In this document: positions 1 through 64,000 of the stretch, piece after piece
Layout of the letters: each line of letters opens with the position of its first letter
Numbering within the stretch: the stretch's first letter is position 1
Position numbers and translations under genes: made by a program
Assembly (NCBI GenBank): GCA_964404275.1
Contig: CAYOJH010000005.1
Coordinates: forward strand, 4,471 to 68,470
Origin: an uncultured Gammaproteobacteria bacterium
Lineage (GTDB): Bacteria > Patescibacteriota > Patescibacteriia > SG8-24 > DYFX01
Reading direction: 5' to 3'
DNA: 64,000 nt
Notes under the pieces: model-generated
The model's input: the letters and a program-made list of their open reading frames with translations, nothing else
Databases searched by the model: none
What the model was told of the DNA's origin: nothing

Positions 1-162
1 GGCGTTCACGAATTCGATCGAGCCCGTGCCGGAACCCGTCATCGTCTGCACGGCCTTGCCGGCGCCGAGGCGGTAGCCCCAGAGGAAGGAGGCGACGACG
101 AAGACGCCGGCCAGGTACAGGCCGACCGCTTTTCGCGTTTTGAGATTTTCAGGAATGTTCAT
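1..162 (-). CDS. Partial ORF (N-terminal 54 codons; continues beyond window start), membrane-anchored hypothetical protein (MNIPENLKTRKAVGLYLAGVFVVASFLW...)
   Basis: Open frame from ATG (rc of cat 160-162) to window edge without stops; hydrophobic N-terminus; ATG overlaps TGA stop of murA (ATGA). Not in ORF track because truncated. Confidence 0.45.
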   Translation of the reverse strand, partial: MNIPENLKTRKAVGLYLAGVFVVASFLWGYRLGAGKAVQTMTGSGTGSIEFVNA

Positions 163-1424
163 GCGTGATCTTCTTCGCGGATGATTTCGGCGCCGACTTC
201 GGCGAAGCGCGCTTCGATGCGCTCGTAGCCGCGGTCGATGATTTCGGCTTCATGCAGGATTGTCTCGCCCTCGGCCAGGATCCCGGCCAGGAGCAAGGTC
301 GCGCCGGCCCGGAGGTCCAGGCTCTTGATCTCGCGCCCATACAAGGGAACGGGGCCGGTGATCAGGACGCGGTGGGGGTCACAGACGACGGCGTTCGCTC
401 CCATCTTAACCAATTCATTGACGAATCCGAAACGCCCTTCGTACATGGGCTCATGGATAAGGCTGGTTCCGACGCATTGGGTGGCCAGAACGCCGAACGG
501 GGCCATCAAATCGGTCGGCAGGCCCGGATACGGCATCGATTGGAACTTGAAGGCCTGGAGCGTGTCGGGCGCCGTCACGCGGACCCAGTCGGCTCCCGTT
601 TCGACCGAGGCGCCGATCGCGCGCAAGCGCTGGGTGACGATATCGAGATGATCGGGGCGCACGTTTTCAATCGTGAGATCGCCGCGCGTGAAGGCCGCGG
701 CCACCATGAAGGTGCCGGCTTCGATTTGGTCGGGGATGATTTCATGATCGGCGCCGTGAAGTTGCTCGACGCCGTCGATCACGACGACGTGCGTGCCATG
801 GCCGGAAATGCGCGCGCCCATCGTGTTCAGGAAGTCGCCGAGATCCTGCACATGCGGCTCGGCGGCGGCGAGCTTGATGACGGTGCGCCCCTTGGCGGTC
901 GCGGCAGCCATCATCAGGTTCTCGGTGGCGGTCACGGAAAATTCCGGCAGCACGACTTCGCGGCCCTCAAGAGACGGCGCGCGCAGCAGATAGCCGTCCT
1001 TGCCGCGTTCGCAGGAGGCCCCGATCGACTGAAGGGCCACGAGATGCGTGTCGAGCGGGCGATTGCCGATGATGCAGCCGCCCGGTTCCGGCAATTCGAC
1101 TTCGCGGAAGCGCGCCAGCATCGGGCCCAAAAACAAAACCGACGAACGCATGCTGCGCATCGCCTTGCGGTCCAGTTTGGCCGGATCGGCGTTGCGCGGA
1201 TCGATCGTCACGTCGTGCTCCCCCGTCCATTCGGCCGAGACGCCCAGGCTCCGAAGAATCTCGAGCATGCGCTCGACGTCGCGGATGCGCGGGACGTTCT
1301 TGAGGTGGCACGGCCCGTCCGCGAGCAATGCGGCCGCCAGGATCGGCGTGGCGGCGTTCTTCATACCCGCCGTCCGGAGCCGACCGCGGAGTTTTTTTCC
1401 GCCTTGAATTCGGAATCGGCTCAT
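159..1424 (-). CDS. murA: UDP-N-acetylglucosamine 1-carboxyvinyltransferase (MurA)
   Basis: Full-length similarity to MurA (MSRFRIQGGKKLRGRL...ILAAALLA...; C-terminal two-domain repeat pattern); start moved to internal Met at 1424 by alignment with MurA N-termini; track ORF extends 36 codons upstream. Confidence 0.9.
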   Translation of the reverse strand: MSRFRIQGGKKLRGRLRTAGMKNAATPILAAALLADGPCHLKNVPRIRDVERMLEILRSLGVSAEWTGEHDVTIDPRNADPAKLDRKAMRSMRSSVLFLGPMLARFREVELPEPGGCIIGNRPLDTHLVALQSIGASCERGKDGYLLRAPSLEGREVVLPEFSVTATENLMMAAATAKGRTVIKLAAAEPHVQDLGDFLNTMGARISGHGTHVVVIDGVEQLHGADHEIIPDQIEAGTFMVAAAFTRGDLTIENVRPDHLDIVTQRLRAIGASVETGADWVRVTAPDTLQAFKFQSMPYPGLPTDLMAPFGVLATQCVGTSLIHEPMYEGRFGFVNELVKMGANAVVCDPHRVLITGPVPLYGREIKSLDLRAGATLLLAGILAEGETILHEAEIIDRGYERIEARFAEVGAEIIREEDHA

Positions 1425-1458
1425 AGTACGATTTGGTCGGAGACAGCATACTCCCGCT

Positions 1459-2796
1459 ATGGATCCGCGCGCAAGACGGCTGCTCAGCTGGACATTCATC
1501 ATCGCCTTCTTCGTGCTCGCCCCGGTCATCATCCTTTCGACGGCCGGGTATCGTTATAATTTCGCGACCAATCGGCTCGAGCGCACCGGCGTGATCGTCA
1601 TCGAAACCCGACCGACCGGCGCGAGCGTCAGCCTGAACGGCCAGCCGCAGCGAGCGGAGACGCCGGCCCGCCTGCAGCACGTCACGCCCGGAAACTACGC
1701 GGTGCGCGTCGAGAAGGCGGACTATCATCCGTGGACCAAAAACGTGACCGTCGGCAGCCGCGAATCCGTCTTCCTGAACCAGATTTCGCTGTTCTCCGAA
1801 GCGGCGCCGATCCTGCTTAAAGCCTCGGCGCCAGCCTCGGTCAGCGCCTTCTCCCCCGACACGCGCTATGCCGCCGCGGTCGCTTCCGCCTCTTCCGGTT
1901 CCGAACTGGCCATCATCGACACCAAAAACGGCACGGCGCGCCTGCCCTATCGCTCCAGCGCTCCCGCAGCCTCGTTCCGCCTGAGCTGGTCGCGCGACGG
2001 GCGCATGCTGCTGATCGCCCGCGCCGGCAAAACGCCGGCCTTCCTTCTCTGGGACGCCTCGGATCCGGACCGCGTCCGCGATCTTTCGAGCGGCGCGTCC
2101 TTGGCGTTCTCCGACGCGTTCTGGGCGCAGGATGCCGTGCGACTCTACGGCGTTTCGAAGGGGGCGCTCTATGAAATCGAAACGGATATCCTGGCCGTCA
2201 CGCCTCTCGGTCCCGCGATCTCGGAACCGATCGTGGCGGGCGACGCGCTCTACGGGATCGTTCCCGGCGCGCCTCCGGCTCTGGCGCGGCGCAAGCTGCA
2301 GGGCGGCGACTTCGACACGATCGCCGAGCTGCCCTCCGCGAATTTTTCGCCGCTCCCTGGCGACGGCCGCCATATCGCCTACGCCTCCCCCGCAGACGGC
2401 CAACTCTTCGCCATCGATTCTTCCGGCGATCATCCCGCGGCTTTCGAAGGCGACGGCAAGGACGGCGCCTGGTCATCCGACGGCACGCGGCTTCTCTATT
2501 GGAACGATTTCGAAGTGCGCGTGTACGACGCGCGCAGCGGCGCCGACGCGCTGATCGACCGCCTGAGCGGGCCGATCACCCAGGCCGCTTGGCATCAGCC
2601 GGAATGGAACGCGCTCTACGCCGACGCGAACGCCCTCTTCGCCATCGAAGCGAACGACAACTATGGCCGCGTAACGGTGCCGCTCGCTTCCTTCTCCGGC
2701 TTGGAACGCTTCGCCGTCAGCCCGAATGGCGACGAGGCCTACGTTTTCGGAACAAAAAACGGCGCAAGCGGCCTCTGGAAGCTGCGCTTGCGCTGA
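1459..2796 (+). CDS. N-terminally membrane-anchored PEGA-domain protein with C-terminal beta-propeller-like (TolB/WD40-like) region
   Basis: N-terminal TM helix; PEGA-like segment (TGVIVIETRPTGASVSLNGQ...TPARLQHVTPGNYAVRVEKADYHPWTKNVTV); repetitive Ala/Ser/Asp-rich beta-strand region. Divergent from murA with 34-nt spacer. Confidence 0.6.
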   Translation: MDPRARRLLSWTFIIAFFVLAPVIILSTAGYRYNFATNRLERTGVIVIETRPTGASVSLNGQPQRAETPARLQHVTPGNYAVRVEKADYHPWTKNVTVGSRESVFLNQISLFSEAAPILLKASAPASVSAFSPDTRYAAAVASASSGSELAIIDTKNGTARLPYRSSAPAASFRLSWSRDGRMLLIARAGKTPAFLLWDASDPDRVRDLSSGASLAFSDAFWAQDAVRLYGVSKGALYEIETDILAVTPLGPAISEPIVAGDALYGIVPGAPPALARRKLQGGDFDTIAELPSANFSPLPGDGRHIAYASPADGQLFAIDSSGDHPAAFEGDGKDGAWSSDGTRLLYWNDFEVRVYDARSGADALIDRLSGPITQAAWHQPEWNALYADANALFAIEANDNYGRVTVPLASFSGLERFAVSPNGDEAYVFGTKNGASGLWKLRLR

Positions 2797-2800
2797 ACAT

Positions 2801-2826
2801 AAAAAATCCGCTCAGGCGGATTTTTC
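2801..2826. terminator. Bidirectional rho-independent terminator between convergent genes (PEGA protein / HAD hydrolase)
   Basis: AAAAAATCCGC-TCAG-GCGGATTTTT: 6-bp GC-rich stem flanked by A-tract and T-tract; overlaps stop of minus-strand gene. Confidence 0.7.
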
Positions 2827-3522
2827 CAATTCGGCGAGAAATTCCGGAAGACGATTGACGTTTTCGAGGCGATGATATTTCGTCGCGTCGACCTCCGCTT
2901 TGGCGTAGGCCCAGGTCTCGCTGGGCACGTGCACGGCGGTCATGCCGAGCTCGACGGCAGGCAGGATGTCGGACCTCAGCGAGTCGCCGACCATCGCGAC
3001 GTTCGACGGATCCTCGCCGATCAAGGAAGCCAGGTAGGGCTTCTTGTCGAGGAGCGTAACGTGGACGTCATGGAAGAGCGTGCCGAGGCCGGATTCGTTG
3101 ATCTTGCGCCATTGCAAACCCGGGGATCCGGCCGTCACCAGGCACACGCGCCGACGGTCCGACAGCCGACGGATCATCTTCGGCACGCCGCGCAACGGCG
3201 TGAAAGGCCCGCGGGCGTATCGCGCGCCGGTCGAAAGCAGCCTGCGGACGACCTTGGAATTGACGCGCCGCTTGGCGCGCTCGCACAAGCGCTCGTAGGT
3301 CAAGACCCAGCTCTGCGGCACGCGATCGGCCGTGAGGCCTTTCTCACCGACCATGCCGAGATCGATCTCGGTACGAAGCTCGAGCAGCTTGATCGGCTGG
3401 ATCCCATGGCGGCCGAGCGCTTCCGCGACGATGGCGGCGCACTTCAGGTTGGGCACGAAGTACTTGTGCGTGTTGGGCAAGAGCGTGTCGTCGAGGTCCA
3501 GGCAGACCGTATGGATTTTCAC
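2812..3522 (-). CDS. HAD-superfamily hydrolase (phosphatase-like)
   Basis: N-terminal DxD motif (VCLDLDDTLL), C-terminal motif (MVGDSLRSDI); last gene of long minus-strand sugar operon. Confidence 0.7.
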   Translation of the reverse strand: MKIHTVCLDLDDTLLPNTHKYFVPNLKCAAIVAEALGRHGIQPIKLLELRTEIDLGMVGEKGLTADRVPQSWVLTYERLCERAKRRVNSKVVRRLLSTGARYARGPFTPLRGVPKMIRRLSDRRRVCLVTAGSPGLQWRKINESGLGTLFHDVHVTLLDKKPYLASLIGEDPSNVAMVGDSLRSDILPAVELGMTAVHVPSETWAYAKAEVDATKYHRLENVNRLPEFLAELEKSA

Positions 3523-3546
3523 GTTCAGACTCCTTCTCGAAAAGAG

Positions 3547-4626
3547 CTAGATTTCGACGGTCGCGTTGTCGCCGACGATCAGCTTGTGACCGAGCGGCAG
3601 CGTGGCGTGCGCAGAGGTGACCGTCGCGTTCGCGCCGATCAGGCTGTCGACGATGCGCTTCGAGCAGTTGATGTCGACGTCGTCGAAGACGATGGAATGC
3701 TCGATTTCGGTGTTGTAGATTTCGACGCCGTTGCCGATCGAGGTGTAGGGGCCGATGTAGGAATTCTCGATCCGGCAGTTCTCGCCGATCGCGACCGGTC
3801 CGCGGATCAGCACTTTCGGACCGATTGCCGCGCCCTTGCCGATCGAAACCTTGCCCTGAATGACGGCGGTCGGATCCACCTCGGCGCCGGCGCGGCCTTC
3901 GTCCGCCATTTCGTTCAAGAGCAACTGGTTGCCTTCGAGCAGATCTTCCGGTTTGCCGGTGTCCTTCCACCAACCGGTGATCTCTTCGTACCCGACGGCT
4001 TTGCCGTTTTCGATCAGCCAGGTGTGGATGTCGGAAATTTCATATTCGCCGCGCTCCGACGGCTTGATGTGCGCGAAGGCCTCGAAGAAATTCTTGTCAT
4101 AGACGTAGATGCCCGTGACCGCGTAATCGCTTTTCGGTTCGGACGGTTTTTCGTCGACGCGCATGATGCGTCCGTTCTCGATTTGCGGAACGCCGAAACG
4201 CTGCGGGTCTTTCACCTTCGAAAGCGCGAGGACGCAGTTCAATTTTTCTTTTTCGAATTTTTCGACGAAGCGTTGGAGGCTGCCGAGGATGATGTTGTCG
4301 CCGAGATAAAAGATGAACGGCTCGACGCCCAGAAAATCTTTGGCGTTGTTGACGACATGCGCGATGCCGAGCGGTCCGCCCTGCTGTTCGATATACGTGA
4401 TGCGCACGCCCCAGCGCGAACCGTCGCCGACGGCCTTCTGCAGTTCCGTTTCGCCCGGGTTCATGCTGATGCCGATCTCTTTCACGCCGACCGCGGCCAA
4501 TTTCTCGATCGCGTAAAAGATCATCGGCTTATTCGCCAACGGGATCAGGTGCTTGTTGATCGTATAGGTGATGGGCCGAAGGCGCGTCGCCCGTCCGCCC
4601 GCCGTGATCAAGGCCTTCATAGTCAC
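3547..4626 (-). CDS. Long-form sugar-1-phosphate nucleotidyltransferase (glucose-1-phosphate thymidylyltransferase-like, RmlA-type N-domain plus left-handed beta-helix C-domain)
   Basis: N-terminal GGRATRLRPITYTINKHLIPLANKPMIFY signature of G1P thymidylyl/uridylyltransferases; C-terminal hexapeptide-repeat region (VSIGKGAAIGPKVLIRGPVAIGENCRIENSYIG). Confidence 0.8.
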   Translation of the reverse strand: MTMKALITAGGRATRLRPITYTINKHLIPLANKPMIFYAIEKLAAVGVKEIGISMNPGETELQKAVGDGSRWGVRITYIEQQGGPLGIAHVVNNAKDFLGVEPFIFYLGDNIILGSLQRFVEKFEKEKLNCVLALSKVKDPQRFGVPQIENGRIMRVDEKPSEPKSDYAVTGIYVYDKNFFEAFAHIKPSERGEYEISDIHTWLIENGKAVGYEEITGWWKDTGKPEDLLEGNQLLLNEMADEGRAGAEVDPTAVIQGKVSIGKGAAIGPKVLIRGPVAIGENCRIENSYIGPYTSIGNGVEIYNTEIEHSIVFDDVDINCSKRIVDSLIGANATVTSAHATLPLGHKLIVGDNATVEI

Positions 4627-4679
4627 TACTCAGGCTAGCAAAAAACCCCTTGAAGATCAAGGGGTTCGGGCGGCGGACG

Positions 4680-5093
4680 TCAGTAACAGCCGCACGGCTT
4701 TTCGAGGGCGGATTCGCCAACGACGTAGAGGGTCGAGGCGATCGAGAGGAGTACCGCGCTCGGACTGAGGCGGGCTCGATGCCAGACGCCGTTCGGGATC
4801 AGTACTCCGACGCCCGGCGACTCCAGCCTGAGACGACCGCAGGCTTCGGCGGCGTGCAGATCGAACTCGATCTCGCCGGAGATCGCCACGATCAGCTCGC
4901 GCTTGCCGCCGACGGGGTGCACGTGCCCGCCCCGTTCGACCCAGTCGGACGTCGTATTGGAGATCCAATAGATCCGCGGCGCGGCCTCGTTCGGAAAGAA
5001 TTCCGGAGCGATGATCCCAAGCTCCGCGATGACCATCAGGCCGGGCTTGGAGCGACTGAACGGCAGGTCAACCCGTTTCCACGGGTAACTCAC
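4680..5093 (-). CDS. WxcM/FdtA-like cupin (dTDP-4-keto-6-deoxyhexose 3,4-isomerase-like)
   Basis: Conserved RGGHVH...GVLIPNGVWH...LSIASTLY pattern typical of WxcM-like/FdtA cupins; GTG start at 5093 preceded by GGAGGAG; start overlaps stop of upstream small ORF (GTGA). Confidence 0.6.
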   Translation of the reverse strand: MSYPWKRVDLPFSRSKPGLMVIAELGIIAPEFFPNEAAPRIYWISNTTSDWVERGGHVHPVGGKRELIVAISGEIEFDLHAAEACGRLRLESPGVGVLIPNGVWHRARLSPSAVLLSIASTLYVVGESALEKPCGCY

Positions 5094-5272
5094 GCGCTCC
5101 TCCGATCGGCATCGGCCTGCCCGTCTTTTCTCAGCGCCGTGTCTGCCCAGAGCACCAGGCCGAAGACCGCGGCGATCACGGCGAAATTCGCCAAGGTGAC
5201 CCAGGGGCCGACGAGCTCGCACATGAGCATGAACGCGACGATCTGGAACGCGAGACAGGACCGAATGGTCAT
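5090..5272 (-). CDS. Small hydrophobic membrane protein (about 60 aa), hypothetical
   Basis: MTIRSCLAFQIVAFMLMCELVGPWVTLANFAVIAAVFGLVLW...: two predicted TM segments; stop overlaps start of next gene; no clear SD. Confidence 0.3.
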   Translation of the reverse strand: MTIRSCLAFQIVAFMLMCELVGPWVTLANFAVIAAVFGLVLWADTALRKDGQADADRRSA

Positions 5273-5359
5273 AAAAATGGGCTCGCTTTCTTCTCCGCCG
5301 CCAGGCGGAGGGACGCCCAGGACCCTAACAAAAAAGCCCGTTCCCGTCAAGGGGTCGGG

Positions 5360-6010
5360 CTAGCGCTTGGCGACGAACGCGTAGCGCTCGCCGAGGCGCT
5401 GAACGAAGTCCGCGTGGCGCTGGTGATCGTAGGTTTCGGCGTGGATGCCGAGCGCTCGGGCCGCTTCGGCGAACTCCTCGTGATCGTCGACGAAGAGCGT
5501 CCGGCGCGGATCCGTTTCCGCCAGCTCCAGCGCGCGGACGAAGAAGCGCGGGTCCGGCTTCGCGCAGCCGACTTGATACGACAAGCAGTGCGCGTTGAAG
5601 CCCCCGAGCACGCCCAGGCGGAGCAGCTCCTGATGCCGCAGCTCGTCGATATTCGAAGCCGTCACCAGCCGCACGCCCTTGAGGCTCAGCGCTTCCCAAA
5701 GCTTGAGGATCGGCTGATGGGGCGTGAAGACGTTCGTCATGGCGCGGTGGAAGGCGGCGTCGGTGCAGGTGAGCTGCAGCAGCCCCTTCGCGAAGCGGGT
5801 GAACTGCGCCGTCGTGCGCTCTCCGCGCATGTAGGCGTCCCATTGATCGCGATGATGCACGAACAGCATGTCGTGCAGGCCCTTCTCGTTGTAATACGAA
5901 GAGTGCTGCAGGAGCGCGGCGCTGGTCCGGCGGTTGTCGAACAGGACGGCGACCTTTCCGAGGTCGGAAAGGACCGCTTCGATCTCGTATTTCGTTCCCG
6001 ATGCGTGCAA
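5360..6010 (-). CDS. HAD-like hydrolase (variant motif I)
   Basis: C-terminal HAD motif (TLFVDDHEEFAEAARALG); N-terminal VLSDLGKV resembles DxDGT with second Asp replaced; TTG start with GAGGAG RBS 7 nt upstream. Confidence 0.55.
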   Translation of the reverse strand: MHASGTKYEIEAVLSDLGKVAVLFDNRRTSAALLQHSSYYNEKGLHDMLFVHHRDQWDAYMRGERTTAQFTRFAKGLLQLTCTDAAFHRAMTNVFTPHQPILKLWEALSLKGVRLVTASNIDELRHQELLRLGVLGGFNAHCLSYQVGCAKPDPRFFVRALELAETDPRRTLFVDDHEEFAEAARALGIHAETYDHQRHADFVQRLGERYAFVAKR

Positions 6011-6031
6011 GGTGCGTCTCCTCTGGAAGGG

Positions 6032-6952
6032 TTATCCGACCAAAGCCAATTTTTCGCGCGTTTCTTCCTCCGTCTTGCGGAGCGTCGCGTCGGCTTCGCC
6101 GGAAGAAAGATTTTGCTTGAGCGCGGCCAAAATGTCAACCAGCCGTTCTTCGATCGGCCGCATCGTGATGCCTTCGCGCTCGAGCTTGGCGATCGAAAGG
6201 ACGCAGTCGATGCGCTGCGCGAGCGTCATGCGGTTCAGCTCTTCTTTGGAAATCTTGGAGAAGGACATTTCCGGCTTGAGATGCGCCTTCAGCAATTCGG
6301 CGATGCGGTACGGCGTGGTCACGCCCGGATTCGCGACGTTATACAAGCCCGTCGCGTCCTTGGCGACGAGCGCCAAGGTCACGTCCATCAAATCCTCGAC
6401 GATCGTGCAGGAGTTCGCGGTGTCGATGAATTTCGCGTAGGTCAACATCTTCACGAGCGCGTTGCGCGGGCTGACCATGCCGGACAAGAGCTGGCGCGGA
6501 CGGAGCATCAGGACCTTAAGGCGTCCCCGATGGGCGCGCTCCGACAGCAGATTCTCGGCCCAGACTTTCGTCCACGAGTAATAGCAGAGCGGATGCGGCG
6601 CGTCTTCTTCCGTATGGACGACCTCGGCCGTCTTGCTTTCCTGCACGCAGCCGCTCGAAATATGCAAAAGGTAGACGCCGCGCTCTTCGGCGACTTTGGC
6701 GATCACGTCGGAGCCCAGCGTGTTGATCTGGAAGGCTTCCGTTTTGTTCATCTCGCACCAGTCGATGTTCGTCTTGGCCGCGGCGTTGATGATCAGGTCC
6801 GGCTGGGCGGCGGAGACCGCGCCGGAAACAAACGCTTCGTCGCGAATGTCGCCCTTCGGCGATTCGACGGCGCAGCCTTTCGACGTGAAGAAATCCCGGT
6901 AGAAGGTGCCGAGCTGCCCGCGGCCGAAGATCAAAACTTTGGAAGGCATCAT
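6032..6952 (-). CDS. dTDP-4-dehydro-6-deoxyhexose reductase (RmlD-like NAD(P)-dependent reductase)
   Basis: VLIFGRGQLG Rossmann N-terminus and overall RmlD/RfbD-like organisation; start overlaps rmlB stop by 4 nt. Confidence 0.75.
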   Translation of the reverse strand: MMPSKVLIFGRGQLGTFYRDFFTSKGCAVESPKGDIRDEAFVSGAVSAAQPDLIINAAAKTNIDWCEMNKTEAFQINTLGSDVIAKVAEERGVYLLHISSGCVQESKTAEVVHTEEDAPHPLCYYSWTKVWAENLLSERAHRGRLKVLMLRPRQLLSGMVSPRNALVKMLTYAKFIDTANSCTIVEDLMDVTLALVAKDATGLYNVANPGVTTPYRIAELLKAHLKPEMSFSKISKEELNRMTLAQRIDCVLSIAKLEREGITMRPIEERLVDILAALKQNLSSGEADATLRKTEEETREKLALVG

Positions 6953-7974
6953 ACGGTTTCTTTCAAGGTTTCCTTATAATACGCGTCGTAGTATTTCTGA
7001 TACTCTCCGCTCTTCACGCGCGTCCACCATTCGGGATGGTCGCGATACCAGAGGATCGTGGCCCGGATGCCGTGGTCAAAGAGGATCTTCGGTTCCCAGC
7101 CGAGCTCGTTCCGCATCTTGGAGGAATCGATGAAATAGCGGCGATCGTGCCCCGGGCGATCCGGCACGTAGCTCTTGAGCGATTCCGGCTTGCCGAGCGT
7201 CGTCAAAATGAGATCCGTGATTTCCTCGATCGATTTCTCGACGCCGGTGCCGATGTTGTAGACCTCGCCGATCTTGCCGTTACGCAAAATCAGATCGACG
7301 GCGGAGCTGTGATCGTCCGCGTGAATCCACTCGCGCGTGTTTTTGCTGCTCTTGAAGAGCGGCAGCGGCTTGTCTTCCATCGCGTTGGTCGCGAACAGCG
7401 GGATCAACTTTTCCGGAAACTGATGCGGGCCGTAGTTGTTGCAGCAGCGGCTAATCGTGACCTTCATGCCAAACGAATGCGCATAGGACATCACGACATG
7501 ATCGGAGCTGGCCTTCGAAGCGGCGTAGGCCGAGCGCGGATGCAGCATGTCGGTTTCCTTGAAAGCGCGATCTTCATCGAGCGCGAGATCGCCGTAGACT
7601 TCGTCGGTCGAGACGTGGTGGAAACGCGTCACGCCGGCTTGGCGGCAGGCTTCAAGCAGCACTTGCGTGCCGAGGACGTTGTTGCGGAAAAAGGCGTGCG
7701 GATCGAGCACGGAGCGATCGACGTGCGATTCGGCGGCGAAGTGCACGACGGCATGAACGCCCTCAAGCGCCCGAGTAACATCGGCCGCGACGCAGATGTC
7801 GCCTTTGACGAACCGATACCGCGGGTTCGCTTCCACGTCCTTCAAATTTTCAAGATTCCCGGCATACGTCAACGCGTCGAAATTGACCACCTCGTCTTCC
7901 GGGCGGTTTTCGAGCACGTAACGGATGTAGGCGGAGCCGATGAAACCGGCGCCGCCAGTCACGAGAATCCTCAT
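6949..7974 (-). CDS. rmlB: dTDP-glucose 4,6-dehydratase (RmlB/RfbB)
   Basis: MRILVTGGAGFIGS...YxxxK (YAASKASSD)...full-length match to dTDP-glucose 4,6-dehydratases including C-terminal ILWYRDHPEWW. Confidence 0.9.
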   Translation of the reverse strand: MRILVTGGAGFIGSAYIRYVLENRPEDEVVNFDALTYAGNLENLKDVEANPRYRFVKGDICVAADVTRALEGVHAVVHFAAESHVDRSVLDPHAFFRNNVLGTQVLLEACRQAGVTRFHHVSTDEVYGDLALDEDRAFKETDMLHPRSAYAASKASSDHVVMSYAHSFGMKVTISRCCNNYGPHQFPEKLIPLFATNAMEDKPLPLFKSSKNTREWIHADDHSSAVDLILRNGKIGEVYNIGTGVEKSIEEITDLILTTLGKPESLKSYVPDRPGHDRRYFIDSSKMRNELGWEPKILFDHGIRATILWYRDHPEWWTRVKSGEYQKYYDAYYKETLKETV

Positions 7975-7983
7975 AGATTCAGG

Positions 7984-8400
7984 CTAGGCTAGCACTGCGC
8001 GGAGCTTTTGTCCAACCTCCTCCATCTCCCCTTCCGCGTACGGCCGGCCGTGCCAATGCTCGTGGCCGTCGCCTTCGAAACGCGGGATGACGTGGAGGTG
8101 CAGGTGATCGACGAGCTGTCCGGCCGCGCGGCCATTGTTCACGCCGATGTTGAAGGCCGGGGCTCCGAGCGCAGACATCAGGGCCTTGCCCATTTTTTGT
8201 CCGACCTGCGCGATCGCGGAGAGCGTCGCCTCGTCAGCCGAGGCGTAATCGGCGAAGTGCGCCTTCGGCACGACCAAGAGATGGCCTGGGTTGATCGGCT
8301 TGATGTCGACGAAGGCGAGCGTCGCGTCGTCTTCATAGACGACGGTTGCCGGAATTTCCTTGCGGACGATTTTGCAGAAGAGGCAGTCAGTCATAATCAT
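7984..8400 (-). CDS. HIT-family (histidine triad) nucleotide hydrolase/transferase
   Basis: CLFCKI...HLHLHVIPR histidine triad motif; 138 aa. Confidence 0.85.
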   Translation of the reverse strand: MIMTDCLFCKIVRKEIPATVVYEDDATLAFVDIKPINPGHLLVVPKAHFADYASADEATLSAIAQVGQKMGKALMSALGAPAFNIGVNNGRAAGQLVDHLHLHVIPRFEGDGHEHWHGRPYAEGEMEEVGQKLRAVLA

Positions 8401-8780
8401 TCATGAGGCGAGAAGACGGGCCAGGCGATCAGCATCGCGAGCAGGATACCCCCGGAAGCGGCGGCGCGCCAGAAGAACTTCACGTCAGCCGGGATCAGGA
8501 ACCAGGCGGCGACCCCGAGGCTCAGGCAACCGAGATACAGGAGCGAACGCGCGGCGCGCGGAGAGCGGTGCGAGGCGTCATCGGGCGACAAGCGCGACTG
8601 CGTGGCCATGGCGGCGACCGAGGCCGCCAGTACGAACACGAGCAGCCAGAGCAGATTGAAGAAGCGCGAAACGAAGCCGGCCGAAGCGGCTTCCAGGCCG
8701 AGGCAGAGCACGAACAGGACCGTGCCGGCGGCCCAGGCGTCGATCGCCATCTGATGGAGAACGGATCGCGGCGTCTTCAT
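8397..8780 (-). CDS. Small polytopic membrane protein, hypothetical
   Basis: Four hydrophobic segments; 4-nt overlaps with both neighbours indicating co-translation in operon. Confidence 0.5.
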   Translation of the reverse strand: MKTPRSVLHQMAIDAWAAGTVLFVLCLGLEAASAGFVSRFFNLLWLLVFVLAASVAAMATQSRLSPDDASHRSPRAARSLLYLGCLSLGVAAWFLIPADVKFFWRAAASGGILLAMLIAWPVFSPHE

Positions 8781-9967
8781 AATTTTTTCTTGAGCTGATC
8801 GAGCAGGTTTCTGAAATCGATCGGCGGACGCAGGTAATCGACGCGCACGGAATCGACACGCACCGTGCCGCCGACGGTCTTGATGGCCGGCAGCGACAAC
8901 AGCATCTGCGTGTGGCCCTGCGAGGCGGCCATCTCGCGCAGGCTGAATTCCGCTTCGGCCGTGCGCCAGCCGTCCGCGTCGATCGTCGGCGGATGGTAAC
9001 GCGCCACGACCGCATCATACGGCGCGGTCTTGAGATCGGTCAGCGCGTTGATCGTCGGGAATTCTGGATCGAAGCTCGTCGCGCCCTCCGGCACGTAGAC
9101 GTGCTGGCCTTCGGTGTCAAGCAGCACGATCCGGCTCTGGCGGGATTCGATGCCGACCAAGGAAACGTCGTCGGGCGCGTCGATCCGGAGGCGGTACAAT
9201 CCCGGCTTCGCGCCGGTCAGCGCCATCTCGACCGCGCCGTCGCCGCGGTGCGTGCGCGCGAGCAGCGTTTCGCCGTCGCGTTCCAGCGCGATCTTGGCTT
9301 CTTCTTTATCGGATCCGCGCAAGCCGAGCGAGAGTTCGAACGGACCTTTCTGGACGTAGACGTAGAGCGTGCGCGCGCCCGGTTCGTTCAGCACGGCATC
9401 AACGGGCTTCTCGCCGGAAAGCGCAGGCAAACGCAGATTCCAACGCACGGGATCGAGGCCGAGCACCGCTACGCGTCCGCCGGACGCCAAAATCTGCTGC
9501 GCCGAGCGCGTCGTCGCTTTGCGTTCGTAGACGCGAAGCTCCCCGTCTTGCCGCGCGGACCAGCCCGCGTCATCCAAGAGCGGGAGATCGAGTGGCTTCA
9601 GATCGAACTGCCATTGATCGAGGTCCGTGCGCGCGCCGAGCGCGATGTACGGCTGTTTCTCTTCCTTGTATCGCAACTGCACGCGCACCGTATCGTAAAA
9701 ACGCGGCGCGGCCAGATTGAAGTAGACCGGTTCATCGACGATGTCTGAGTACCAGACGCCGTTTTCCTGGACCGGCTTGGCGCGATCCTGCGGCGTGAAG
9801 CCGCCGATGAAACCGTTCGGCTCAGCCGTCCGAGCCTGGGCGCTCAAGACGCCGGTCAGCGGGAAGTTGCGCCAGAAAATCCAGGCGAGAAAAGCCGCGC
9901 CGAGCACGAACCAGGCGAACCGCAGCACATGGCGGAGGAATCGGAGTTGGGGCAGCGCGCTACTCAT
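8777..9967 (-). CDS. N-terminally anchored extracytoplasmic hypothetical protein (396 aa) coupled to GT-C transferase
   Basis: Single N-terminal TM (FAWFVLGAAFLAWIFW) then soluble domain; 8-nt overlap with upstream GT-C gene. Confidence 0.5.
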   Translation of the reverse strand: MSSALPQLRFLRHVLRFAWFVLGAAFLAWIFWRNFPLTGVLSAQARTAEPNGFIGGFTPQDRAKPVQENGVWYSDIVDEPVYFNLAAPRFYDTVRVQLRYKEEKQPYIALGARTDLDQWQFDLKPLDLPLLDDAGWSARQDGELRVYERKATTRSAQQILASGGRVAVLGLDPVRWNLRLPALSGEKPVDAVLNEPGARTLYVYVQKGPFELSLGLRGSDKEEAKIALERDGETLLARTHRGDGAVEMALTGAKPGLYRLRIDAPDDVSLVGIESRQSRIVLLDTEGQHVYVPEGATSFDPEFPTINALTDLKTAPYDAVVARYHPPTIDADGWRTAEAEFSLREMAASQGHTQMLLSLPAIKTVGGTVRVDSVRVDYLRPPIDFRNLLDQLKKKL

Positions 9968-11513
9968 GCGTGAGATGATACGCGGTTTCGCCCGCGATCG
10001 GACTGGTGGCGCCCGTCAGCGTCAAGCCCTGCTCCCGGGCCAGGCCTTGCAGACGAGCCGCTTCGTCGGCGGAGGGGGTGAGGCCGTACCAATAGACCGG
10101 CGCGTAGTTGATTGCGACCGCGGCCGCGGCGAAACCGGCGCGATCGGCGGTCGGAATGATGCGCAGCCGATCCGGCGCGAAGACCTTGTCGAAGCGCTCG
10201 GTCATGATGACCGCGTCGGAGGGAAAGACCGATCCGAGCAGGATCGTCTTCTTCGCCGCGTTCTGCGCCAGCGTCGCGCGCACGGCTCGCAGGCTCTCAT
10301 CGCCGGCGAAAACCGTCGCGCGGATCGTCAGCGCCGCGACGAGGATCGCGGCGATCGCGGTGAACGGCGCTTTCATCTTTTCGCGGAGCCGGACGAACGC
10401 GAGCGCGCCGAACGGCAGCATGGCGACGTAGGCCGGCAGGAAATACCGGACGTAGGACGTGCCGATCGTCACGCGGCCTGGATCGAGCCGGTCACGCACG
10501 GCCCAGCTGCCGTACAGGAGCGCGAGCCAAGCGGCCGTGAGCAGCGCCGAAACGAAATACGTTTTCTGCGCCCGCGTCGCTTTTCGAAATGCGCGGAGCC
10601 AGAGCAGGAATCCACCGAGCGCGAGCAGCGATTGCCACCAGAAGAGCTTGAGGCCGTACGCCCAGGCGTTCCGAGCGATCAATCTGGGGTGGAAACCGAA
10701 CGGCAGCGCGGTGGCAGGCGCGGTCGCGCTCGGCGCGGGTGAGGCCTGGCTCACGACCGCCGCGGATGGCGCCGCGACGTACGCCGTCCGGAACGGCGAG
10801 CCGTAGAGGCTAGCGTTCATTTGCAGCAGCAGAAACAGCGGAAAGGCGGCGCCGGCCACGGCCCAGCGCAAACGTTTCCAGCGATCCTTTCCGAGCAACG
10901 GCAAGAACGCCAGAAAGGCGGGCATGGCCCAGACGGCTTCCGAGGTTCGCGTCAGCATTGCCCAGCCGAAGGCGAAGCCGCCCAGCGCGTCGGCGATCGG
11001 CCGTTTGCGGAACAGGAAGCAAGCCGCGGCGATGATCAGCAAGTCGACGCACAGGACGTTATGAAACAAGCCGCGCGCGGCGTAGTACAGGATGGCGGGA
11101 TGCAGGAAAAACAGGATCGCCGACCAGAAGCCCGTCTTGCGATCGAACAGTTTCTCGATCGAAAGCCCGAACAGGATTCCGGCGACGGCGGTGAAGAGCG
11201 GCGTGAAGAGGAAGAACGGAAGCCGCGTGAACAGCCGGAGCGTGCCGAAGAGCAGGATCAATCCCGAAAAGCTGCCGGGCACGAGCGCGTCGCCCTGCAC
11301 GGCCATGCTGCGCGGATGGATCGCGCCGTTCCCGAGGCCGATCACCACGTCGCGTACCGCCAGCGACTCGCTGCTTGCCACGCGTTCGGCCCAGAAGGCG
11401 TTAGCCGTTTCATCCGGCGAATTCCAAAGTCCGGAGACCGGACGTCCGTACCAGGCGGTCAGCAGGAAAAATCCGAGCGCGACGGCGGCCAAGGCAGGGC
11501 GGAGGCGGTTCAT
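9960..11513 (-). CDS. GT-C fold glycosyltransferase, GT39/ArnT-like (polyprenyl-phosphate-sugar dependent) membrane protein
   Basis: About 11 predicted TM helices with N-terminal region resembling PMT/ArnT-type transferases; start set at Met 11513 (ATGA overlap with upstream gene); track ORF has 106 extra N-terminal codons. Confidence 0.55.
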   Translation of the reverse strand: MNRLRPALAAVALGFFLLTAWYGRPVSGLWNSPDETANAFWAERVASSESLAVRDVVIGLGNGAIHPRSMAVQGDALVPGSFSGLILLFGTLRLFTRLPFFLFTPLFTAVAGILFGLSIEKLFDRKTGFWSAILFFLHPAILYYAARGLFHNVLCVDLLIIAAACFLFRKRPIADALGGFAFGWAMLTRTSEAVWAMPAFLAFLPLLGKDRWKRLRWAVAGAAFPLFLLLQMNASLYGSPFRTAYVAAPSAAVVSQASPAPSATAPATALPFGFHPRLIARNAWAYGLKLFWWQSLLALGGFLLWLRAFRKATRAQKTYFVSALLTAAWLALLYGSWAVRDRLDPGRVTIGTSYVRYFLPAYVAMLPFGALAFVRLREKMKAPFTAIAAILVAALTIRATVFAGDESLRAVRATLAQNAAKKTILLGSVFPSDAVIMTERFDKVFAPDRLRIIPTADRAGFAAAAVAINYAPVYWYGLTPSADEAARLQGLAREQGLTLTGATSPIAGETAYHLTHE

Positions 11514-12076
11514 AGGCCGTGGGCCAGAAGGCTGCAAAGCGCCAGGAAAGCCGCGATGCCGAAGAGCACGTAGGAAGCGTCTCGCGCGCCGGGAAAACCG
11601 CTTTCCAGAAAAATCAGGAAACAGGTCACGGCGACGACTTGGCAGACCATCTTCCACTTCCCCCACCAGTTCGAGCCGCGGATGACGCCTCGGCGCTTGC
11701 GCAGCCAGCCGCCGAGCACGAAAGCGAGCTCGAGGGCCAAGAGCGTCAGCGCGATGCCGATCGAAAACGCGCGGAAGAGCATCAGGACGACGACCGAGCC
11801 GATCAAGAGCTTGTCGGCGACCGGATCCCAAATCGTGCCCCAGGCCGTGATCTGGCCGCGCGTGCGCGCGAGCGAGCCGTCGATCAGATCGGTGAAGGCG
11901 ACGAAAAGAAAAAACGGCACGCCGACGGCATAGCGGCCGAAGGCCAAGAGCAGGATCACGAACGGGGTCAGCAAAAACCTGACGACCGTGATCTGATTCG
12001 GTCGCACGGAGTGCGGGAAGATCTTGAGGATCGTCGCCGCCAGCAAGCGGTCGTGCGGGTAGATTTTCGCCTTCAT
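11510..12076 (-). CDS. CDP-alcohol phosphatidyltransferase family protein
   Basis: Motif D-G-x2-A-R-x8-G-x3-G-x3-D-x3-D present (DLIDGSLARTRGQITAWGTIWDPVADKL); polytopic membrane protein. Confidence 0.8.
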   Translation of the reverse strand: MKAKIYPHDRLLAATILKIFPHSVRPNQITVVRFLLTPFVILLLAFGRYAVGVPFFLFVAFTDLIDGSLARTRGQITAWGTIWDPVADKLLIGSVVVLMLFRAFSIGIALTLLALELAFVLGGWLRKRRGVIRGSNWWGKWKMVCQVVAVTCFLIFLESGFPGARDASYVLFGIAAFLALCSLLAHGL

Positions 12077-12096
12077 TCCTGTGCTACAATCAAGGC

Positions 12097-14223
12097 ATGA
12101 AACCGCTTCATTCTACCATTTTGGCTTCGGTTGGAGGAGCCCTGGCGGCCCTGGGCCTGGCCTCGCCGGCCTTCGCCTTGCTCCTGCCGATCGGAGGGAC
12201 CCTGTTCCTGGCCGGAATGGCGGAAACCGCCGGAAAGCTGGCGTTCCCCGAGGAACGCTCGCCGATCCGCGGCTTGTTCGGGCTTCTCGGAGCCCTGGCG
12301 TTGATTTCGACGGCCGGCGCGATCGTCTATTACTTCTCCAAGCTCGATACGGTCGGCCTTTCCTGGCTGTGCGTCACGCTGCCCTGGGCGCTGTTCGCCG
12401 TCTCGCCGTTCGGCGCGCGCGTGCGCGAACATGTCGAGAAACCGACCTTGATCGTTGAAAAATCTTCGCCGGAAGATTCCCTTTCGGGCGTGCTCCTGCT
12501 CATCGCCGTCGCCGCCGATCTGGCCGCGCTGCGCTGGTTGTGGGGCGCCCGCACGGCCGAGGCCATCCGCTCCCCATGGGAAGTCGTCTCGCCGCTGTAT
12601 TTCCTGTGGATCGGCCTGGCGGCCTTCTGCCTGATCGCGCTCGCCTACCGCCGGCGCTTTCCGCACCTGACCTTGGCCGCCGCGTCGCTGCATCTCTTCG
12701 CGATGCTCGCGCCCGCCGCCTTGGTCTATGCCGTCGGATTCGGATTCGATCCGTTCGTGCATCAAGCCGCCGAGAAGCTCGTTTTCGCCGCGGGCGTCGT
12801 GACGCCGAAGACGCCGTACTACATCGGGCAGTACGCGCTGGTGACGGTCCTGACCAAGCTGTTCCGTTTGCCGATCGTGGCCGTCGATCGGTTCTTGCTG
12901 CCGACCTTGACCGCGCTTTTCCTGCCGGCCGCCGCGGCTTGGCTCCTGCGCCGCGGCTACGGCGTGCCGCGCGCGCTCGCTTTGGTCGCTTCCCTCGGCA
13001 TTTTTCTTTTGCCGCTCAGCGCCTTCGCTTCGACGACGCCGCAAGGCCTGGCCGATCTTTTTTTTCTGCTGACGATGCTGCTCGGCGCGGCTTGGCTCCA
13101 CGGGCACCGTCCCCCGCTCGGTTTCGTGTTACTGCTCGCCTTCGCGGCCGCCGCCACGCATCCGCTCTCTGGCGTGCCCGCGCTCATGGCCGCGGTCCTG
13201 CTCATGATCGCCAAGCTGCGCCATGACGGGCTGCCGGCGGCCAGGATCGCCAAGACCGTCGCTTTCGGCCTGGCCATCGGAATGGCGGCCGTGGCCATCC
13301 CGTTCGTTTTCGCCGTCCGCGAAGGCTCGGGCGTCGCGCCGCTCGTTTCGGCGTTCCACAAACCGATCGCGGAACTGCTGCTTGGCATCCCGTTCGAAGC
13401 GCCCGGCCTCGCCTCGCGCTACCGGCCGATCCTCGACTTCGCCGAATTCCTGGCGCGCAATCAAGACGCGTTCTTGTTCCTCTTGGCCGGCGCGGGCGCT
13501 TGGCTCCTCTTGCGGCGCAGAGGCTACCGCCGTTCGGCGCTCGCCGCGGGCGGACTTTCCATCGCCTTGCTGATCTCCGTCGCGATCCTCCGCAGCAGTT
13601 TCGTTTTCAAAGACGTGATCGGCTACGAGCAGGCCAACTACGCCGATCGCTTGTACGACGCCGCGCTCTTGTCGCTCGCCCCGTTGGTCTTGGCCGGCGT
13701 GGCCTGGTGGTGGCGCGCGCTGTCCAAGGCGGAGCACGGAGTGCGCATGCTGCACGCGCTGCTCTTCGCCGCCGCCATCTCCGCGCTCGCCTACGCCGCC
13801 TTCCCGCGTCTCGACGACTACCGCTTCAGCCGCGGCTACTCGGCCTCGATCCATGACGTCCGCGCCGTCGACTGGATCAACGCGCACGGCGTCGCGCCCT
13901 ACGTCGTCCTCGCGAACCAATCGACCTCGGCCGCCGCGCTTTCGGAATTCGGCTTCAAAACGTATTACGGCTCGCAATTTTATTACGCGATCCCGACCGG
14001 CGCGCCGCTGTATCAGTCGTATCTCGAGATGGTCTACGGCGGCGCCAAGCGCGAGACGATGGAAGCGGCCATGCGCGAGATGCAGGTGCCGACCGCCTAC
14101 TTCGTGATCGACAGCTATTGGACGAACGCTTCAAGCGTCATCGCGGCGGCGAAAAAAACCGCCGATGACTGGCAGGACATCGACGGCGGACAAGCCATGA
14201 TTTTCCGCTACGCGCTCAAGTAG
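12097..14223 (+). CDS. Large polytopic membrane protein (708 aa) with C-terminal soluble domain; possible second GT-C-like transferase
   Basis: At least 12 hydrophobic helices followed by ~170-aa hydrophilic C-terminal domain; architecture reminiscent of GT-C enzymes; no motif proof. ATG only 20 nt from divergent start at 12076. Confidence 0.5.
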   Translation: MKPLHSTILASVGGALAALGLASPAFALLLPIGGTLFLAGMAETAGKLAFPEERSPIRGLFGLLGALALISTAGAIVYYFSKLDTVGLSWLCVTLPWALFAVSPFGARVREHVEKPTLIVEKSSPEDSLSGVLLLIAVAADLAALRWLWGARTAEAIRSPWEVVSPLYFLWIGLAAFCLIALAYRRRFPHLTLAAASLHLFAMLAPAALVYAVGFGFDPFVHQAAEKLVFAAGVVTPKTPYYIGQYALVTVLTKLFRLPIVAVDRFLLPTLTALFLPAAAAWLLRRGYGVPRALALVASLGIFLLPLSAFASTTPQGLADLFFLLTMLLGAAWLHGHRPPLGFVLLLAFAAAATHPLSGVPALMAAVLLMIAKLRHDGLPAARIAKTVAFGLAIGMAAVAIPFVFAVREGSGVAPLVSAFHKPIAELLLGIPFEAPGLASRYRPILDFAEFLARNQDAFLFLLAGAGAWLLLRRRGYRRSALAAGGLSIALLISVAILRSSFVFKDVIGYEQANYADRLYDAALLSLAPLVLAGVAWWWRALSKAEHGVRMLHALLFAAAISALAYAAFPRLDDYRFSRGYSASIHDVRAVDWINAHGVAPYVVLANQSTSAAALSEFGFKTYYGSQFYYAIPTGAPLYQSYLEMVYGGAKRETMEAAMREMQVPTAYFVIDSYWTNASSVIAAAKKTADDWQDIDGGQAMIFRYALK

Positions 14224-15490
14224 GTTGCGGTTGATAGCGGATCGGCACGATCGGGCCGCGCTCTTCGAGCGCCGGGTCGCGGCCGTCGTAAAGCGCTTCC
14301 AGGCGCGCGGCGTGCCGCGAAACGGATAGCAGTTCGGCGGAACGCGACGCTTCGCGCGAGCGTTCGGGCCAGGCGCCGCCCTCGTCGCAGACGCGCTTCA
14401 TGACGGCCACCAGCGCGGCGACGTTTCCCGCTTCGAAGACGAAGCCGTTCTCTCCGTGGCGGACGATCTCGGCCGCGCCGCCGATGTCGGCGACCGCGAC
14501 GGGAACGCCGTAGGCGAAACTTTCGCCGATCACGGTTGGCGCGTTCTCATAGCACAACGACGGCACGACGGTGCAATCCGTTTTCGAGAAGAGCTCGGCG
14601 AACTGGACCGGACGTTTTTTTCCGTAAAAGGCGATGCGCAGATCCTTGCCGGAGGCGCGCAGCGCTTCCTCCAACGCGGAACCCGCGCCGACGACGTCGA
14701 GGCGCGTTTTCGGACGATCTTTGAGAAGCCGTCGGAACGCTTCGATCAGCAAAAGGATGCCTTTGTGCCTTTCGACCTGCCCGATGAACAAGAAACGCGT
14801 TTCCGCCGTTCCGCCTCCGCCAAGGCTTCGGCGGACAGGCATGGCGTGCGGCGCGGGATTCGGCAAGATGACATGCTGCGCGTTCGGAAAAAAGCCGCGT
14901 TCCAGGTGAAACCGCATCAGGAAGCGCGAGGGCGAGATGACGATGTCCGGCGAGGCGAAACTCGTTCGCGCGAACGAAGCGAACATCCGGCTGATCGGAT
15001 CCGTCACGCCGAAACCGCGCTCTTTCCCCTTGAGGATCAAGCCGGACGGCGCGACGAGCTGCACGTCATGGAGCGTGTGGACGTGGCGGATGCCGAGCGT
15101 GCGCAACACCCTCGGCACGCGCCAGCCGAGGCCTTTCAGATTGTGCGTATGGACGATCTGCGGCCGTTCTTTTTTCAAAATGCCGGCGAGCGTTTTTGCC
15201 GCGTGGCCGTTCCAAGCGTCGAACAGGTGCCAGAGGAAGCGCGAAGCCGCCGCGTGCTTGCCGATCTCGCCGTAGAAAAAAAGATTGAACGGGTAAAAGC
15301 GATGGACCCGGATGCCGTCCTCGACGGTCATCTTCGGCTCGATCGATCCGTCTTCCCGCACGGGTTCCGCCGTCACGATCGAAACGTCGTGGCCCATCGC
15401 CTTCAAGGCGCGGGCTTCTTCCTCGACGACGCGTTCGGCGCCGCCTCGGCTGTACGGCGGATACAAATTGGTAATAAAACACACGCGCAT
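14216..15490 (-). CDS. GT4-family glycosyltransferase
   Basis: N-terminal MRVCFITNLYPPYSRGGAE and C-terminal E-x7-E region (GESFAYGVPVAVADIGGAAEIV); alternative TTG start at 15508. Confidence 0.8.
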   Translation of the reverse strand: MRVCFITNLYPPYSRGGAERVVEEEARALKAMGHDVSIVTAEPVREDGSIEPKMTVEDGIRVHRFYPFNLFFYGEIGKHAAASRFLWHLFDAWNGHAAKTLAGILKKERPQIVHTHNLKGLGWRVPRVLRTLGIRHVHTLHDVQLVAPSGLILKGKERGFGVTDPISRMFASFARTSFASPDIVISPSRFLMRFHLERGFFPNAQHVILPNPAPHAMPVRRSLGGGGTAETRFLFIGQVERHKGILLLIEAFRRLLKDRPKTRLDVVGAGSALEEALRASGKDLRIAFYGKKRPVQFAELFSKTDCTVVPSLCYENAPTVIGESFAYGVPVAVADIGGAAEIVRHGENGFVFEAGNVAALVAVMKRVCDEGGAWPERSREASRSAELLSVSRHAARLEALYDGRDPALEERGPIVPIRYQPQPT

Positions 15491-15509
15491 GCCATAAAAG
15501 TATAGCAAC

Positions 15510-16571
15510 TTATCCGCAAACCGTCTCGACGACGGTCTGATCGATCACTTTTGCGTCATACACGCGTTCGGCTCTGCCACGGGCCGCGCGGCCCATGGCG
15601 GCGGCGCGGTCTGGATCGGAAAGCAGCGTCTGGAGCGCATCGGCCAACGCTTCGACGTTCAACGGCGGCACGACCAGTCCCGTGACGCCGGGTTCGACAA
15701 GGCTGCGGACGCCGGGCAGATCCGAAACGATCGAGGGAACGCCGCTCGCCGCCGCCGCCAGCGTGACGAGGCCGAAGGCTTCCGAACGGTCGACGGAAGG
15801 CAGGACGTGGATCAAAGCTTCGCGATACAGCTCGGCCAGACGTTCGTCGGAGACGCGGCCGTGGAAACGGATGTGTCCCGCAAAGCCGGTCTTGGCCGCC
15901 AAGGTTTCATACGACGCGCGCAGATTACCGTCGCCGACGATCCAGAGTTCCGTTTCGGGCGCGTTCGCGGCGATTTTCGCGAACGCTTCAATCAGCATCG
16001 GCACGCCTTTGAAATAATGCGCGGCATCCAAACCTCCGACGAAGAGAATCGCGTTTTTCTTTTCTCCGCCCGGACGGAAGAAGTTCGTATCGACGCCGAG
16101 CGGGATCTCGCGGACGCGCGGATCGTTTTTCAAAAAAGCGATCTGCGACGAGGCGAAATACTCGCGGCTCGTGACGATGATCGCGTCCGCCGCGCGCAGG
16201 ATCGCTTTCAAGAAGAACGCGCGGTACAGAGAGAAGATCCGGGCCGCGAAACCTTTCCCGACCGTGTCCATGTGATACAGGACCGTCAGGCGCGTACGAC
16301 GGCCGAACGTCTTTTTCCAAAGCCAGACCCATTCCGCGCCGCCGAAGAACGGATAGTGCAGCTCGGCCGCGTCGAAGCCGCGCAGCTTCCAGAGCAACCC
16401 TGGAACGCAGGCGGCGTTGCCGATTTTGAAAAGCGGGTGCAGTCCCTGTCCGGGCGCGAACACGGCCGCGTCATGTCCCGCGCGCCGAAAAGCCGCCGCG
16501 TGATCCGCGGCCACGTTGCCCATGCCGCCTTTGTAAGGCGGAAACGTCGAAACGACGACGGCGACTTTCAT
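15510..16571 (-). CDS. GT4-family glycosyltransferase
   Basis: MKVAVVVSTFPPYKGG N-terminus, C-terminal SEAFGLVTLAAAASGVPSIVSD GT1/GT4 signature; internal Met start (track ORF has 79 extra codons overlapping upstream gene). Confidence 0.8.
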   Translation of the reverse strand: MKVAVVVSTFPPYKGGMGNVAADHAAAFRRAGHDAAVFAPGQGLHPLFKIGNAACVPGLLWKLRGFDAAELHYPFFGGAEWVWLWKKTFGRRTRLTVLYHMDTVGKGFAARIFSLYRAFFLKAILRAADAIIVTSREYFASSQIAFLKNDPRVREIPLGVDTNFFRPGGEKKNAILFVGGLDAAHYFKGVPMLIEAFAKIAANAPETELWIVGDGNLRASYETLAAKTGFAGHIRFHGRVSDERLAELYREALIHVLPSVDRSEAFGLVTLAAAASGVPSIVSDLPGVRSLVEPGVTGLVVPPLNVEALADALQTLLSDPDRAAAMGRAARGRAERVYDAKVIDQTVVETVCG

Positions 16572-16573
16572 AG

Positions 16574-17677
16574 CTACCACCACAGGATCAGCCGCGCGAC
16601 CGCCCAGTAGGCGGCGAACAGCGGGTTGGCGACGCGCGTCAGGAGCGAGGGCTGCATCTGCTGGAACAGGATCCTTCCGGTGAACAGGCGCGTGGCTTCC
16701 CGATCCGAAATCTTCCTGAGCCCCACCATGCGGACATGGGCCTCGCGCAGCTTCCGCAAATGTTCCCAAGAAAAGAAATACGCGTAGGCCCGGGCCTTTT
16801 CGCGCCACCAGCCGCTCTTGAAGGCGAAGAGCCAGAGGCCGATTTCCATCGTGATGAATGCCGGAGCGATCAGCAGGTGCGTCGGCCAGCGGTACATGCG
16901 GGTCAACACGATCAAACGATTGCGCTCCATCCAGAAATATTTCTTGATGCTGCGCGAAAATTCGTATTTGTGGAAGACGACCGAATCCGGCGCGAGGACC
17001 ACGCGGTGTCCCGATAGGCGCGCACGCCAGGAATATTCCAGGTCTTCGTGATAGGCGAAAAGTTCCTCGTCGAGAAAACCGATCTCGCGCAGCAGCGACG
17101 CGCGGATCAGCATGCCGGCGCCGCTGGCGTAGGCGATGTCGCGCATTTTCAATTTCGCCTGCACGGACGGGTCGGAGACCGGCAGCGACTCCCCTCCCGC
17201 GTAGCCGAAGCCGAGGAAATGAATTTCGTTGCCATAGGAATTGACCAGCTCGGTGCGCGGATGCAGCCGCAGGAAACTTTGGACGACGCCGATCTTCGGA
17301 TCGGAAGCCATCGTCCGCATCGCCGCTTCAAGAAAACCCGGCTGCGCTTCGGTGTCCGGATTGAGCAGGTACACGTACGCGTAGCCCTCTTCCAACGCTT
17401 TCCGCATCGCTTGATTGTTGCCGCCGGAAAAACCGAGGTTCTCGCTGTTTTTGAAAAAGACGCACGGAAATCCGCCCTTCGTCGTTTTCTGATCCGGCGA
17501 AAGCAGTTCGCGCGCGATGAATTCGCCGCTGCCGTCGGGCGAAGCGTTGTCGACGATCATCAAGGTCGCCGCGCCCGGCGCGATGCCGGCCTGTTCGACC
17601 GCGCGGAAACACGCGCCGAGAAATTTTCCGTGATTCCAAGAAACGACGATGATCGCCGTCCGCGCGTCAGGCGTCAT
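16574..17677 (-). CDS. GT2-family glycosyltransferase (GT-A fold, WbbL/rhamnosyltransferase-like)
   Basis: IVVSWNHGKFL...MIVDNASPDGS...DEELFAYHEDLEY motifs typical of GT2. Confidence 0.8.
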   Translation of the reverse strand: MTPDARTAIIVVSWNHGKFLGACFRAVEQAGIAPGAATLMIVDNASPDGSGEFIARELLSPDQKTTKGGFPCVFFKNSENLGFSGGNNQAMRKALEEGYAYVYLLNPDTEAQPGFLEAAMRTMASDPKIGVVQSFLRLHPRTELVNSYGNEIHFLGFGYAGGESLPVSDPSVQAKLKMRDIAYASGAGMLIRASLLREIGFLDEELFAYHEDLEYSWRARLSGHRVVLAPDSVVFHKYEFSRSIKKYFWMERNRLIVLTRMYRWPTHLLIAPAFITMEIGLWLFAFKSGWWREKARAYAYFFSWEHLRKLREAHVRMVGLRKISDREATRLFTGRILFQQMQPSLLTRVANPLFAAYWAVARLILWW

Positions 17678-18011
17678 GCGAGCGGTCTTCCAGTTCCTTG
17701 AGCGCGAGTTCGCGCGCCAGGCGCGTGAGTTTCTGCTCGTGATCTTCGAGCCGCGCGAACATCCGGAACAGGAGATAAAAAGCGGAAACCAGCGCCAGGT
17801 AGACGACGACGTCCGCGCCGCGGCCGACGCCGAGGCGATGCGCGAGCGATGACGCGACGTCCGGCTTCAAAGCGACCCCGGCGACGCCCAGCCAGAGCAG
17901 CGTCCAGAGCACGAGCTGTTTGAACGAAAGGCCGCCGCGCCGGAAACGCGAAACGGCCGCGGCGAAGCCGAAGCCGGCGAAAGCGAGCAAAACGAGCTGG
18001 ATGATGCTCAT
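17667..18011 (-). CDS. DUF2304-like small membrane protein (GT2-associated)
   Basis: ~114 aa, two N-terminal TM helices plus C-terminal coiled segment; typical position next to polyprenyl-phosphate GT2 genes. Confidence 0.55.
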   Translation of the reverse strand: MSIIQLVLLAFAGFGFAAAVSRFRRGGLSFKQLVLWTLLWLGVAGVALKPDVASSLAHRLGVGRGADVVVYLALVSAFYLLFRMFARLEDHEQKLTRLARELALKELEDRSHDA

Positions 18012-18014
18012 AGA

Positions 18015-18689
18015 TCAATCGAGGAAACGGCGCAGGATCAATTTCAAAGCGGTCTCGATGCCGACGGCCAGGTTTTGGCCTTTCGACAGCGAATAATCGG
18101 TGTAGACGGCTTCGATCGGCACTTCGGCGAGACGGAAGCGCTTGTCGGCGATCTCTTTGACGAACTCCGAAGAGACTTCCATGCGCGAGGTGCGGAGCGT
18201 CAGCCGCTCGGCGGCGTGGCGCGCCATGCCGCGCAGGCCGCTCTGGCTGTCGGTCACCCATTTGCCGAAGAGCGCATAGGTCAGCGCGTTGCCGAACCAT
18301 TGAGCCAGGCGCCGCGCGACGGGCATGTTCCCCTTCCCCTCGAGCATGCGCGAGCCGATCACGAAATCAACGTCGCCTTCGGACAGGCGCTCGAAAATCC
18401 GTTTGGCGTCCTCCGCGCGATGCTGTCCGTCGGCGTCCATCGTGACGATCTGATCCGCGCCGAGCCGGAGCGCGCCGGCGATGCCGGTGCCGATCGCGCC
18501 GCCCAAGCCGCGATTGACCGCGTGCCGCGCCACCAAGGCGCCGGCGGCCGAAGCGATCTCGGCCGTGCGGTCGGAGGACCCGTCATCCACCACCAAGACG
18601 ACGTCCGCGATGGCATGCGCCGCGCGCACGACTTCGCCGATCGCCCGTTCCTCCTGGTAGGCCGGAATGACGATGATCCGTTTTTCCAT
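18015..18689 (-). CDS. GT2 polyprenyl-phosphate glycosyltransferase (DPM1/ArnC-like)
   Basis: VIPAYQEE...VVDDGSSDRT...MDADGQH...DVDFVIGSR...SGLRGM motifs of dolichyl/undecaprenyl-phosphate sugar synthases. Confidence 0.8.
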   Translation of the reverse strand: MEKRIIVIPAYQEERAIGEVVRAAHAIADVVLVVDDGSSDRTAEIASAAGALVARHAVNRGLGGAIGTGIAGALRLGADQIVTMDADGQHRAEDAKRIFERLSEGDVDFVIGSRMLEGKGNMPVARRLAQWFGNALTYALFGKWVTDSQSGLRGMARHAAERLTLRTSRMEVSSEFVKEIADKRFRLAEVPIEAVYTDYSLSKGQNLAVGIETALKLILRRFLD

Positions 18690-18691
18690 GC

Positions 18692-19699
18692 TTACACGTT
18701 GCGCGCGAGACCTTTCGTCACGAGCGTGTATTCGATCGTGCGCTTTAGGCCGTCGTCCAGACGGACGAGCGCGATCCAGCCGAGCTCGTCGACGGCTTTG
18801 CGCGTGTCGGGCAGGCCGAGCGGCGTCATGAACAGGAGCGGCGCTTCGAATTTCACTTCCGATTTGGAGTTCGTCATGGCGATGACCTTGCGGGCCACGT
18901 CGGCCAGCTTGAGATCCGCGTCGCCGCCGAAGTTGACCGGCCCCGGATTCTTGGAGACGCGCATCAAACGGACCAGGCCGTCGACCAGGTCGGTGACATA
19001 GAGAAGCACCGTGCTGAAATCCTCGTCGCCGTAAATGACGAGGTCGCGACCTTCGAGCGCGTCGAGCACGAAGTCCGGCACCATCTCGCCGTCGTTCAGG
19101 CGCTGGCGCGGGCCATAGGTGCGGAAGATGCGGGCCACGCGGACGTCGAGGCCGAAGACCGAGGCGTAGGTGTAGCAGGCGGTTTCGGCGAAGCGTTTGC
19201 CTTCGTCGTAGCAGGCGCGCGGCGAAGCATGATTCGTGACGCCCATGTCCGTCTCCTTGAATTTGCTGCCGTCGGCGTGGCGCGGGCCATAGACGACGGA
19301 GGTCGAGCCGTGCAGGAAGCGCGCCTTGTATTTGACCGCCAGCTCGAGCACGTTGCGCATGCCCAGCGAATTCGCCAGGAACGTCTGGATGCGGAGATTA
19401 TCGAATTTCTTGGCCGAGGTCGGGCAAGCCAGGTGGTAAATCTCATGGACGCCGTGCACGTCCAATTTGAAGCGCGCCAGTTCCGGAAACGCTTCCGGAT
19501 CGAACGGCTCGTTGATGTCGTGCTTCAGGAACTCGAAATCCGGGTTCTTGAGCATCGTTTCGATGTTCGCGACCTCGGACGTGATGAAATTGTCGATGCA
19601 GATGACCTGCTGGCCGTCGGCCAGGAGGCGTTCGCAGAGGTGCGAGCCGATGAAGCCGGCTCCGCCGGTGACGATCGCGATGCGCTTTTCTTCTGCCAT
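18692..19699 (-). CDS. UDP-glucuronate decarboxylase (UDP-xylose synthase)-like NAD-dependent epimerase/dehydratase
   Basis: IVTGGAGFIGSHLCERLL...IDNFITS...YDEGKR...RIFRTYGPR pattern closely resembling UXS/ArnA-decarboxylase family. Confidence 0.8.
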   Translation of the reverse strand: MAEEKRIAIVTGGAGFIGSHLCERLLADGQQVICIDNFITSEVANIETMLKNPDFEFLKHDINEPFDPEAFPELARFKLDVHGVHEIYHLACPTSAKKFDNLRIQTFLANSLGMRNVLELAVKYKARFLHGSTSVVYGPRHADGSKFKETDMGVTNHASPRACYDEGKRFAETACYTYASVFGLDVRVARIFRTYGPRQRLNDGEMVPDFVLDALEGRDLVIYGDEDFSTVLLYVTDLVDGLVRLMRVSKNPGPVNFGGDADLKLADVARKVIAMTNSKSEVKFEAPLLFMTPLGLPDTRKAVDELGWIALVRLDDGLKRTIEYTLVTKGLARNV

Positions 19700-19746
19700 A
19701 AGGAAAAACAGTGGTTGCCTTAACTGGCACCAGTATACGGGGGGTT

Positions 19747-21384
19747 TCAGGGTTTGAAAAGCACGACGGGCTGGAGGTCCTTGTCGGTTTCGATGGTCGG
19801 GTCGGCGGCCTTTTCCGCCGCCGGTTGGTCGTCCGCGGAGCTCAAGATGTCGGGTCCGAACCGATAACCGGCCAAGAAGGCGTCCGGCAGGTCGTCCACC
19901 AGGCTGGCCCAGTTGGGACCGTAGATCGAAGCGGCGACTTGTTCGGAAACGATATGCCGCAAGTAGCCGCCCTTGCCGACCGCGTAGACGTCCGGCAGCG
20001 TCTGGACCTTGATCAGCCGCGTGCCGGGGCGGTACGTGATCATGCCGCCGAGCGGCAGCGCCGCCAGCGCATTCTCGGAAATCGTCTTGACCTGGGTGAA
20101 ATCATGGAACCAGGTGGCATACGTTTTCGCGTTGGGGAAAACGTAGCGCTTGCCGTCGGCCGCCTCGTAATAGACGGACGAGAGTGCCGGTGATTTCACG
20201 AGGATGCCTCCGACGGCGGGCGGGACAGGCAAGCCTTGCGTCGGGATGGCCGAGATCGGAGCGCCCAGCAGTTTCGCTTCGACGGCGGCAACCGAGGCAG
20301 CCGCGTCGATGCGGCCGGCGCCGAGCTGGCCTCCGTACCCGCCGTTGATGCCATCGACATTCACGGCGTGCGCGGTGATGAGCGCTCGCACGGCCGCGGG
20401 CGTCAAGGTCGGATCGAGCGAAAGCAGCAGGGCCGCGACGCCGGAGACGATCGGCGCGGCCAGCGAAGAGCCGGACCAGCCGTCGCCGTACGGCTGATTG
20501 AAACCGGCGATGCCGGGACGATAGACCTGCGTGGTCGCGATGTTTTCGCCCGGCGCGGAAACCGTGATGCAATCCGAACCGTAGCTCGAAAAGCTCGAAC
20601 GGCGGCCCTGCTGATCCAGGGACGCGACGCCGATCAGGATCGGTTCGTCGGAGGCGCCGCGATAGCAGACGGGATATTCCGGATAGACGTTCAAGTTGCC
20701 GCCGCGCTCCGTGTCGCCTTCGTTGCCCGCCGCCGCCACGATCACGATGCCGGCTTTGTACGCGTCCCGCAGCGCATCGGCCAGGGCTTGGCTCTCGTTC
20801 GGACCGCTGAAGCTGATGTTGATGACCTGCACGCGCCGCGCAATGGCATACCGCACGGCCGCCACGACCGCGGAGCTTCCGCCCGAACCATTGCTGTCCA
20901 AAACGCGCAGCGGCAGGATCCTCACGTTCCAGTTCACGCCCGAAATGCCCTCCGCGTTATTGCCGACCGCGCCGATCAAGCCGGCCACGAGCGTCCCATG
21001 GTTCGCGCCTTCCTGCGAAACCGCCCCGGTCAAGGCCGGGCTCGGATCGTTGTCATTGTCGACGAAATCCCAGCCGTGCACGTCGTCGACGTAGCCGTTG
21101 TGATCGTTGTCGAGGCCGTCGCCGGGGATCTCTCCCGAGTTGGTCCAGATGCGATCCTGAAGATCCGGATGCGTCAGGTCGACGCCCGAATCGAGCACGG
21201 CGACCGTAACCGTCGGCGAACCCTTGGCGAAATTCCAAGCATCCGGAAGCCCGACCGCGCCGAGATACCACTGATCCTTATACAGTGGATCGTTCGGCGC
21301 GGCCGCCAAGGCCGGAGCCGCCAACAACAACACGCCCAAAAAGGCGCTGGCGGCTTTAAAATAGGCGGTGCTCCGCTTTTTCAT
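19747..21384 (-). CDS. Secreted subtilisin-family (S8) serine protease with C-terminal ~120-aa domain shared with adjacent giant surface protein
   Basis: Signal peptide (AFLGVLLLAAPALAAAPNDP), catalytic Asp (VLDSGVD), His (HGTLVAG), Ser (GSSLAAPIVSG); C-terminal extension (res ~398-520). Confidence 0.9.
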   Translation of the reverse strand: MKKRSTAYFKAASAFLGVLLLAAPALAAAPNDPLYKDQWYLGAVGLPDAWNFAKGSPTVTVAVLDSGVDLTHPDLQDRIWTNSGEIPGDGLDNDHNGYVDDVHGWDFVDNDNDPSPALTGAVSQEGANHGTLVAGLIGAVGNNAEGISGVNWNVRILPLRVLDSNGSGGSSAVVAAVRYAIARRVQVINISFSGPNESQALADALRDAYKAGIVIVAAAGNEGDTERGGNLNVYPEYPVCYRGASDEPILIGVASLDQQGRRSSFSSYGSDCITVSAPGENIATTQVYRPGIAGFNQPYGDGWSGSSLAAPIVSGVAALLLSLDPTLTPAAVRALITAHAVNVDGINGGYGGQLGAGRIDAAASVAAVEAKLLGAPISAIPTQGLPVPPAVGGILVKSPALSSVYYEAADGKRYVFPNAKTYATWFHDFTQVKTISENALAALPLGGMITYRPGTRLIKVQTLPDVYAVGKGGYLRHIVSEQVAASIYGPNWASLVDDLPDAFLAGYRFGPDILSSADDQPAAEKAADPTIETDKDLQPVVLFKP

Positions 21385-21404
21385 GTGGGTAGTGTAGCCG
21401 AAGA

Positions 21405-21443
21405 AAGAACGAACGCAAACCCCTGCACCGGATGGTGCAGGGG
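21405..21443 (-). terminator. Rho-independent terminator downstream of giant surface-protein gene
   Basis: CCCCTGCACC-GGAT-GGTGCAGGGG 10-bp stem; on minus strand followed by TTTGCGTTCGTTCTTTCTT. Confidence 0.6.
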
Positions 21444-21494
21444 CATTGCGTTCCTTAAGGATTCCCTTAGGGCGCGGACGAGGTCACGCTCTGA

Positions 21495-24400
21495 TTAGGA
21501 GCGGGTCATCGTCTGAGCGTCCGACGGGAGAACCTTGATGAAGCGACCGTTCGTCCAGTCGTTCGACGAGCCAGACGCATCCGACGAAAGGTTGGTGTCA
21601 ACCACGTCGTTATGCGGGATCAGGCTATTGTCGGACCAGATGAAGTTGTACTCGCCGTCAGCGGCAGAGCCATCATAGTCGTCGATGGCGGTGTGAGCGA
21701 CGGACGAGAACGTGAACGGAACGCCGTTGTCCAATTCACCCGTCACCTGGGCGGTGTCGCCGAGGAGCGAGGTGCTGATGGACTCTCCGGAAGCGTCAGC
21801 GCCAGCAACCGTCACGCGAAGCTCATAGGTCTTCGACGTACCGGCAGCAATCGTCTGTTCGTTGGTGAACGAGACGTGGAGCGTGCAGGACGCGGAGGAA
21901 GCGGTAGCGCAGCTACCGATGTCAGAGGCACCAGCGATGTTGGAGCCTTGACCCACTTCGCGGATCATCGAGTCGGCCGCAGTCGTGCTGGCCGAGATGT
22001 TCGAGCCTGACACGTTGTTCAGGTTGAGGTTGAAGGACACCGTCTTGAGCGAGAGCTGCTGGGCCGCATCGGCCGTCACCGTGAAGCGAGAGATCACCTG
22101 CGTGCCGTTCGACAGGGTCGAGGTCGGCAGCGCGGCGAGGCTCACCGTCGGCTTGGTCTTGCGGTTGCGCTTTTCGCGGCCGCTGACAGCGCCCGAGTTG
22201 CCGACGAGATCGATCGTGCTGGAGCCGGCGGACGTGCCGCGGACTTCATACGTACCGGTGTCGCCGGAGCAGTCCGAGTTGGCGCCATCGCAGAGCTTGA
22301 CGGTCAGGTCGAGACCGGAGGCAGCGCCGCCGGAACCAACCGCGTTCAGGTCACCCTTGACGGTCAGCGTCTTCGAGCTGTCCTTCAAAACGACGAAGGA
22401 GAAGCCGGAGAAGTCCGCGTTACCCGAAGAGTTCACCGAGACCGGGCCGGCAACCATCGTTGAACCATCGTACAACCAGAGGTTGTTGACGGCCGTGACG
22501 GAAGCGGACGGGATCGACAAGCGAACCTTATCGAGCTTGAGGTCTTCGCTTTGCGCCGTGAAGCGGTACTTGGCGAGAACCGAGGTCGTGCCGCCGAGGA
22601 CGATGCCTGCTTCGGATTCAGAATCATCCGGGGCGAGAGCATAGGTCATCGAGCCGTTGGCCGAGATGATCATGCTGGCAGACGTCACCGAACCGGACTT
22701 CGAGACGGCGTTGCCATCCTTGTCCTGAGCGGTCACGTCGGCGTTCGCGACGGTGAAGCGAATCGTGTCGTTCAGGTTGGCGATCGAGCCGGAGAGGTTG
22801 CCCGAGAGGGACAACGTCACCGTCTGACCGGCCGGAACGACGAGGTTCATGTTGCTGAACTGCAGGAGACCGCCATCGTTCGAGGCGCAGGACGCCGTCG
22901 AGGAAGTCGGACTCTTGATGTCACCCACCTGGGTGGTGCCGTTCATCAACTTGGCCGAGAGCAGGATGTCGGTCGCGAACTTGTCGGTCGAGCCCGTGTC
23001 AAGGCCGTTTTCACAGCCGTTGGCAAAGGTCGTGTCGTTGTTCGCGTCGACCTGCGTCTGGACCGTCATCGAGGTGACCGTCACGTCGCCGCCCTGGCCA
23101 GCCTGGAGGCTGATGCCGGCGAGCGGAGCGTTCTGGGTGCCCTGGATGTAGGTCTGCGCAACCGGCGTGGAGGCCGTCGAAACGGTCAGCGTCGGAGTGC
23201 GCAGGGTCATCGCGTTACCCGTGATCGTCGAGGACGGGACGATGGTCGACGTGTCGACGAAGGTCGAGTTGTCGAGGTTGCGGATGTCGCTCGACTGGAA
23301 CGGCGAGAGACTCAATTGAATCGAGTCGCTGTCGAGAGCCGCCTGGTTCGCGACGTCCATCGTCACCTTGAAGGTGCGCGACTGGCCGGCGGACAACGAG
23401 AACACGTCCGTGTAGACGAGGTTCTGAGTGGTGTCGTTGCCGGAGATATCGACGTCCTTCGGACCAGCGACGACCTGGCTGGAAGCCGTGTCCGTCACCT
23501 TGATGTCGGTGTAGTTCGCAACGCTCGGGGAACCCGAGGAGTTGACGAGACCACCGGCGGCATCAATGCCGGTCGCCGTGATGGCGAGGCGGAGGTTGCG
23601 GACTTCGACGTTGGACTGCGAAGCGAGCGTGAAGTTCAGGACTTCCTGATCTTTGCCGTTCGTCGCAATGTCATGCGCGGCCGGGCCATTGAAGGTGATC
23701 GTGATCTGACCGCCTTCCACCGCCGAGTACGAGCAGTCGCCCGCGCTCGAGGTGCAGCTGTCGCCGTCGTACGCAGTGCGCGTAACGGAGGCGCCATAGC
23801 CGAACGTGCGGCCGACAGCCCAGACGTCAGTGTCCTCTTCCGTGGCGAGCTTGACGGTGTCACCCGAGCGGGCGCCGCCACCGATATCGCCCCAGACCTC
23901 GTAGGTGCGGGTGTTGCCCTTTTCGAGGAGGGTGTTCTGCGTCAGGACGAAGGTCACATGATCCTTGGCATCGATACCGGACGCCGACGCAACGTCAGTG
24001 CCGCCGGAGCGGAGCTTGAGGTTGGTCAAGTTGGACGACGCGATATTGCCGCTCTGGAAGAGCGTGATGCGCTTGATGTCGAGGTCTTCAGCCGCTCCAG
24101 CGGAGAGCTGGAACTCGGCAAGCTTCACGCCCATCTGACCGACTTTCGGGTTGGTGATCGAACCGCTCTTGGCGATCGTGACCGAACCAACCGTCGCGCC
24201 GGCGAGAGTCATGTTGTTGCCCGAGACCGGGAGACCGGAAGCCGTCGAGGTGCCGCTCATGAGAGAGGTGACCTGGAAGGCGTTCACGTCACCGGACGAA
24301 GCCGAGCCGGACATCGTCGCGGCGACCCAGAAGGTCCGGGTCTGGCCGGCGGCGAGGTTCCAACCGAGGCTGTTGAAGGTGACATCGTTCGTCGAGCTGT

Positions 24401-25208
24401 TGACGGAGCGGCCCGTGGTCAGACGGACATCGCCTTCGAACAGGTAGACGTTCGAGAAGTCAGACGGCGAACCGGCGCCCATACGATGGAGCGTGACGGA
24501 GTCGACCGAGAGGGCCGAACCCGTGCCGTTCGAGACGTTGAACTTCATGTAGTTCACGCCGACCGCGCCCTTCGGCACCGTGGCCGAAGCCGGGCTGTCG
24601 GACGCGAGGCTGACGGAGAGACCGGAGAGCATACCAGGACCCGAGGACAAGTTCTTGTCCTGGTTGATGGTCTGGCTTCCGCTCATTTCGTTGGCCTTGT
24701 TGTAGTCCGAAGCCGCATTCAACGCCGAACCCATCGAGTAGTTCGTGAAGAACGCGTCGGAGACGTCGTCAATCTGCTTGTTCCAGGTGGAACCGTACAG
24801 ACCGGAAGCGACGGCTTCGGAAGCGATCGGACGGAGGGTGCCGCCTTTGGAGATGGCATAGACCTTCGGATCGCTCTGAATCTTGATCATCTTCACGCCC
24901 GGGCGATAGGTGACGTTGCCACCGATCTGGACGGAAGCGAGATCAGCGTCAGAAATCTTCATGACGCCGCTGAAGTCGGAGTACCAAGTGAAGTACGCCT
25001 TGTCGTTCGTGAACACGTAGCGCTTTCCATCGCCACCGCAGTAGTAGACAGCGGCGAGAGAACCTTTGATGAGACTACCGCTCGTGCAGCCGGCGGCAGA
25101 AGCCTTCAAAGGAGCGACGAGGACGGTCGCCATCATCGACCAAAGAATGGTCGTGAGGACAACGCCCATCGTCAGAGCCTTGCGGCTCATTTTGAGGACA
25201 TCGGTCAT
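21495..25208 (-). CDS. Giant (1237 aa) secreted Thr/Ser/Gly/Asn-rich surface protein, S-layer-like / adhesin-like
   Basis: N-terminal signal anchor (VVLTTILWSMMATVLVAPLKASAAG); N-terminal ~125-aa domain homologous to subtilase C-terminus; remainder low-complexity beta-rich repeats; start chosen at ATG 25208 (AAGGA upstream). Confidence 0.7.
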   Translation of the reverse strand: MTDVLKMSRKALTMGVVLTTILWSMMATVLVAPLKASAAGCTSGSLIKGSLAAVYYCGGDGKRYVFTNDKAYFTWYSDFSGVMKISDADLASVQIGGNVTYRPGVKMIKIQSDPKVYAISKGGTLRPIASEAVASGLYGSTWNKQIDDVSDAFFTNYSMGSALNAASDYNKANEMSGSQTINQDKNLSSGPGMLSGLSVSLASDSPASATVPKGAVGVNYMKFNVSNGTGSALSVDSVTLHRMGAGSPSDFSNVYLFEGDVRLTTGRSVNSSTNDVTFNSLGWNLAAGQTRTFWVAATMSGSASSGDVNAFQVTSLMSGTSTASGLPVSGNNMTLAGATVGSVTIAKSGSITNPKVGQMGVKLAEFQLSAGAAEDLDIKRITLFQSGNIASSNLTNLKLRSGGTDVASASGIDAKDHVTFVLTQNTLLEKGNTRTYEVWGDIGGGARSGDTVKLATEEDTDVWAVGRTFGYGASVTRTAYDGDSCTSSAGDCSYSAVEGGQITITFNGPAAHDIATNGKDQEVLNFTLASQSNVEVRNLRLAITATGIDAAGGLVNSSGSPSVANYTDIKVTDTASSQVVAGPKDVDISGNDTTQNLVYTDVFSLSAGQSRTFKVTMDVANQAALDSDSIQLSLSPFQSSDIRNLDNSTFVDTSTIVPSSTITGNAMTLRTPTLTVSTASTPVAQTYIQGTQNAPLAGISLQAGQGGDVTVTSMTVQTQVDANNDTTFANGCENGLDTGSTDKFATDILLSAKLMNGTTQVGDIKSPTSSTASCASNDGGLLQFSNMNLVVPAGQTVTLSLSGNLSGSIANLNDTIRFTVANADVTAQDKDGNAVSKSGSVTSASMIISANGSMTYALAPDDSESEAGIVLGGTTSVLAKYRFTAQSEDLKLDKVRLSIPSASVTAVNNLWLYDGSTMVAGPVSVNSSGNADFSGFSFVVLKDSSKTLTVKGDLNAVGSGGAASGLDLTVKLCDGANSDCSGDTGTYEVRGTSAGSSTIDLVGNSGAVSGREKRNRKTKPTVSLAALPTSTLSNGTQVISRFTVTADAAQQLSLKTVSFNLNLNNVSGSNISASTTAADSMIREVGQGSNIAGASDIGSCATASSASCTLHVSFTNEQTIAAGTSKTYELRVTVAGADASGESISTSLLGDTAQVTGELDNGVPFTFSSVAHTAIDDYDGSAADGEYNFIWSDNSLIPHNDVVDTNLSSDASGSSNDWTNGRFIKVLPSDAQTMTRS

Positions 25209-25302
25209 AAGTGATGAGATCCTTTCTTCAAGTTTAGTTTCAGCGGCACGGCCTTGCGGCCTCGACCTTCTTAGCGCCACTGTTGCCCAAAGGGCCCGTC
25301 CG

Positions 25303-25378
25303 GGAGGTTCCTCCTGGATCGGAGTCCGTTTCGCATCCTGGGATGCGGAACAGGCTTCGATCCGAGAAGATTCTCGGA
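25303..25378 (-). promoter_or_regulatory. Structured 5' leader of surface-protein mRNA with three short perfect palindromes
   Basis: GGAGGTTCCTCC (25303-25314), GCATCCTGGGATGC (25333-25346), TCCGAGAAGATTCTCGGA (25361-25378) in the 193-nt gap between anti-sigma stop and surface-protein start. Confidence 0.4.
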
Positions 25379-25401
25379 CGCGTGTTAATAAGGGTGTTGC
25401 G

Positions 25402-26331
25402 TTACGGCGACGTCGCCGTGGCGCTTCCGTTGGTTTCGGCGGTCGCCGTGGCGGAGCCGTCCGTTCCGGAGTTCTTGTCGGCCGTCTCGGCTTGCGTGAC
25501 GAGATCGGCGCTTTCGTTGACCTTCAGGACCGCGGCGCGGAAGTCGCCTTGCGAGAGCAGCTGTTTGGCTTCTTCGACGGCCTGTTTGGCCTTGGTGGTG
25601 AGGAGCAGGCTTTGCGAGGTTGTCTTGGCCCCCAAGCTGTCCTGGGCGACCGCCACGTGAGCGGCGAAGGTGTCGATGCGTTTGCCGACCGACGAGGTCA
25701 GCTCCGCTTCTGGTAAGACGTTGGCCGCAAGGCTTTGTTTCTCCACGAGAATCTCCAGGGCTTTGACGGAAACCTGGTCAAGATTGAGCAGGGCCAGGCG
25801 AAGCGCGGGGCGTCCGACCAGGAGGCCGTTCTTGAACAGGTCCTGGTAGGCGTCGGTTTTGGCGTCGACTTGCATCGCGACTTTGACGGCGACATCGGCG
25901 TTGCCTTCCGTTTGGAGCTCCGCCAGATCCTGGCGGATGCCGATCATTTCGTCCGAGAAGAGGCTGGCGGCTTTGGCGATCTTGGCTTCCTTGTCCGAGC
26001 CGGAGCTGGTGGACAGGCGGGCGATTTCATCGAGGCGGCGTCCGGCGATTTCCACGCGCCGTTCGGTGCGATCCGATTTCGAGGCGAGACGCAGGCTGAC
26101 GGCTTCGGCGGCGAGTTTCACGCCGTAGAGCATGTTGCCCGGCAGCGTGTCGTGCGCGGCCGCGACCAGCGCGGCAGACGAGGCGCCGGCGCCCGCGACG
26201 AGCAGCAGCATCATGGCCGGCACGGCCAGCGTCCTGGCCAGGTTCTCCGGCATGAAGAGGCGGAGGTTCCCAGCGAATGCGCGAAAACCGGTCCGCCGTT
26301 CCTGGCCGACCGTGTTTCCGATTTGCATCAT
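25402..26331 (-). CDS. DUF5667-type membrane anti-sigma-factor-like protein
   Basis: Start at ATGATG with AAGGAGA RBS 6 nt upstream; single TM (LAVPAMMLLLVAGAGASSAALVAAA) followed by coiled extracytoplasmic domain; located directly after ECF sigma gene. Track ORF start further upstream would overlap sigma gene. Confidence 0.6.
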   Translation of the reverse strand: MMQIGNTVGQERRTGFRAFAGNLRLFMPENLARTLAVPAMMLLLVAGAGASSAALVAAAHDTLPGNMLYGVKLAAEAVSLRLASKSDRTERRVEIAGRRLDEIARLSTSSGSDKEAKIAKAASLFSDEMIGIRQDLAELQTEGNADVAVKVAMQVDAKTDAYQDLFKNGLLVGRPALRLALLNLDQVSVKALEILVEKQSLAANVLPEAELTSSVGKRIDTFAAHVAVAQDSLGAKTTSQSLLLTTKAKQAVEEAKQLLSQGDFRAAVLKVNESADLVTQAETADKNSGTDGSATATAETNGSATATSP

Positions 26332-26386
26332 TAACGTCTCCTTCGTGGACGCAAGCCAACGCGCGTCCGGGCTTCCGCCCGCACGC

Positions 26387-26995
26387 TCATCCTTCAGCGC
26401 CTTCAGTTGCTTTACGATGGAGTTCATTGTCGTTTGTGGTTTCCGCGGCGACCAGATCCCGGATGGCCGAGAGTGCGCGATGCAGGAGCACGCGCACGTT
26501 GCCATGCGTTTTGCCGAGGATCTTGGCGATCTCGAAGGTTTCGAGCTCGTCCAAATATTTCATGACGAGCACTTCGCGATATTCGTCCTTGAGCGAGCGG
26601 AGATGCTTTTCGAGCATCGCCACGTCGATCTTGGCGTCCGTCTGTTTTGAAGTCGCGCGGTCGTCCGCGATCTGCTCTTCCGCCTCCTCTAAGAGAGGAA
26701 GGGTCTCGCGACCGGCTTTCGACCGGTAGTGGTCGATCACGCGGTTGCGAGCGATACCGTAGAGAAGCGCGCTCAGGTGTCTCACTTCCTTGCCCTTCTC
26801 GTCTAAGAGATAGGACCAGGCCTTCAGGAAGACGTCGGCGGTGAGGTCTTGCGCCTCTTCCACGGACGACACCTTAAAGTAAACAAAACGATAGATCCGT
26901 GTGGCGTAGAGATCGTAGATCTTTCCGTACGCCTCCGGATCTTTCTTCGCGCGAACTCGGTAAAGGAGAAGCTTCTCTTGGAGCGGATTGCTCAT
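26387..26995 (-). CDS. ECF-family RNA polymerase sigma factor (sigma-70 regions 2 and 4)
   Basis: Region 2 (YDLYATRIYRFVYFKV...DLTADVFLKAW) and region 4 HTH (EVLVMKYLDELETFEIAKILGKTHGNVRVLLHRA). Confidence 0.85.
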   Translation of the reverse strand: MSNPLQEKLLLYRVRAKKDPEAYGKIYDLYATRIYRFVYFKVSSVEEAQDLTADVFLKAWSYLLDEKGKEVRHLSALLYGIARNRVIDHYRSKAGRETLPLLEEAEEQIADDRATSKQTDAKIDVAMLEKHLRSLKDEYREVLVMKYLDELETFEIAKILGKTHGNVRVLLHRALSAIRDLVAAETTNDNELHRKATEGAEG

Positions 26996-27000
26996 GGCTT

Positions 27001-27029
27001 TAGACGGAGGGGGCTTGCAAAGCGTTACA
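27001..27029 (-). promoter_or_regulatory. ECF-type autoregulatory promoter (TGTAAC-N17-CGTCTA) immediately upstream of sigma gene
   Basis: Minus-strand reading TGTAACgctttgcaagccccctcCGTCTAaagccATG; matches AAC-N16/17-CGTC class; -10 ends 5 nt before ATG implying leaderless transcript. Confidence 0.55.
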
Positions 27030-27195
27030 GTCCGTCTTCAATGAAGGTAGGCTACCATAAAGACAAGGGCGGGTCAATCTGGACACCCAAAAATAAGGCT
27101 AGGTTCAGCGTATGGTTTGGTGACAAATTTGATCCACAGCTTGCGTAAATTGGCATAGTTGTCTACACTGGAGTGGACAAATATCACTTTCCCAC

Positions 27196-27510
27196 ATGGA
27201 GTCTCCCAAGAACATCATCCGCGTGTCCGTCTCCGAAGCCGCCAAGCTTTTCGGCATTTCGACCCGTACGATCCGCCGCGCCATCACCGACGGCGAAGTC
27301 GCCTATGTGGTCGTTCGCGGACGGTATAAACTGAACTTTGAGAGCCTCGTGAAGTGGTCCCAGGTCCGCCCGACCGTCCGCAACAAGCTGGCCACGACCG
27401 GCATCGGCCAGTTCGTCGAGCACTGGAAGATCCGCAACAAGCTGTTCAGCCCGAACCCAAAAGTTTTCGAACCGAAGGACGAGGAGAAAAAGAAGAGCTC
27501 CGACGATTGA
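27196..27510 (+). CDS. Small helix-turn-helix DNA-binding protein (excisionase/MerR-like HTH_17)
   Basis: VSVSEAAKLFGISTRTIRRAITDGEV motif; 104 aa with acidic/lysine-rich tail. Confidence 0.55.
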   Translation: MESPKNIIRVSVSEAAKLFGISTRTIRRAITDGEVAYVVVRGRYKLNFESLVKWSQVRPTVRNKLATTGIGQFVEHWKIRNKLFSPNPKVFEPKDEEKKKSSDD

Positions 27511-27560
27511 CAAACGGGCTCAAAAGTGATACGTTTGGCCGATTTAAACGGGTGCACTCC

Positions 27561-29591
27561 ATGCGTCACACGCGCGCGACATCCGCCCTGGCCATCCTCA
27601 CGATCTTCGCGATCGTTTCTTCGGCTGCCCCGAAGCCCGCGCTAGCCCGCGCGTCCTCCGACAAATTCGTCCGCCTCGCCAACAACTATATGAAGGCGGG
27701 CATCACGCTCCCCTCTTCCGACTACGACAAGCTCGCGTCCTACGACGTGCTCGTCCTGCCGGTCGAAGCGCAGATTTTCAACCCCGACATTTTCGACGCG
27801 CTGCGCCGCAAGAATCCGAACATCGTGATCTTGGCCTACGTGCCGACCAAAAGCTACGCCAAGATATGGAGCGAGAACCCGCTCGACACGCTGCATCCGA
27901 AACTCAAGGCGCGCGTGAACGATGCCGAACGGCTGCATACGCCCGACGGCCAGATCCTTTCCGTCTGGCCCGGCACCGAAACCTATAACGTCTCGACCGG
28001 CTGGAGCGACGCGCTCGCGAGCTTCGTCTCGCAGGACGTGATGTCGTCCGGAAAATGGGACGGCATCTTTTACGACGAAACCTCCGCCACGATCTCGTGG
28101 CTCAACGGCGGCAATGTCGACGTGAACAACGACGGCCAGAAGGACGACGCCGCCACGGCCGACCGCCTGTGGAAAGACGGCATGATCCATCTCTTCAAGA
28201 CGACGCGCGACCTGATCGGGTCCGGACCGATCATCATCACGAACGGCGATTCCGACCGCGATTTGCAGCCGTACCTGAACGGCCGCATGTTCGAGACCTT
28301 TCCGACGCCCTGGGAGTACGACGGCAGCTGGGCGACGGTCATGAACAATTACCTCCATCTTCAAAAGCAGGTCGGCTACCCGCCGCTCTTCATCATCAAC
28401 AGCAACACGAACGATACCGGCAACCAGAACGATTTTCGAAAGATGCGCTACGGGCTGACCTCGACCCTGATGGGCGACGGCTTCTATGAATTCGATTACG
28501 GCGACCAGGATCATGGCCAGACCTGGATGTATGACGAATACCGCGCCTACCTCGGCACGCCCGTCGCCGACGCGAAAAACCTGACCGGCTCGACCGACCC
28601 CGTCCGCGCCGGCGTCTGGCGCCGCGATTTCCAGCACGGCACCGTGCTCGTCAATTCCAGCAATCAAACCCAGACCGTCGACCTGAACGGCGATTTCGAG
28701 CACTTGCACGGCGCGCAGGATCCGAAAACGAACGACGGCACAATCGCGAGCATCGTCACGATTCCGCCGCAAGACGGGCTGCTGTTGCTGCGTCCGCTCG
28801 AGCATCTCGAGAACGCCGAATACCGCAACGGCGCCTTCACGCGCGTGCTCACGAGCACCGGCGCGGCGCATCGCAACGGCTTCTTCGCCTATGACGACGC
28901 GGAGAAGGGCGGCCTCGACCTGGCGGAATTCCAGCCGAGCAACGGAGTGTCGAACGTGACCGTCGCGGTCAAAGGCAATCATCTCGACCTGGTCGACGCG
29001 CAGGGCCGCATCCTGAAGAGCGTCTTTCCGTTCGGCGCCGATTGGACCAAGAGCCTGAACCTCGGCTACGGCAAAGCCGGCGGCGTCTCGTATCTGTCGG
29101 TCGGCGCGGGGCAAGGCGGCGCGCCCTATGTGCGCGCGTATGATGAGAACCTCAATCCGCTGACGGACGCCTTCATGGCCTATGACCACCGCTTCACGGG
29201 CGGCGTCAACGTTTCGATCGGCGACACTGACGGCGACGGACAGCCGGACCTCGTGACCGGCGCGGGCGCCGGCGGCGGTCCGCACGTGCGCGTTTTCGGC
29301 CTTGATCAAAGCGTCAAAGCGCAGTTTTTCGCCTACGATCAAAAATTCACCGGCGGCGTGTACGTGGCCGTCGGTGACGTGGACGGCGACGGCGCGCAGG
29401 AGATCGTGACCGGCCCGGGCTTCGGCGGCGGTCCGCACGTGCGCGTCTGGAACCGTTACGGCCAGCTCAAGAACCAGTTCTTCGCCTTTGACAGCACGAA
29501 GCGCGGCGGCGCGCGCGTATCCGTCGGCGACGTGGACGGCGACGGCACGTTCGAGATCCTCGCGATGACCAATGACGTCTTCACGCTTTGA
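27561..29591 (+). CDS. Secreted protein: N-terminal TIM-barrel-like polysaccharide hydrolase-like domain (GH114/Sph3-like class, inferred) plus C-terminal FG-GAP/VCBS beta-propeller repeats
   Basis: Signal peptide (ALAILTIFAIVSSAAPKPALARA); conserved acidic/aromatic strand ends (VLVLP, IVILAYV, GIFYDE, IIITNGD); four C-terminal repeats of GDxDGDGxxExVTGxGxGGGPHVRVW type. Confidence 0.6.
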   Translation: MRHTRATSALAILTIFAIVSSAAPKPALARASSDKFVRLANNYMKAGITLPSSDYDKLASYDVLVLPVEAQIFNPDIFDALRRKNPNIVILAYVPTKSYAKIWSENPLDTLHPKLKARVNDAERLHTPDGQILSVWPGTETYNVSTGWSDALASFVSQDVMSSGKWDGIFYDETSATISWLNGGNVDVNNDGQKDDAATADRLWKDGMIHLFKTTRDLIGSGPIIITNGDSDRDLQPYLNGRMFETFPTPWEYDGSWATVMNNYLHLQKQVGYPPLFIINSNTNDTGNQNDFRKMRYGLTSTLMGDGFYEFDYGDQDHGQTWMYDEYRAYLGTPVADAKNLTGSTDPVRAGVWRRDFQHGTVLVNSSNQTQTVDLNGDFEHLHGAQDPKTNDGTIASIVTIPPQDGLLLLRPLEHLENAEYRNGAFTRVLTSTGAAHRNGFFAYDDAEKGGLDLAEFQPSNGVSNVTVAVKGNHLDLVDAQGRILKSVFPFGADWTKSLNLGYGKAGGVSYLSVGAGQGGAPYVRAYDENLNPLTDAFMAYDHRFTGGVNVSIGDTDGDGQPDLVTGAGAGGGPHVRVFGLDQSVKAQFFAYDQKFTGGVYVAVGDVDGDGAQEIVTGPGFGGGPHVRVWNRYGQLKNQFFAFDSTKRGGARVSVGDVDGDGTFEILAMTNDVFTL

Positions 29592-29593
29592 CT

Positions 29594-31330
29594 ATGCATC
29601 CCCTCCTCCACCGCGCGCACGCCCACGTGAAGCGCCATTACGAAAAGCATTACAAGACGCGCTACCAAGAGCGCGCGCATTTGGTGTTCCTGCTCGATAG
29701 CGTTTTGGTTTCGATCGCGCTCGCGCTCTTGGCCGTGGGCTGCTACTTCCGCTGGTCCTATCACCCGCTGCGCGATGATTTCCAGCTTTCGCTGCTGACG
29801 GATCGGGAGATCACGGCCGGCAAAGAAACGACCTTCGCGATCCGCGTCGTCAATGGAGGGAAAACGAGTTTACACGACGCTCGGATGTCGGTGCGCCTGC
29901 CTACGATGTTCGTGCCTGACGCCGTGCCGGCCGCCTACGACGCGACGTCCGGCGGGCTCGAGATCGGGAACATGGACGCGCGCGCCTCTTATCAATACCG
30001 TTTCCGCGGCTTCTTGTTCGGCCCCGCGCAGGCGGCGGACTTGTACGTCCGCTTCACGGCGCAAAACGACGCCGGAAAATCCGACGAAAAATTGACGCAA
30101 GGCGAGCTGCGCTGGAACGCGAACGCGATCGAGACGCGTCTTGAGATGCCGGGCGCGGTCATCCCCGGGCAAGCCGCTTCGTTCAAGCTGCACGTCAAAA
30201 ACGGATCGGCATTCGCCTTCGACCGCGCGGAGATCACCCCTTCATTCCCGGCAGGCTTCCGCCTGCAGAACGCCACGCCGCCGCTCTATCGCGGCGTGAT
30301 CGCGCTCGGACGGCTTGAACCCGGCGAAGAGGATGTCCTCGAATTTTCGGGCCGCTTTATTGGCGGGCCTTCGAAGCGGCATTTCGAAACGACGCTCTTC
30401 GGCGACATCGGCAATCGTCATTTCACATTGTCGAATGCGCAGTCCGACGTGCGTCTGGCCGACGCAGGCTTGAAGCTCGATGCGCGCTTCGACGGCGCCG
30501 CTCCGCCCTTCGTGCAACCGGGACAAGACGTGCCGGTCATCGTCCGCTATCGCAATGCCGGCGCGCAGACGATCAAAAACCTGACGCTCTCGCTCGAACC
30601 GGACGCGGCCGATCTCGGCGCCGTCCGCTGGGAAACGTCGCCCGTCGTCGGCGATCTCGCGCCGGGCGAAAGCGGCGAACGCAAGGCCACGCTGCACGCG
30701 CTCGAAAAGATTTCGCCGTACGCCACCAATCCGCTGCTCCGCGCTTCGCCGCAAGCGACGTTCTCGATCGAGAATCCGCCGGTCCAAGGCGCGCTCGTGA
30801 CGGGCGACGCCGTCGAAACCAAAGTCGCCGGCACCGCGACGCTCCGCGCCGCCGCTCGCTACTTCACGACCGAAGGCGATCAGATCGGCCGCGGCCCCCT
30901 GCCGCCCAAGGTCGGCCAAACGACGCGCTATTGGATCTTCGCGAGCCTGGAGACCGGAGCCTCGGCGACGGAAAACGGCTTGGTGAGTTTCCGCTTGCCG
31001 CCCGGAGTCGCTTGGACCGGCCGCGCGACGGTCACCTCCGGCGAGGATCTCCTGCTGGTCGGCGATCGCCTGATCTGGCGCCTCGGCGCGACGGACGCCC
31101 ATGCCGGCGCGCTGATCGAAGCGCCCAGCGCTTCCTTCGAAATCGCGCTGACGCCCTCGGCCGAACAGGCCGGCACCGCGCCTGCCCTGCTCGAAGAAGC
31201 GAGCTTCACCGGCCAAGACGCCTGGACTGGTACGTCGCTCACCTCCAGCTTCGATGGCCTGACCACCCGTCTGCCGGGCGACCCGGCCGTGGCCGGTCGC
31301 GCCCTGATCCAGCCATCATCCCCAAAATAA
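29594..31330 (+). CDS. Membrane-anchored protein with tandem CARDB/DUF11-like beta-sandwich domains
   Basis: Basic cytoplasmic N-term, one TM (LVFLLDSVLVSIALALLAVGCYF), then repeated Ig-like modules; start 3 nt after upstream stop. Confidence 0.55.
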   Translation: MHPLLHRAHAHVKRHYEKHYKTRYQERAHLVFLLDSVLVSIALALLAVGCYFRWSYHPLRDDFQLSLLTDREITAGKETTFAIRVVNGGKTSLHDARMSVRLPTMFVPDAVPAAYDATSGGLEIGNMDARASYQYRFRGFLFGPAQAADLYVRFTAQNDAGKSDEKLTQGELRWNANAIETRLEMPGAVIPGQAASFKLHVKNGSAFAFDRAEITPSFPAGFRLQNATPPLYRGVIALGRLEPGEEDVLEFSGRFIGGPSKRHFETTLFGDIGNRHFTLSNAQSDVRLADAGLKLDARFDGAAPPFVQPGQDVPVIVRYRNAGAQTIKNLTLSLEPDAADLGAVRWETSPVVGDLAPGESGERKATLHALEKISPYATNPLLRASPQATFSIENPPVQGALVTGDAVETKVAGTATLRAAARYFTTEGDQIGRGPLPPKVGQTTRYWIFASLETGASATENGLVSFRLPPGVAWTGRATVTSGEDLLLVGDRLIWRLGATDAHAGALIEAPSASFEIALTPSAEQAGTAPALLEEASFTGQDAWTGTSLTSSFDGLTTRLPGDPAVAGRALIQPSSPK

Positions 31331-31333
31331 GGC

Positions 31334-31364
31334 CAAAACCGACCCCGGAAGGGTCGGTTTTCTG
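31334..31364 (+). terminator. Rho-independent terminator
   Basis: CCGACCC-CGGAA-GGGTCGG followed by TTTTCT. Confidence 0.7.
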
Positions 31365-31378
31365 GCTGTCGATTGAGC

Positions 31379-31407
31379 TTGACAAAGTGGCTGTTTTCTG
31401 GTAGAGT
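31379..31407 (+). promoter_or_regulatory. Sigma-70-type promoter TTGACA-N17-TAGAGT
   Basis: -10 ends 8 nt before ATG 31416 with no SD: probable leaderless or very short leader. Confidence 0.6.
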
Positions 31408-31415
31408 GCGCGGTT

Positions 31416-32615
31416 ATGAAAATCGCGATTATCGGCTCCAAAGGCATTCCGGCCATGTCCGGAGGCATCGAACGGCACGTTGAAGAGCTCGCTCCGCGTC
31501 TGGCGAAGCGCGGCTTCAAGGTGTCGGTCTATACGCGCCCGTGGTACACGGGTTCGCGCAAGACGTCGCACAATGGCGTGCGGCTGGTTCCGCTTGCCTC
31601 GATGAAGACGAAGCATCTCGACGCGATCACCCACACCTTCGCGGCGACGATCCACGCGATGAAAGAAAACTTCGACGTCTACCATTACCACGGCGTCGGT
31701 CCCGCGCTGCTCGCCTGGATGCCCCGCGTCTTCCGCCCGTCGGCCAAAGTCATCGTGACGTTTCACTGCCTCGACCGCCGCGTGCAGAAATGGGGACCCG
31801 GCGCTCGCGCCGTCCTGAAATTCGGCGAATGGGCCGCCACGCACTTCGCGCACAAGACCATCGTGGTCTCAAAGACGCTCGCCCACTACGTGCGCGAAGT
31901 CTACAACTGCCGCGCCGTCTACATCCCGAACGGCGTCAAAGTCCAGAAGCCGACGATCAAAGACAACGCCATCCTCGAGAACTTCCATCTCGACAAGGGC
32001 CGCTACGTCGTGATGGTCTCGCGCCTCATCCGTTCGAAGAACGCCGACACGCTGGTCGCCGCCTGGCGCCGCCTCAAGGCCGCCTCGACCGACCTGCGCG
32101 TCCTCGGCATGAAGCTCGTGATCGTCGGCGACGGCGATCTGACGGATCCGTACGTTTGGAAAGTCCGCGCGGAAGCCGCCGGCGCCAAGGACATCGTCCT
32201 GGCCGGCGCCCGCTACGGCGCCGAACTCCACGCGCTTATCGCCAACGCCGCCTTCGCCGTGCACCCGTCCGCCTCCGAAGGTTTGCCGATCGCCGTCCTC
32301 GAAAAGATGGCGCACGGCAAAGCCGTCCTGGCCTCGAACATTCCGGAACATCTGGAAATCGTCGAGGGCCGCGGCTTCACTTTCCGCCTGGAAGACGAGC
32401 GCGACCTGATGGTCCAACTCTACTGGATGCTGACCCATCCGCGCGCCTGCGCCGAAATGGGCCGCGAAGCGAAAAAGCACGTCTCTTCCTACTTTAACTG
32501 GGAAAAGATTGCCAAAGAGACCTCTTTGGTCTATAACACCCTCGCTCCCGCCAAGGCGAAATCCGTTCGCAAGAACGCCTTCCACCTGGCCGGCGCCCGC
32601 CGCGCGGCTGCATAA
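31416..32615 (+). CDS. GT4 glycosyltransferase with DUF1972-type N-terminal domain
   Basis: MKIAIIGSKGIPAMSGGIERHVEEL N-terminus characteristic of DUF1972-GT1 proteins (WbbX-like); C-terminal SEGLPIAVLEKMAHGKAVLAS. Confidence 0.8.
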   Translation: MKIAIIGSKGIPAMSGGIERHVEELAPRLAKRGFKVSVYTRPWYTGSRKTSHNGVRLVPLASMKTKHLDAITHTFAATIHAMKENFDVYHYHGVGPALLAWMPRVFRPSAKVIVTFHCLDRRVQKWGPGARAVLKFGEWAATHFAHKTIVVSKTLAHYVREVYNCRAVYIPNGVKVQKPTIKDNAILENFHLDKGRYVVMVSRLIRSKNADTLVAAWRRLKAASTDLRVLGMKLVIVGDGDLTDPYVWKVRAEAAGAKDIVLAGARYGAELHALIANAAFAVHPSASEGLPIAVLEKMAHGKAVLASNIPEHLEIVEGRGFTFRLEDERDLMVQLYWMLTHPRACAEMGREAKKHVSSYFNWEKIAKETSLVYNTLAPAKAKSVRKNAFHLAGARRAAA

Positions 32616-32623
32616 GCCCGCGG

Positions 32624-32660
32624 CAAGAAAACCCCCACCGCTGCATGGTGGGGGTTTTCT
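32624..32660. terminator. Bidirectional rho-independent terminator between convergent GT4 genes
   Basis: AAAACCCCCACC-GCTGCAT-GGTGGGGGTTTT. Confidence 0.8.
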
Positions 32661-33879
32661 ATTTTCCGATTGCTTCCTTATAGATGCGGTGGATCCTTCC
32701 GAGATGCAGTCCGGGGTTGTATTCGGTTTCGGCGAGGTGGCGGCCGGCGCGGGCGAGGGCGTCGACGCGGGAGTATTCGGCGGCGATCCAATTCAGTTTG
32801 GCGGCGAGCTCTTTCGGGTCTTGCGGTTCGAAAAGCAAACCCGTTTCGTCTTCGCGCACGACTTCGGGGAGCGCGCCGATGCGCGAAGCGACGACCGGCT
32901 TGCCCCAGGCGTAGGCCTCGAGCGCGGTCAGGCCGAAGGTTTCATACGATTGCGAAGGGATGACCACGACCTTGGCGCGGGCGAATTCGCGATCGAGCTC
33001 TTCGCCGTAGAGCGCGCCTCTGAATTCGACGTTCTCGAGGCGCAATTCTTGCGCGAGACGCGCGAGCGCTTCTTTTTCCGGACCGTCGCCGACGATGACG
33101 CACGTCAATCCTTTCACGTCTTTCATGGCGCGGAGCAGCACGTCGACGCCCTTCTCGGGCGAGAGACGTCCGACGAACAGCGCGCGCGGCTCGGAGTCAT
33201 AGCGCGGCGTGCGACCCGTAAGATCGATGAAGTGCGGCACGACTTCGATTTTGTCTTGATGGATCCCGTAGGCCATGAGCTTCTCGCGGACGAAGACGCT
33301 CGGCGCGATGAAGGTCGCGACGTGCTCGTACGCGCCCATCACGTGATGCAGCCAGCCTTCGAAGGCGCTGAGCGCGCTCTTCAGCATGGAGCCGCCGATC
33401 AGCTTCCGGCGGAACGTATCCCAATAGCGATGCGAAATGAGAGGCTCGACGATCTGCCCGCGATCATACAGGCCGTAATTCGGCGAGATCAGGTGATAAT
33501 CGTGAACCGTCATCACGGTCGGCAACTTTCTTTTTTTCGCGACCGCCAGGATCGAGGGCGAAATTTGGTGATAGATATTGTGGACGTGCAGCACGTCGGC
33601 GGGAAACGCGGCCAGGAGCGCCGAGAATTTCTTGGCCGCTTCGAAAGACCAGAGCATCCGTCCGGCCGTGCGCAGGCCTTCGCGGTCGAAACGCGCGCGA
33701 TCCGTCTGGACTTCCGAAACGAAAAAGCGCTCGTAGGGCGACGGCAGATTCTTCGGCGAACGCATCGCGAAATCGGTGACGGTGTCGCCGTTCCGCGCGA
33801 GAAGCGTCGCGAGCTCGAAGACATAGCGCTCCGCGCCACCTTTGAGATAATGAAATTTGTTGGCGAGCGCGACGCGCAT
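32659..33879 (-). CDS. GT4-family glycosyltransferase
   Basis: MRVALANKFHYLKGGAERYV...ETFGLTALEAYAWGKPVVASRIGALPEVV; internal Met start (track ORF has 160 extra codons). Confidence 0.8.
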   Translation of the reverse strand: MRVALANKFHYLKGGAERYVFELATLLARNGDTVTDFAMRSPKNLPSPYERFFVSEVQTDRARFDREGLRTAGRMLWSFEAAKKFSALLAAFPADVLHVHNIYHQISPSILAVAKKRKLPTVMTVHDYHLISPNYGLYDRGQIVEPLISHRYWDTFRRKLIGGSMLKSALSAFEGWLHHVMGAYEHVATFIAPSVFVREKLMAYGIHQDKIEVVPHFIDLTGRTPRYDSEPRALFVGRLSPEKGVDVLLRAMKDVKGLTCVIVGDGPEKEALARLAQELRLENVEFRGALYGEELDREFARAKVVVIPSQSYETFGLTALEAYAWGKPVVASRIGALPEVVREDETGLLFEPQDPKELAAKLNWIAAEYSRVDALARAGRHLAETEYNPGLHLGRIHRIYKEAIGK

Positions 33880-33884
33880 GTTCG

Positions 33885-35432
33885 TCAAACCAATTTTTCC
33901 CGCTGCTCCGCAACGACCAGGAGTGCGCCAAACATCCAGAAGTACAGGCTGATCGTGCGCACTTCGAGATAGGTGCCGAGCATCGCCTGGAAGGCGAAGG
34001 CCAGCGTGGCGCCGAGATACCCGAGCGCCATCCCGCGCAAGAACGGATCCTTCGTACGACGGTAGACCGTCCAGGCCGCGCGGAAGAGCAGCACGAACAT
34101 CCAGACGTAGAGCGCCAGGCCGAGCGTGCCGATCTCGCCCCAGAGCGAGAACCAGTTGTTGTCGATGTAGCCGTCGGTGCCGTAGACGCCGAAGGGCAGC
34201 CCGAGCTTGTCGTAGGTCGTCGTGTTGCCGAGCACGGCGGCCGCTCCCCCGCCGTAGGTACCCGGACCGTGGCCGAAAATCGGCGCGGACGGCACGACTC
34301 TGAGCGGCGTGTTCACCAGCCAATACACCCGGCCGTAGCCGTAATATTCGCCGCGCCAACGCTCATACGAAAAGGCTTCGAGCAGACGCGCCAGGATCGT
34401 CTGATCCGGCAGGTCGGTCAGGTAGCGTACGACGATGCCTTTGTACGCCGAGTAGCCGGCGATCATGGCGACCGTGATCAGAAAGCCCGCCAGGATCTTT
34501 TTATCTTTCTTGACGCGCACGGCGATGTAGAGGAAGCCGAGCAGGAAGCCGAACCATGACGCGCGCGAATAGGTCAGCGCCAAGGCGCCCGAGGCGATCA
34601 TGAACACGGCGATCAGATACCGATGCCACTTCCCTTTCGTAAGCTCGTAGAGCCAGCCGGACAGGAGCAGCAGGAAGAAGCACAGGAACGTGCCGAGCTG
34701 ATCGTAGCGGCCGAGGGTCGCGAAGACGCGCTGGCCCGGCGCCCAGAACTGCTCGGTGCCGCCCGTGAGCGCGATCGCGTCGTAGAAATGACGCTCGCTC
34801 GGCAAGAGGAACGGATCGAGCGCGCCGAAGGTCGCGGCCTGGAGGATACCGAGCGCGCTTTCGAAGAAGACGAGGCCGAGCATCAAGACGACGAGCTTGC
34901 GCATGTACGCCCGCGACGGCGCGAGCGCGGCCACCGCGAAGAACAGCAGCATGAAGCGGATGATCTGGCGGATGCCGAGCACGGCGATCGACGGCTGGAC
35001 GAAATTCGAAATGGCCGAAGCGACGGCGACGAGCACGAGCAGCGCGAAGGGCAGATCGATCGGCGTCGGCGCACGGCGCTCGCCGAGGAGATAGCGACGC
35101 AGCAGCGCGGAAGCCAAGAGCAGGTAGATCAGGACTTCCGAAAAATATTTCGCGTAGATGTAGAGCTCGTCCGGCACGAACTTCAGGAGGAACGGCTCGA
35201 GCGGGATATAGACGGCCAGGAAGGCCAGCATCCAGGTCGGCTTGCGATAAACGATGACGATCAAACCGACGCCCAGGAAAAACGCCAGCACTTTCCAGGG
35301 CGACAGGAAGACGACCAGGAGGCAGAAGAAGGCGGCGGCGCCGAGAAAAAACTTGACCAGACGCTGCCAGGGCACGTCGGGAATCTCGAACAGCTTGCGC
35401 ACCTCCCGTTTCAGCGCGTCGACGATCGGCAT
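33885..35432 (-). CDS. O-antigen ligase/polymerase family (Wzy/WaaL-like) polytopic membrane protein
   Basis: ~12 TM helices with large extracytoplasmic loop containing conserved Arg/His pattern; adjacency to GT4 genes and Wzz-like gene. Confidence 0.65.
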   Translation of the reverse strand: MPIVDALKREVRKLFEIPDVPWQRLVKFFLGAAAFFCLLVVFLSPWKVLAFFLGVGLIVIVYRKPTWMLAFLAVYIPLEPFLLKFVPDELYIYAKYFSEVLIYLLLASALLRRYLLGERRAPTPIDLPFALLVLVAVASAISNFVQPSIAVLGIRQIIRFMLLFFAVAALAPSRAYMRKLVVLMLGLVFFESALGILQAATFGALDPFLLPSERHFYDAIALTGGTEQFWAPGQRVFATLGRYDQLGTFLCFFLLLLSGWLYELTKGKWHRYLIAVFMIASGALALTYSRASWFGFLLGFLYIAVRVKKDKKILAGFLITVAMIAGYSAYKGIVVRYLTDLPDQTILARLLEAFSYERWRGEYYGYGRVYWLVNTPLRVVPSAPIFGHGPGTYGGGAAAVLGNTTTYDKLGLPFGVYGTDGYIDNNWFSLWGEIGTLGLALYVWMFVLLFRAAWTVYRRTKDPFLRGMALGYLGATLAFAFQAMLGTYLEVRTISLYFWMFGALLVVAEQREKLV

Positions 35433-35514
35433 ATCGCCTTCAGTTTAGCAGAAAAAGAAAGAGAGGGCGACCCGCAGTTGCCTGCAAATCGTCCTCTGAG
35501 AAGCGAAGAAAGAA

Positions 35515-37281
35515 CTAATGCCAGATGTGGCCACCGGTGATGAAGCAATTGCTGTAGGTGTACTCGTTCAGGTCGAGCCAGTAGACGTTCGTCCCGTCCG
35601 TGAGGGCGGGACTGAAGGCGTTGTCCGAGCTCGAGAGCGTGAACGTGTACGTGGCCGTATCACCCTGCCAGCCGAGGATCGTCCTGCCCGTCGTGTAGGG
35701 CAGGCTGTAATTCGTGCTGGCCGAACCGTATTCCATCTTCCAATTGGATGATGGGTTCACGGTCTGGCCGTTCGACAGGTGCGCCAGGATCCCGTTCGAG
35801 ATCGTGATCGTCCAGTCGGTCGACGTCAGCGAGCAGCTGATCGTGCCGTTGCTCGCGTTCGTCGTGGTCGAATGCAGGAACTCATTCGTCCCGATCGCGC
35901 AGGTGCCCGAGGCCGCGTAATCGCTTACGCGCGCCCAGTGCTCGTGACCGTTCGTGTCCCAGACGGCGAAGGTGAAGTTCGAGACCGTGTTCGGCATCGT
36001 CAGCGTATACGAGACGCTATCCGACTGCCACGTCAGCGCTTGCGTGCCGCCGTAGCCGAACCCGATCGACGAAGGCGAGGCGCCGTTGAACGCGTCCAAG
36101 ACGTGCGCCAGGACTCCGGACGGGATCGTCACGAGCGTGTTCGATCCCGATTCGGAGCACGTGACGGTCGCGGAACCGGTGTTCGATCCCGCCGCGTGGC
36201 GGAATTCGCCGGTCCCGACCGAACAGGTGCCTGAGGCGTTGAACTGGGTCACGTCGAACCAGTGATCGTTGCCGCCCGTGTCGCGCACGACGAGATTGAA
36301 TCCGGAAACCGTGTTCGGCATCGTCAGCACGTACGAGGTGCTGTCCGAGACCCACGCTTCCGAATCCGTCCCGCCGTAGCCGAAGCGGATCGACGAAGGC
36401 GTCGCGCCGTTGAGGTCGAAGACGTGCGCCAGGATCCCGTTCGAGATCGTGACATAGGTCTGCGTTCCCTGTTCGACGCACGCGAGGTTGCCGTTGCCGG
36501 TGTTCGTCGTGCCGGTGCCGTGATGGCAGCCGTCGCTCTGGCAGCTGTCCGCCGTCGAGCTGTTGCCGTCGTCGCAGGCGTTCGGACAGAGCGGCGGTCG
36601 TCCGATGACGAAACCGTCGTCGGCGCCGTTCGGACCGAAGCCGTCCGAGATCCGAGCACAGCTGTCGCCGCCCACGTTCCACTTCGACAAGTCGAAACGG
36701 AGCGCGGTGCCGGACGACGGCCAGGCCAAGAGCGTGAAGCGCTGAGCCTGATTCTGCGGGATGACGATCTCCTCCGAGAGCACGCCGCCCAACGAAGTCT
36801 CGTTGGCATCGAGCGCGATCTGGTACGCGGTCGTCAGCGTCGTGGTGTTCCACGTGCTGCCGTCCGCGTCGGTGGCGATCGAGATGTGCGTCGGCGAGGT
36901 CAGCGTGCCGCCGTAGATAGCGTCGGTCAGCTTGCCGGAGACCGTGACATGCAGGTTGCCGTCGTTCGTCACGAAGCAACTGATGCCATGGGTCGTCGGA
37001 AGCGTGTTCGACATGTCGCAGGTGCCCGCTTGCTCGTTGCAGGTCTCGTTCGCGCCGCAGCTCGAGGCGTACGCGCAGGTGCCGCTCCGGCACGTGCCGA
37101 AGTCGCAGGCGGACGGAGCGTTGTCGCAGTCCGCGTCCGAGGCGCAGCTCTTGGGCTGCGGATTCGGATTGGGATTGGGATTCGAGCCGCCGCCGTTGCC
37201 GTCGTCGCCGGAACCGGCGGGACGGATGGCGCAGGCCGCGAGCGCGAGGCTGCACGCCAGGAAACGGATGATCGTCTTCAT
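35515..37281 (-). CDS. Cys-rich lipoprotein with three tandem ~95-aa repeats
   Basis: Lipobox LAACA; NPNPNPNPQP linker; three repeats each G[IV]LAH...GxxPSSI...GYGGT...WxSDSxSYxLTMPNTVSxF...SGTCxxGTxEF. Confidence 0.6.
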   Translation of the reverse strand: MKTIIRFLACSLALAACAIRPAGSGDDGNGGGSNPNPNPNPQPKSCASDADCDNAPSACDFGTCRSGTCAYASSCGANETCNEQAGTCDMSNTLPTTHGISCFVTNDGNLHVTVSGKLTDAIYGGTLTSPTHISIATDADGSTWNTTTLTTAYQIALDANETSLGGVLSEEIVIPQNQAQRFTLLAWPSSGTALRFDLSKWNVGGDSCARISDGFGPNGADDGFVIGRPPLCPNACDDGNSSTADSCQSDGCHHGTGTTNTGNGNLACVEQGTQTYVTISNGILAHVFDLNGATPSSIRFGYGGTDSEAWVSDSTSYVLTMPNTVSGFNLVVRDTGGNDHWFDVTQFNASGTCSVGTGEFRHAAGSNTGSATVTCSESGSNTLVTIPSGVLAHVLDAFNGASPSSIGFGYGGTQALTWQSDSVSYTLTMPNTVSNFTFAVWDTNGHEHWARVSDYAASGTCAIGTNEFLHSTTTNASNGTISCSLTSTDWTITISNGILAHLSNGQTVNPSSNWKMEYGSASTNYSLPYTTGRTILGWQGDTATYTFTLSSSDNAFSPALTDGTNVYWLDLNEYTYSNCFITGGHIWH

Positions 37282-37367
37282 CGGAGACTCCTCTGGCCTT
37301 TCGGCCGGTTGGAAAACCTAGGAAATGAGCTGCTGTCGGAGACCGTGGCCTCCAGCAGTCTGGGCGA

Positions 37368-37396
37368 AGTTTAGCACAAAATGCCTATTTTGTCAA
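37368..37396 (-). promoter_or_regulatory. Sigma-70-type promoter TTGACA-N17-TAAACT
   Basis: Minus strand TTGACAaaataggcattttgtgcTAAACT about 90 nt upstream of lipoprotein start 37281, in AT-rich intergenic region. Confidence 0.6.
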
Positions 37397-37487
37397 GATA
37401 TTTGGACACTCAAAATAAGCCAAATTTAGGCAAAATAAAGAGGCGGTAGATCGTCATTTCTGACAAATCTGCCGCCTGAGACCGAGA

Positions 37488-38159
37488 CTACGGAGCGACC
37501 CGAATGATGCCGCCGCCGCTGGCCGGATGGACGATGTGGCAGTTGTAGCCGCTACCGGATCCGCCGACGACGAAGCGATCGGGCGTGCCGTCATCGACCG
37601 CGATGTCGGCCCAACGGACCGTGCCATCGGCGTAGATCAGCGCGATATTGAAGTTCTCCACTTCGGGAGCGAACTTCAGCACCATGCCGCTTTGACCGTC
37701 GGGATCGGGTTCGCCGAGCCAGGCGGTCATCGGCTTGCCGCAGCCGGACGGATACGGAACCTTCCAGAGATCGTTGCAGCTCGACATGACAGTCGAAGAA
37801 TCGAAGTCGCTGCCGTAGGCGATCCACTGCGGCGAGACGCCGGCCGGAGGAGCATCGAGCGCGCCGGCCGTGATCCAGCCGGAGAAATCGATGCGGCGCC
37901 AGATGATCCCGTTGCTGTCCGTGTCGAGCGAGCAAAGGAGCGACGGGTACGGCTGGCAGCCGGCCTGATCGGACGGGCCTTGCCCGGCAGCGCAGGTCAG
38001 CGCGGCGTCGGGCGCGGCGTCGATGATCGCTCCCCCGTCGCTTTGGCCGTCGACGACCGCATCGATGGAGCCGTCCGGTCCGCAGTCGCAGGGCACGCCG
38101 CCCGCTTGGAACTTGCAGGCGGCCACAACGAACGCAAGACCGATGAGAATGAGCTTCAT
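37488..38159 (-). CDS. Cys-rich secreted lipoprotein, hypothetical
   Basis: Start at Met 38159 with AAGGAG RBS; lipobox VAAC; many Cys/Asp/Gly. Confidence 0.55.
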   Translation of the reverse strand: MKLILIGLAFVVAACKFQAGGVPCDCGPDGSIDAVVDGQSDGGAIIDAAPDAALTCAAGQGPSDQAGCQPYPSLLCSLDTDSNGIIWRRIDFSGWITAGALDAPPAGVSPQWIAYGSDFDSSTVMSSCNDLWKVPYPSGCGKPMTAWLGEPDPDGQSGMVLKFAPEVENFNIALIYADGTVRWADIAVDDGTPDRFVVGGSGSGYNCHIVHPASGGGIIRVAP

Positions 38160-38226
38160 GACGTTTTCTCCTTCGTGCGGCCACTCTCGCCGTTCCCAAC
38201 ATGGGCGCGACGATGACCGACCGGCC

Positions 38227-38255
38227 AGACTATCCCAAAAACCGCGTTTTGTCAA
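38227..38255 (-). promoter_or_regulatory. Sigma-70-type promoter TTGACA-N17-TAGTCT
   Basis: Minus strand TTGACAaaacgcggtttttgggaTAGTCT, ~70 nt upstream of start 38159. Confidence 0.5.
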
Positions 38256-38330
38256 GGTTCTCGGGGCAAAAAGAAGAACCCTGATCTGACGAGACCAGGG
38301 TTCGGAGCTGAGGACGGATGGACGAACGCG

Positions 38331-38867
38331 TTACATGTTGCCGAGCGGCGTGGGCGTGTGGCCCGCGACGCGCTGCAGCTTCATGGCGCAGCTGTGGTCG
38401 GCGCCGCACGTGCGGTACGGGCCGGCCGCTCCCATCGCGGGGAACGTGCTCAGGCCGTACTGCATCCAGCAGTGCGGGTTGGTGAGATCGGTGCACTGCG
38501 AGACGGTGAGCTCGCAGTCGCTGGCCGTACCCGCGAGGTACAGACGCCACCAGCCGTTGGTGTTCAGCTGGGCGGTCTTCTTGGCGCCGCTCCAGTACTC
38601 GTTGACGCTCTCCGAGGGGCAGGCGCCGACCCAGGTGGGCGTCAGCGAGGTGTCCGCGTCCATGTCGGCCGGGTTGCACTCGAAGTAGTCGCCGACGGAG
38701 TCTTTGCCGCCGCGGCAGGCCCAGGCGGCCGACTCGGGCGGAGGCGTCTCGTCGCTGCCGGCGGTCATGCCGGCGTCGGTCTCGGTCGTGCCGCCGGCGG
38801 TGCGTTCGGCGCAGGCGGCGAAGGTCAGGGCGAGGAGGCAGAACGAAGCGATCGTGATGGTCTTCAT
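38331..38867 (-). CDS. Cys-rich secreted lipoprotein, hypothetical
   Basis: Lipobox FAAC after signal peptide; AGGAGA RBS 6 nt upstream; 10 Cys. Confidence 0.55.
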   Translation of the reverse strand: MKTITIASFCLLALTFAACAERTAGGTTETDAGMTAGSDETPPPESAAWACRGGKDSVGDYFECNPADMDADTSLTPTWVGACPSESVNEYWSGAKKTAQLNTNGWWRLYLAGTASDCELTVSQCTDLTNPHCWMQYGLSTFPAMGAAGPYRTCGADHSCAMKLQRVAGHTPTPLGNM

Positions 38868-38922
38868 GGGAATCTCCTGGAGAGGTGTGGTGGGAGACGC
38901 GGGCCGTGAACCGCGCTCCGAG

Positions 38923-39999
38923 TCACTTGAACTTGAAGGTCACGGTGCCCTGGCCGGTCGCGCCGGCCGCGAACTGCATGTTGCTGTCGTAGCCGTCGAA
39001 GCCGAGACCGACGCCAGCTTGGAGGCTGAAGTCGAAATTCGAGCTGTCGACGATCACGTACTTCAGGCCGACGATCCCCAAGCCGGATTGCCAGAGGGCT
39101 TGATTGCCCTCCAGATTCCAGGCCTGGTACTGGACGCCGAGCCCGTATCCCAGGCGGCTATCGAGGCCGCGATGGAAGAGTTGGGCCGTCGCCACGACGT
39201 TGCGGTCGCGGTTCCAGGCCCAGGAGAGTCCGAACGAGAGCTCGACGGTGCCCGAGAGCCAGTAATCGACCTGCAGCTCCGGCGCCATGCTCAGTCCGTA
39301 CGGACGATTGTCCGTATAGATCGAGGCGGCGCGGAAGCCGAGACCGACTTGGATCTTGGTGTTGCCGTCGATGCCCGGGCGGCCTTCGCCGCCGTTCTTG
39401 CCGGGCAGGCCCGGGAGTCCCCGCTGGCCTTGCGGCCCGGGATCTCCCTTGTCGCCTTTGTCGCCCTTGCAGAGCGGCAGGCGATCCTTGATCTCGCTGT
39501 CGTCGAGCTTGCCGTTGCCATTCAGGTCGAAGCCGATCGGCAGCACGTAGCCGCCGTTCGTGCAGACCTTGCCGGGCGCGAGCGGCTCGTGGTCGCGCCA
39601 GACGATCTGGTGCGTGACCTTCACGGCGGGAGGCTTCGGTTCCGACTTCGGCTTGTGGCCGTCGCCGTGATCCTTGTCCTTCGTCGGCTTGTGGCCGGCG
39701 TCGTGATCGTCCTTCTTCGGCGGCGGCGCCTTCGGCTTCAGATCATCGTTCTTGCGAGCGTGATCCTTGAGCGCGTCGGGCGTCAGGCCTTTGAATTCCG
39801 GACACTGCGCGATCGCATAGTCGAGAATCATCTTCTCGTCCTGCTGGCAGGTGGCGTTCGCCGCCTGGCAGGTGGCCAGATCGAACGTGCAGGAATTCGG
39901 TGCGGCCGCCGGCGGATCGGCTGGACGAACCGGGTCGGCCGAGGCGAGGCCTTGGCCGGCCAGAAACAGGAGACATGAGAACATCAAGCGAGTCTGCAT
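38923..39999 (-). CDS. Secreted protein with collagen-like Gly-X-Y triple-helix repeat and beta-rich C-terminal domain
   Basis: Signal peptide; 12 consecutive GXY triplets (GDKGDKGDPGPQGQRGLPGLPGKNGGEGRPGIDG, nt ~39368-39470); C-terminal 150 aa with alternating aromatic/Gly pattern. Confidence 0.6.
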   Translation of the reverse strand: MQTRLMFSCLLFLAGQGLASADPVRPADPPAAAPNSCTFDLATCQAANATCQQDEKMILDYAIAQCPEFKGLTPDALKDHARKNDDLKPKAPPPKKDDHDAGHKPTKDKDHGDGHKPKSEPKPPAVKVTHQIVWRDHEPLAPGKVCTNGGYVLPIGFDLNGNGKLDDSEIKDRLPLCKGDKGDKGDPGPQGQRGLPGLPGKNGGEGRPGIDGNTKIQVGLGFRAASIYTDNRPYGLSMAPELQVDYWLSGTVELSFGLSWAWNRDRNVVATAQLFHRGLDSRLGYGLGVQYQAWNLEGNQALWQSGLGIVGLKYVIVDSSNFDFSLQAGVGLGFDGYDSNMQFAAGATGQGTVTFKFK

Positions 40000-40080
40000 G
40001 ACTCACCTCCTCAAAATGTTGTTGTCCATCCGTTGTCGAAGATCGAACGCAGCGCCACGAACCTCCCCGCGGGACGCGGA

Positions 40081-40166
40081 AAGAAGCGCTGAAATCGCCC
40101 GACGGATTCCGGAAGACAAGGAGGAGGTGTCTCCCGGCCTCGCGTCGGGCGATTTCAAAGCTTCTT
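40081..40166 (-). promoter_or_regulatory. Long imperfect palindrome / stem-loop in 5' leader of collagen-like gene
   Basis: Perfect 14-bp arms GAAATCGCCCGACG (40091-40104) / CGTCGGGCGATTTC (40143-40156), inner arms CCGGAAGACA/TGTCTCCCGG, apical AAGGAGGAGG. Confidence 0.45.
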
Positions 40167-40254
40167 CGGGCACGATCTGCCCATTCCAAAGAACTGGGGA
40201 GTATGCCAGGAATCCGGTGGTTTGTCAAGGCCATTCGCGACCCATCCGGTTTTA

Positions 40255-40293
40255 GGCCGAAAACGGCAAAAATCGGCTGTTTCCAGCCGATTT
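40255..40293 (-). terminator. Rho-independent terminator after Wzz-like gene
   Basis: AAATCGGCT-GTTTCC-AGCCGATTT 9-bp stem; T-rich on minus strand. Confidence 0.6.
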
Positions 40294-40309
40294 CATGGGG
40301 ATTTTTCGT

Positions 40310-40954
40310 TCAAAGCGGCGGGATGCCGCTGAAGCGGACTTTGCGGTGCCGGCGAGCCTCGCCGACGACCAGGTAGAGCGAGCTCAGCACGACGCCGATC
40401 ACGGCTCCCAAAAACGCGTTCAGCGGAACGTTGGGGCGGACCGGGAAACGCGATTGGAGCGGCGTGTCGACGAGCTGGATTTCCAAGTCGTGGCCGCCGA
40501 TGTACTGGTTGCCTTCCGTCGTCAGGACGAAGGCGATCGCGCGCGCGATTTCTGAAGCCTGATCCTTGTTCGTGTGGTAGACGGTGATCCCCAAAAATCC
40601 GGTCTGGTGCGTGACTTGCGTCGAGACCATGCGCTCCCATTGCGCGCGGCGCTTCGTTTCGTTGGGATCAAAGTAGCTCTTATCGATGTTGAAACCCGCG
40701 CTCGTGACCTTGTCGAAAAAAACCGAGGTGTAGATGATCTGGCTCAGATTGTCGGCGATGCTTTCGGCCGAGCGGATGGCGGTGTAGGGATCGAGGTTCA
40801 GGCTGGCCTTCTGGATGATCAAGAGACGCATCGTCGAAGAATACTCGAGCGGGCGCACGAAACTCAGCGCCGCGGCGAGCACCATCGTCACGGCGGCGGA
40901 AACGGCGACCGTCTTCCAATGCCGTTCGAGGAGTTGCGTGATGTCCAAGGTCAT
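40310..40954 (-). CDS. Wzz-like polysaccharide chain-length determinant (PCP family)
   Basis: TM1 near N-terminus, TM2 near C-terminus (LNAFLGAVIGVVLSSLYLVVGE) preceded by proline-rich motif (DTPLQSRFPVRPNVP). Confidence 0.6.
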   Translation of the reverse strand: MTLDITQLLERHWKTVAVSAAVTMVLAAALSFVRPLEYSSTMRLLIIQKASLNLDPYTAIRSAESIADNLSQIIYTSVFFDKVTSAGFNIDKSYFDPNETKRRAQWERMVSTQVTHQTGFLGITVYHTNKDQASEIARAIAFVLTTEGNQYIGGHDLEIQLVDTPLQSRFPVRPNVPLNAFLGAVIGVVLSSLYLVVGEARRHRKVRFSGIPPL

Positions 40955-40969
40955 ACCTCCGGCTTCAGT

Positions 40970-42100
40970 TTACCTCTTTTCCCCGTCGAGTGTCACATCG
41001 ACCGAGCGCTCGGCGCCGTCCTTGAGGACGTCGAAACGGATCTTGGCGCCCGGCTCCTTTTCGGCGATGACTTCGGCCAGATCGCGGCCGCCGGAGAGAT
41101 CCTGCCCGTCGGCACGCAAGAGAATGTCGCCTTCCTGCAAGCCGGCGCGGTCGGCGGCCGATCCCGGACGGACGGCCGGCAGGCCGAGCGCGCGCGAACC
41201 GGTCAAGCGCTCCCCTTTCAAGTCGCCGAAGCCGCCGGCCGAGAGCGAGATCTCTTCCAACGTCAGGTAGTTCACGCCGAGCTGCGCTCGCGCGGGCATC
41301 TGGCCGTGGAAGATCTGGGAGAGGACCGGGCGGAACAGGTGTGTCGGCACGAACGCGTTGACGCCGTCTTTGCTCGTCACGACGATGCCGGCCAAGCTGC
41401 CGCCCGCGGTCAGCACGGCGCCGCCGGTCGCGCGAAGGCCCAGGACGCGGCCCAGCCGGAAGAGGCGCGAGAAGCGGTCCGCGCTCTGGAGCGCGGGAGC
41501 TGCCGCCTGGCGGCCGATCGGAACGGCGCCGGCGAACATGGTGCGGGCGAAGAGCGCGCTTTCATCCTGAACGTAGAGCGGCGTGCCGGAGCGTGGAGCG
41601 TCCGTGTCTTCGAAAGCGCTGACGGGAAGATCCGTCGCGTCGATTTTCAGGAAGACCAGGCCGGTGCGCGGATCGCTGACTTGCTGTTTCGGCTCGAGCA
41701 GGCGGCCGCCGACGGAAGCCAGCACCGCTCCGCCGCCGAGAGCGGATTGGGATGTCGCGAGCCAGCCGTCGGAAGTGATGACGGTCGCGTACCCGACCGC
41801 CTCCGAAGGAATGCGGGCGCGCAGCGAAAGATCGCCGCCGCCGATCGCGGCAGCCGCGCGGGCGTAGAGCCGCACGTTGACGCGCCGCAGCCTGTCGGAC
41901 AGATCGGCATCCTGCAGGGCCGCGCTGGCGGGCGCGGGCAGCTGCCCGATCTGGATCGGCTCGGCGATGGCGGCGGACCAGGAGGCGAAAGACGACTCGA
42001 CCACCAAGGCGGCGGCCAGGCCGGAAACCAAACCGAGCAAAGCCGGCACGAAGATCATCCGCGTCAGTTCGCTCCAGGAGATTTTTTTCTTGGAAAGCAT
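40970..42100 (-). CDS. HtrA/DegP-like trypsin-fold protease with C-terminal PDZ domain (catalytic His not evident)
   Basis: N-terminal TM anchor; trypsin-like core (GYATVITSDGWLATSQS, GLVFLKID, TAGGSLAGIVV) and PDZ (GVNYLTLEE...GDILLRADGQDL); position aligning to catalytic His shows Ser/Gln. Confidence 0.55.
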   Translation of the reverse strand: MLSKKKISWSELTRMIFVPALLGLVSGLAAALVVESSFASWSAAIAEPIQIGQLPAPASAALQDADLSDRLRRVNVRLYARAAAAIGGGDLSLRARIPSEAVGYATVITSDGWLATSQSALGGGAVLASVGGRLLEPKQQVSDPRTGLVFLKIDATDLPVSAFEDTDAPRSGTPLYVQDESALFARTMFAGAVPIGRQAAAPALQSADRFSRLFRLGRVLGLRATGGAVLTAGGSLAGIVVTSKDGVNAFVPTHLFRPVLSQIFHGQMPARAQLGVNYLTLEEISLSAGGFGDLKGERLTGSRALGLPAVRPGSAADRAGLQEGDILLRADGQDLSGGRDLAEVIAEKEPGAKIRFDVLKDGAERSVDVTLDGEKR

Positions 42101-42104
42101 GAGA

Positions 42105-42890
42105 TCAAACCCAACGGGCGGTGAGGAGTATCAAGGCCAGCGCCAGGCCGGCATAGAGCGCGTATTTGCGGACGAGACGCGTCGGGATCGTTTCGGCCGC
42201 GCCCATCGGCAACAGATTGGCCGCCAGGTAATAGACGATGCCGACGACGGCGCCGCCCACGAACATCGAGGTCGGCAGGCTGAGGGCGACGACGTAGGTT
42301 TCGGCGACGATCAGCGCGGCCAAGAGCACGCGCGATCGCGGCCGCTCGCACGTTTCGGTGCAGGCCAGGAACAGATGCCAGCTCCAGAGCAGCGCGATCG
42401 CGACGAACGGAGGGATCGTCCACCAGGCCGTGATCGGCAGGAAGGCCGGCACGCCGATGCCGACGGAAGCGATCAGAAACAGCGAGCCGATGTTGACCAT
42501 CCTGGCGAATTCGGAAATCGACAGGCGCTCTTCCGGATCGTGCGAGAGATCCTCCCGGCGGACATGCTCGAGGAAGAGATAGAGCACGAGCGCGAAGAGA
42601 GCGATGAACCAATGCCGCGGCGCCACCAGGTCGAGGAACAGAAGCGAGGCGATAGTGGAGATGGCGATCATCAGCACGGCCGGCGCCGCCACGGGCGTCA
42701 GGCGGCTCCGCAGCTTGCCGTGCACGAGCGCGAAAAAGCAGGTCAGGATCCAGGCGGCGTTGACGGCGCTCCAGAACAGGAAATCGTGGGTGCGGTCGAT
42801 CGAAATTTCGCTGAGCGCGATGAAGCCGCCGGCGCCCAGGAACGGCACGGCCAGCGCGAGCTTTTCGAGCGTGAGCAGGAAGCGGCGCAT
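42105..42890 (-). CDS. Polytopic membrane protein, hypothetical
   Basis: ~7-8 hydrophobic helices; no recognisable motif. Confidence 0.45.
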   Translation of the reverse strand: MRRFLLTLEKLALAVPFLGAGGFIALSEISIDRTHDFLFWSAVNAAWILTCFFALVHGKLRSRLTPVAAPAVLMIAISTIASLLFLDLVAPRHWFIALFALVLYLFLEHVRREDLSHDPEERLSISEFARMVNIGSLFLIASVGIGVPAFLPITAWWTIPPFVAIALLWSWHLFLACTETCERPRSRVLLAALIVAETYVVALSLPTSMFVGGAVVGIVYYLAANLLPMGAAETIPTRLVRKYALYAGLALALILLTARWV

Positions 42891-42891
42891 G

Positions 42892-43941
42892 TCAGCGGTT
42901 CGTTTTGACGAAATGCAGCGCGTCGGTCAGCAAGATGCCGATGACCATCGCGACCGGAATGGCCAAGAGCGCGCCGAGCAGTCCCGCCACTTTGACGCCG
43001 ATCAAAAGCGCGAAAATGCTGACGATCGGATGAAGGCCCGTCACGCGCTGCATGACCTTCGGCACGAGGATGTGGCTTTCGGTCTGCTGGATCACGAGAT
43101 AAATGACGGCGACCAGCAGTCCCTTGAGCGGCGAGTCGGTCAGCGCGATCAGGATGCCGGGGATGGCCGCGAAGATCGGGCCGACGTACGGGATGGCTTC
43201 GGCCAGCATGGCGGTCAGCGCCAGCACGAGCGCGTATTTCACGCCGAGGATCTTGAGCGCGATGTAGACGGACGTGCCGACGATGCCGCCCAAGATCAAT
43301 TGGCCGCGCGCCCAGCCGCCGATGCTTTTCTCGATGCGCTGGAAGAGATCGACCAGGTAGGGCTGATACGGTTCCGGCGCGACCGTGCGGAAGAGCTTCT
43401 TCAGCGCATCTTCGGACACGACCAGATAGAACGCGACGACCAGCACGATGACCAGCGAAACGAAGCCCTTGGCGATCCCGCTGATCGTGGCGACGACGCC
43501 GACCGCGGCGACTCCCAGGCTGCCCGAAGCGTTGCCGATCGCCTGGCGGAGGTGGTCTCCCAAATCATGCGCGGCGATGAAATCCCGGAGCGGGCCGAAG
43601 GTCGAAAGCAGGCGCGACCAGATCGCGTCGGCATTCATGACGAGATCGCGCGTTTCGTACATCACGGCCGGCACGAGCGTCGTGATCACGGCGCCGATGA
43701 TCAGCAGGATGATCGCGTAGAGCAGGAGCACCGCCAGTCCGCGCGACATCCGCTTCGATTGGAACCAGGAAGCCAGCGGATTGATGATCGAAGCCAGGAT
43801 CAGCGAAACGAAGAACAGCGCGATGATGTCGCGGATGAGATACAGGAAGCCGCAGGCCAGCAGGAAAACCGCGACCTTCACGATGGTGACGGTCGAAATG
43901 GTGATGACCTGAGGCTGGCGTTCCGCGCCGTTTTCCGGCAT
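42892..43941 (-). CDS. AI-2E family transporter (PerM/YdiK-like)
   Basis: Eight-helix pattern and conserved C-terminal region (LAEAIPYVGPIFAAIPGILIAL...IQQTESHILVPKVM); internal Met start. Confidence 0.75.
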   Translation of the reverse strand: MPENGAERQPQVITISTVTIVKVAVFLLACGFLYLIRDIIALFFVSLILASIINPLASWFQSKRMSRGLAVLLLYAIILLIIGAVITTLVPAVMYETRDLVMNADAIWSRLLSTFGPLRDFIAAHDLGDHLRQAIGNASGSLGVAAVGVVATISGIAKGFVSLVIVLVVAFYLVVSEDALKKLFRTVAPEPYQPYLVDLFQRIEKSIGGWARGQLILGGIVGTSVYIALKILGVKYALVLALTAMLAEAIPYVGPIFAAIPGILIALTDSPLKGLLVAVIYLVIQQTESHILVPKVMQRVTGLHPIVSIFALLIGVKVAGLLGALLAIPVAMVIGILLTDALHFVKTNR

Positions 43942-43947
43942 AGTTCG

Positions 43948-43976
43948 TTGGAAATGTAGCACGGAAAGGCTACACT
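43948..43976 (+). promoter_or_regulatory. Sigma-70-type promoter TTGGAA-N17-TACACT for smpB
   Basis: Located 17 nt upstream of smpB ATG in 51-nt divergent intergenic region. Confidence 0.5.
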
Positions 43977-43992
43977 GACCAGGGCATTCCTT

Positions 43993-44445
43993 ATGAACGA
44001 GAGCATCGCCTCGAACGACAACGTCCGGCACGATTACGAACTCCTCGAGACGATGGAGGCGGGCTTGGTGCTCTCCGGACAGGAAGTCAAATCCGCCAAG
44101 ACGGGCCACATGAAACTCAAGGGCGCGCACGTGGCCTTCAGCCGCGGCGAAGCCATGCTGCTCGGCGCCCGGATCGCGCGCTATCCGAAGGCCGGACCGC
44201 TCCCCGGCTACGATCCCGAACGCTCGCGGAAATTGCTCCTGCACAAGAAGGAATTGAATCGATTGCGCGGAAAACGCGAAGAAGAAGGGTTGACGATCGT
44301 GCCGATTCGTGCTTATATGAAGGGCGGCCGCATCAAGATCGAGATCGCCGTCGCGCGCGGCAAGAAGCACTACGAGAAGCGCGAAGCGATTAAAAAACGC
44401 GACCTCGACCGCGAGGCGCGCAGCCGGATGAAGATCCGGCGATAA
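43993..44445 (+). CDS. smpB: SsrA-binding protein SmpB
   Basis: HDYELLETMEAGLVLSGQEVKS...RKLLLHKKELNRL...GLTIVPIRAYMKGGRIKIEIAVARGKKHYEKRE matches SmpB over its length. Confidence 0.9.
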   Translation: MNESIASNDNVRHDYELLETMEAGLVLSGQEVKSAKTGHMKLKGAHVAFSRGEAMLLGARIARYPKAGPLPGYDPERSRKLLLHKKELNRLRGKREEEGLTIVPIRAYMKGGRIKIEIAVARGKKHYEKREAIKKRDLDREARSRMKIRR

Positions 44446-44482
44446 GTTCCCGAGGAGAGCTCCGCCACGCGGCATTCCTCTC

Positions 44483-44887
44483 GGGGATGTATAGATTCGA
44501 TGGAGTTCGTTCTCAATTCGCGCAGGTTGACGGCGCCCGCCCGTCATAAATCACCGGGCAAACGACTACGTGCCAACGTTTTCGCAAAAGCCAAGGCCGC
44601 GTTCGCTCGCGCGTTCGCGCCGTCCTTCGCTCCGGTCTTCGCCTAAGCGCGACTGACCCATCGCCCGTCGACATCTTCTAGACGGATCCCGGTGTCATAA
44701 GAAGGTCCGCCGCATGTTCCGCCGAGAGGCATGCGATACGGTTGGATCCAGGCACGGACGCATGCCACTCGTCGCCTCTATGCATGCGCTCCGGTCCCGC
44801 TTGCGGGAAAACCCGAGACGACTACGCCTGTAGTGCGGATTGTCCTACTTCCTCCAGACCCGGGTGCGAATCCCGGCATCTCCACCA
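44483..44887 (+). ncRNA. ssrA: tmRNA (SsrA), one-piece
   Basis: 5' GGGGATG...ATTCGATGG (tRNA-like acceptor/D analog), 3' T-arm CCCGGGTGCGAATCCCGG and acceptor CATCTCCACCA pairing with 5' end; located immediately after smpB; internal Ala-rich tag frame ending TAA. Confidence 0.8.
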
Positions 44888-44893
44888 AAAAAA

Positions 44894-44924
44894 ATACCCC
44901 ATCCTCGCGATGGGGTATTTTTTG
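44894..44924 (+). terminator. Rho-independent terminator after tmRNA
   Basis: ACCCCATC-CTCGC-GATGGGGT followed by ATTTTTTGG. Confidence 0.75.
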
Positions 44925-44940
44925 GTATACTTCATTCACT

Positions 44941-45174
44941 ATGAACCCCGCACGCCTCACGACCGATCAGATCAAGAAGCTCGTCTACGGCATCGAGAGC
45001 CTGAACCAGGAGCAGCGCGGATTGATCACCGAACTGCTCGAGCGCCTGGCGGGCGGGCATGATGGTCATGTCTATCCGCTGGACCTGCAGAAAGAGCTCT
45101 GGCGCTTGCGCGACGCGCACCAGCTCTCCGACATCGACGTCAAAGCCGTGACGCGCGCGGTCTTCGAAGCCTGA
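44941..45174 (+). CDS. Small hypothetical protein (77 aa)
   Basis: MNPARLTTDQIKKLVYGIESLNQEQRGLITELLERL...; bounded by terminators on both sides; no SD; coding status uncertain. Confidence 0.35.
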   Translation: MNPARLTTDQIKKLVYGIESLNQEQRGLITELLERLAGGHDGHVYPLDLQKELWRLRDAHQLSDIDVKAVTRAVFEA

Positions 45175-45177
45175 ACG

Positions 45178-45211
45178 AAAAAAGACCCCGACGTTCGTCG
45201 AGGTCTTTTTC
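45178..45211. terminator. Bidirectional terminator between small ORF and cspA
   Basis: GACCCCGACG-TT-CGTCGAGGTC then TTTTTC. Confidence 0.65.
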
Positions 45212-45220
45212 TTGCGCGAT

Positions 45221-45418
45221 TTACGCGCGGCGGACGCCCGCGGCGCGGGGGCCCTTTTCGGACTGCTCGGTTTCGAAGGAAACCTTGTCGCCGACCTTCA
45301 GTTCGTCGAAGGTGACGTCGACGAGAGCTTCGGAGTGGAAGAAGACGTCTTTCGAGTTATCTTCCGGCGTGATGAAGCCGAAACCCTTCTCCGTCAGGCG
45401 CTTGATGGTGCCGTTCAT
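45221..45418 (-). CDS. cspA: Cold-shock protein (CspA family)
   Basis: MNGTIKRLTEKGFGFITPEDNSKDVFFHSEAL... RNP1/RNP2 motifs; 65 aa; track ORF has spurious 44-codon N-extension. Confidence 0.9.
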   Translation of the reverse strand: MNGTIKRLTEKGFGFITPEDNSKDVFFHSEALVDVTFDELKVGDKVSFETEQSEKGPRAAGVRRA

Positions 45419-45500
45419 ACGTTCGTTGAGACATGAATAATCGCAAACCACTTTGGCGGAAATTCGTGTGAATCTCAACGCGTAGGTCGAGTGCAGCGAA

Positions 45501-45529
45501 AGAGTACCATCAAAAGCGGCTTTTGTCAA
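45501..45529 (-). promoter_or_regulatory. Sigma-70-type promoter TTGACA-N17-TACTCT for cspA with ~75-nt leader
   Basis: Minus strand TTGACAaaagccgcttttgatggTACTCT; long 5' UTR typical of csp genes. Confidence 0.55.
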
Positions 45530-46203
45530 CGCCCGGGCGCATGGACGCATGGTATGATCAACGCGCTATGACGTTCGAAGGCTTTTCCCCCGCCGATCTC
45601 CGCCTTTTCCGCCGCTTGGACGCGCCGGCGAAAGTGCAGGATTTCGTGAACGCGATTCCGATCAACCGCGAGCCCGAAGGCGACACGGTCCTCTCCCCGC
45701 TCCGCGTGCTGCGGGAGAAGCGCGCGCATTGCGTCGAAGGCGCCATGCTGGCGGCCGCGATCTTCCGCTACCACGGCGAGAAACCCTTGATCGTCGACAT
45801 GGAAGCCGCGCCCTGGGATCAGGATCACGTGATCGCGGTCTTCAAGCGCCATGGCCACTGGGGCGCGATCTCGAAGACGAATCATCCCGTGCTGCGCTAT
45901 CGTGAGCCGGTCTATCGCACGATCCGCGAGCTGATCATGTCCTATTTTCACGAATACACGCCCGTCGGCGGCGAGAAGAAGACGCTGCGCGCCTATTCCC
46001 TGCCCGTCGATCTTTCGCGTTTTGATCGCGTCGGCTGGATGACGTCCGCCGAAAACGTTTGGGATGTCCCCTATTATCTTTGCGAAGTCAAGCACTATTC
46101 GATCCTGTCGCGCGCGCAGCTCGGATCGCTGCGAGAGCTCGATCCGATCGAGATCGAGACCAGCTCCCGCGAGGAGTGGCCCGCGAAAAAACGGGGCGAA
46201 TAA
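45523..46203 (+). CDS. Hypothetical protein with conserved Cys/His (possible papain/transglutaminase-like fold); start uncertain
   Basis: RAHCVEGAMLAAAIFRY ... DQDHVIAVFKRHGHWGAIS pattern; first ATG overlaps cspA promoter so true start may be 45541 or 45568. Confidence 0.45.
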   Translation: MSTPGRMDAWYDQRAMTFEGFSPADLRLFRRLDAPAKVQDFVNAIPINREPEGDTVLSPLRVLREKRAHCVEGAMLAAAIFRYHGEKPLIVDMEAAPWDQDHVIAVFKRHGHWGAISKTNHPVLRYREPVYRTIRELIMSYFHEYTPVGGEKKTLRAYSLPVDLSRFDRVGWMTSAENVWDVPYYLCEVKHYSILSRAQLGSLRELDPIEIETSSREEWPAKKRGE

Positions 46204-46265
46204 TCGCCCCTTCGATACTTGACAACCCGCAGCGGGTGTGATGATCTCTTGCCCGGAGGTGTCCC

Positions 46266-46589
46266 ATGGCTGTGGAACGAGTGATAGGCAAACTCGCGCA
46301 TTACGATGGAAGAACGGGCAAGAGATTGAGAGAGGACGGCGAATACGCCATCGCCATCGTGCTCAGCCGAAGACCGATCCCGGCCATCTACAAGTGTGCA
46401 CCGACGCTCAGCAGGCTGCTCAAGGAGATCAAGGAGAGCCCCGACGCCCCCCTTTTCATGAACGCCGACGCGGCGTCGTTGGATCCGGATGGCCTCGCTT
46501 GGAGCGACAAGGAAAAGAAGTCCTGCTACGAATTGAAGGCGCTCGCTCCGTCCGAACAGGAGCAAGTCCTTGCCGAGCTCAATCGCTAG
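46266..46589 (+). CDS. Small hypothetical protein (107 aa)
   Basis: Protein-like composition; no motif. Confidence 0.4.
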   Translation: MAVERVIGKLAHYDGRTGKRLREDGEYAIAIVLSRRPIPAIYKCAPTLSRLLKEIKESPDAPLFMNADAASLDPDGLAWSDKEKKSCYELKALAPSEQEQVLAELNR

Positions 46590-46640
46590 CTTCATCGACG
46601 TCCTCAGCGGAGACGCGCCCACGGGCGCGTCATTTGTTTT

Positions 46641-47201
46641 TCATTTTTTCGCCGGGATTCCGCAGACCTGCGGCTCCGCGATCTTTTTCGCCAAGCTGAA
46701 GGTCGAAAGCAGCACGAGGAAAATTCCGAGCCACGAGAATTCGCGTCCGTGGAACGGGAGCGCCGACAGAACGCCGAGGGTCGCGCCGACGCCGAGCAGG
46801 CTGGCGAGCACGGCGGATCCGCAGGCGGCGCAGCCGATGCCGAGAATGCCGACCAGGATGCCGAGGAGGCTGGCGCCTGCGGCTTGATGCAGCTGCGCTT
46901 GCCGGCGCACGTAGCGCTCGATCAGCGCGACGTTCAGGCCGAACGCGAGCGCCAGCGCGTACGTCGTCCAAGCATGCTCGTGCAGCGCCAGGCGCCCGCC
47001 CCAGATCGTTTCGAGCGATGAGCGGACTTTCAGGGCCGCGCTGAATTGGTCGTCGCGGAAGATGAATTGCAGCAAGTTCCAGCTCGAAAACGTCATGGCG
47101 ATCACGAGCACCAAGAAAAAACCCGCGGCGGCGGCGAGCCAGCCTTCGGGACGCGAAAACGCTTCCTTGAAAGCGATCCTGAGATGTTCGAGGATTTTCA
47201 T
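46641..47201 (-). CDS. Membrane protein, hypothetical (186 aa)
   Basis: Four hydrophobic helices incl. LLGILVGILGIGCAACGSAVLASLLGVGATLGVLSALPF; internal Met start. Confidence 0.5.
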   Translation of the reverse strand: MKILEHLRIAFKEAFSRPEGWLAAAAGFFLVLVIAMTFSSWNLLQFIFRDDQFSAALKVRSSLETIWGGRLALHEHAWTTYALALAFGLNVALIERYVRRQAQLHQAAGASLLGILVGILGIGCAACGSAVLASLLGVGATLGVLSALPFHGREFSWLGIFLVLLSTFSLAKKIAEPQVCGIPAKK

Positions 47202-47255
47202 GCGTTTTGACGGCTTCTGCTTCGCATGATAGCGTCGCCATCGGGAGGAAGCAAC

Positions 47256-47708
47256 GTGTTCAAACCTCAACAGCATGTCGTCGACGCCTACCATCGCCTG
47301 ATCAGTTGCGTCTACGCCCAGCTTCTGCGCCTGTCTTGGAAGCGCGAAACGTCCGATCCGATCCACACGCACGACGGTTGGACGCCGGACAAGCCGGAAT
47401 GCGGCCAGAGCGCGGTGACCGCGTTGCTCGTGCAGGAACGGCTCGGCGGCGAGATCCTGATGATGACCGCCAACAACGGACGCCGGCACTTCTACAACCG
47501 GCTGGCCAACGGCTATCTCCTGGACTTCGTCCTGCCGCTCTCCGAGCAGACGCCGCATCCGCACAGCGCGCCGATCAGCCGCGAAGCCCTGCTCCGCTCC
47601 GAGCTCCACGTGGAATCGCGATTCGACTATCTGAAGGATCGCTTCAACCACGCCGAGGAAGTCCTCAAGAGCTATCGCGAATCGCTCAGAACGCAAACCC
47701 CGACCTAA
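47256..47708 (+). CDS. Hypothetical protein (about 150 aa)
   Basis: GTG start preceded by GGGAGGA RBS (7-nt spacing); conserved-looking ECGQSAVTALLVQERLGGEIL...RRHFYNRLANGYLLDFVL. Confidence 0.45.
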   Translation: MFKPQQHVVDAYHRLISCVYAQLLRLSWKRETSDPIHTHDGWTPDKPECGQSAVTALLVQERLGGEILMMTANNGRRHFYNRLANGYLLDFVLPLSEQTPHPHSAPISREALLRSELHVESRFDYLKDRFNHAEEVLKSYRESLRTQTPT

Positions 47709-47734
47709 GAGGCCGGGGCTTTTTATCGACGCGT

Positions 47735-48025
47735 TCAAACGCCGAGGATCGCGCGAAGCTCTTCGGACGGTTCCCAGGGCGGATCGAAGGTGACCTCGAT
47801 GTCGACGACGCGCAGGCCGAGCATGAGCAGGCTCTGTTTCAATTCGCCGAGCAGCTGCGGGCCGTACGGGCAGAGCGGCGTGGTGAAAGTCATGCGGACG
47901 TTCACCTGCTCTTCGTCTTCGGACAATTCGAAACCGTAGATCAAGCCGAGCGTCCAGATGTCGATATGGAGTTCCGGATCCTGCGTGTGCTTGAAGACTT
48001 CCGTGATTTTTTCTTTCATCGTCAT
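47735..48025 (-). CDS. sufT: DUF59/MIP18-family Fe-S assembly protein (SufT-like)
   Basis: VNVRMTFTTPLCPYGPQLLGELKQSL motif with conserved Cys; adjacent to sufC. Confidence 0.8.
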   Translation of the reverse strand: MTMKEKITEVFKHTQDPELHIDIWTLGLIYGFELSEDEEQVNVRMTFTTPLCPYGPQLLGELKQSLLMLGLRVVDIEVTFDPPWEPSEELRAILGV

Positions 48026-48026
48026 A

Positions 48027-48764
48027 TCAGCGGGTAAGAGACTCGTAGCCTTCCGTGCCGATCCGTTCCGCCAGCTCGTGACCGCCTTCCGCGACGATCA
48101 TCCCGTCTTTCATCACATGCACGACGTCGGGCTTCAGCGCTTCGAGCAATTTCGGATTGTGGCTGATGACCAGGATGCCGATCTTCGGGCCGCGCAGCTT
48201 GGAGAGCCCGTCCGTCACGATCTTGAGCGCGTCGACGTCGAGGCCGGAATCGGTTTCGTCGAGCACCGCGTAAGCGGGATCGAGCACCGCGAGCTGCAGG
48301 ACTTCCGCGCGTTTCTTTTCTCCGCCCGAGAAGCCCGTGTTCAGATGGCGTCGCGCGAAGGTCGGATCGATCTTCAAATCTTCCATGCGCGCCTGAAGCA
48401 GCGCGTGGAACTCAAGCACCGAAAGCGGCGCAGTTTTCACGGCGTTGAAGGCGGTGCGCAGGAAGCTCGAAAGCGTCACGCCGGGAATTTCCGGCGTCGA
48501 CTGCATCGAGAGGAACAGTCCCGCTTTGGCGCGCTCATGCGGCGCAGCCCCGGTGATGTCCTGGCCGTCGAGCAGGATCTTGCCGTCCGTAACTTCGTAC
48601 TTCGGATGGCCGGCCAGCGCGTTGGCGAACGTCGATTTGCCGGAGCCGTTCGGTCCCATCAGCGCGTGCACCTCGCCCTTCTTCACTTCAATCGAAACGC
48701 CTTTGACGATCTCTTGGCCGTCGCGCGCGACTTTCAAATTTTCGATCTTGAGGGATTGATTCAT
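48027..48764 (-). CDS. sufC: Fe-S cluster assembly ATPase SufC
   Basis: Walker A GPNGSGKST, ABC signature FSGGEKKR, Walker B VLDETDSGLD, H-loop ISHN. Confidence 0.9.
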   Translation of the reverse strand: MNQSLKIENLKVARDGQEIVKGVSIEVKKGEVHALMGPNGSGKSTFANALAGHPKYEVTDGKILLDGQDITGAAPHERAKAGLFLSMQSTPEIPGVTLSSFLRTAFNAVKTAPLSVLEFHALLQARMEDLKIDPTFARRHLNTGFSGGEKKRAEVLQLAVLDPAYAVLDETDSGLDVDALKIVTDGLSKLRGPKIGILVISHNPKLLEALKPDVVHVMKDGMIVAEGGHELAERIGTEGYESLTR

Positions 48765-48770
48765 ATTTTT

Positions 48771-48806
48771 TGTCATCCTGAACGAAGTGAGGGATCTGTA
48801 TGACAT
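48771..48806. repeat. REP-like hairpin element (diverged single unit) between sufU and sufC
   Basis: TGTCATCCTGAACGAAGTGAGGGATCTGTATGACATG related to GTCATCCCTGCGAAAGCAGGGAT units elsewhere; overlaps last codons of sufU ORF. Confidence 0.6.
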
Positions 48807-49165
48807 GCGAGAGCAGACTTGAGCGTTCGGAGCGAGAGCATCGCGCACTTCAACCGCATCGGACCGACGTCGATACCGAGCATCTTGAGGATGTCCGTTT
48901 CGGAAAGTCGTTCCGCTTCTTCCACCGTCATGCCTTTCAGCGCGTCGGTCAGCATCGAGACGGAGGCCTGGCTGACGGCGCAGCCCGTGCCGTCGAACTT
49001 CACGGCCTCGATCTTCCCATGCGCGTCGGTTTGGAGAAAGAGCTCGATCACGTCGCCGCAGCTCGGATTGAGTTCCCGCGCGTGAAGCTGCGCAGCTTCA
49101 AGCCGACCCGCGTTGTGCGGGTGCTTGTAGTGGTCGAGGATGTTTTCCATGTAGAGTTCTTCCAT
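48773..49165 (-). CDS. sufU: SufU-type (NifU/IscU-like) Fe-S scaffold / sulfur acceptor
   Basis: LYMENILDHYKHPHNAG...NPSCGD...GTGCAVSQAS...LKCAMLS conserved Cys ligands; start at MEELY (49165); track N-extension is REP translation. Confidence 0.85.
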   Translation of the reverse strand: MEELYMENILDHYKHPHNAGRLEAAQLHARELNPSCGDVIELFLQTDAHGKIEAVKFDGTGCAVSQASVSMLTDALKGMTVEEAERLSETDILKMLGIDVGPMRLKCAMLSLRTLKSALACHTDPSLRSG

Positions 49166-49175
49166 AGCGTTCTTT

Positions 49176-49243
49176 GTCATTCCAGCGAAAGCTGGAATCC
49201 AGTCCATTAGCGTACTGGATCCCTGCGTTCGCAGGGATGACAT
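49176..49243. repeat. REP-like hairpin doublet (two GNRA-loop hairpins in inverted orientation) in sufS-sufU intergenic region
   Basis: GTCATTCCAGC-GAAA-GCTGGAATCCAG + 12 nt + CTGGATCCCTGCG-TTC-GCAGGGATGAC. Confidence 0.75.
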
Positions 49244-49250
49244 CATCAGT

Positions 49251-50498
49251 TCAAAGCTTCAAAACTTTTTTAGCTTTCACAATCGCGGCGACGAGCGTGT
49301 CGACGTCTTCTTTTCCGTTGTAGACGCCGAAGCTCGCACGGCAGGTGCCGGTGAGACCGAGCCTGTTCATGAGCGGCATCGCGCAGTGATGTCCGCCGCG
49401 CACGGCCACGCCTTCGCGATCGAGCAGCGTGGCCAGATCGTGCGGATGCGCGCCGGCGACTTCGAAGGAAATGACGCCAATCCTTGCCTGACGCAAAAAC
49501 TGACGGCCGTCGGTTTTTGCGTCAGCGCCCCGAGGACCGATCAGGCGGAGCCCGGACACTGCCGAAAACTTTTCCAGCGCGTAGGCCGTGAGCTCGCAAT
49601 CATGCGTTTCGATCGCGTCCATGCCGATCGCATTGAGATAGCCGATCGCCGCGCCGAGACCGATCACGCCGGCGATGTTCGGCGTCCCCGCTTCGAATTT
49701 CATCGGAGCGTCATTCCAGGTCGAGGCTTCGTATTTCACTTCGCGAATCATGTCGCCGCCGTACTGCGCGGGCTCCATCTTTTCCAAGAGCGCTTTCTTG
49801 CCGTAGAGCACGCCGACGCCGGTCGGACCGTACGCTTTATGCGCGGAAAAGGTCAGGAAATCGCAATCGAGATCGCGCACGTTCACTTTCATATGCGGCA
49901 CGGACTGCGCGGCGTCCAGAATGAAGATCGCGCCGACGGCGTGCGCGAGCGCGGCGAGCTCCTTGGCCGGAGTGATCGTGCCGAGCACGTTCGACGCATG
50001 GACGATCGATACCGCCTTCGTCTTCGAGGTGATGAGCGCGCGCGCCGCGTCCATGTCGAGGAGATATTCGCTCGTGAGCGGAATGAATTTCAGCGCGAAT
50101 CCGTGGCGTTTGGCGGCTTCTTGCCACGGCACCAGGTTGGCGTGATGTTCCATCTCGGTCAGCACGACTTCGTCGCCGGGACCGAACGTACGGCCAAGCG
50201 AGGACGCGAGGAGATTCAGCGCTTCCGTCGTGCCTTTGGTGAAAACGATTTCTTCCGGCGCGGCGGCATTCAAAAATTTCGCGACGATGCCGCGCACGGC
50301 CTCGTAGCGTTCGGTCGCCTCCCCCGCCGTCTTGTACATGCCGCGATGCACGTTGGCGCGGAAATTTTTGTAGTACGCGTTCATCGCCTCGATGACCGAG
50401 ACTGGCGTGAGCGACGAAGCGGCCGAATCCAAGTAGGCTCGCGTGCCCATGGCATGGAGCGAAGGAAAATCCTTTTGGATGTCCTGAGGCATTTTCAT
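49251..50498 (-). CDS. sufS: Cysteine desulfurase SufS (class II aminotransferase V)
   Basis: PLP lysine SAHKAYGPTGVGVLYG, active-site RGGHHCAMPL; contains in-frame 38-nt palindromic insertion. Confidence 0.9.
   Translation of the reverse strand: MKMPQDIQKDFPSLHAMGTRAYLDSAASSLTPVSVIEAMNAYYKNFRANVHRGMYKTAGEATERYEAVRGIVAKFLNAAAPEEIVFTKGTTEALNLLASSLGRTFGPGDEVVLTEMEHHANLVPWQEAAKRHGFALKFIPLTSEYLLDMDAARALITSKTKAVSIVHASNVLGTITPAKELAALAHAVGAIFILDAAQSVPHMKVNVRDLDCDFLTFSAHKAYGPTGVGVLYGKKALLEKMEPAQYGGDMIREVKYEASTWNDAPMKFEAGTPNIAGVIGLGAAIGYLNAIGMDAIETHDCELTAYALEKFSAVSGLRLIGPRGADAKTDGRQFLRQARIGVISFEVAGAHPHDLATLLDREGVAVRGGHHCAMPLMNRLGLTGTCRASFGVYNGKEDVDTLVAAIVKAKKVLKL
49488..49525. repeat. 38-nt near-perfect palindrome inside sufS coding sequence
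   Basis: CTGACGCAAAAAC-TGACGGCCGTCG-GTTTTTGCGTCAG: 13-bp perfect arms around self-complementary core; encodes extra loop (ADAKTDGRQFLRQ) between conserved GP and GVISF. Confidence 0.8.
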
Positions 50499-50499
50499 A

Positions 50500-51330
50500 T
50501 CAAGAAAGCTTGGAGAGATACGGCTCGACGAACGCTTCGATCAGGATCGCTTCGGCAGATGCGCGATCGAGGCCGCGCGACATAAGATAAAACAATTTCT
50601 CGGCATCGAGGCGTCCAACCGTGGCGGCGTGCGAGCAGCGCACGTCCTGGTTCTCGATTTCGAGCATCGGCACCGCGTCGATTTCGGACGCGTCGGAGAG
50701 CAGTAGCGTTTCCTCTTTCTGGCGGCTGATGCAGCCTGGAGCATTCTTCTCGACCCGCACGAGACCGCGAACGATCGCCTTGGCATCGCCCGAAAGCACG
50801 CTGCCGACGCGCAGGCTGGAGACCGTGCGCGGGGCGAGATGGAAGATTTCGTGCTTCATGTCGAAGCGCTGGCGATTCGTGCCGCGGAGCAAACTCGTCG
50901 CTTCGACTTCGGCGCCTTCGCCCTCAAGACGCGTCACGAACAACGCGCGCGCGAAATTCGGAACGGAGCATTCGTCGATCCATTCCAGTTTCGCGTTCTT
51001 GGCGAGACGCGCTTCGCGTCGCACGAACTCGACGTCGGCTTTCGCCCTCGTCACGTACGTGACCCGCGCGCCTTCGCCGATTTCCAAATCGATGGACATT
51101 TCGCGCGCGCCTTCCGACGTTTCAACCAAGCGAACCTGCGCGCGCGCACCGATGGTCATTGCCACATCCGTCGCGCCTGAGGGGATTTCAATCGCCACCG
51201 TGCCGGCCTCCTGGCCGTCCGAAATCGTGTACGTCAATTTTTTGCGGGCGCGGAAAATTGCCCGGTCGAAACCTTCCGGGGATTCGGGCATGAAGATGCC
51301 GATGCCGTATTTGAGAAGTTTGGTCGCCAT
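50500..51330 (-). CDS. sufD: SufD-like Fe-S assembly protein (short form)
   Basis: C-terminal SufB/SufD beta-helix region (VRCSHAATVGRLDAEKLFYLMSRGL...AILIEAFVEP); between sufB and sufS. Confidence 0.75.
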   Translation of the reverse strand: MATKLLKYGIGIFMPESPEGFDRAIFRARKKLTYTISDGQEAGTVAIEIPSGATDVAMTIGARAQVRLVETSEGAREMSIDLEIGEGARVTYVTRAKADVEFVRREARLAKNAKLEWIDECSVPNFARALFVTRLEGEGAEVEATSLLRGTNRQRFDMKHEIFHLAPRTVSSLRVGSVLSGDAKAIVRGLVRVEKNAPGCISRQKEETLLLSDASEIDAVPMLEIENQDVRCSHAATVGRLDAEKLFYLMSRGLDRASAEAILIEAFVEPYLSKLS

Positions 51331-51331
51331 A

Positions 51332-52720
51332 TCAGCCGACGGAACCTTCCATTTCGAGTTCGATGAGCTTGTTGAGCTCGACCGCGTATTCGAGCGGCAG
51401 CGACCGCACGATCGGTTCGACGAAGCCGCTCACGATCATGCGCATGGCCGCTTCGTGCGAGAGGCCGCGCGACATGAGATAGAACAGTTCTTCTTCGCCG
51501 ATCTTGCCGACGTTCGCTTCATGCGCGACGTCGATCTTGTCGGTTGTCACCTTCATGAACGGATACGTATTCGAAACCGAGCCTTCGTCGATCAGAAGCG
51601 CATCGCAGGCCACGCTCGACTTCGAGCCTTCGGCCGCGGGCGTCGCGCTGACGTAGCCGCGATACGAAGAGATGCCGCCGCCTTTCGAGATGCTCTTGGC
51701 GCGGATCGTGCTCGTGGTGTTGGGCGCGGCGTGAATCACTTTCGAGCCCGTGTCCTGATTCTGACCGGGACCGGCGAACGCGACGCCGAGCGCGTGCGAC
51801 TGCGAACCTTCGCCGCGCAAAATCGAGCAGGGATAGAGCATCGTGACGCCCGAACCCATGTTGCCGTTGACCCATTCGACGACGCCGTTCTTGTCGACGA
51901 CGGCGCGCTTGGTGTTCAGGTTATACGTGTTTTTGCTCCAGTTCTCGACGCTCGAATAGCGGATGCGCGCACCTTCGTGTACGTGCAGCTCAACGCAGCC
52001 TGCGTGGATCGAGCTCGCGTTGTAGCGCGGCGCGGAGCAGCCTTCGATGTACTGCACCTCTGACCCTGCGTCGGCGATGATCAGCGTGTGCTCGAACTGG
52101 CCGCCGCGTTCGGCGTTCATGCGGAAGTAGGCTTGCAGCGGAACGTTGACCTTCACGCCTTTCGGCACGTAGATGAAAGTGCCGCCGCTCCAGACCGCGG
52201 CGTGCAGCATGATGAACTTGTGGTCGTGCGGCGGGATGCAATCCGTCATGAAGTATTTCTTCACGAGTTCCGGATATTTCTGCACCGCGACATCCATGTT
52301 CTCGAAGATCACGCCTTTCTCTTCCCATTCTTTTTTCAAATTGTGATACACGACTTCGGAGTCGTACTGCGCGCCGACGCCCGAAAGCGCGTGGCGTTCC
52401 GCTTCCGGGATACCAAGCTTCTCGAACGTCTCGCGGATCTTGTCCGGCACCGTGGCCCACGATTGCGATTCTTCCGCATCGGGGCGCACGAAATACGTGA
52501 TCTGTTCGAGATCGAGTTTCGACAGATCCGGTCCCCAACTCGGCATCGGCGTGCGCTTGAACATCTCGAAGGACTTGAGACGCAGGTTCAACATCCAATC
52601 TGGTTCGTTCTTCGACGCTGAAATTTCCCGGACGACGTCCTCCGTCAGTCCGAGTCCGGCCGCGTGACGGGTCACGCCCGTCGCCGCTTTGTCGTAGACG
52701 TCGCGGAATTGATCAGCCAT
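51332..52720 (-). CDS. sufB: Fe-S cluster assembly protein SufB
   Basis: Full-length SufB similarity incl. conserved C-terminal GKIGEEELFYLMSRGLSHEEA. Confidence 0.9.
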   Translation of the reverse strand: MADQFRDVYDKAATGVTRHAAGLGLTEDVVREISASKNEPDWMLNLRLKSFEMFKRTPMPSWGPDLSKLDLEQITYFVRPDAEESQSWATVPDKIRETFEKLGIPEAERHALSGVGAQYDSEVVYHNLKKEWEEKGVIFENMDVAVQKYPELVKKYFMTDCIPPHDHKFIMLHAAVWSGGTFIYVPKGVKVNVPLQAYFRMNAERGGQFEHTLIIADAGSEVQYIEGCSAPRYNASSIHAGCVELHVHEGARIRYSSVENWSKNTYNLNTKRAVVDKNGVVEWVNGNMGSGVTMLYPCSILRGEGSQSHALGVAFAGPGQNQDTGSKVIHAAPNTTSTIRAKSISKGGGISSYRGYVSATPAAEGSKSSVACDALLIDEGSVSNTYPFMKVTTDKIDVAHEANVGKIGEEELFYLMSRGLSHEAAMRMIVSGFVEPIVRSLPLEYAVELNKLIELEMEGSVG

Positions 52721-52721
52721 A

Positions 52722-53114
52722 TCATTTTGCTACGTCGGCGATCGTGGTGTTCATCAACGTCGCCATGACCTGGCCCTGCACTTTGGTGAGGATGCCGGCG
52801 TCATGATGATGCGCGACCGCCGTACACGCTTCGCGCTCCATCGGTCCTTCGACCGCCTGCATGACTTCGGCAACCGTCAGCGTCTTCGGATCGCGCACCA
52901 AACGATACCCGCCCGCCGCGCCGCGCACGCCCTCGATGATCTTTCCGCGGCGTAAGTCGGCCGCGACTTCTTCCAAGAACTTGCGCGACTCCCCGCTCTT
53001 CTTGGCCACTTCCTCAATCGAAAGCGGACCAGCATCCTGAGAACGCTGGGCGAGCTCCGAAACGAGGTACAGGCCCAACTGGGCCTTGCGAGTGACTTTG
53101 AGGAGGGAGTGCAT
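52722..53114 (-). CDS. Rrf2-family transcriptional regulator (likely suf operon regulator)
   Basis: N-terminal wHTH (LYLVSELAQRSQDAGPLSIEEVAKKSGESRKFLEEV) typical of Rrf2/IscR; first gene of suf cluster. Confidence 0.75.
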   Translation of the reverse strand: MHSLLKVTRKAQLGLYLVSELAQRSQDAGPLSIEEVAKKSGESRKFLEEVAADLRRGKIIEGVRGAAGGYRLVRDPKTLTVAEVMQAVEGPMEREACTAVAHHHDAGILTKVQGQVMATLMNTTIADVAK

Positions 53115-53188
53115 GACATCATGTCATCCCTGCGAAAGCAGGGATCCAGTACCTTAATGAACTGGATTCCAGCTTTCGCTGGAATGAC
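53113..53188. repeat. REP-like hairpin doublet (inverted copy of 49176-49243) spanning rrf2 start codon and 5' leader
   Basis: ATGACATCATGTCAT palindrome then GTCATCCCTGCGAAAGCAGGGATCCAG + 12 nt + CTGGATTCCAGCTTTCGCTGGAATGAC; ~94% identical to reverse complement of 49176-49243. Confidence 0.75.
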
Positions 53189-53218
53189 AAAGCTTAATTC
53201 CTAGTGTCTTACTGGGAA

Positions 53219-53247
53219 TTAATATCATGCCAATAGAATAAGGTCAA
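53219..53247 (-). promoter_or_regulatory. Sigma-70-type promoter TTGACC-N17-TATTAA for rrf2-suf operon
   Basis: Minus strand TTGACCttattctattggcatgaTATTAA about 100 nt upstream of rrf2 ATG, upstream of REP doublet. Confidence 0.55.
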
Positions 53248-53263
53248 GGGACTCATTTGCCAC

Positions 53264-53292
53264 TTGACAAAACCGCATTTTTATGCTATATT
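53264..53292 (+). promoter_or_regulatory. Sigma-70-type promoter TTGACA-N17-TATATT (divergent from suf promoter)
   Basis: cTTGACAaaaccgcatttttatgcTATATTt; ~100 nt upstream of ATG 53392. Confidence 0.55.
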
Positions 53293-53391
53293 TAGGCGTT
53301 CGAAAATCCTGATCGTTATGGTCAGGTCAGCCGCAAGGCTCAGGGGTTGTCTCTGCCCTATCAGAGATCGTTCGTTCGAAAGGAGGCCGTT

Positions 53392-53703
53392 ATGGCCGAT
53401 ACGAAGGAAGTCAAGGTCAAGATCACCGATGGTCCGCCCAGGGACGCATTCATCGCCGCGCTATTCTTCCATTCAGAGAAGACGCCTTTCCAGGTGACCT
53501 TCACTCTCGAACCGACGGAGGACGAGCCCGACGGTTGCGGCATCAACAACTATTGGCGCCCGCAGGTCGTCATCACTGGCGCCGACCGTGAGCTCGGCTG
53601 CGAACATGGCTGGAACTTCAGAGGCCGCATCTGGCATACGGGTCGCGAATTCACCTGCAACTACGACACCAGAAGCCGCACCGGATATTTCATCACCAAG
53701 TAA
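53392..53703 (+). CDS. Small hypothetical protein (103 aa) with conserved Cys/His/Trp
   Basis: AGGAGG RBS 5 nt upstream of ATG; own promoter and terminator. Confidence 0.5.
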   Translation: MADTKEVKVKITDGPPRDAFIAALFFHSEKTPFQVTFTLEPTEDEPDGCGINNYWRPQVVITGADRELGCEHGWNFRGRIWHTGREFTCNYDTRSRTGYFITK

Positions 53704-53717
53704 AGCACCCGCACGAA

Positions 53718-53755
53718 GAGCACCCCTCGCTCTCGCGACGGGTGCTCTTTGTTTC
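53718..53755 (+). terminator. Rho-independent terminator
   Basis: GAGCACCCctcgctctcgcgacGGGTGCTC followed by TTTGTTTCTCTT. Confidence 0.65.
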
Positions 53756-53757
53756 TC

Positions 53758-53786
53758 TTGACAGGTGCGAACATTTTCATTACGTT
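53758..53786 (+). promoter_or_regulatory. Sigma-70-type promoter TTGACA-N17-TACGTT
   Basis: Immediately after terminator; 26 nt upstream of ATG 53813 with CAGGAAGG RBS. Confidence 0.55.
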
Positions 53787-53812
53787 CTTGCCACCCCACA
53801 GGAAGGTCTTTC

Positions 53813-54277
53813 ATGCACGCGACGTTCACGAAAATCACTGATGCCACCCAGAATTTCCGCCGGCTCGAACAGATGGTCAAGGAAGGCGGCGTGAAGCTGC
53901 GCACCAAGAAGGGCCAGCCGTGGTACGAATGCTACCGCGATGCGACCTCGCGGAAGGCGCGGCTCATGATCACCTGCCAGGTCGACGGCGCCTTCGATCC
54001 GAAGGATCCGAACCAGTGGCACGCCTTCACGGGCTTTGCCTTCGGAGGGACGCCGCGCAGCGACAGCGCGTTCATCGATGTCGTCTGGGAGGAGAAGACG
54101 GGGTGGACGGTCCACTGCAACATCGACGATCGCCACGACAAGACGATCCCCGAATGGATGCGGCCGCTCGTCAAGAAGCACGGGCTCAAGACGAAGCCGA
54201 CCCGTTGCAGCGCGGAGAAGGCCATCAGCGTCATGACAGGCTGCCTCGCGCTCTATCGCGAGCTCGCTGTGGCCTGA
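53813..54277 (+). CDS. Hypothetical protein (154 aa), Cys/Trp-containing
   Basis: RBS CAGGAAGG; stop overlaps udk start (TGATG). Confidence 0.5.
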   Translation: MHATFTKITDATQNFRRLEQMVKEGGVKLRTKKGQPWYECYRDATSRKARLMITCQVDGAFDPKDPNQWHAFTGFAFGGTPRSDSAFIDVVWEEKTGWTVHCNIDDRHDKTIPEWMRPLVKKHGLKTKPTRCSAEKAISVMTGCLALYRELAVA

Positions 54278-54852
54278 TGCGGATCGTGTTGATCGCCGGC
54301 GGATCCGGGTCCGGCAAGACGACCGTTGCGCTCCTGCTTGCCGAGAAGCACCCGGATTGGACCGTCATCCATCTCGACAACTACCAGCGGCCGACGGAAG
54401 AGGTTCCGCGGCTTGGACGCTGGCGCAACTGGGATCATCCCGACGCGATCGACTTCGACGCGCTTCTCGGCCATCTCCAAGCGCTAAGGCGCGGAGAGTC
54501 CGTGGACGTCAAAGTGCGCAGCCAGACGAAGCAGACGAACGTCTTCAAGTTCGAACCCGTCACGCTCGCGCCCGGGCCGGTCATCCTGCTCGAGGGGTAT
54601 CTCGCGCTCTGGCATCCCGAAGTCCGCGCGATGGCGGAGCAGGGCTTTTACCTCGACGCGCCCCAGGCCTTGCGCCTCGATCGCCGTCGTTGGAAAAAGA
54701 GCCCCGAATACGTCGCAAACGTGCTCGAGCCGATGTTCCGCGAGCACCTCGAACCGACCAAGGCCTTCGCCGACGTCATCCTCGATACCAGCGAAGACTC
54801 GGCCGCGCGCATCGCCGCGATCCTCGACTTCATCCTCGCGCCGGGCCAATAG
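54277..54852 (+). CDS. udk: Uridine/cytidine kinase-like P-loop nucleoside kinase
   Basis: Walker A IAGGSGSGKTT; HLQALRRGESVD, VILLEGYLAL, MFREHLEPTKAFADVILD align with E. coli Udk motifs. Confidence 0.75.
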   Translation: MRIVLIAGGSGSGKTTVALLLAEKHPDWTVIHLDNYQRPTEEVPRLGRWRNWDHPDAIDFDALLGHLQALRRGESVDVKVRSQTKQTNVFKFEPVTLAPGPVILLEGYLALWHPEVRAMAEQGFYLDAPQALRLDRRRWKKSPEYVANVLEPMFREHLEPTKAFADVILDTSEDSAARIAAILDFILAPGQ

Positions 54853-54864
54853 CCCGGTTTTTTC
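54841..54864 (+). terminator. Rho-independent terminator after udk
   Basis: CCGGGC-CAATA-GCCCGG then TTTTTTC. Confidence 0.6.
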
Positions 54865-54877
54865 TTTCCCCTGAATC

Positions 54878-54906
54878 TTGCCTATTTTCGGGCTTTTCGC
54901 TATAGT
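54878..54906 (+). promoter_or_regulatory. Strong sigma-70-type promoter TTGCCT-N17-TATAGT for leaderless infC
   Basis: -10 ends 7 nt before ATG 54914; no SD. Confidence 0.65.
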
Positions 54907-54913
54907 CTGGAGC

Positions 54914-55465
54914 ATGCGTATCCATCCTAAAAAGTTCCGCCGCCCCGTCGAGGTCGCGCCGCTCTATCGGGCCAACTCGCAAATTCTGTCGCCCGAAGTC
55001 CGCGTGATCGACGAGACCGGCGTGAACCTCGGCGTGCTGCCGACGGCTCAGGCCCTCGGCATTGCCCAGGAACGCGGCTACGACCTCGTCGAGGTGGACC
55101 CGCGCCCGCAGCCGCCGATCGCCAAGATCCTGAACCTCGGCCAATTCAAGTACGAGCGCGAGCGCGAAATGCGCAAGCAGAAGGCCAAGGCCAAGCAGGT
55201 GGAAGTCAAAGGCATCCGCCTCTCCCCTCGCATCGGCGCGCACGACCTCGAAACCCGCATGCGCCTGGCGGAGCGCTTCCTGGACGAGGGCGACAAGCTC
55301 CGGATCGAGATCATCCTGCGCGGCCGCGAGAAAGCGCACTCTGAGCTGGCCAAAGGCGTGATCCAGGGTTTCGTCAAGCAATTGCAGGAGAAATTCCCCT
55401 TGAATATCGAGCAGGCGATCCAGGTCCAGGGAGGCCAGTTGACAATGATCGTCGGAAAGAAGTAA
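54914..55465 (+). CDS. infC: Translation initiation factor IF-3
   Basis: ILSPEVRVIDETGVNLGVL...YDLVEV...KILNLGQFKYEREREMR...VKGIRLSPRIGAHDLETR IF3 N- and C-domains. Confidence 0.85.
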   Translation: MRIHPKKFRRPVEVAPLYRANSQILSPEVRVIDETGVNLGVLPTAQALGIAQERGYDLVEVDPRPQPPIAKILNLGQFKYEREREMRKQKAKAKQVEVKGIRLSPRIGAHDLETRMRLAERFLDEGDKLRIEIILRGREKAHSELAKGVIQGFVKQLQEKFPLNIEQAIQVQGGQLTMIVGKK

Positions 55466-55478
55466 GCTAGCAGCCGCT

Positions 55479-55679
55479 ATGAAAGCCAAAACGAAGAAAG
55501 CCTTCGCCAAGCGCATCAAAGTCACCAAAAATGGCAAACTTTTGAAGCGCGCGGCCGGCCAGGATCACTTCAACGCCCGCGACACGGGCACGCAGACCAA
55601 GCGCAAGCGCCGGGACACCAACATGTCGGAGTCCTACCGCCACTCGCTCAAGAGCCTGCTTCCTAATCACAACGTCTAA
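55479..55679 (+). CDS. rpmI: 50S ribosomal protein L35
   Basis: Small basic protein MKAKTKKAFAKRIKVTKNGKLLKR; between infC and rplT. Confidence 0.85.
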   Translation: MKAKTKKAFAKRIKVTKNGKLLKRAAGQDHFNARDTGTQTKRKRRDTNMSESYRHSLKSLLPNHNV

Positions 55680-55681
55680 GT

Positions 55682-56041
55682 ATGCCGCGCGTCAAACGAG
55701 GTCTCGTCCGCGCCCGCAAGCGCGCCCGCATCTTGAAAAAGACGAAGGGCATGATGTGGGGCCGCAAGAGCAAGATCAAGCTGGCCAAAACCGCCGCCAC
55801 CAAGGCCGGCGCTTACGCCTACCGCGATCGCCGCACCAAAAAGCGCGACATGCGCTCCCTCTGGCTGATCCGCCTGAACGCGGGTCTCCGCGAACTCGGC
55901 CTGTCCTACAGCAAGTTCGCCGGCATGCTCAAAAAGGCCAAAATCAGCCTCGACCGCAAGGTCCTGGCCGATCTGGCCGCCAACCACCCGCCGATCTTCA
56001 AGGCCCTGGTCGAAACGACCCAGAAACTGGCCTCCAACTGA
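55682..56041 (+). CDS. rplT: 50S ribosomal protein L20
   Basis: MPRVKRGLVRARKRARILKKTKG...YRDRRTKKRDMRSLWLIRLNA conserved L20. Confidence 0.9.
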   Translation: MPRVKRGLVRARKRARILKKTKGMMWGRKSKIKLAKTAATKAGAYAYRDRRTKKRDMRSLWLIRLNAGLRELGLSYSKFAGMLKKAKISLDRKVLADLAANHPPIFKALVETTQKLASN

Positions 56042-56053
56042 GCCAAAAACCGG

Positions 56054-56090
56054 AAAAGTCAAGGCGCTTCAAAACGCCTTGACTTTTTTG
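56054..56090 (+). terminator. Rho-independent terminator after rplT
   Basis: AAAAGTCAAGGCG-cttcaaaa-CGCCTTGAC then TTTTTT. Confidence 0.8.
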
Positions 56091-56178
56091 CGTTTTCCTG
56101 TTACCCTGGCGCGTTGCTCTTTGGAAAATTCACCCCTACCGAAAACCCCTAGCCCGACACCAAGAAAGAGAGGTGGCT

Positions 56179-57414
56179 ATGGGCCACTCCAGCGTCGTCC
56201 CGTCCGAAAAGGACCCGCCCTGCGAGAAGTGCAACCAAGACTGGCAACGTCACACGCTCCTGGGCATGAAAGACGGCGTGTTCCACATGGAATGCGACCG
56301 CGATCCCGCCCTCGGCATCGACCCGAACCTGCAGAGGATCGACGACTTGCTCGCGGCCGAAAAGAACGCCAAGAGCCTCGAAGATCGCCTGACGCAGCGC
56401 GTGGCCGATCGGGAAGACGAGCACAAGGCTCGGATCCAGACCCTCGAACAGGAGCTAAGGCAGAAGAGCCTCAGGCTTCAGGATCTGGAAGCCCGCGCCG
56501 GCCGCCAAGATGAAGTCATCAGGGAGACCTGCGATAGGGCTCTCGACGCGCAGAAGAGGGTCCATGCGGCCGAGATCGATCCGCTTCGCCAGAAGCTGGC
56601 CGATCACGCGGAGCTGCAAACCAAGCTGGCCGAAAGCGAAAACAACTATCGGCTGGCCAAGAGCGGCAACGACGCGCTCATCGCCGACGCGCACAAGCTC
56701 AACGAAGCGTTGGCGAAAGCCAAAGAGGAAACCGCGAAAGCGCGCTTCAATCTGAATCTCGCCGAAGGCGAGCTGGAGCAGTTGCGCAGCGACTACGAGA
56801 GCCTCAAGAAGGGTCTCGAGAACCAGACGATCCGCGTCGGCCAACTCGAAGCCCAGCTGCTCGCGCGGCACGCTCCGGCCACTCCCCCGCCCTTCAAAAA
56901 GGCCGAGGAGAAGGCGCCAGTGCCCGCCGCGCCGGACACCGTCCAGATGCCGGCGGCGGAGCTTCCGAACGAGAAGGAGTTCCTCGTTCCCGACGAGGTC
57001 TCCGTGATCGAGGAGAAAGAAGCCATCGCGATCGGCGGCGGCAACACGGAAGCGCTGCAGAGCATGGATCTCATCCCGCTCGACCCCGTATCGAAGGGGG
57101 AAGAGGACGAGGAAGAGGCCTTCGAAGCTCCGCCGTGCGACGTCTGCGGTCAGACCGCCGTCGCGCAAGCGCCTTTCGAACCCAAGCCCGGCGCGACGGA
57201 CGATGACGGACAGCTGATGGGACCGGCCACGCTCTACGCCTGTCTCAAGGACAGCCAAGACTGCAACGGTTTCCAAGCCGCCCTGGGCGCGCTGGAAGAG
57301 CACTTCCAAAATCCTCCCAAGGATCTGGAAGAGCTCCGCAAGCGTTTCCGGCCGTTGTATCCCGCCGCGCACCTCGTCTCCAACGACCGCACCCAAGAGG
57401 AGATCCGCTCATGA
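56179..57414 (+). CDS. Coiled-coil protein with symmetric terminal CxxC zinc-ribbon-like motifs
   Basis: N-term PPCEKC...H...HMEC and C-term PPCDVC...C...C flanking ~250 aa of heptad-like Ala/Glu/Leu/Lys-rich sequence; RBS GAGAGG. Confidence 0.55.
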   Translation: MGHSSVVPSEKDPPCEKCNQDWQRHTLLGMKDGVFHMECDRDPALGIDPNLQRIDDLLAAEKNAKSLEDRLTQRVADREDEHKARIQTLEQELRQKSLRLQDLEARAGRQDEVIRETCDRALDAQKRVHAAEIDPLRQKLADHAELQTKLAESENNYRLAKSGNDALIADAHKLNEALAKAKEETAKARFNLNLAEGELEQLRSDYESLKKGLENQTIRVGQLEAQLLARHAPATPPPFKKAEEKAPVPAAPDTVQMPAAELPNEKEFLVPDEVSVIEEKEAIAIGGGNTEALQSMDLIPLDPVSKGEEDEEEAFEAPPCDVCGQTAVAQAPFEPKPGATDDDGQLMGPATLYACLKDSQDCNGFQAALGALEEHFQNPPKDLEELRKRFRPLYPAAHLVSNDRTQEEIRS

Positions 57415-57875
57415 ACGTCAACGATCCGCGCATCGTCCATACGCAACGGCCTTCGGAGACCGAGGAGCCTTCCTCGAAAAGGAAGATTCTCGGGATCCTG
57501 GCGGCCGTCGTGGGCGCCCTGATTCTCGCGATCGTCACCTATAGCTTCGTGTATGACCGCTTCGGCGGCTCGAACGAAGCGTCGGCGAACGTCGTGGAAT
57601 CGCGCGGCGTCGTCAGTCGGGCCGCGGTCGCCGAAACCCTCCAGAAGGAGGATGCCTTCTGCGCGGCGCATGGCAAGGAAGACGGTTTCAACGCCTGGTT
57701 CTGCGGCGACGGCCATCGATGGATGGGCGACGTCAACGGCCAGCTGGAGAAGCTCGACACGAGATCGCCCGCGCACATCAAGTACCTGGCGCTCGCCTTC
57801 GTCGCCCTGCTCATCTGGAACGTCATCCTGACGGCGAAGCTCGCCGGCAAGAAAGACAAAGAAGACGCACCGTAG
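57411..57875 (+). CDS. Membrane protein (two TM), hypothetical, translationally coupled to coiled-coil protein
   Basis: ATGA overlap; TM1 ILGILAAVVGALILAIVTYSFV, TM2 YLALAFVALLIWNVILTAKL. Confidence 0.5.
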   Translation: MNVNDPRIVHTQRPSETEEPSSKRKILGILAAVVGALILAIVTYSFVYDRFGGSNEASANVVESRGVVSRAAVAETLQKEDAFCAAHGKEDGFNAWFCGDGHRWMGDVNGQLEKLDTRSPAHIKYLALAFVALLIWNVILTAKLAGKKDKEDAP

Positions 57876-57934
57876 GGGTGCTCAGCTCGGACCGGCTCGT
57901 CCTCGCGCAAGCGACGACGGGCCTTTTCTTTTTT

Positions 57935-59203
57935 TCAAACGGGGATGGCGTCGGGCGCGGTCGCGAATCCGCTTTGCGGCTCTCCGGAGCGGGCGATCGG
58001 CGGGTGGCCGTCAGACGCGGCGTAGCCGTAGCGGCGTCCGTCGAGTCCGTAAAGCGCGAAGAGCGGGACTCCGCCCAGCTCACGGCTGAGCGGATCGAAG
58101 GCCAGATAGCCGACGATGGCGCCGTCCGGATCGGCGACGGCGCGACAGCGCAGCAAGCGTCCGCGCTTCCCGTAGCAAAGAATGGATGAGGGAACGCGTC
58201 CGCGCACGGAGGCGCGCGAAAGCGGGTGCCCGGGCCGGAACGCGCCGTAGCGGACTTCGGCGGGTTCGATGCCGAGGGCTTCCGAGAAGGAAACGTCGTC
58301 GGCCGCCGGATGGGCGCGCAGCGTTTCGGCGAGCGGCTCGGCCATGCGACGCTCAAGCTCCGAAGCGCGTGGATGCGCCGCCAGCTGTTCCAGCGCGTCA
58401 GCCGCCTCGGACGCCGCCAGATGCGAAAAGCGTTCATGCCAGGCCTCCGGCAGGCGGAACATGAGGGTGGAATCGGTTTTGATCGAAGTTGGCGGAGCGA
58501 GCCGTCCGCCGGCAAAAGCGTTTTTCGCGGCGGCGGCGCCGAGGAGACGAACGAAATCCTCATCAGTCTCGTCCCAAAAAGAGAGGCGCGAGCGGTTTTG
58601 TTCAGAGAGCGCTTCGAGCAGCGCGTGCGCGGCGCGCGTGCGCGGAGAAGGCTCCGCCGCGCCTTCGCGATCCAGCAGCGCCGAAGCGGCGCTTCCGAGC
58701 GCGCGCGCGAAGTCGCGCGATTTTTCATCCGCGCCTTGGGCCTCCCCTTTCAGTACGCAAGACGCTGCCAGCGTTTTCAAAGCCGCTGCTTGGCGCGTCG
58801 CCCCGCAAGCGCGCGCGTGGCCCGCGAAAAGACCGAGGAGCGGCCGCAAAGCCTGTTCCCAAACCTCCTCGCCGTCACGCTCTTGGCGCAGCGCGACCGT
58901 GGCCGGTCCGCGCAGGCGTTCCCGCGCTTCCTTGCAGCCTGGCGCGAAGATCTCGCGCAGCGCGACCGCCAGCGCGCGAGACGTGTTCACGTCCGCGTGC
59001 GCGCTCGAGCCCGGGCCGAGCCGTTGCATCCAGGCTTCAGGCGCTTCCAGATACGCCGAAGCCAGCGCGGCGGCGCGTTCGCGCTCCGCCGGCGAAGCTT
59101 CGAAGACGCGCTCGCGATCGGCCAGGCGGTCGATGACCGTCCGGAGATCCGTCTCTGCGAGATCGTCGTCGGTCAGCAGGCGACGCAGCGTTTCGGCCTT
59201 CAT
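57935..59203 (-). CDS. Hypothetical protein (422 aa)
   Basis: Start MKAETLRRL overlapping upstream stop (ATGA); diverse composition; no motif recognised. Antisense long ORFs judged artifacts. Confidence 0.4.
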   Translation of the reverse strand: MKAETLRRLLTDDDLAETDLRTVIDRLADRERVFEASPAERERAAALASAYLEAPEAWMQRLGPGSSAHADVNTSRALAVALREIFAPGCKEARERLRGPATVALRQERDGEEVWEQALRPLLGLFAGHARACGATRQAAALKTLAASCVLKGEAQGADEKSRDFARALGSAASALLDREGAAEPSPRTRAAHALLEALSEQNRSRLSFWDETDEDFVRLLGAAAAKNAFAGGRLAPPTSIKTDSTLMFRLPEAWHERFSHLAASEAADALEQLAAHPRASELERRMAEPLAETLRAHPAADDVSFSEALGIEPAEVRYGAFRPGHPLSRASVRGRVPSSILCYGKRGRLLRCRAVADPDGAIVGYLAFDPLSRELGGVPLFALYGLDGRRYGYAASDGHPPIARSGEPQSGFATAPDAIPV

Positions 59204-59556
59204 AGATGCAGCTCGTCGCGCAGAAGTTCCGCCCGATCGAGGCATTCGCGGCCGAAGCGGTCAAGCGCCGAACGGACGCGCGCTTCAGCGTCCGGCACGC
59301 GCACGTCGAAAAAAGCGATCAACTCATCCTCGCTGGCGCCCTCTTCGGCCAGCGCGCGGAAGGCCCGGAGCGAATGCGGGTCGATCGCGTGCATCAACTC
59401 GAAGCCGACGCGCCTTTGCGCTTCCACGGTCAGCGCGTCCACCGTCTCGGCGCGCTCTTCCTCCGGCGCATGCGCGAAGCCGGCCTTGGCGAGCAAGGCT
59501 TCGACATAGGCGCGGATCGGGTCATGCGCGAAGACGGAGACCAGTGGAAGGTCCAT
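59200..59556 (-). CDS. Small acidic hypothetical protein (118 aa)
   Basis: Internal Met start 45 nt after hbd stop; ends with ATGA coupling to downstream gene. Confidence 0.35.
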   Translation of the reverse strand: MDLPLVSVFAHDPIRAYVEALLAKAGFAHAPEEERAETVDALTVEAQRRVGFELMHAIDPHSLRAFRALAEEGASEDELIAFFDVRVPDAEARVRSALDRFGRECLDRAELLRDELHL

Positions 59557-59600
59557 ACCATGACAGCATAACAAAAAAAGCTCCCGCGCTGAAGCGGGAA

Positions 59601-60500
59601 CTAGCGAGTCTGTGCCAAGAGGGCGCCGACCGACTCGTTGAGCTTGGGATGCTTGCGATCGGCGTAGTCGTAGAAGCCCTTGCCGGTCTTGCGGCCCTTG
59701 TCGCCTTCTTCGATCATCCGCTCGAGCAACCTGGGCGGCGTGAAAGCCGGGCCCAAGCCGCCGTGATAGAGATGCTCGGCGATCGCGTAGATGACGTCGA
59801 GGCCGACGAAATCCATCAGCTCGAAGGGCCCCATCGGATGCTTCAGGCCTTCGCGGACGCTGACGTCCGTGTTCTGCACGTCGCTCAAGAAGGCGCACAT
59901 GCGGATGGCTTCGAGCTGCTGCACGAGCATCAGGCGGTTGACCCGGTAGCCGGGCGTGGTCGGCGCGTCGATGGGCAGATGCCCGAGCGCAGTCACGAAG
60001 ACCTTGCCCGCCTCGCACGTCGCGAGCGAGGCCATCGGCGCGGCGAATTCGACCAGCGTCATGACCTCGACGGGATTGAAGAAGTGCAGACCGAGAAAGC
60101 GCTCGGGGCGATGCGACGCCTGCGCCAGGTCATGCACGTCGATGGACGACGTGTTGGTGGCCAGCACGGCTTCCGCCTTCAGGATATCCTTGAGCCTCCC
60201 GTAACAGTCCTCCTTGGCGGCGAAATCCTCGACGATCGATTCGATGACCAGGTTGCAGTCGGCCAAGGCGGCGGCGTCATGCGACCAGTCGATCCCGGTC
60301 TTGAGCGCGATGTGCTGTTCCACGCTCAGTTTCTGGCGCTCGCGATCCTTGATGACCGCATCATCGAACCGCTTGCGGGCCCCGTACAACGAAGCCTCGC
60401 GCCCGACGATGACGACGTGAAAGTCGCGCAGGGCCGCCAGGCGGGCGATGCCCGTGCCCATAACGCCGGTACCGACGATGCCGATCTTGCCAAGCTCCAT
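59601..60500 (-). CDS. hbd: 3-hydroxyacyl-CoA (3-hydroxybutyryl-CoA) dehydrogenase
   Basis: GIVGTGVMGTGIA Rossmann motif, conserved S-H-E pattern (TNTSS...HFFNPV); AAGGAG RBS 6 nt upstream of ATG 60500. Confidence 0.85.
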   Translation of the reverse strand: MELGKIGIVGTGVMGTGIARLAALRDFHVVIVGREASLYGARKRFDDAVIKDRERQKLSVEQHIALKTGIDWSHDAAALADCNLVIESIVEDFAAKEDCYGRLKDILKAEAVLATNTSSIDVHDLAQASHRPERFLGLHFFNPVEVMTLVEFAAPMASLATCEAGKVFVTALGHLPIDAPTTPGYRVNRLMLVQQLEAIRMCAFLSDVQNTDVSVREGLKHPMGPFELMDFVGLDVIYAIAEHLYHGGLGPAFTPPRLLERMIEEGDKGRKTGKGFYDYADRKHPKLNESVGALLAQTR

Positions 60501-60536
60501 GACTTGCTCCTTGTTGAGAGAAAAGAACCAGGCCAA

Positions 60537-60564
60537 AGGATAACGCAAAAACGGAAAATGTCAA
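60537..60564 (-). promoter_or_regulatory. Sigma-70-type promoter TTGACA-N16-TATCCT for hbd
   Basis: Minus strand gcccTTGACAttttccgtttttgcgtTATCCT ~35 nt upstream of RBS. Confidence 0.5.
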
Positions 60565-60609
60565 GGGCAGAAAAAGCCCCTCGCGCTGGCGAAGGGCATG
60601 GCGGAGGAA

Positions 60610-61086
60610 CTATGGCGCCGAGGAGCCCCATTCGAAGCAGGCTTTCCAGGCTTCGAGCGCGCGTTGATCCGGGATCAGGCAGCCCTGGTCGAGCCTGCCG
60701 AGAAGCGGGAGATCATCCCGTTCGCGCAGGCGCGCGACCACGAACGCGAGCACCGACGGCAGCGTGCCGCATCTGGCGGCGATCACGGCCGTCGTGACGG
60801 CATCGGGGATCGGAAACGGACGGGCCGCGTAGCCGTTCGACCGCACGATCTGCACGGCCGCCCAATCGCAGTAGCCTCGAACCGACAGGGTCGCGCCGCG
60901 CTCGAGATCCGCGCCATAAAGCGCCCGAATGGCGTCCTCGTCGCCGTCTTCGACGACGCAAGGAACGAAGGCCGCCATCACCTCGCCGTTCTCCATGTGC
61001 GGATCGAGCGCCGTGATCAGTGCCGCGGCGATCTCCGAACCGAGCTCGGCCTGCGCGCGCGAGAGTCGTGAAAGAAAGTCGGCCAT
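60610..61086 (-). CDS. Hypothetical protein (158 aa)
   Basis: AGGAGG RBS 6 nt upstream of Met 61086; terminator-like hairpin downstream (60570-60600). Confidence 0.5.
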   Translation of the reverse strand: MADFLSRLSRAQAELGSEIAAALITALDPHMENGEVMAAFVPCVVEDGDEDAIRALYGADLERGATLSVRGYCDWAAVQIVRSNGYAARPFPIPDAVTTAVIAARCGTLPSVLAFVVARLRERDDLPLLGRLDQGCLIPDQRALEAWKACFEWGSSAP

Positions 61087-61144
61087 GTCGAACCTCCTGC
61101 AGAAAAAGATGCGCTCTTTTTTCCGATGCGTCAAGGCGGCTTCC

Positions 61145-62767
61145 TCACCGCGGCAGCGCGCAGCCGGTCCGGTCCGAAAGCGCCTTGAGGGATTGTTCAC
61201 CGACCAGGCGCGAGCCATCGGTGAATTCCCAAGTCGGATAGTCTTTGATGTTTTTGTTCGCGCAGACGTCGAGTTCGCTCTTGCCGTCCTCCGAGTTGCA
61301 TTCGACGTACGGCAGCCGCTCGGTCCCGCCGGCGAAGAGTTTCTTCTGCGCCTGGCAGTGATCGCAGGTGGACGCTCCGTAGAACACGGCGCCCTTGCTC
61401 TTCAAGCAGGCGGCGAACGACGCGTCCCAGATTTCCAACGTCATGAGCGCCTGGCGGATGACGTCCACGTTGGCATCCCATTTTTCGGCGGGCATGGAGG
61501 ATCCGATGAAATAGATGACGGCGTTCTTCATGGCCAGCACCGCGAGCGCGTGGTTCTTGACGCCCGCGTCCGTGTAGGTCGCTTCGAGAACGCGCGTGTC
61601 GAGACGGTCGCCGGAGAGCGCCTGGCTCTCGATTGTCGAAGAAAAATCTTTGTAGGTCCGGATCAATTCTTTCGAAAAGAATTGCGCGGCGTCGTCGGCA
61701 CTCTTGGCCTGGATGGCCGCCGCCGCGATGAAAGCGGTCTTGATCTGCGGATGGAACGGCTTGCCCTGAGACGCGCCCTGCGCGGGACCGTCGAACACGA
61801 TCGGCGAATCCGCTCCGCCTTTTTCGTTAACCGTCCAGCCCTTGGGCGGATGGAGGCTGAAGGCGAAGCTGTCGCTGACATACGGCTTGAGTTCCAGCGT
61901 TTCCCGTCCCGTGGGCGAGACCGGCGTGTTGCCGAGCGACCCGGAATACCCTTCGATGAGGGGTTTCTGCAACCAACCGGCGCCAAGGACGACGGCCGTC
62001 ATGACCACGATGCCGAGGCCGCAAAGGATGAGGCCCGCGCTGGCGACGCGCCGTTTCTTCGATGCCAAGCCTCTCCAGCCGCTCACCAATCCGTAGGCAT
62101 GCAGTTCGGCGCCGGCGAACGGGTTGAAGATCCACAGGAGCGGGGCGGCGATCGCGAACAGAAGAGCCGAGCCCGCATCTTTTTCCTTCATCTCTTCAGG
62201 CGATGGCGCCGGCCTTTTCTTCACGACGCCGATCAGGGTCAACAGCCAGACGAGCAGGCGCAGGAATCCGCCGACGATCATCAGCATGATGAAGAAGACG
62301 TTGAAGATCCCGGCGGTGAACAGGATGCGCAGAAGAATCGGAACGGACCCGCGGAGATCGGTCACTTCCAAAGCGGGCGCAGCGCCGTCCGAACTGAACC
62401 GGCCGCTGACCAGGACGGGAATTCCCCCGCCCTTGAAAGCCTCGAGGCCTTGGCAATCGGAGACGTCGAGCGGGAGGCTGAACGCCCCGTCGCGCAACGT
62501 GAACGTCTCTTCCGCGGCGGAATAGCGCAGGACGCCACTCAGCGTGATCTGCTGGAGGTTCCAGTAGTCGGGATGCAGGATGATGTCCTGGAGATCCGTG
62601 GTCCGGCCCTCGGCGTATGTCGCGCCGCATTCCGCACGCGGACCGTCGGACGAACCCGAACGGATGGACCAGTACAGATACGGCGCCGAAACCAACAAGG
62701 CGGTGGCCGACAGGAAGGCGGCCCAACCGGCGAATTTCTTGAAGATGCCCTTCATCTTGGGAGACAT
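61145..62767 (-). CDS. Membrane protein with C-terminal thioredoxin-like CxxC domain (VKOR-associated Trx-like) and central PsbP/DUF1795-like domain
   Basis: C-terminal AVFYGASTCDHCQAQKKLFAG...PYVEC...PTWEFTDGSRLVGEQSL thioredoxin-fold motif; several TM helices. Confidence 0.55.
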   Translation of the reverse strand: MSPKMKGIFKKFAGWAAFLSATALLVSAPYLYWSIRSGSSDGPRAECGATYAEGRTTDLQDIILHPDYWNLQQITLSGVLRYSAAEETFTLRDGAFSLPLDVSDCQGLEAFKGGGIPVLVSGRFSSDGAAPALEVTDLRGSVPILLRILFTAGIFNVFFIMLMIVGGFLRLLVWLLTLIGVVKKRPAPSPEEMKEKDAGSALLFAIAAPLLWIFNPFAGAELHAYGLVSGWRGLASKKRRVASAGLILCGLGIVVMTAVVLGAGWLQKPLIEGYSGSLGNTPVSPTGRETLELKPYVSDSFAFSLHPPKGWTVNEKGGADSPIVFDGPAQGASQGKPFHPQIKTAFIAAAAIQAKSADDAAQFFSKELIRTYKDFSSTIESQALSGDRLDTRVLEATYTDAGVKNHALAVLAMKNAVIYFIGSSMPAEKWDANVDVIRQALMTLEIWDASFAACLKSKGAVFYGASTCDHCQAQKKLFAGGTERLPYVECNSEDGKSELDVCANKNIKDYPTWEFTDGSRLVGEQSLKALSDRTGCALPR

Positions 62768-62775
62768 CGGGTTTT

Positions 62776-64000
62776 TCAATGCACAATCATTTTGCTGCAA
62801 TCCTTAGGCATCCAGCAGGAAGCCCAGCCGTCCGTGCGTTTGACCATGCAATCATTGATGCACGTACATTGACCGGCATCGCAGAGATCGCGCTGATGAT
62901 AGTATTCGCTGTCGCTCAAATCACCGGACTCAAGCGCGTCGAGACAGGCCGTGTAAGGCGCGTAACACGGGTTGGTGCAGTCGTCGGGTATCTTCGTAAA
63001 ATTACTGCAGTCGACTTGCGGCGCGGGCGCGGGTTCCGGCGCGGGCGCCGCGGGAACGACCGTCATGACGGAGTTCTCGCATACGGAGATGCCGGCCGTA
63101 TCGACGACGCAGACGCCGAAGGTGAACGTTCCGGACCCGCTCGGAGTCCCCGACAGCAAGCCGTTCGTATCGAGAATCAACCCGTGCGGCGGGAACCCGA
63201 CGCCGGTGGCGAGCTGAAAATGATAGGGCGGCAATCCATCGCTCCCGCTGTATTGCGCGCTGAAGGAGGTGCCGGCGAGCGCCGTCAGCTGCTTGTAGTA
63301 GTTGAGGACCAGCGGTTTGGTCGCCACGCCGTTCGACGGGATCGTTTTCAGTTTCGGTTTCGGCGCGGTCGGATTCGCCGGCGGCGAGGCCGGACTTGCC
63401 GGCGGCGTCTGAACAGCCGCTGGTTTTTCTTCAGGCAGCTTTTTCTGCTCCGCGTCGTTCTTGAGGGTCTGGTGCGATTCGGCCGGCTTCTTGGAGAGCG
63501 CCTTGAACAGGTCGGGAATGCTGAGCTTCCGCGCGTCCGGTTTGGCCGCTTCTTCTTTCGCGGCGGCGATCTTCTTGTCCAGATCGTCGAAGTTGGTCCT
63601 GAGCGCGGCAGGGACGCCGAGCTTCTCTTCCTGATCCATGACCTGTTTCTTGATCGCTTCGGCCCTGTTCCCGGCAGCGATGACTTCTTGGTCGGGAAGC
63701 AGCTTGAGGGTCGCCACGAACCGGTCCCACAGCGTCTGCGCGGTCGCCGCCGAACGCGCGGCGACATCCAGCTCCTGCAGATACGCTTGCTGCGCGTCCT
63801 TCAGCTGCGCGAGGAGGTCGGTGGTCTTCGCGTCGTCGCCGGCGGCGTGGGCCTCCACGAGATCCTGGCGCAGCTTGGCCAGCCGATCCTCCATGGTGCG
63901 CCTGATCGTGCCGTTCAAATCGACGTACGCCGTCGGTACTTGCCGAAGGACGGCCGGATCATCGCCAGGCTTTGCCCGCGAGGCGATCAGTTCCCATTCG
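62776..64000 (-). CDS. Partial (N-terminus outside window) protein with coiled-coil, Pro-rich linker, putative Ig-like domain and 12-Cys C-terminal module
   Basis: Reading frame stays open to window edge beyond track TTG start; GLPPYHFQLATGVGFPPHGLILDTNGLLSGTPSGSGTFTF resembles putative Ig domain; C-terminus CSNFTKIPDDCTNPCYAPYTACLD...CDAGQCTCINDCMVKR. Confidence 0.5.
   Translation of the reverse strand, partial: EWELIASRAKPGDDPAVLRQVPTAYVDLNGTIRRTMEDRLAKLRQDLVEAHAAGDDAKTTDLLAQLKDAQQAYLQELDVAARSAATAQTLWDRFVATLKLLPDQEVIAAGNRAEAIKKQVMDQEEKLGVPAALRTNFDDLDKKIAAAKEEAAKPDARKLSIPDLFKALSKKPAESHQTLKNDAEQKKLPEEKPAAVQTPPASPASPPANPTAPKPKLKTIPSNGVATKPLVLNYYKQLTALAGTSFSAQYSGSDGLPPYHFQLATGVGFPPHGLILDTNGLLSGTPSGSGTFTFGVCVVDTAGISVCENSVMTVVPAAPAPEPAPAPQVDCSNFTKIPDDCTNPCYAPYTACLDALESGDLSDSEYYHQRDLCDAGQCTCINDCMVKRTDGWASCWMPKDCSKMIVH

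Follow-up and report, generated by a model that had tools for sequence, protein, structure and literature searches.

Palindromic sequences in coding DNA

Rickettsia palindromic elements (RPEs) form dispersed families with dozens of copies, a shared sequence and a length of 100-150 bp, and they place palindromic DNA in frame in an essential gene, where the ORF stays open and an extra peptide is carried on the surface of the protein. Palindromic remnants of about 50 bp are left by the nearly precise excision of Tn10. In the mitochondria of Nematomorpha, perfect inverted repeats have been found within functional genes whose translation covers both arms (2019, PMC6649704). These coding palindromes are numerous and up to 284 bp long, and both of their arms encode conserved protein regions (PMC6649704). 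Quasi-palindrome events, a phenomenon of E. coli and yeast genetics, copy neighboring sequence as its reverse complement, produce perfect inverted repeats in a single step, and can recur at one site in parallel lineages (PMC5941160, PMC8604942). In bacteria, template switching both perfects inverted repeats and conserves them (Lavi et al. 2018, PMC5941160), and in yeast coding DNA a single event alters several codons together, in some cases in parallel lineages (Abraham and Hazkani-Covo 2021, PMC8604942).

In this study, we analyzed a 38-nt palindrome in sufS, the cysteine desulfurase gene of a Patescibacteria contig, within a 64-kb stretch of DNA (hereafter, the window). The insert that carries it is closest to the products of quasi-palindrome or template-switch events and to the coding palindromes of Nematomorpha, and it is RPE-like only as an in-frame palindrome tolerated at a protein surface. 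As with RPEs, the insertion is in frame (12 codons) and contains no stop, and SufS aligns from end to end; however, dispersed copies are absent from the window and the collections searched, and a 36-nt insert with a 38-nt palindrome falls well short of the RPE length. REP/BIME sequences, which are extragenic and of high copy number, are not matched by this intragenic, single-copy palindrome. In contrast to the Nematomorpha genes, sufS has one short palindrome, and both of its arms lie in a non-conserved inserted loop with a pLDDT below 50. With regard to template switching, the downstream arm complements the upstream arm at 18 of 19 positions, as expected if adjacent sequence is copied, and the lineage-specific clustered change and recurrence at one site that characterize such events are also found here (homologs P0028, P0026, and P0002). 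The known cases mostly perfect imperfect repeats or invert spacers of a few bases, whereas here 36 nt were added and most of the template has no traceable ancestor.

A near-perfect palindrome in sufS

The window has a G+C content of 62.6%, and the nearest database proteins are labeled Patescibacteria. The 415-aa product of sufS (49251-50498, minus strand) is assigned by homology and TM-score as a SufU-dependent cysteine desulfurase of type II. The gene stands fourth in the compact operon rrf2-sufB-sufD-sufS-sufU-sufC-sufT, whose genes abut or overlap. The protein matches B. subtilis SufS (5j8q/5xt5) with E = 1.7e-134, and its AlphaFold2 model superposes on 5xt5 with a TM-score of 0.94-0.96. 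The catalytic Cys372, located in an invariant alignment column, is intact, and so is the SufU zinc ligand His353, which is the second His of the invariant HPHD motif and corresponds to His342 in B. subtilis.

The palindrome occupies positions 49488-49525 and reads CTGACGCAAAAACTGACGGCCGTCGGTTTTTGCGTCAG on the plus strand, where 36 of its 38 positions agree with its own reverse complement. Pairing is observed for 18 of the 19 possible pairs: 13 perfect outer pairs are followed by one mismatched pair (14/25) and by a 10-nt, fully self-complementary core, GACGGCCGTC. Complementarity ends abruptly beyond either edge. The near-perfect palindrome, assigned to neither strand, follows the plus-strand layout X-S-X-GC-X'-S'-X', in which X is CTGACG and S is CAAAAA (CTGACG-CAAAAA-CTGACG-GC-CGTCGG-TTTTTG-CGTCAG), with a direct repeat of CTGACG inside each arm. 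In the coding sense, the upstream arm is CTGACGCAAAAACCGACGG (49507-49525, minus strand; codon reading), and the downstream arm, CCGTCAGTTTTTGCGTCAG (49488-49506, minus strand), is its inverted copy, as given by the pairing.

To assess significance, 40 dinucleotide-preserving shuffles of the 64 kb were examined with one mismatched pair allowed. Their longest palindromes had 9-14 pairs (mean 11) compared to the 18 observed, and the sufS palindrome is the longest and strongest in the window. Short palindromes are mildly in excess window-wide, with eight of at least 10 pairs (3.5 +/- 1.8 expected). When a 76-nt piece around the palindrome was folded in the mRNA sense, the predicted energy was -34.9 kcal/mol (z = -4.06), which was equaled by 0 of 200 shuffles; with DNA parameters, the palindrome gave z = -3.25.

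The sole mismatch concerns the third base of the Thr329 codon ACC (arm position 14), whose partner is the middle base of the Gln333 codon CAG according to the codon reading. Replacement by ACT would give a perfect 38-nt palindrome and leave the protein unchanged. Since the single difference is at a third codon position and would be synonymous, it suggests that the palindrome was perfect at birth and may have undergone one silent substitution later. A previous reading of the letters alone (the sequence-only reading) had reported a 38-nt palindrome with 13-bp perfect arms and a self-complementary core, inside a cysteine desulfurase gene whose frame it keeps. Sequence and pairing confirm the palindrome, and the 415-aa ORF indeed reads through it.

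An in-frame insertion in a variable loop of SufS

Codon alignment with the insert-free genes of P0003 (L001), P0004 (L004), and L033 reveals a 36-nt (12-codon) in-frame insertion at 49485-49520 (minus strand), giving rise to AKTDGRQFLRQA (SufS residues 327-338); these boundaries may shift by a few bases because GCA is present at both ends. The closest SufS relatives (76-88% identity) have the arrangement GP-xxGE-RIG, compared to GP-RGAD-AKTDGRQFLRQA-RIG in the window gene. Across the clade nearest to the window the loop is almost always xxGE, and the full segment here is GP-RGADAKTDGRQFLRQA-RIG. The codons CGG GGC GCT GAC, which encode RGAD (residues 323-326; 49521-49532, minus strand), are probably the ancestral four-residue loop, judging from RAGE and GADE in relatives and from a presumed homology with the xxGE loops. 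Because RGAD resembles these ancestral loops, the placement of the insert given above is the most economical one. The last five bases of the RGAD codons, CTGAC (49521-49525, codons A325-D326), are at the same time the outer five bases of the palindrome, so the outer end of one arm lies in codons that look ancestral. At its far end, the insert has GTCAG, an exact inverted copy of CTGAC, and then GCA, which repeats the first three bases of the insert.

Relative to B. subtilis SufS (5j8q, 5xt5), a 14-residue gap is located exactly at this loop, and relative to the closest relatives there are 12 extra codons. The segment from GP to GVI is RGADAKTDGRQFLRQARI, as the sequence-only reading had noted in comparison with about four residues in SufS from E. 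coli and B. subtilis. That reading had also equated the palindrome with an added loop of about 13 residues. A lineage-specific in-frame insertion is indeed present, but the net gain is 36 nt rather than 38 or 39, with CTGAC looking ancestral.

The insert was seen in none of the 119 other listed SufS homologs, including those that are 86-88% identical outside the loop, which argues for a recent origin; its age and ancestor are read from a closest available relative at about 88% identity. An alignment of orthologs had been proposed as a check on the presence or absence of the insert; among these sequences, it did not show close relatives that all share a non-palindromic loop of the same length. 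When a 76-aa segment spanning the insert was used as a protein query, only short fragments were retrieved, and none of them carries it.

Among the 120 best homologs, the spacing from GP to R[IV]G is 3-5 residues in 112 sequences and 7-16 residues in the other eight. By this comparison of sequences, the loop is an indel hot spot that tolerates extra residues. The AlphaFold2 model of the window SufS has a mean pLDDT of 91, and the only segment below 50 comprises residues 327-335, a modeled coil flanked by two strands of the C-terminal domain (317-320 and 342-347). Relative to B. subtilis SufS, the insert falls between E326 and E327, at the far end of the strand leading to the SufU-binding His. 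Structure modeling of the extra loop had been among the suggested checks, and it predicts an exposed, disordered loop that is the sole low-confidence coil of the protein. The extra loop would presumably be harmless, and enzyme activity would be retained. The 326/327 position of B. subtilis SufS would thereby be marked as a tolerant insertion point.

Palindromes at the same loop in other lineages

Metagenome relatives, mostly of about 50% identity, were used solely as a control for loop length and palindromes. P0028 (L031), with the loop VPVPEGTGTG, carries the palindrome TCGGACCGGTGCCTGTCCCC-GA-GGGGACAGGCACCGGTCGGA, which has 19 of 20 pairs and spans the site from the codons for GP to that for R (DNA z = -5.61); this protein is present on two contigs from two sources (NCBI and JGI). 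P0026 (L030), with the loop IAANFHDRENSRAK, carries CCGCAAATTTTCACG-AC-CGTGAAAATTCGCGG (14 pairs), and P0002 (L003), with the loop ASVPGTKGTGMD, carries CTTCGGTACCTGGTACCAAAG (nine pairs). Each of these three palindromes is top-ranked in its whole gene, and their sequences are unrelated. A further sequence, GGTACCTGGTACC, is common to P0005 and P0008, the latter of which has z = -2.43 and was found on three contigs. In blind tests of P0099, P0124, and P0121, the loop insert of P0099 is weak, with seven Watson-Crick pairs and one G.T pair. In P0124, a member of another clade, the insert includes the host codons G-D-R-V from further downstream in inverted orientation, with one bulge (z of only -0.87). 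No palindrome was seen in the loop inserts of P0040 and P0121, and that of P0121 is without an inverted repeat.

Hairpin strength is significant for the window insert and P0028 and weakly so for P0008 only; P0026, P0002, P0099, and P0124 are not thermodynamic outliers. As controls, insert-free genes have 4-5 pairs at the loop site, and other indels in the suf operon, namely 25 additional residues in SufD (window and L030) and 13 (L030), are non-palindromic. Highly significant palindromic inserts are present at one codon position in two lineages, and moderate ones in two or three more. That other lineages have different palindromes at this codon position points to a mutational process linked to the site.

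Both a neighbor-joining tree (loop masked, no bootstrap) and pairwise identities show that insert-bearing sufS genes interleave with insert-free ones. The nearest relatives of P0002 are the insert-free P0004 and P0007 (92-93%), that of P0005 is the insert-free P0006, and those of the window gene are P0002 and P0005, both with an insert of the other type. The sister genes P0026 and P0028 differ in their inserts. The inserts of P0002, P0008, and P0028 align codon by codon (V-P-x-x-x-G-T-G), and in the register of the P0028 palindrome, 9-12 of 17 pairs are kept in relatives. The arms of P0028 consist partly of conserved host or insert sequence, as in P0002 and P0008, and partly of a lineage-specific multi-nucleotide change that matches the opposite arm. 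This pattern shows what appear to be signs of arm homogenization.

The window and P0026 inserts share the same center and frame, with 21 of 42 nt identical and five pair-preserving double changes, and a SufD insertion is common to both genomes. Homology of these two inserts is suggestive but unproven (p of 0.02-0.05 by a rough estimate). If they are homologous, their pairing has been kept through about 50% divergence, for which repeated homogenization or selection would be needed.

Origin of the sufS palindrome

We infer that this is a young, lineage-specific coding palindrome of local, self-templated origin, presumably formed by fold-back and neutral in its effect. More broadly, replication errors of the fold-back or template-switch type would create, and perhaps homogenize, coding palindromes in this tolerant loop; to this explanation as a whole, we assign about an even chance of being correct. 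In such an error of replication or repair, fold-back of the nascent strand, or a switch of its template, would lead to an inverted copy of the adjacent sequence, so that 36 additional nt would separate the ancestral GP-RGAD loop codons from the conserved RIG strand of SufS. Being a stop-free multiple of three and lying in a loop at the surface of the small C-terminal domain, the insertion would survive, and the tolerance of this loop explains that survival. The enzyme would still work with a disordered extra loop, ribosomes would read through the palindrome, and the palindrome as such would have no dedicated function. The site may thus combine a mutational hot spot with a permissive filter, the same loop having taken other inserts, several of them palindromic, and template switching may keep the arms matched after birth.

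That CTGAC lies in host codons and that GTCAG, its inverted copy, is located at the opposite end of the insert is consistent with self-templating rather than with a foreign element. A local origin is further favored by the uniqueness of the insert, its apparent perfection at birth, the recurrence of unlike palindromes at the site, the homogenization signs in P0028, and the non-palindromic nature of the other indels. Only five of the 19 bases of the template arm are traceable to the host; the other 14, GCAAAAACCGACGG, have no counterpart in relatives and no donor in the window. Since a single simple fold-back adds 19 nt and not 36, one has to assume either a compound event or an intermediate that has been lost. 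The upstream arm resembles the RIGV codons in reverse complement (TGACGC plus three more of 12), a similarity judged to be at chance level.

If this fold-back explanation is true, sufS would provide a clean natural case in which an essential, highly conserved enzyme gained a whole peptide loop in a single step through such an error, and such additions would recur at one site in related lineages. This would bear on how proteins gain insertions and on how parallel, adaptive-looking changes can stem from mutation bias. Palindromic inserts in genes would not need to be mobile elements, and for annotation purposes, a striking intragenic hairpin alone would not be evidence of regulation.

Alternative explanations

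It is unlikely, in our assessment, that the hairpin was selected for a function, either as a structure of the sufS mRNA (a ribosome pause, an RNase site, or a stability element uncoupling sufBDS from sufUC) or as a DNA site for a dimeric protein. Such an element would have been placed in the one loop that accepts extra codons, as the abutting or overlapping suf genes leave hardly any intergenic space. The hairpin is predicted to be very stable, and strong hairpins are located at one codon position in at least two unrelated sequences (the window insert and P0028); however, most close relatives are without the insert, and the inserts of P0002, P0099, and P0121 fold unremarkably. The self-complementary center (GGCC in the would-be loop) and the Watson-Crick perfection represent symmetry at the DNA level, which is superfluous for an RNA hairpin, and the lone mismatch is C.A in the mRNA sense. 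With respect to a DNA site, the sequences are too different for one DNA-binding protein. If the window and P0026 inserts are homologous, five pairs have changed on both sides with pairing kept, as selection would require, but template switching gives paired double changes without selection (PMC5941160).

The sequence-only reading had offered an RNA structure or protein-binding site controlling sufU-sufC as one possibility. Conservation lends it no support: close relatives are insert-free, the other inserts are unrelated in sequence, and hairpin strengths are very unequal. Because the insert lacks conservation, nothing supports a conserved role in regulation. A scan of the window with Rfam 15 at the gathering score gave a tmRNA (44483-44887) as its only match and none at the palindrome. 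An intrinsic (bidirectional) terminator was rejected, as the off-register hairpins are without a proper tail, the A- and U-runs pair inside the stem, and the inner stem has only 3-5 pairs. We also rejected a conserved pre-existing hairpin at the site: percentiles of local minimum free energy indicate structure in the insert-free L001 and L033 and not in L004, and the shuffle z is non-significant.

An origin from a small palindromic mobile element of the RPE, REP, or MITE kind, present as an insertion or a remnant, or as the footprint of a nearly precise excision, and kept because it is in frame in a permissive loop, is likewise improbable. Its appeal lies in the in-frame, palindromic character shared with RPEs and in the interleaving of insert-bearing and insert-free genes in the sufS tree. 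Small mobile hairpin elements (TGTCAT...ATGACA family) also occur in the suf intergenic spacers of these genomes, but the insert has no similarity to this family. A second copy was found neither in the 64 kb covered by the multi-copy test within the source genome nor in the collections searched. Within the window, the 13-mer arm with up to two mismatches gave chance-level matches alone, and the 8- and 9-mers of the palindrome gave scattered chance matches with no k-mer cluster and no donor template. The 19-nt half-site had 25 single-strand, non-palindromic chance matches in unrelated organisms among 185,579 genomes (a set that does not contain the source genome). The central 28-mer had no match in 241 million metagenome records or in viral contigs, and BLAST searches of phages and plasmids gave no match. 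The RPE-like element envisaged by the sequence-only reading is not borne out, given the lack of a second copy in the window and in the genome, metagenome, viral, phage, and plasmid collections, and the fact that the outer end of one arm consists of host codons. Moreover, palindromes at the same site elsewhere are unrelated in sequence, whereas a mobile family would be expected to share sequence.

A direct repeat of 3-4 nt (GCA or GCAA) flanks a 33-nt unit at both ends and could be a target-site duplication of the kind expected for a MITE. However, the symmetry runs 5 nt further and enters host codons, which places the edge of the symmetric unit outside the direct repeat, and multiple copies or a parent element were not found in the same searches. 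A Tn10-type excision remnant would likewise be a short intragenic palindrome flanked by short direct repeats; here, there is no sign that a transposon was ever at the sufS site, and since sufS is presumably essential, a transposon-disrupted intermediate is unlikely.

We consider it distinctly improbable that the GP/RIG loop of sufS in this Patescibacteria clade is a site of actively maintained or specifically installed hairpins, either through a selected mRNA or DNA structure that tunes suf or through hairpin-directed insertion; the window and P0026 inserts would then be homologous with five compensatory double changes, and P0028 would be an independent solution.

Finally, it is very improbable that the palindrome arose as an artefact of sequencing or assembly in one metagenome-assembled contig: the exact protein is found on one NCBI contig only (a one-member cluster with no independent assembly) and chimeric reads are known to produce palindromes, but the frame continues on both sides with no stops, a fold-back artefact would not give the one asymmetric, synonymous-type difference, the analogous palindrome of P0028 is on two contigs from two sources and P0008 on three contigs, and assembly fold-backs are usually located at contig ends, whereas this palindrome is 14.5 kb from the nearer window end.

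With regard to the suf intergenic spacers themselves, a link between the insert and the TGTCAT...ATGACA elements was considered and rejected, the sequences being dissimilar. These hairpin elements are located at 49176-49241 and 53123-53188, with a remnant at 48772-48804, and they were also observed in the relatives L003 and L115.

Hairpin elements in the suf spacers

A double-hairpin element of ~68 nt was found as two copies in the window. One copy (49176-49241) occupies the spacer that separates the sufS stop (49251) from the real start of sufU, near 49165; the other (53123-53188) lies just upstream of the rrf2 start (53114). The element is composed of TGTCATYCCNGC-GAAM-GCNGGRATCCAG, followed by 12 nt and CTGGATYCCNGC-TTTC-GCNGGRATGACA, and the order of the two hairpins is reversed between the copies. 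The element appears to represent a family of REP- or MITE-like repeats invading the suf spacers. A spurious N-terminal extension of the sufU ORF, WIPAFAGMTKN, is the translated double-hairpin element.

Related to this element is a second hairpin family, whose members have the ends TGTCAT...ATGACA. In the suf loci of relatives, its copies (1069-1142 and 3172-3248 in L003, and 1889-1973 in L115) are perfect hairpins of 85-95 nt that occupy differing spacers, either before sufD or between sufS and sufU. The window has a shortened copy at the sufU/sufC junction (48772-48804), and the final codons and stop of sufU (DPSLRSG*) come from this truncated copy.

Insertion in SufD and palindromes inside other genes

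The SufD protein of the window (gene at 50500-51330) has 25 additional N-terminal residues (residues 32-45 and 55-65). These are common only to the window and L030, the suf locus of a relative (P0026) with another palindromic insert at the same site of the SufS loop, and are missing from the loci L003, L004, L031, and L033. The additional sufD DNA is non-palindromic, and its patchy spread among the relatives runs parallel to the distribution of sufS loop types.

Palindromes were also observed within other coding regions. A 24-nt palindrome, GCGTGAAGCTGCGCAGCTTCAAGC, with 11 of 12 pairs complementary, lies inside sufU (49080-49103) and ranks as the joint second-best palindrome of the window. 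An imperfect 38-nt palindrome with the core GCCACGGGCCGCGCGGCCCATGGC (15569-15606, 82% complementary) is coding DNA near the 3' end of a minus-strand ORF (15510-16808).

Intergenic repeats and tmRNA

The only partial look-alike of the sufS palindrome arm within the window is a small intergenic hairpin, GGGGTCAGCAAAAACCTGACGACC (GTCAG-CAAAAAC-CTGAC), at 11965-11990. The two have GCAAAAAC(C)TGACG in common (15/16, with one indel), a likeness that was judged to be at chance level.

Two strong intergenic inverted repeats, one with 24-nt arms (92% complementary) and a 38-nt spacer (40081-40166) and the other with 25-nt arms (80% complementary), a 2-nt spacer, and A/T runs (56045-56096), probably act as terminators or belong to additional repeat elements. 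The sole match of the window to Rfam at the gathering score was a tmRNA gene (RF00023, 77 bits) on the plus strand at 44483-44887.
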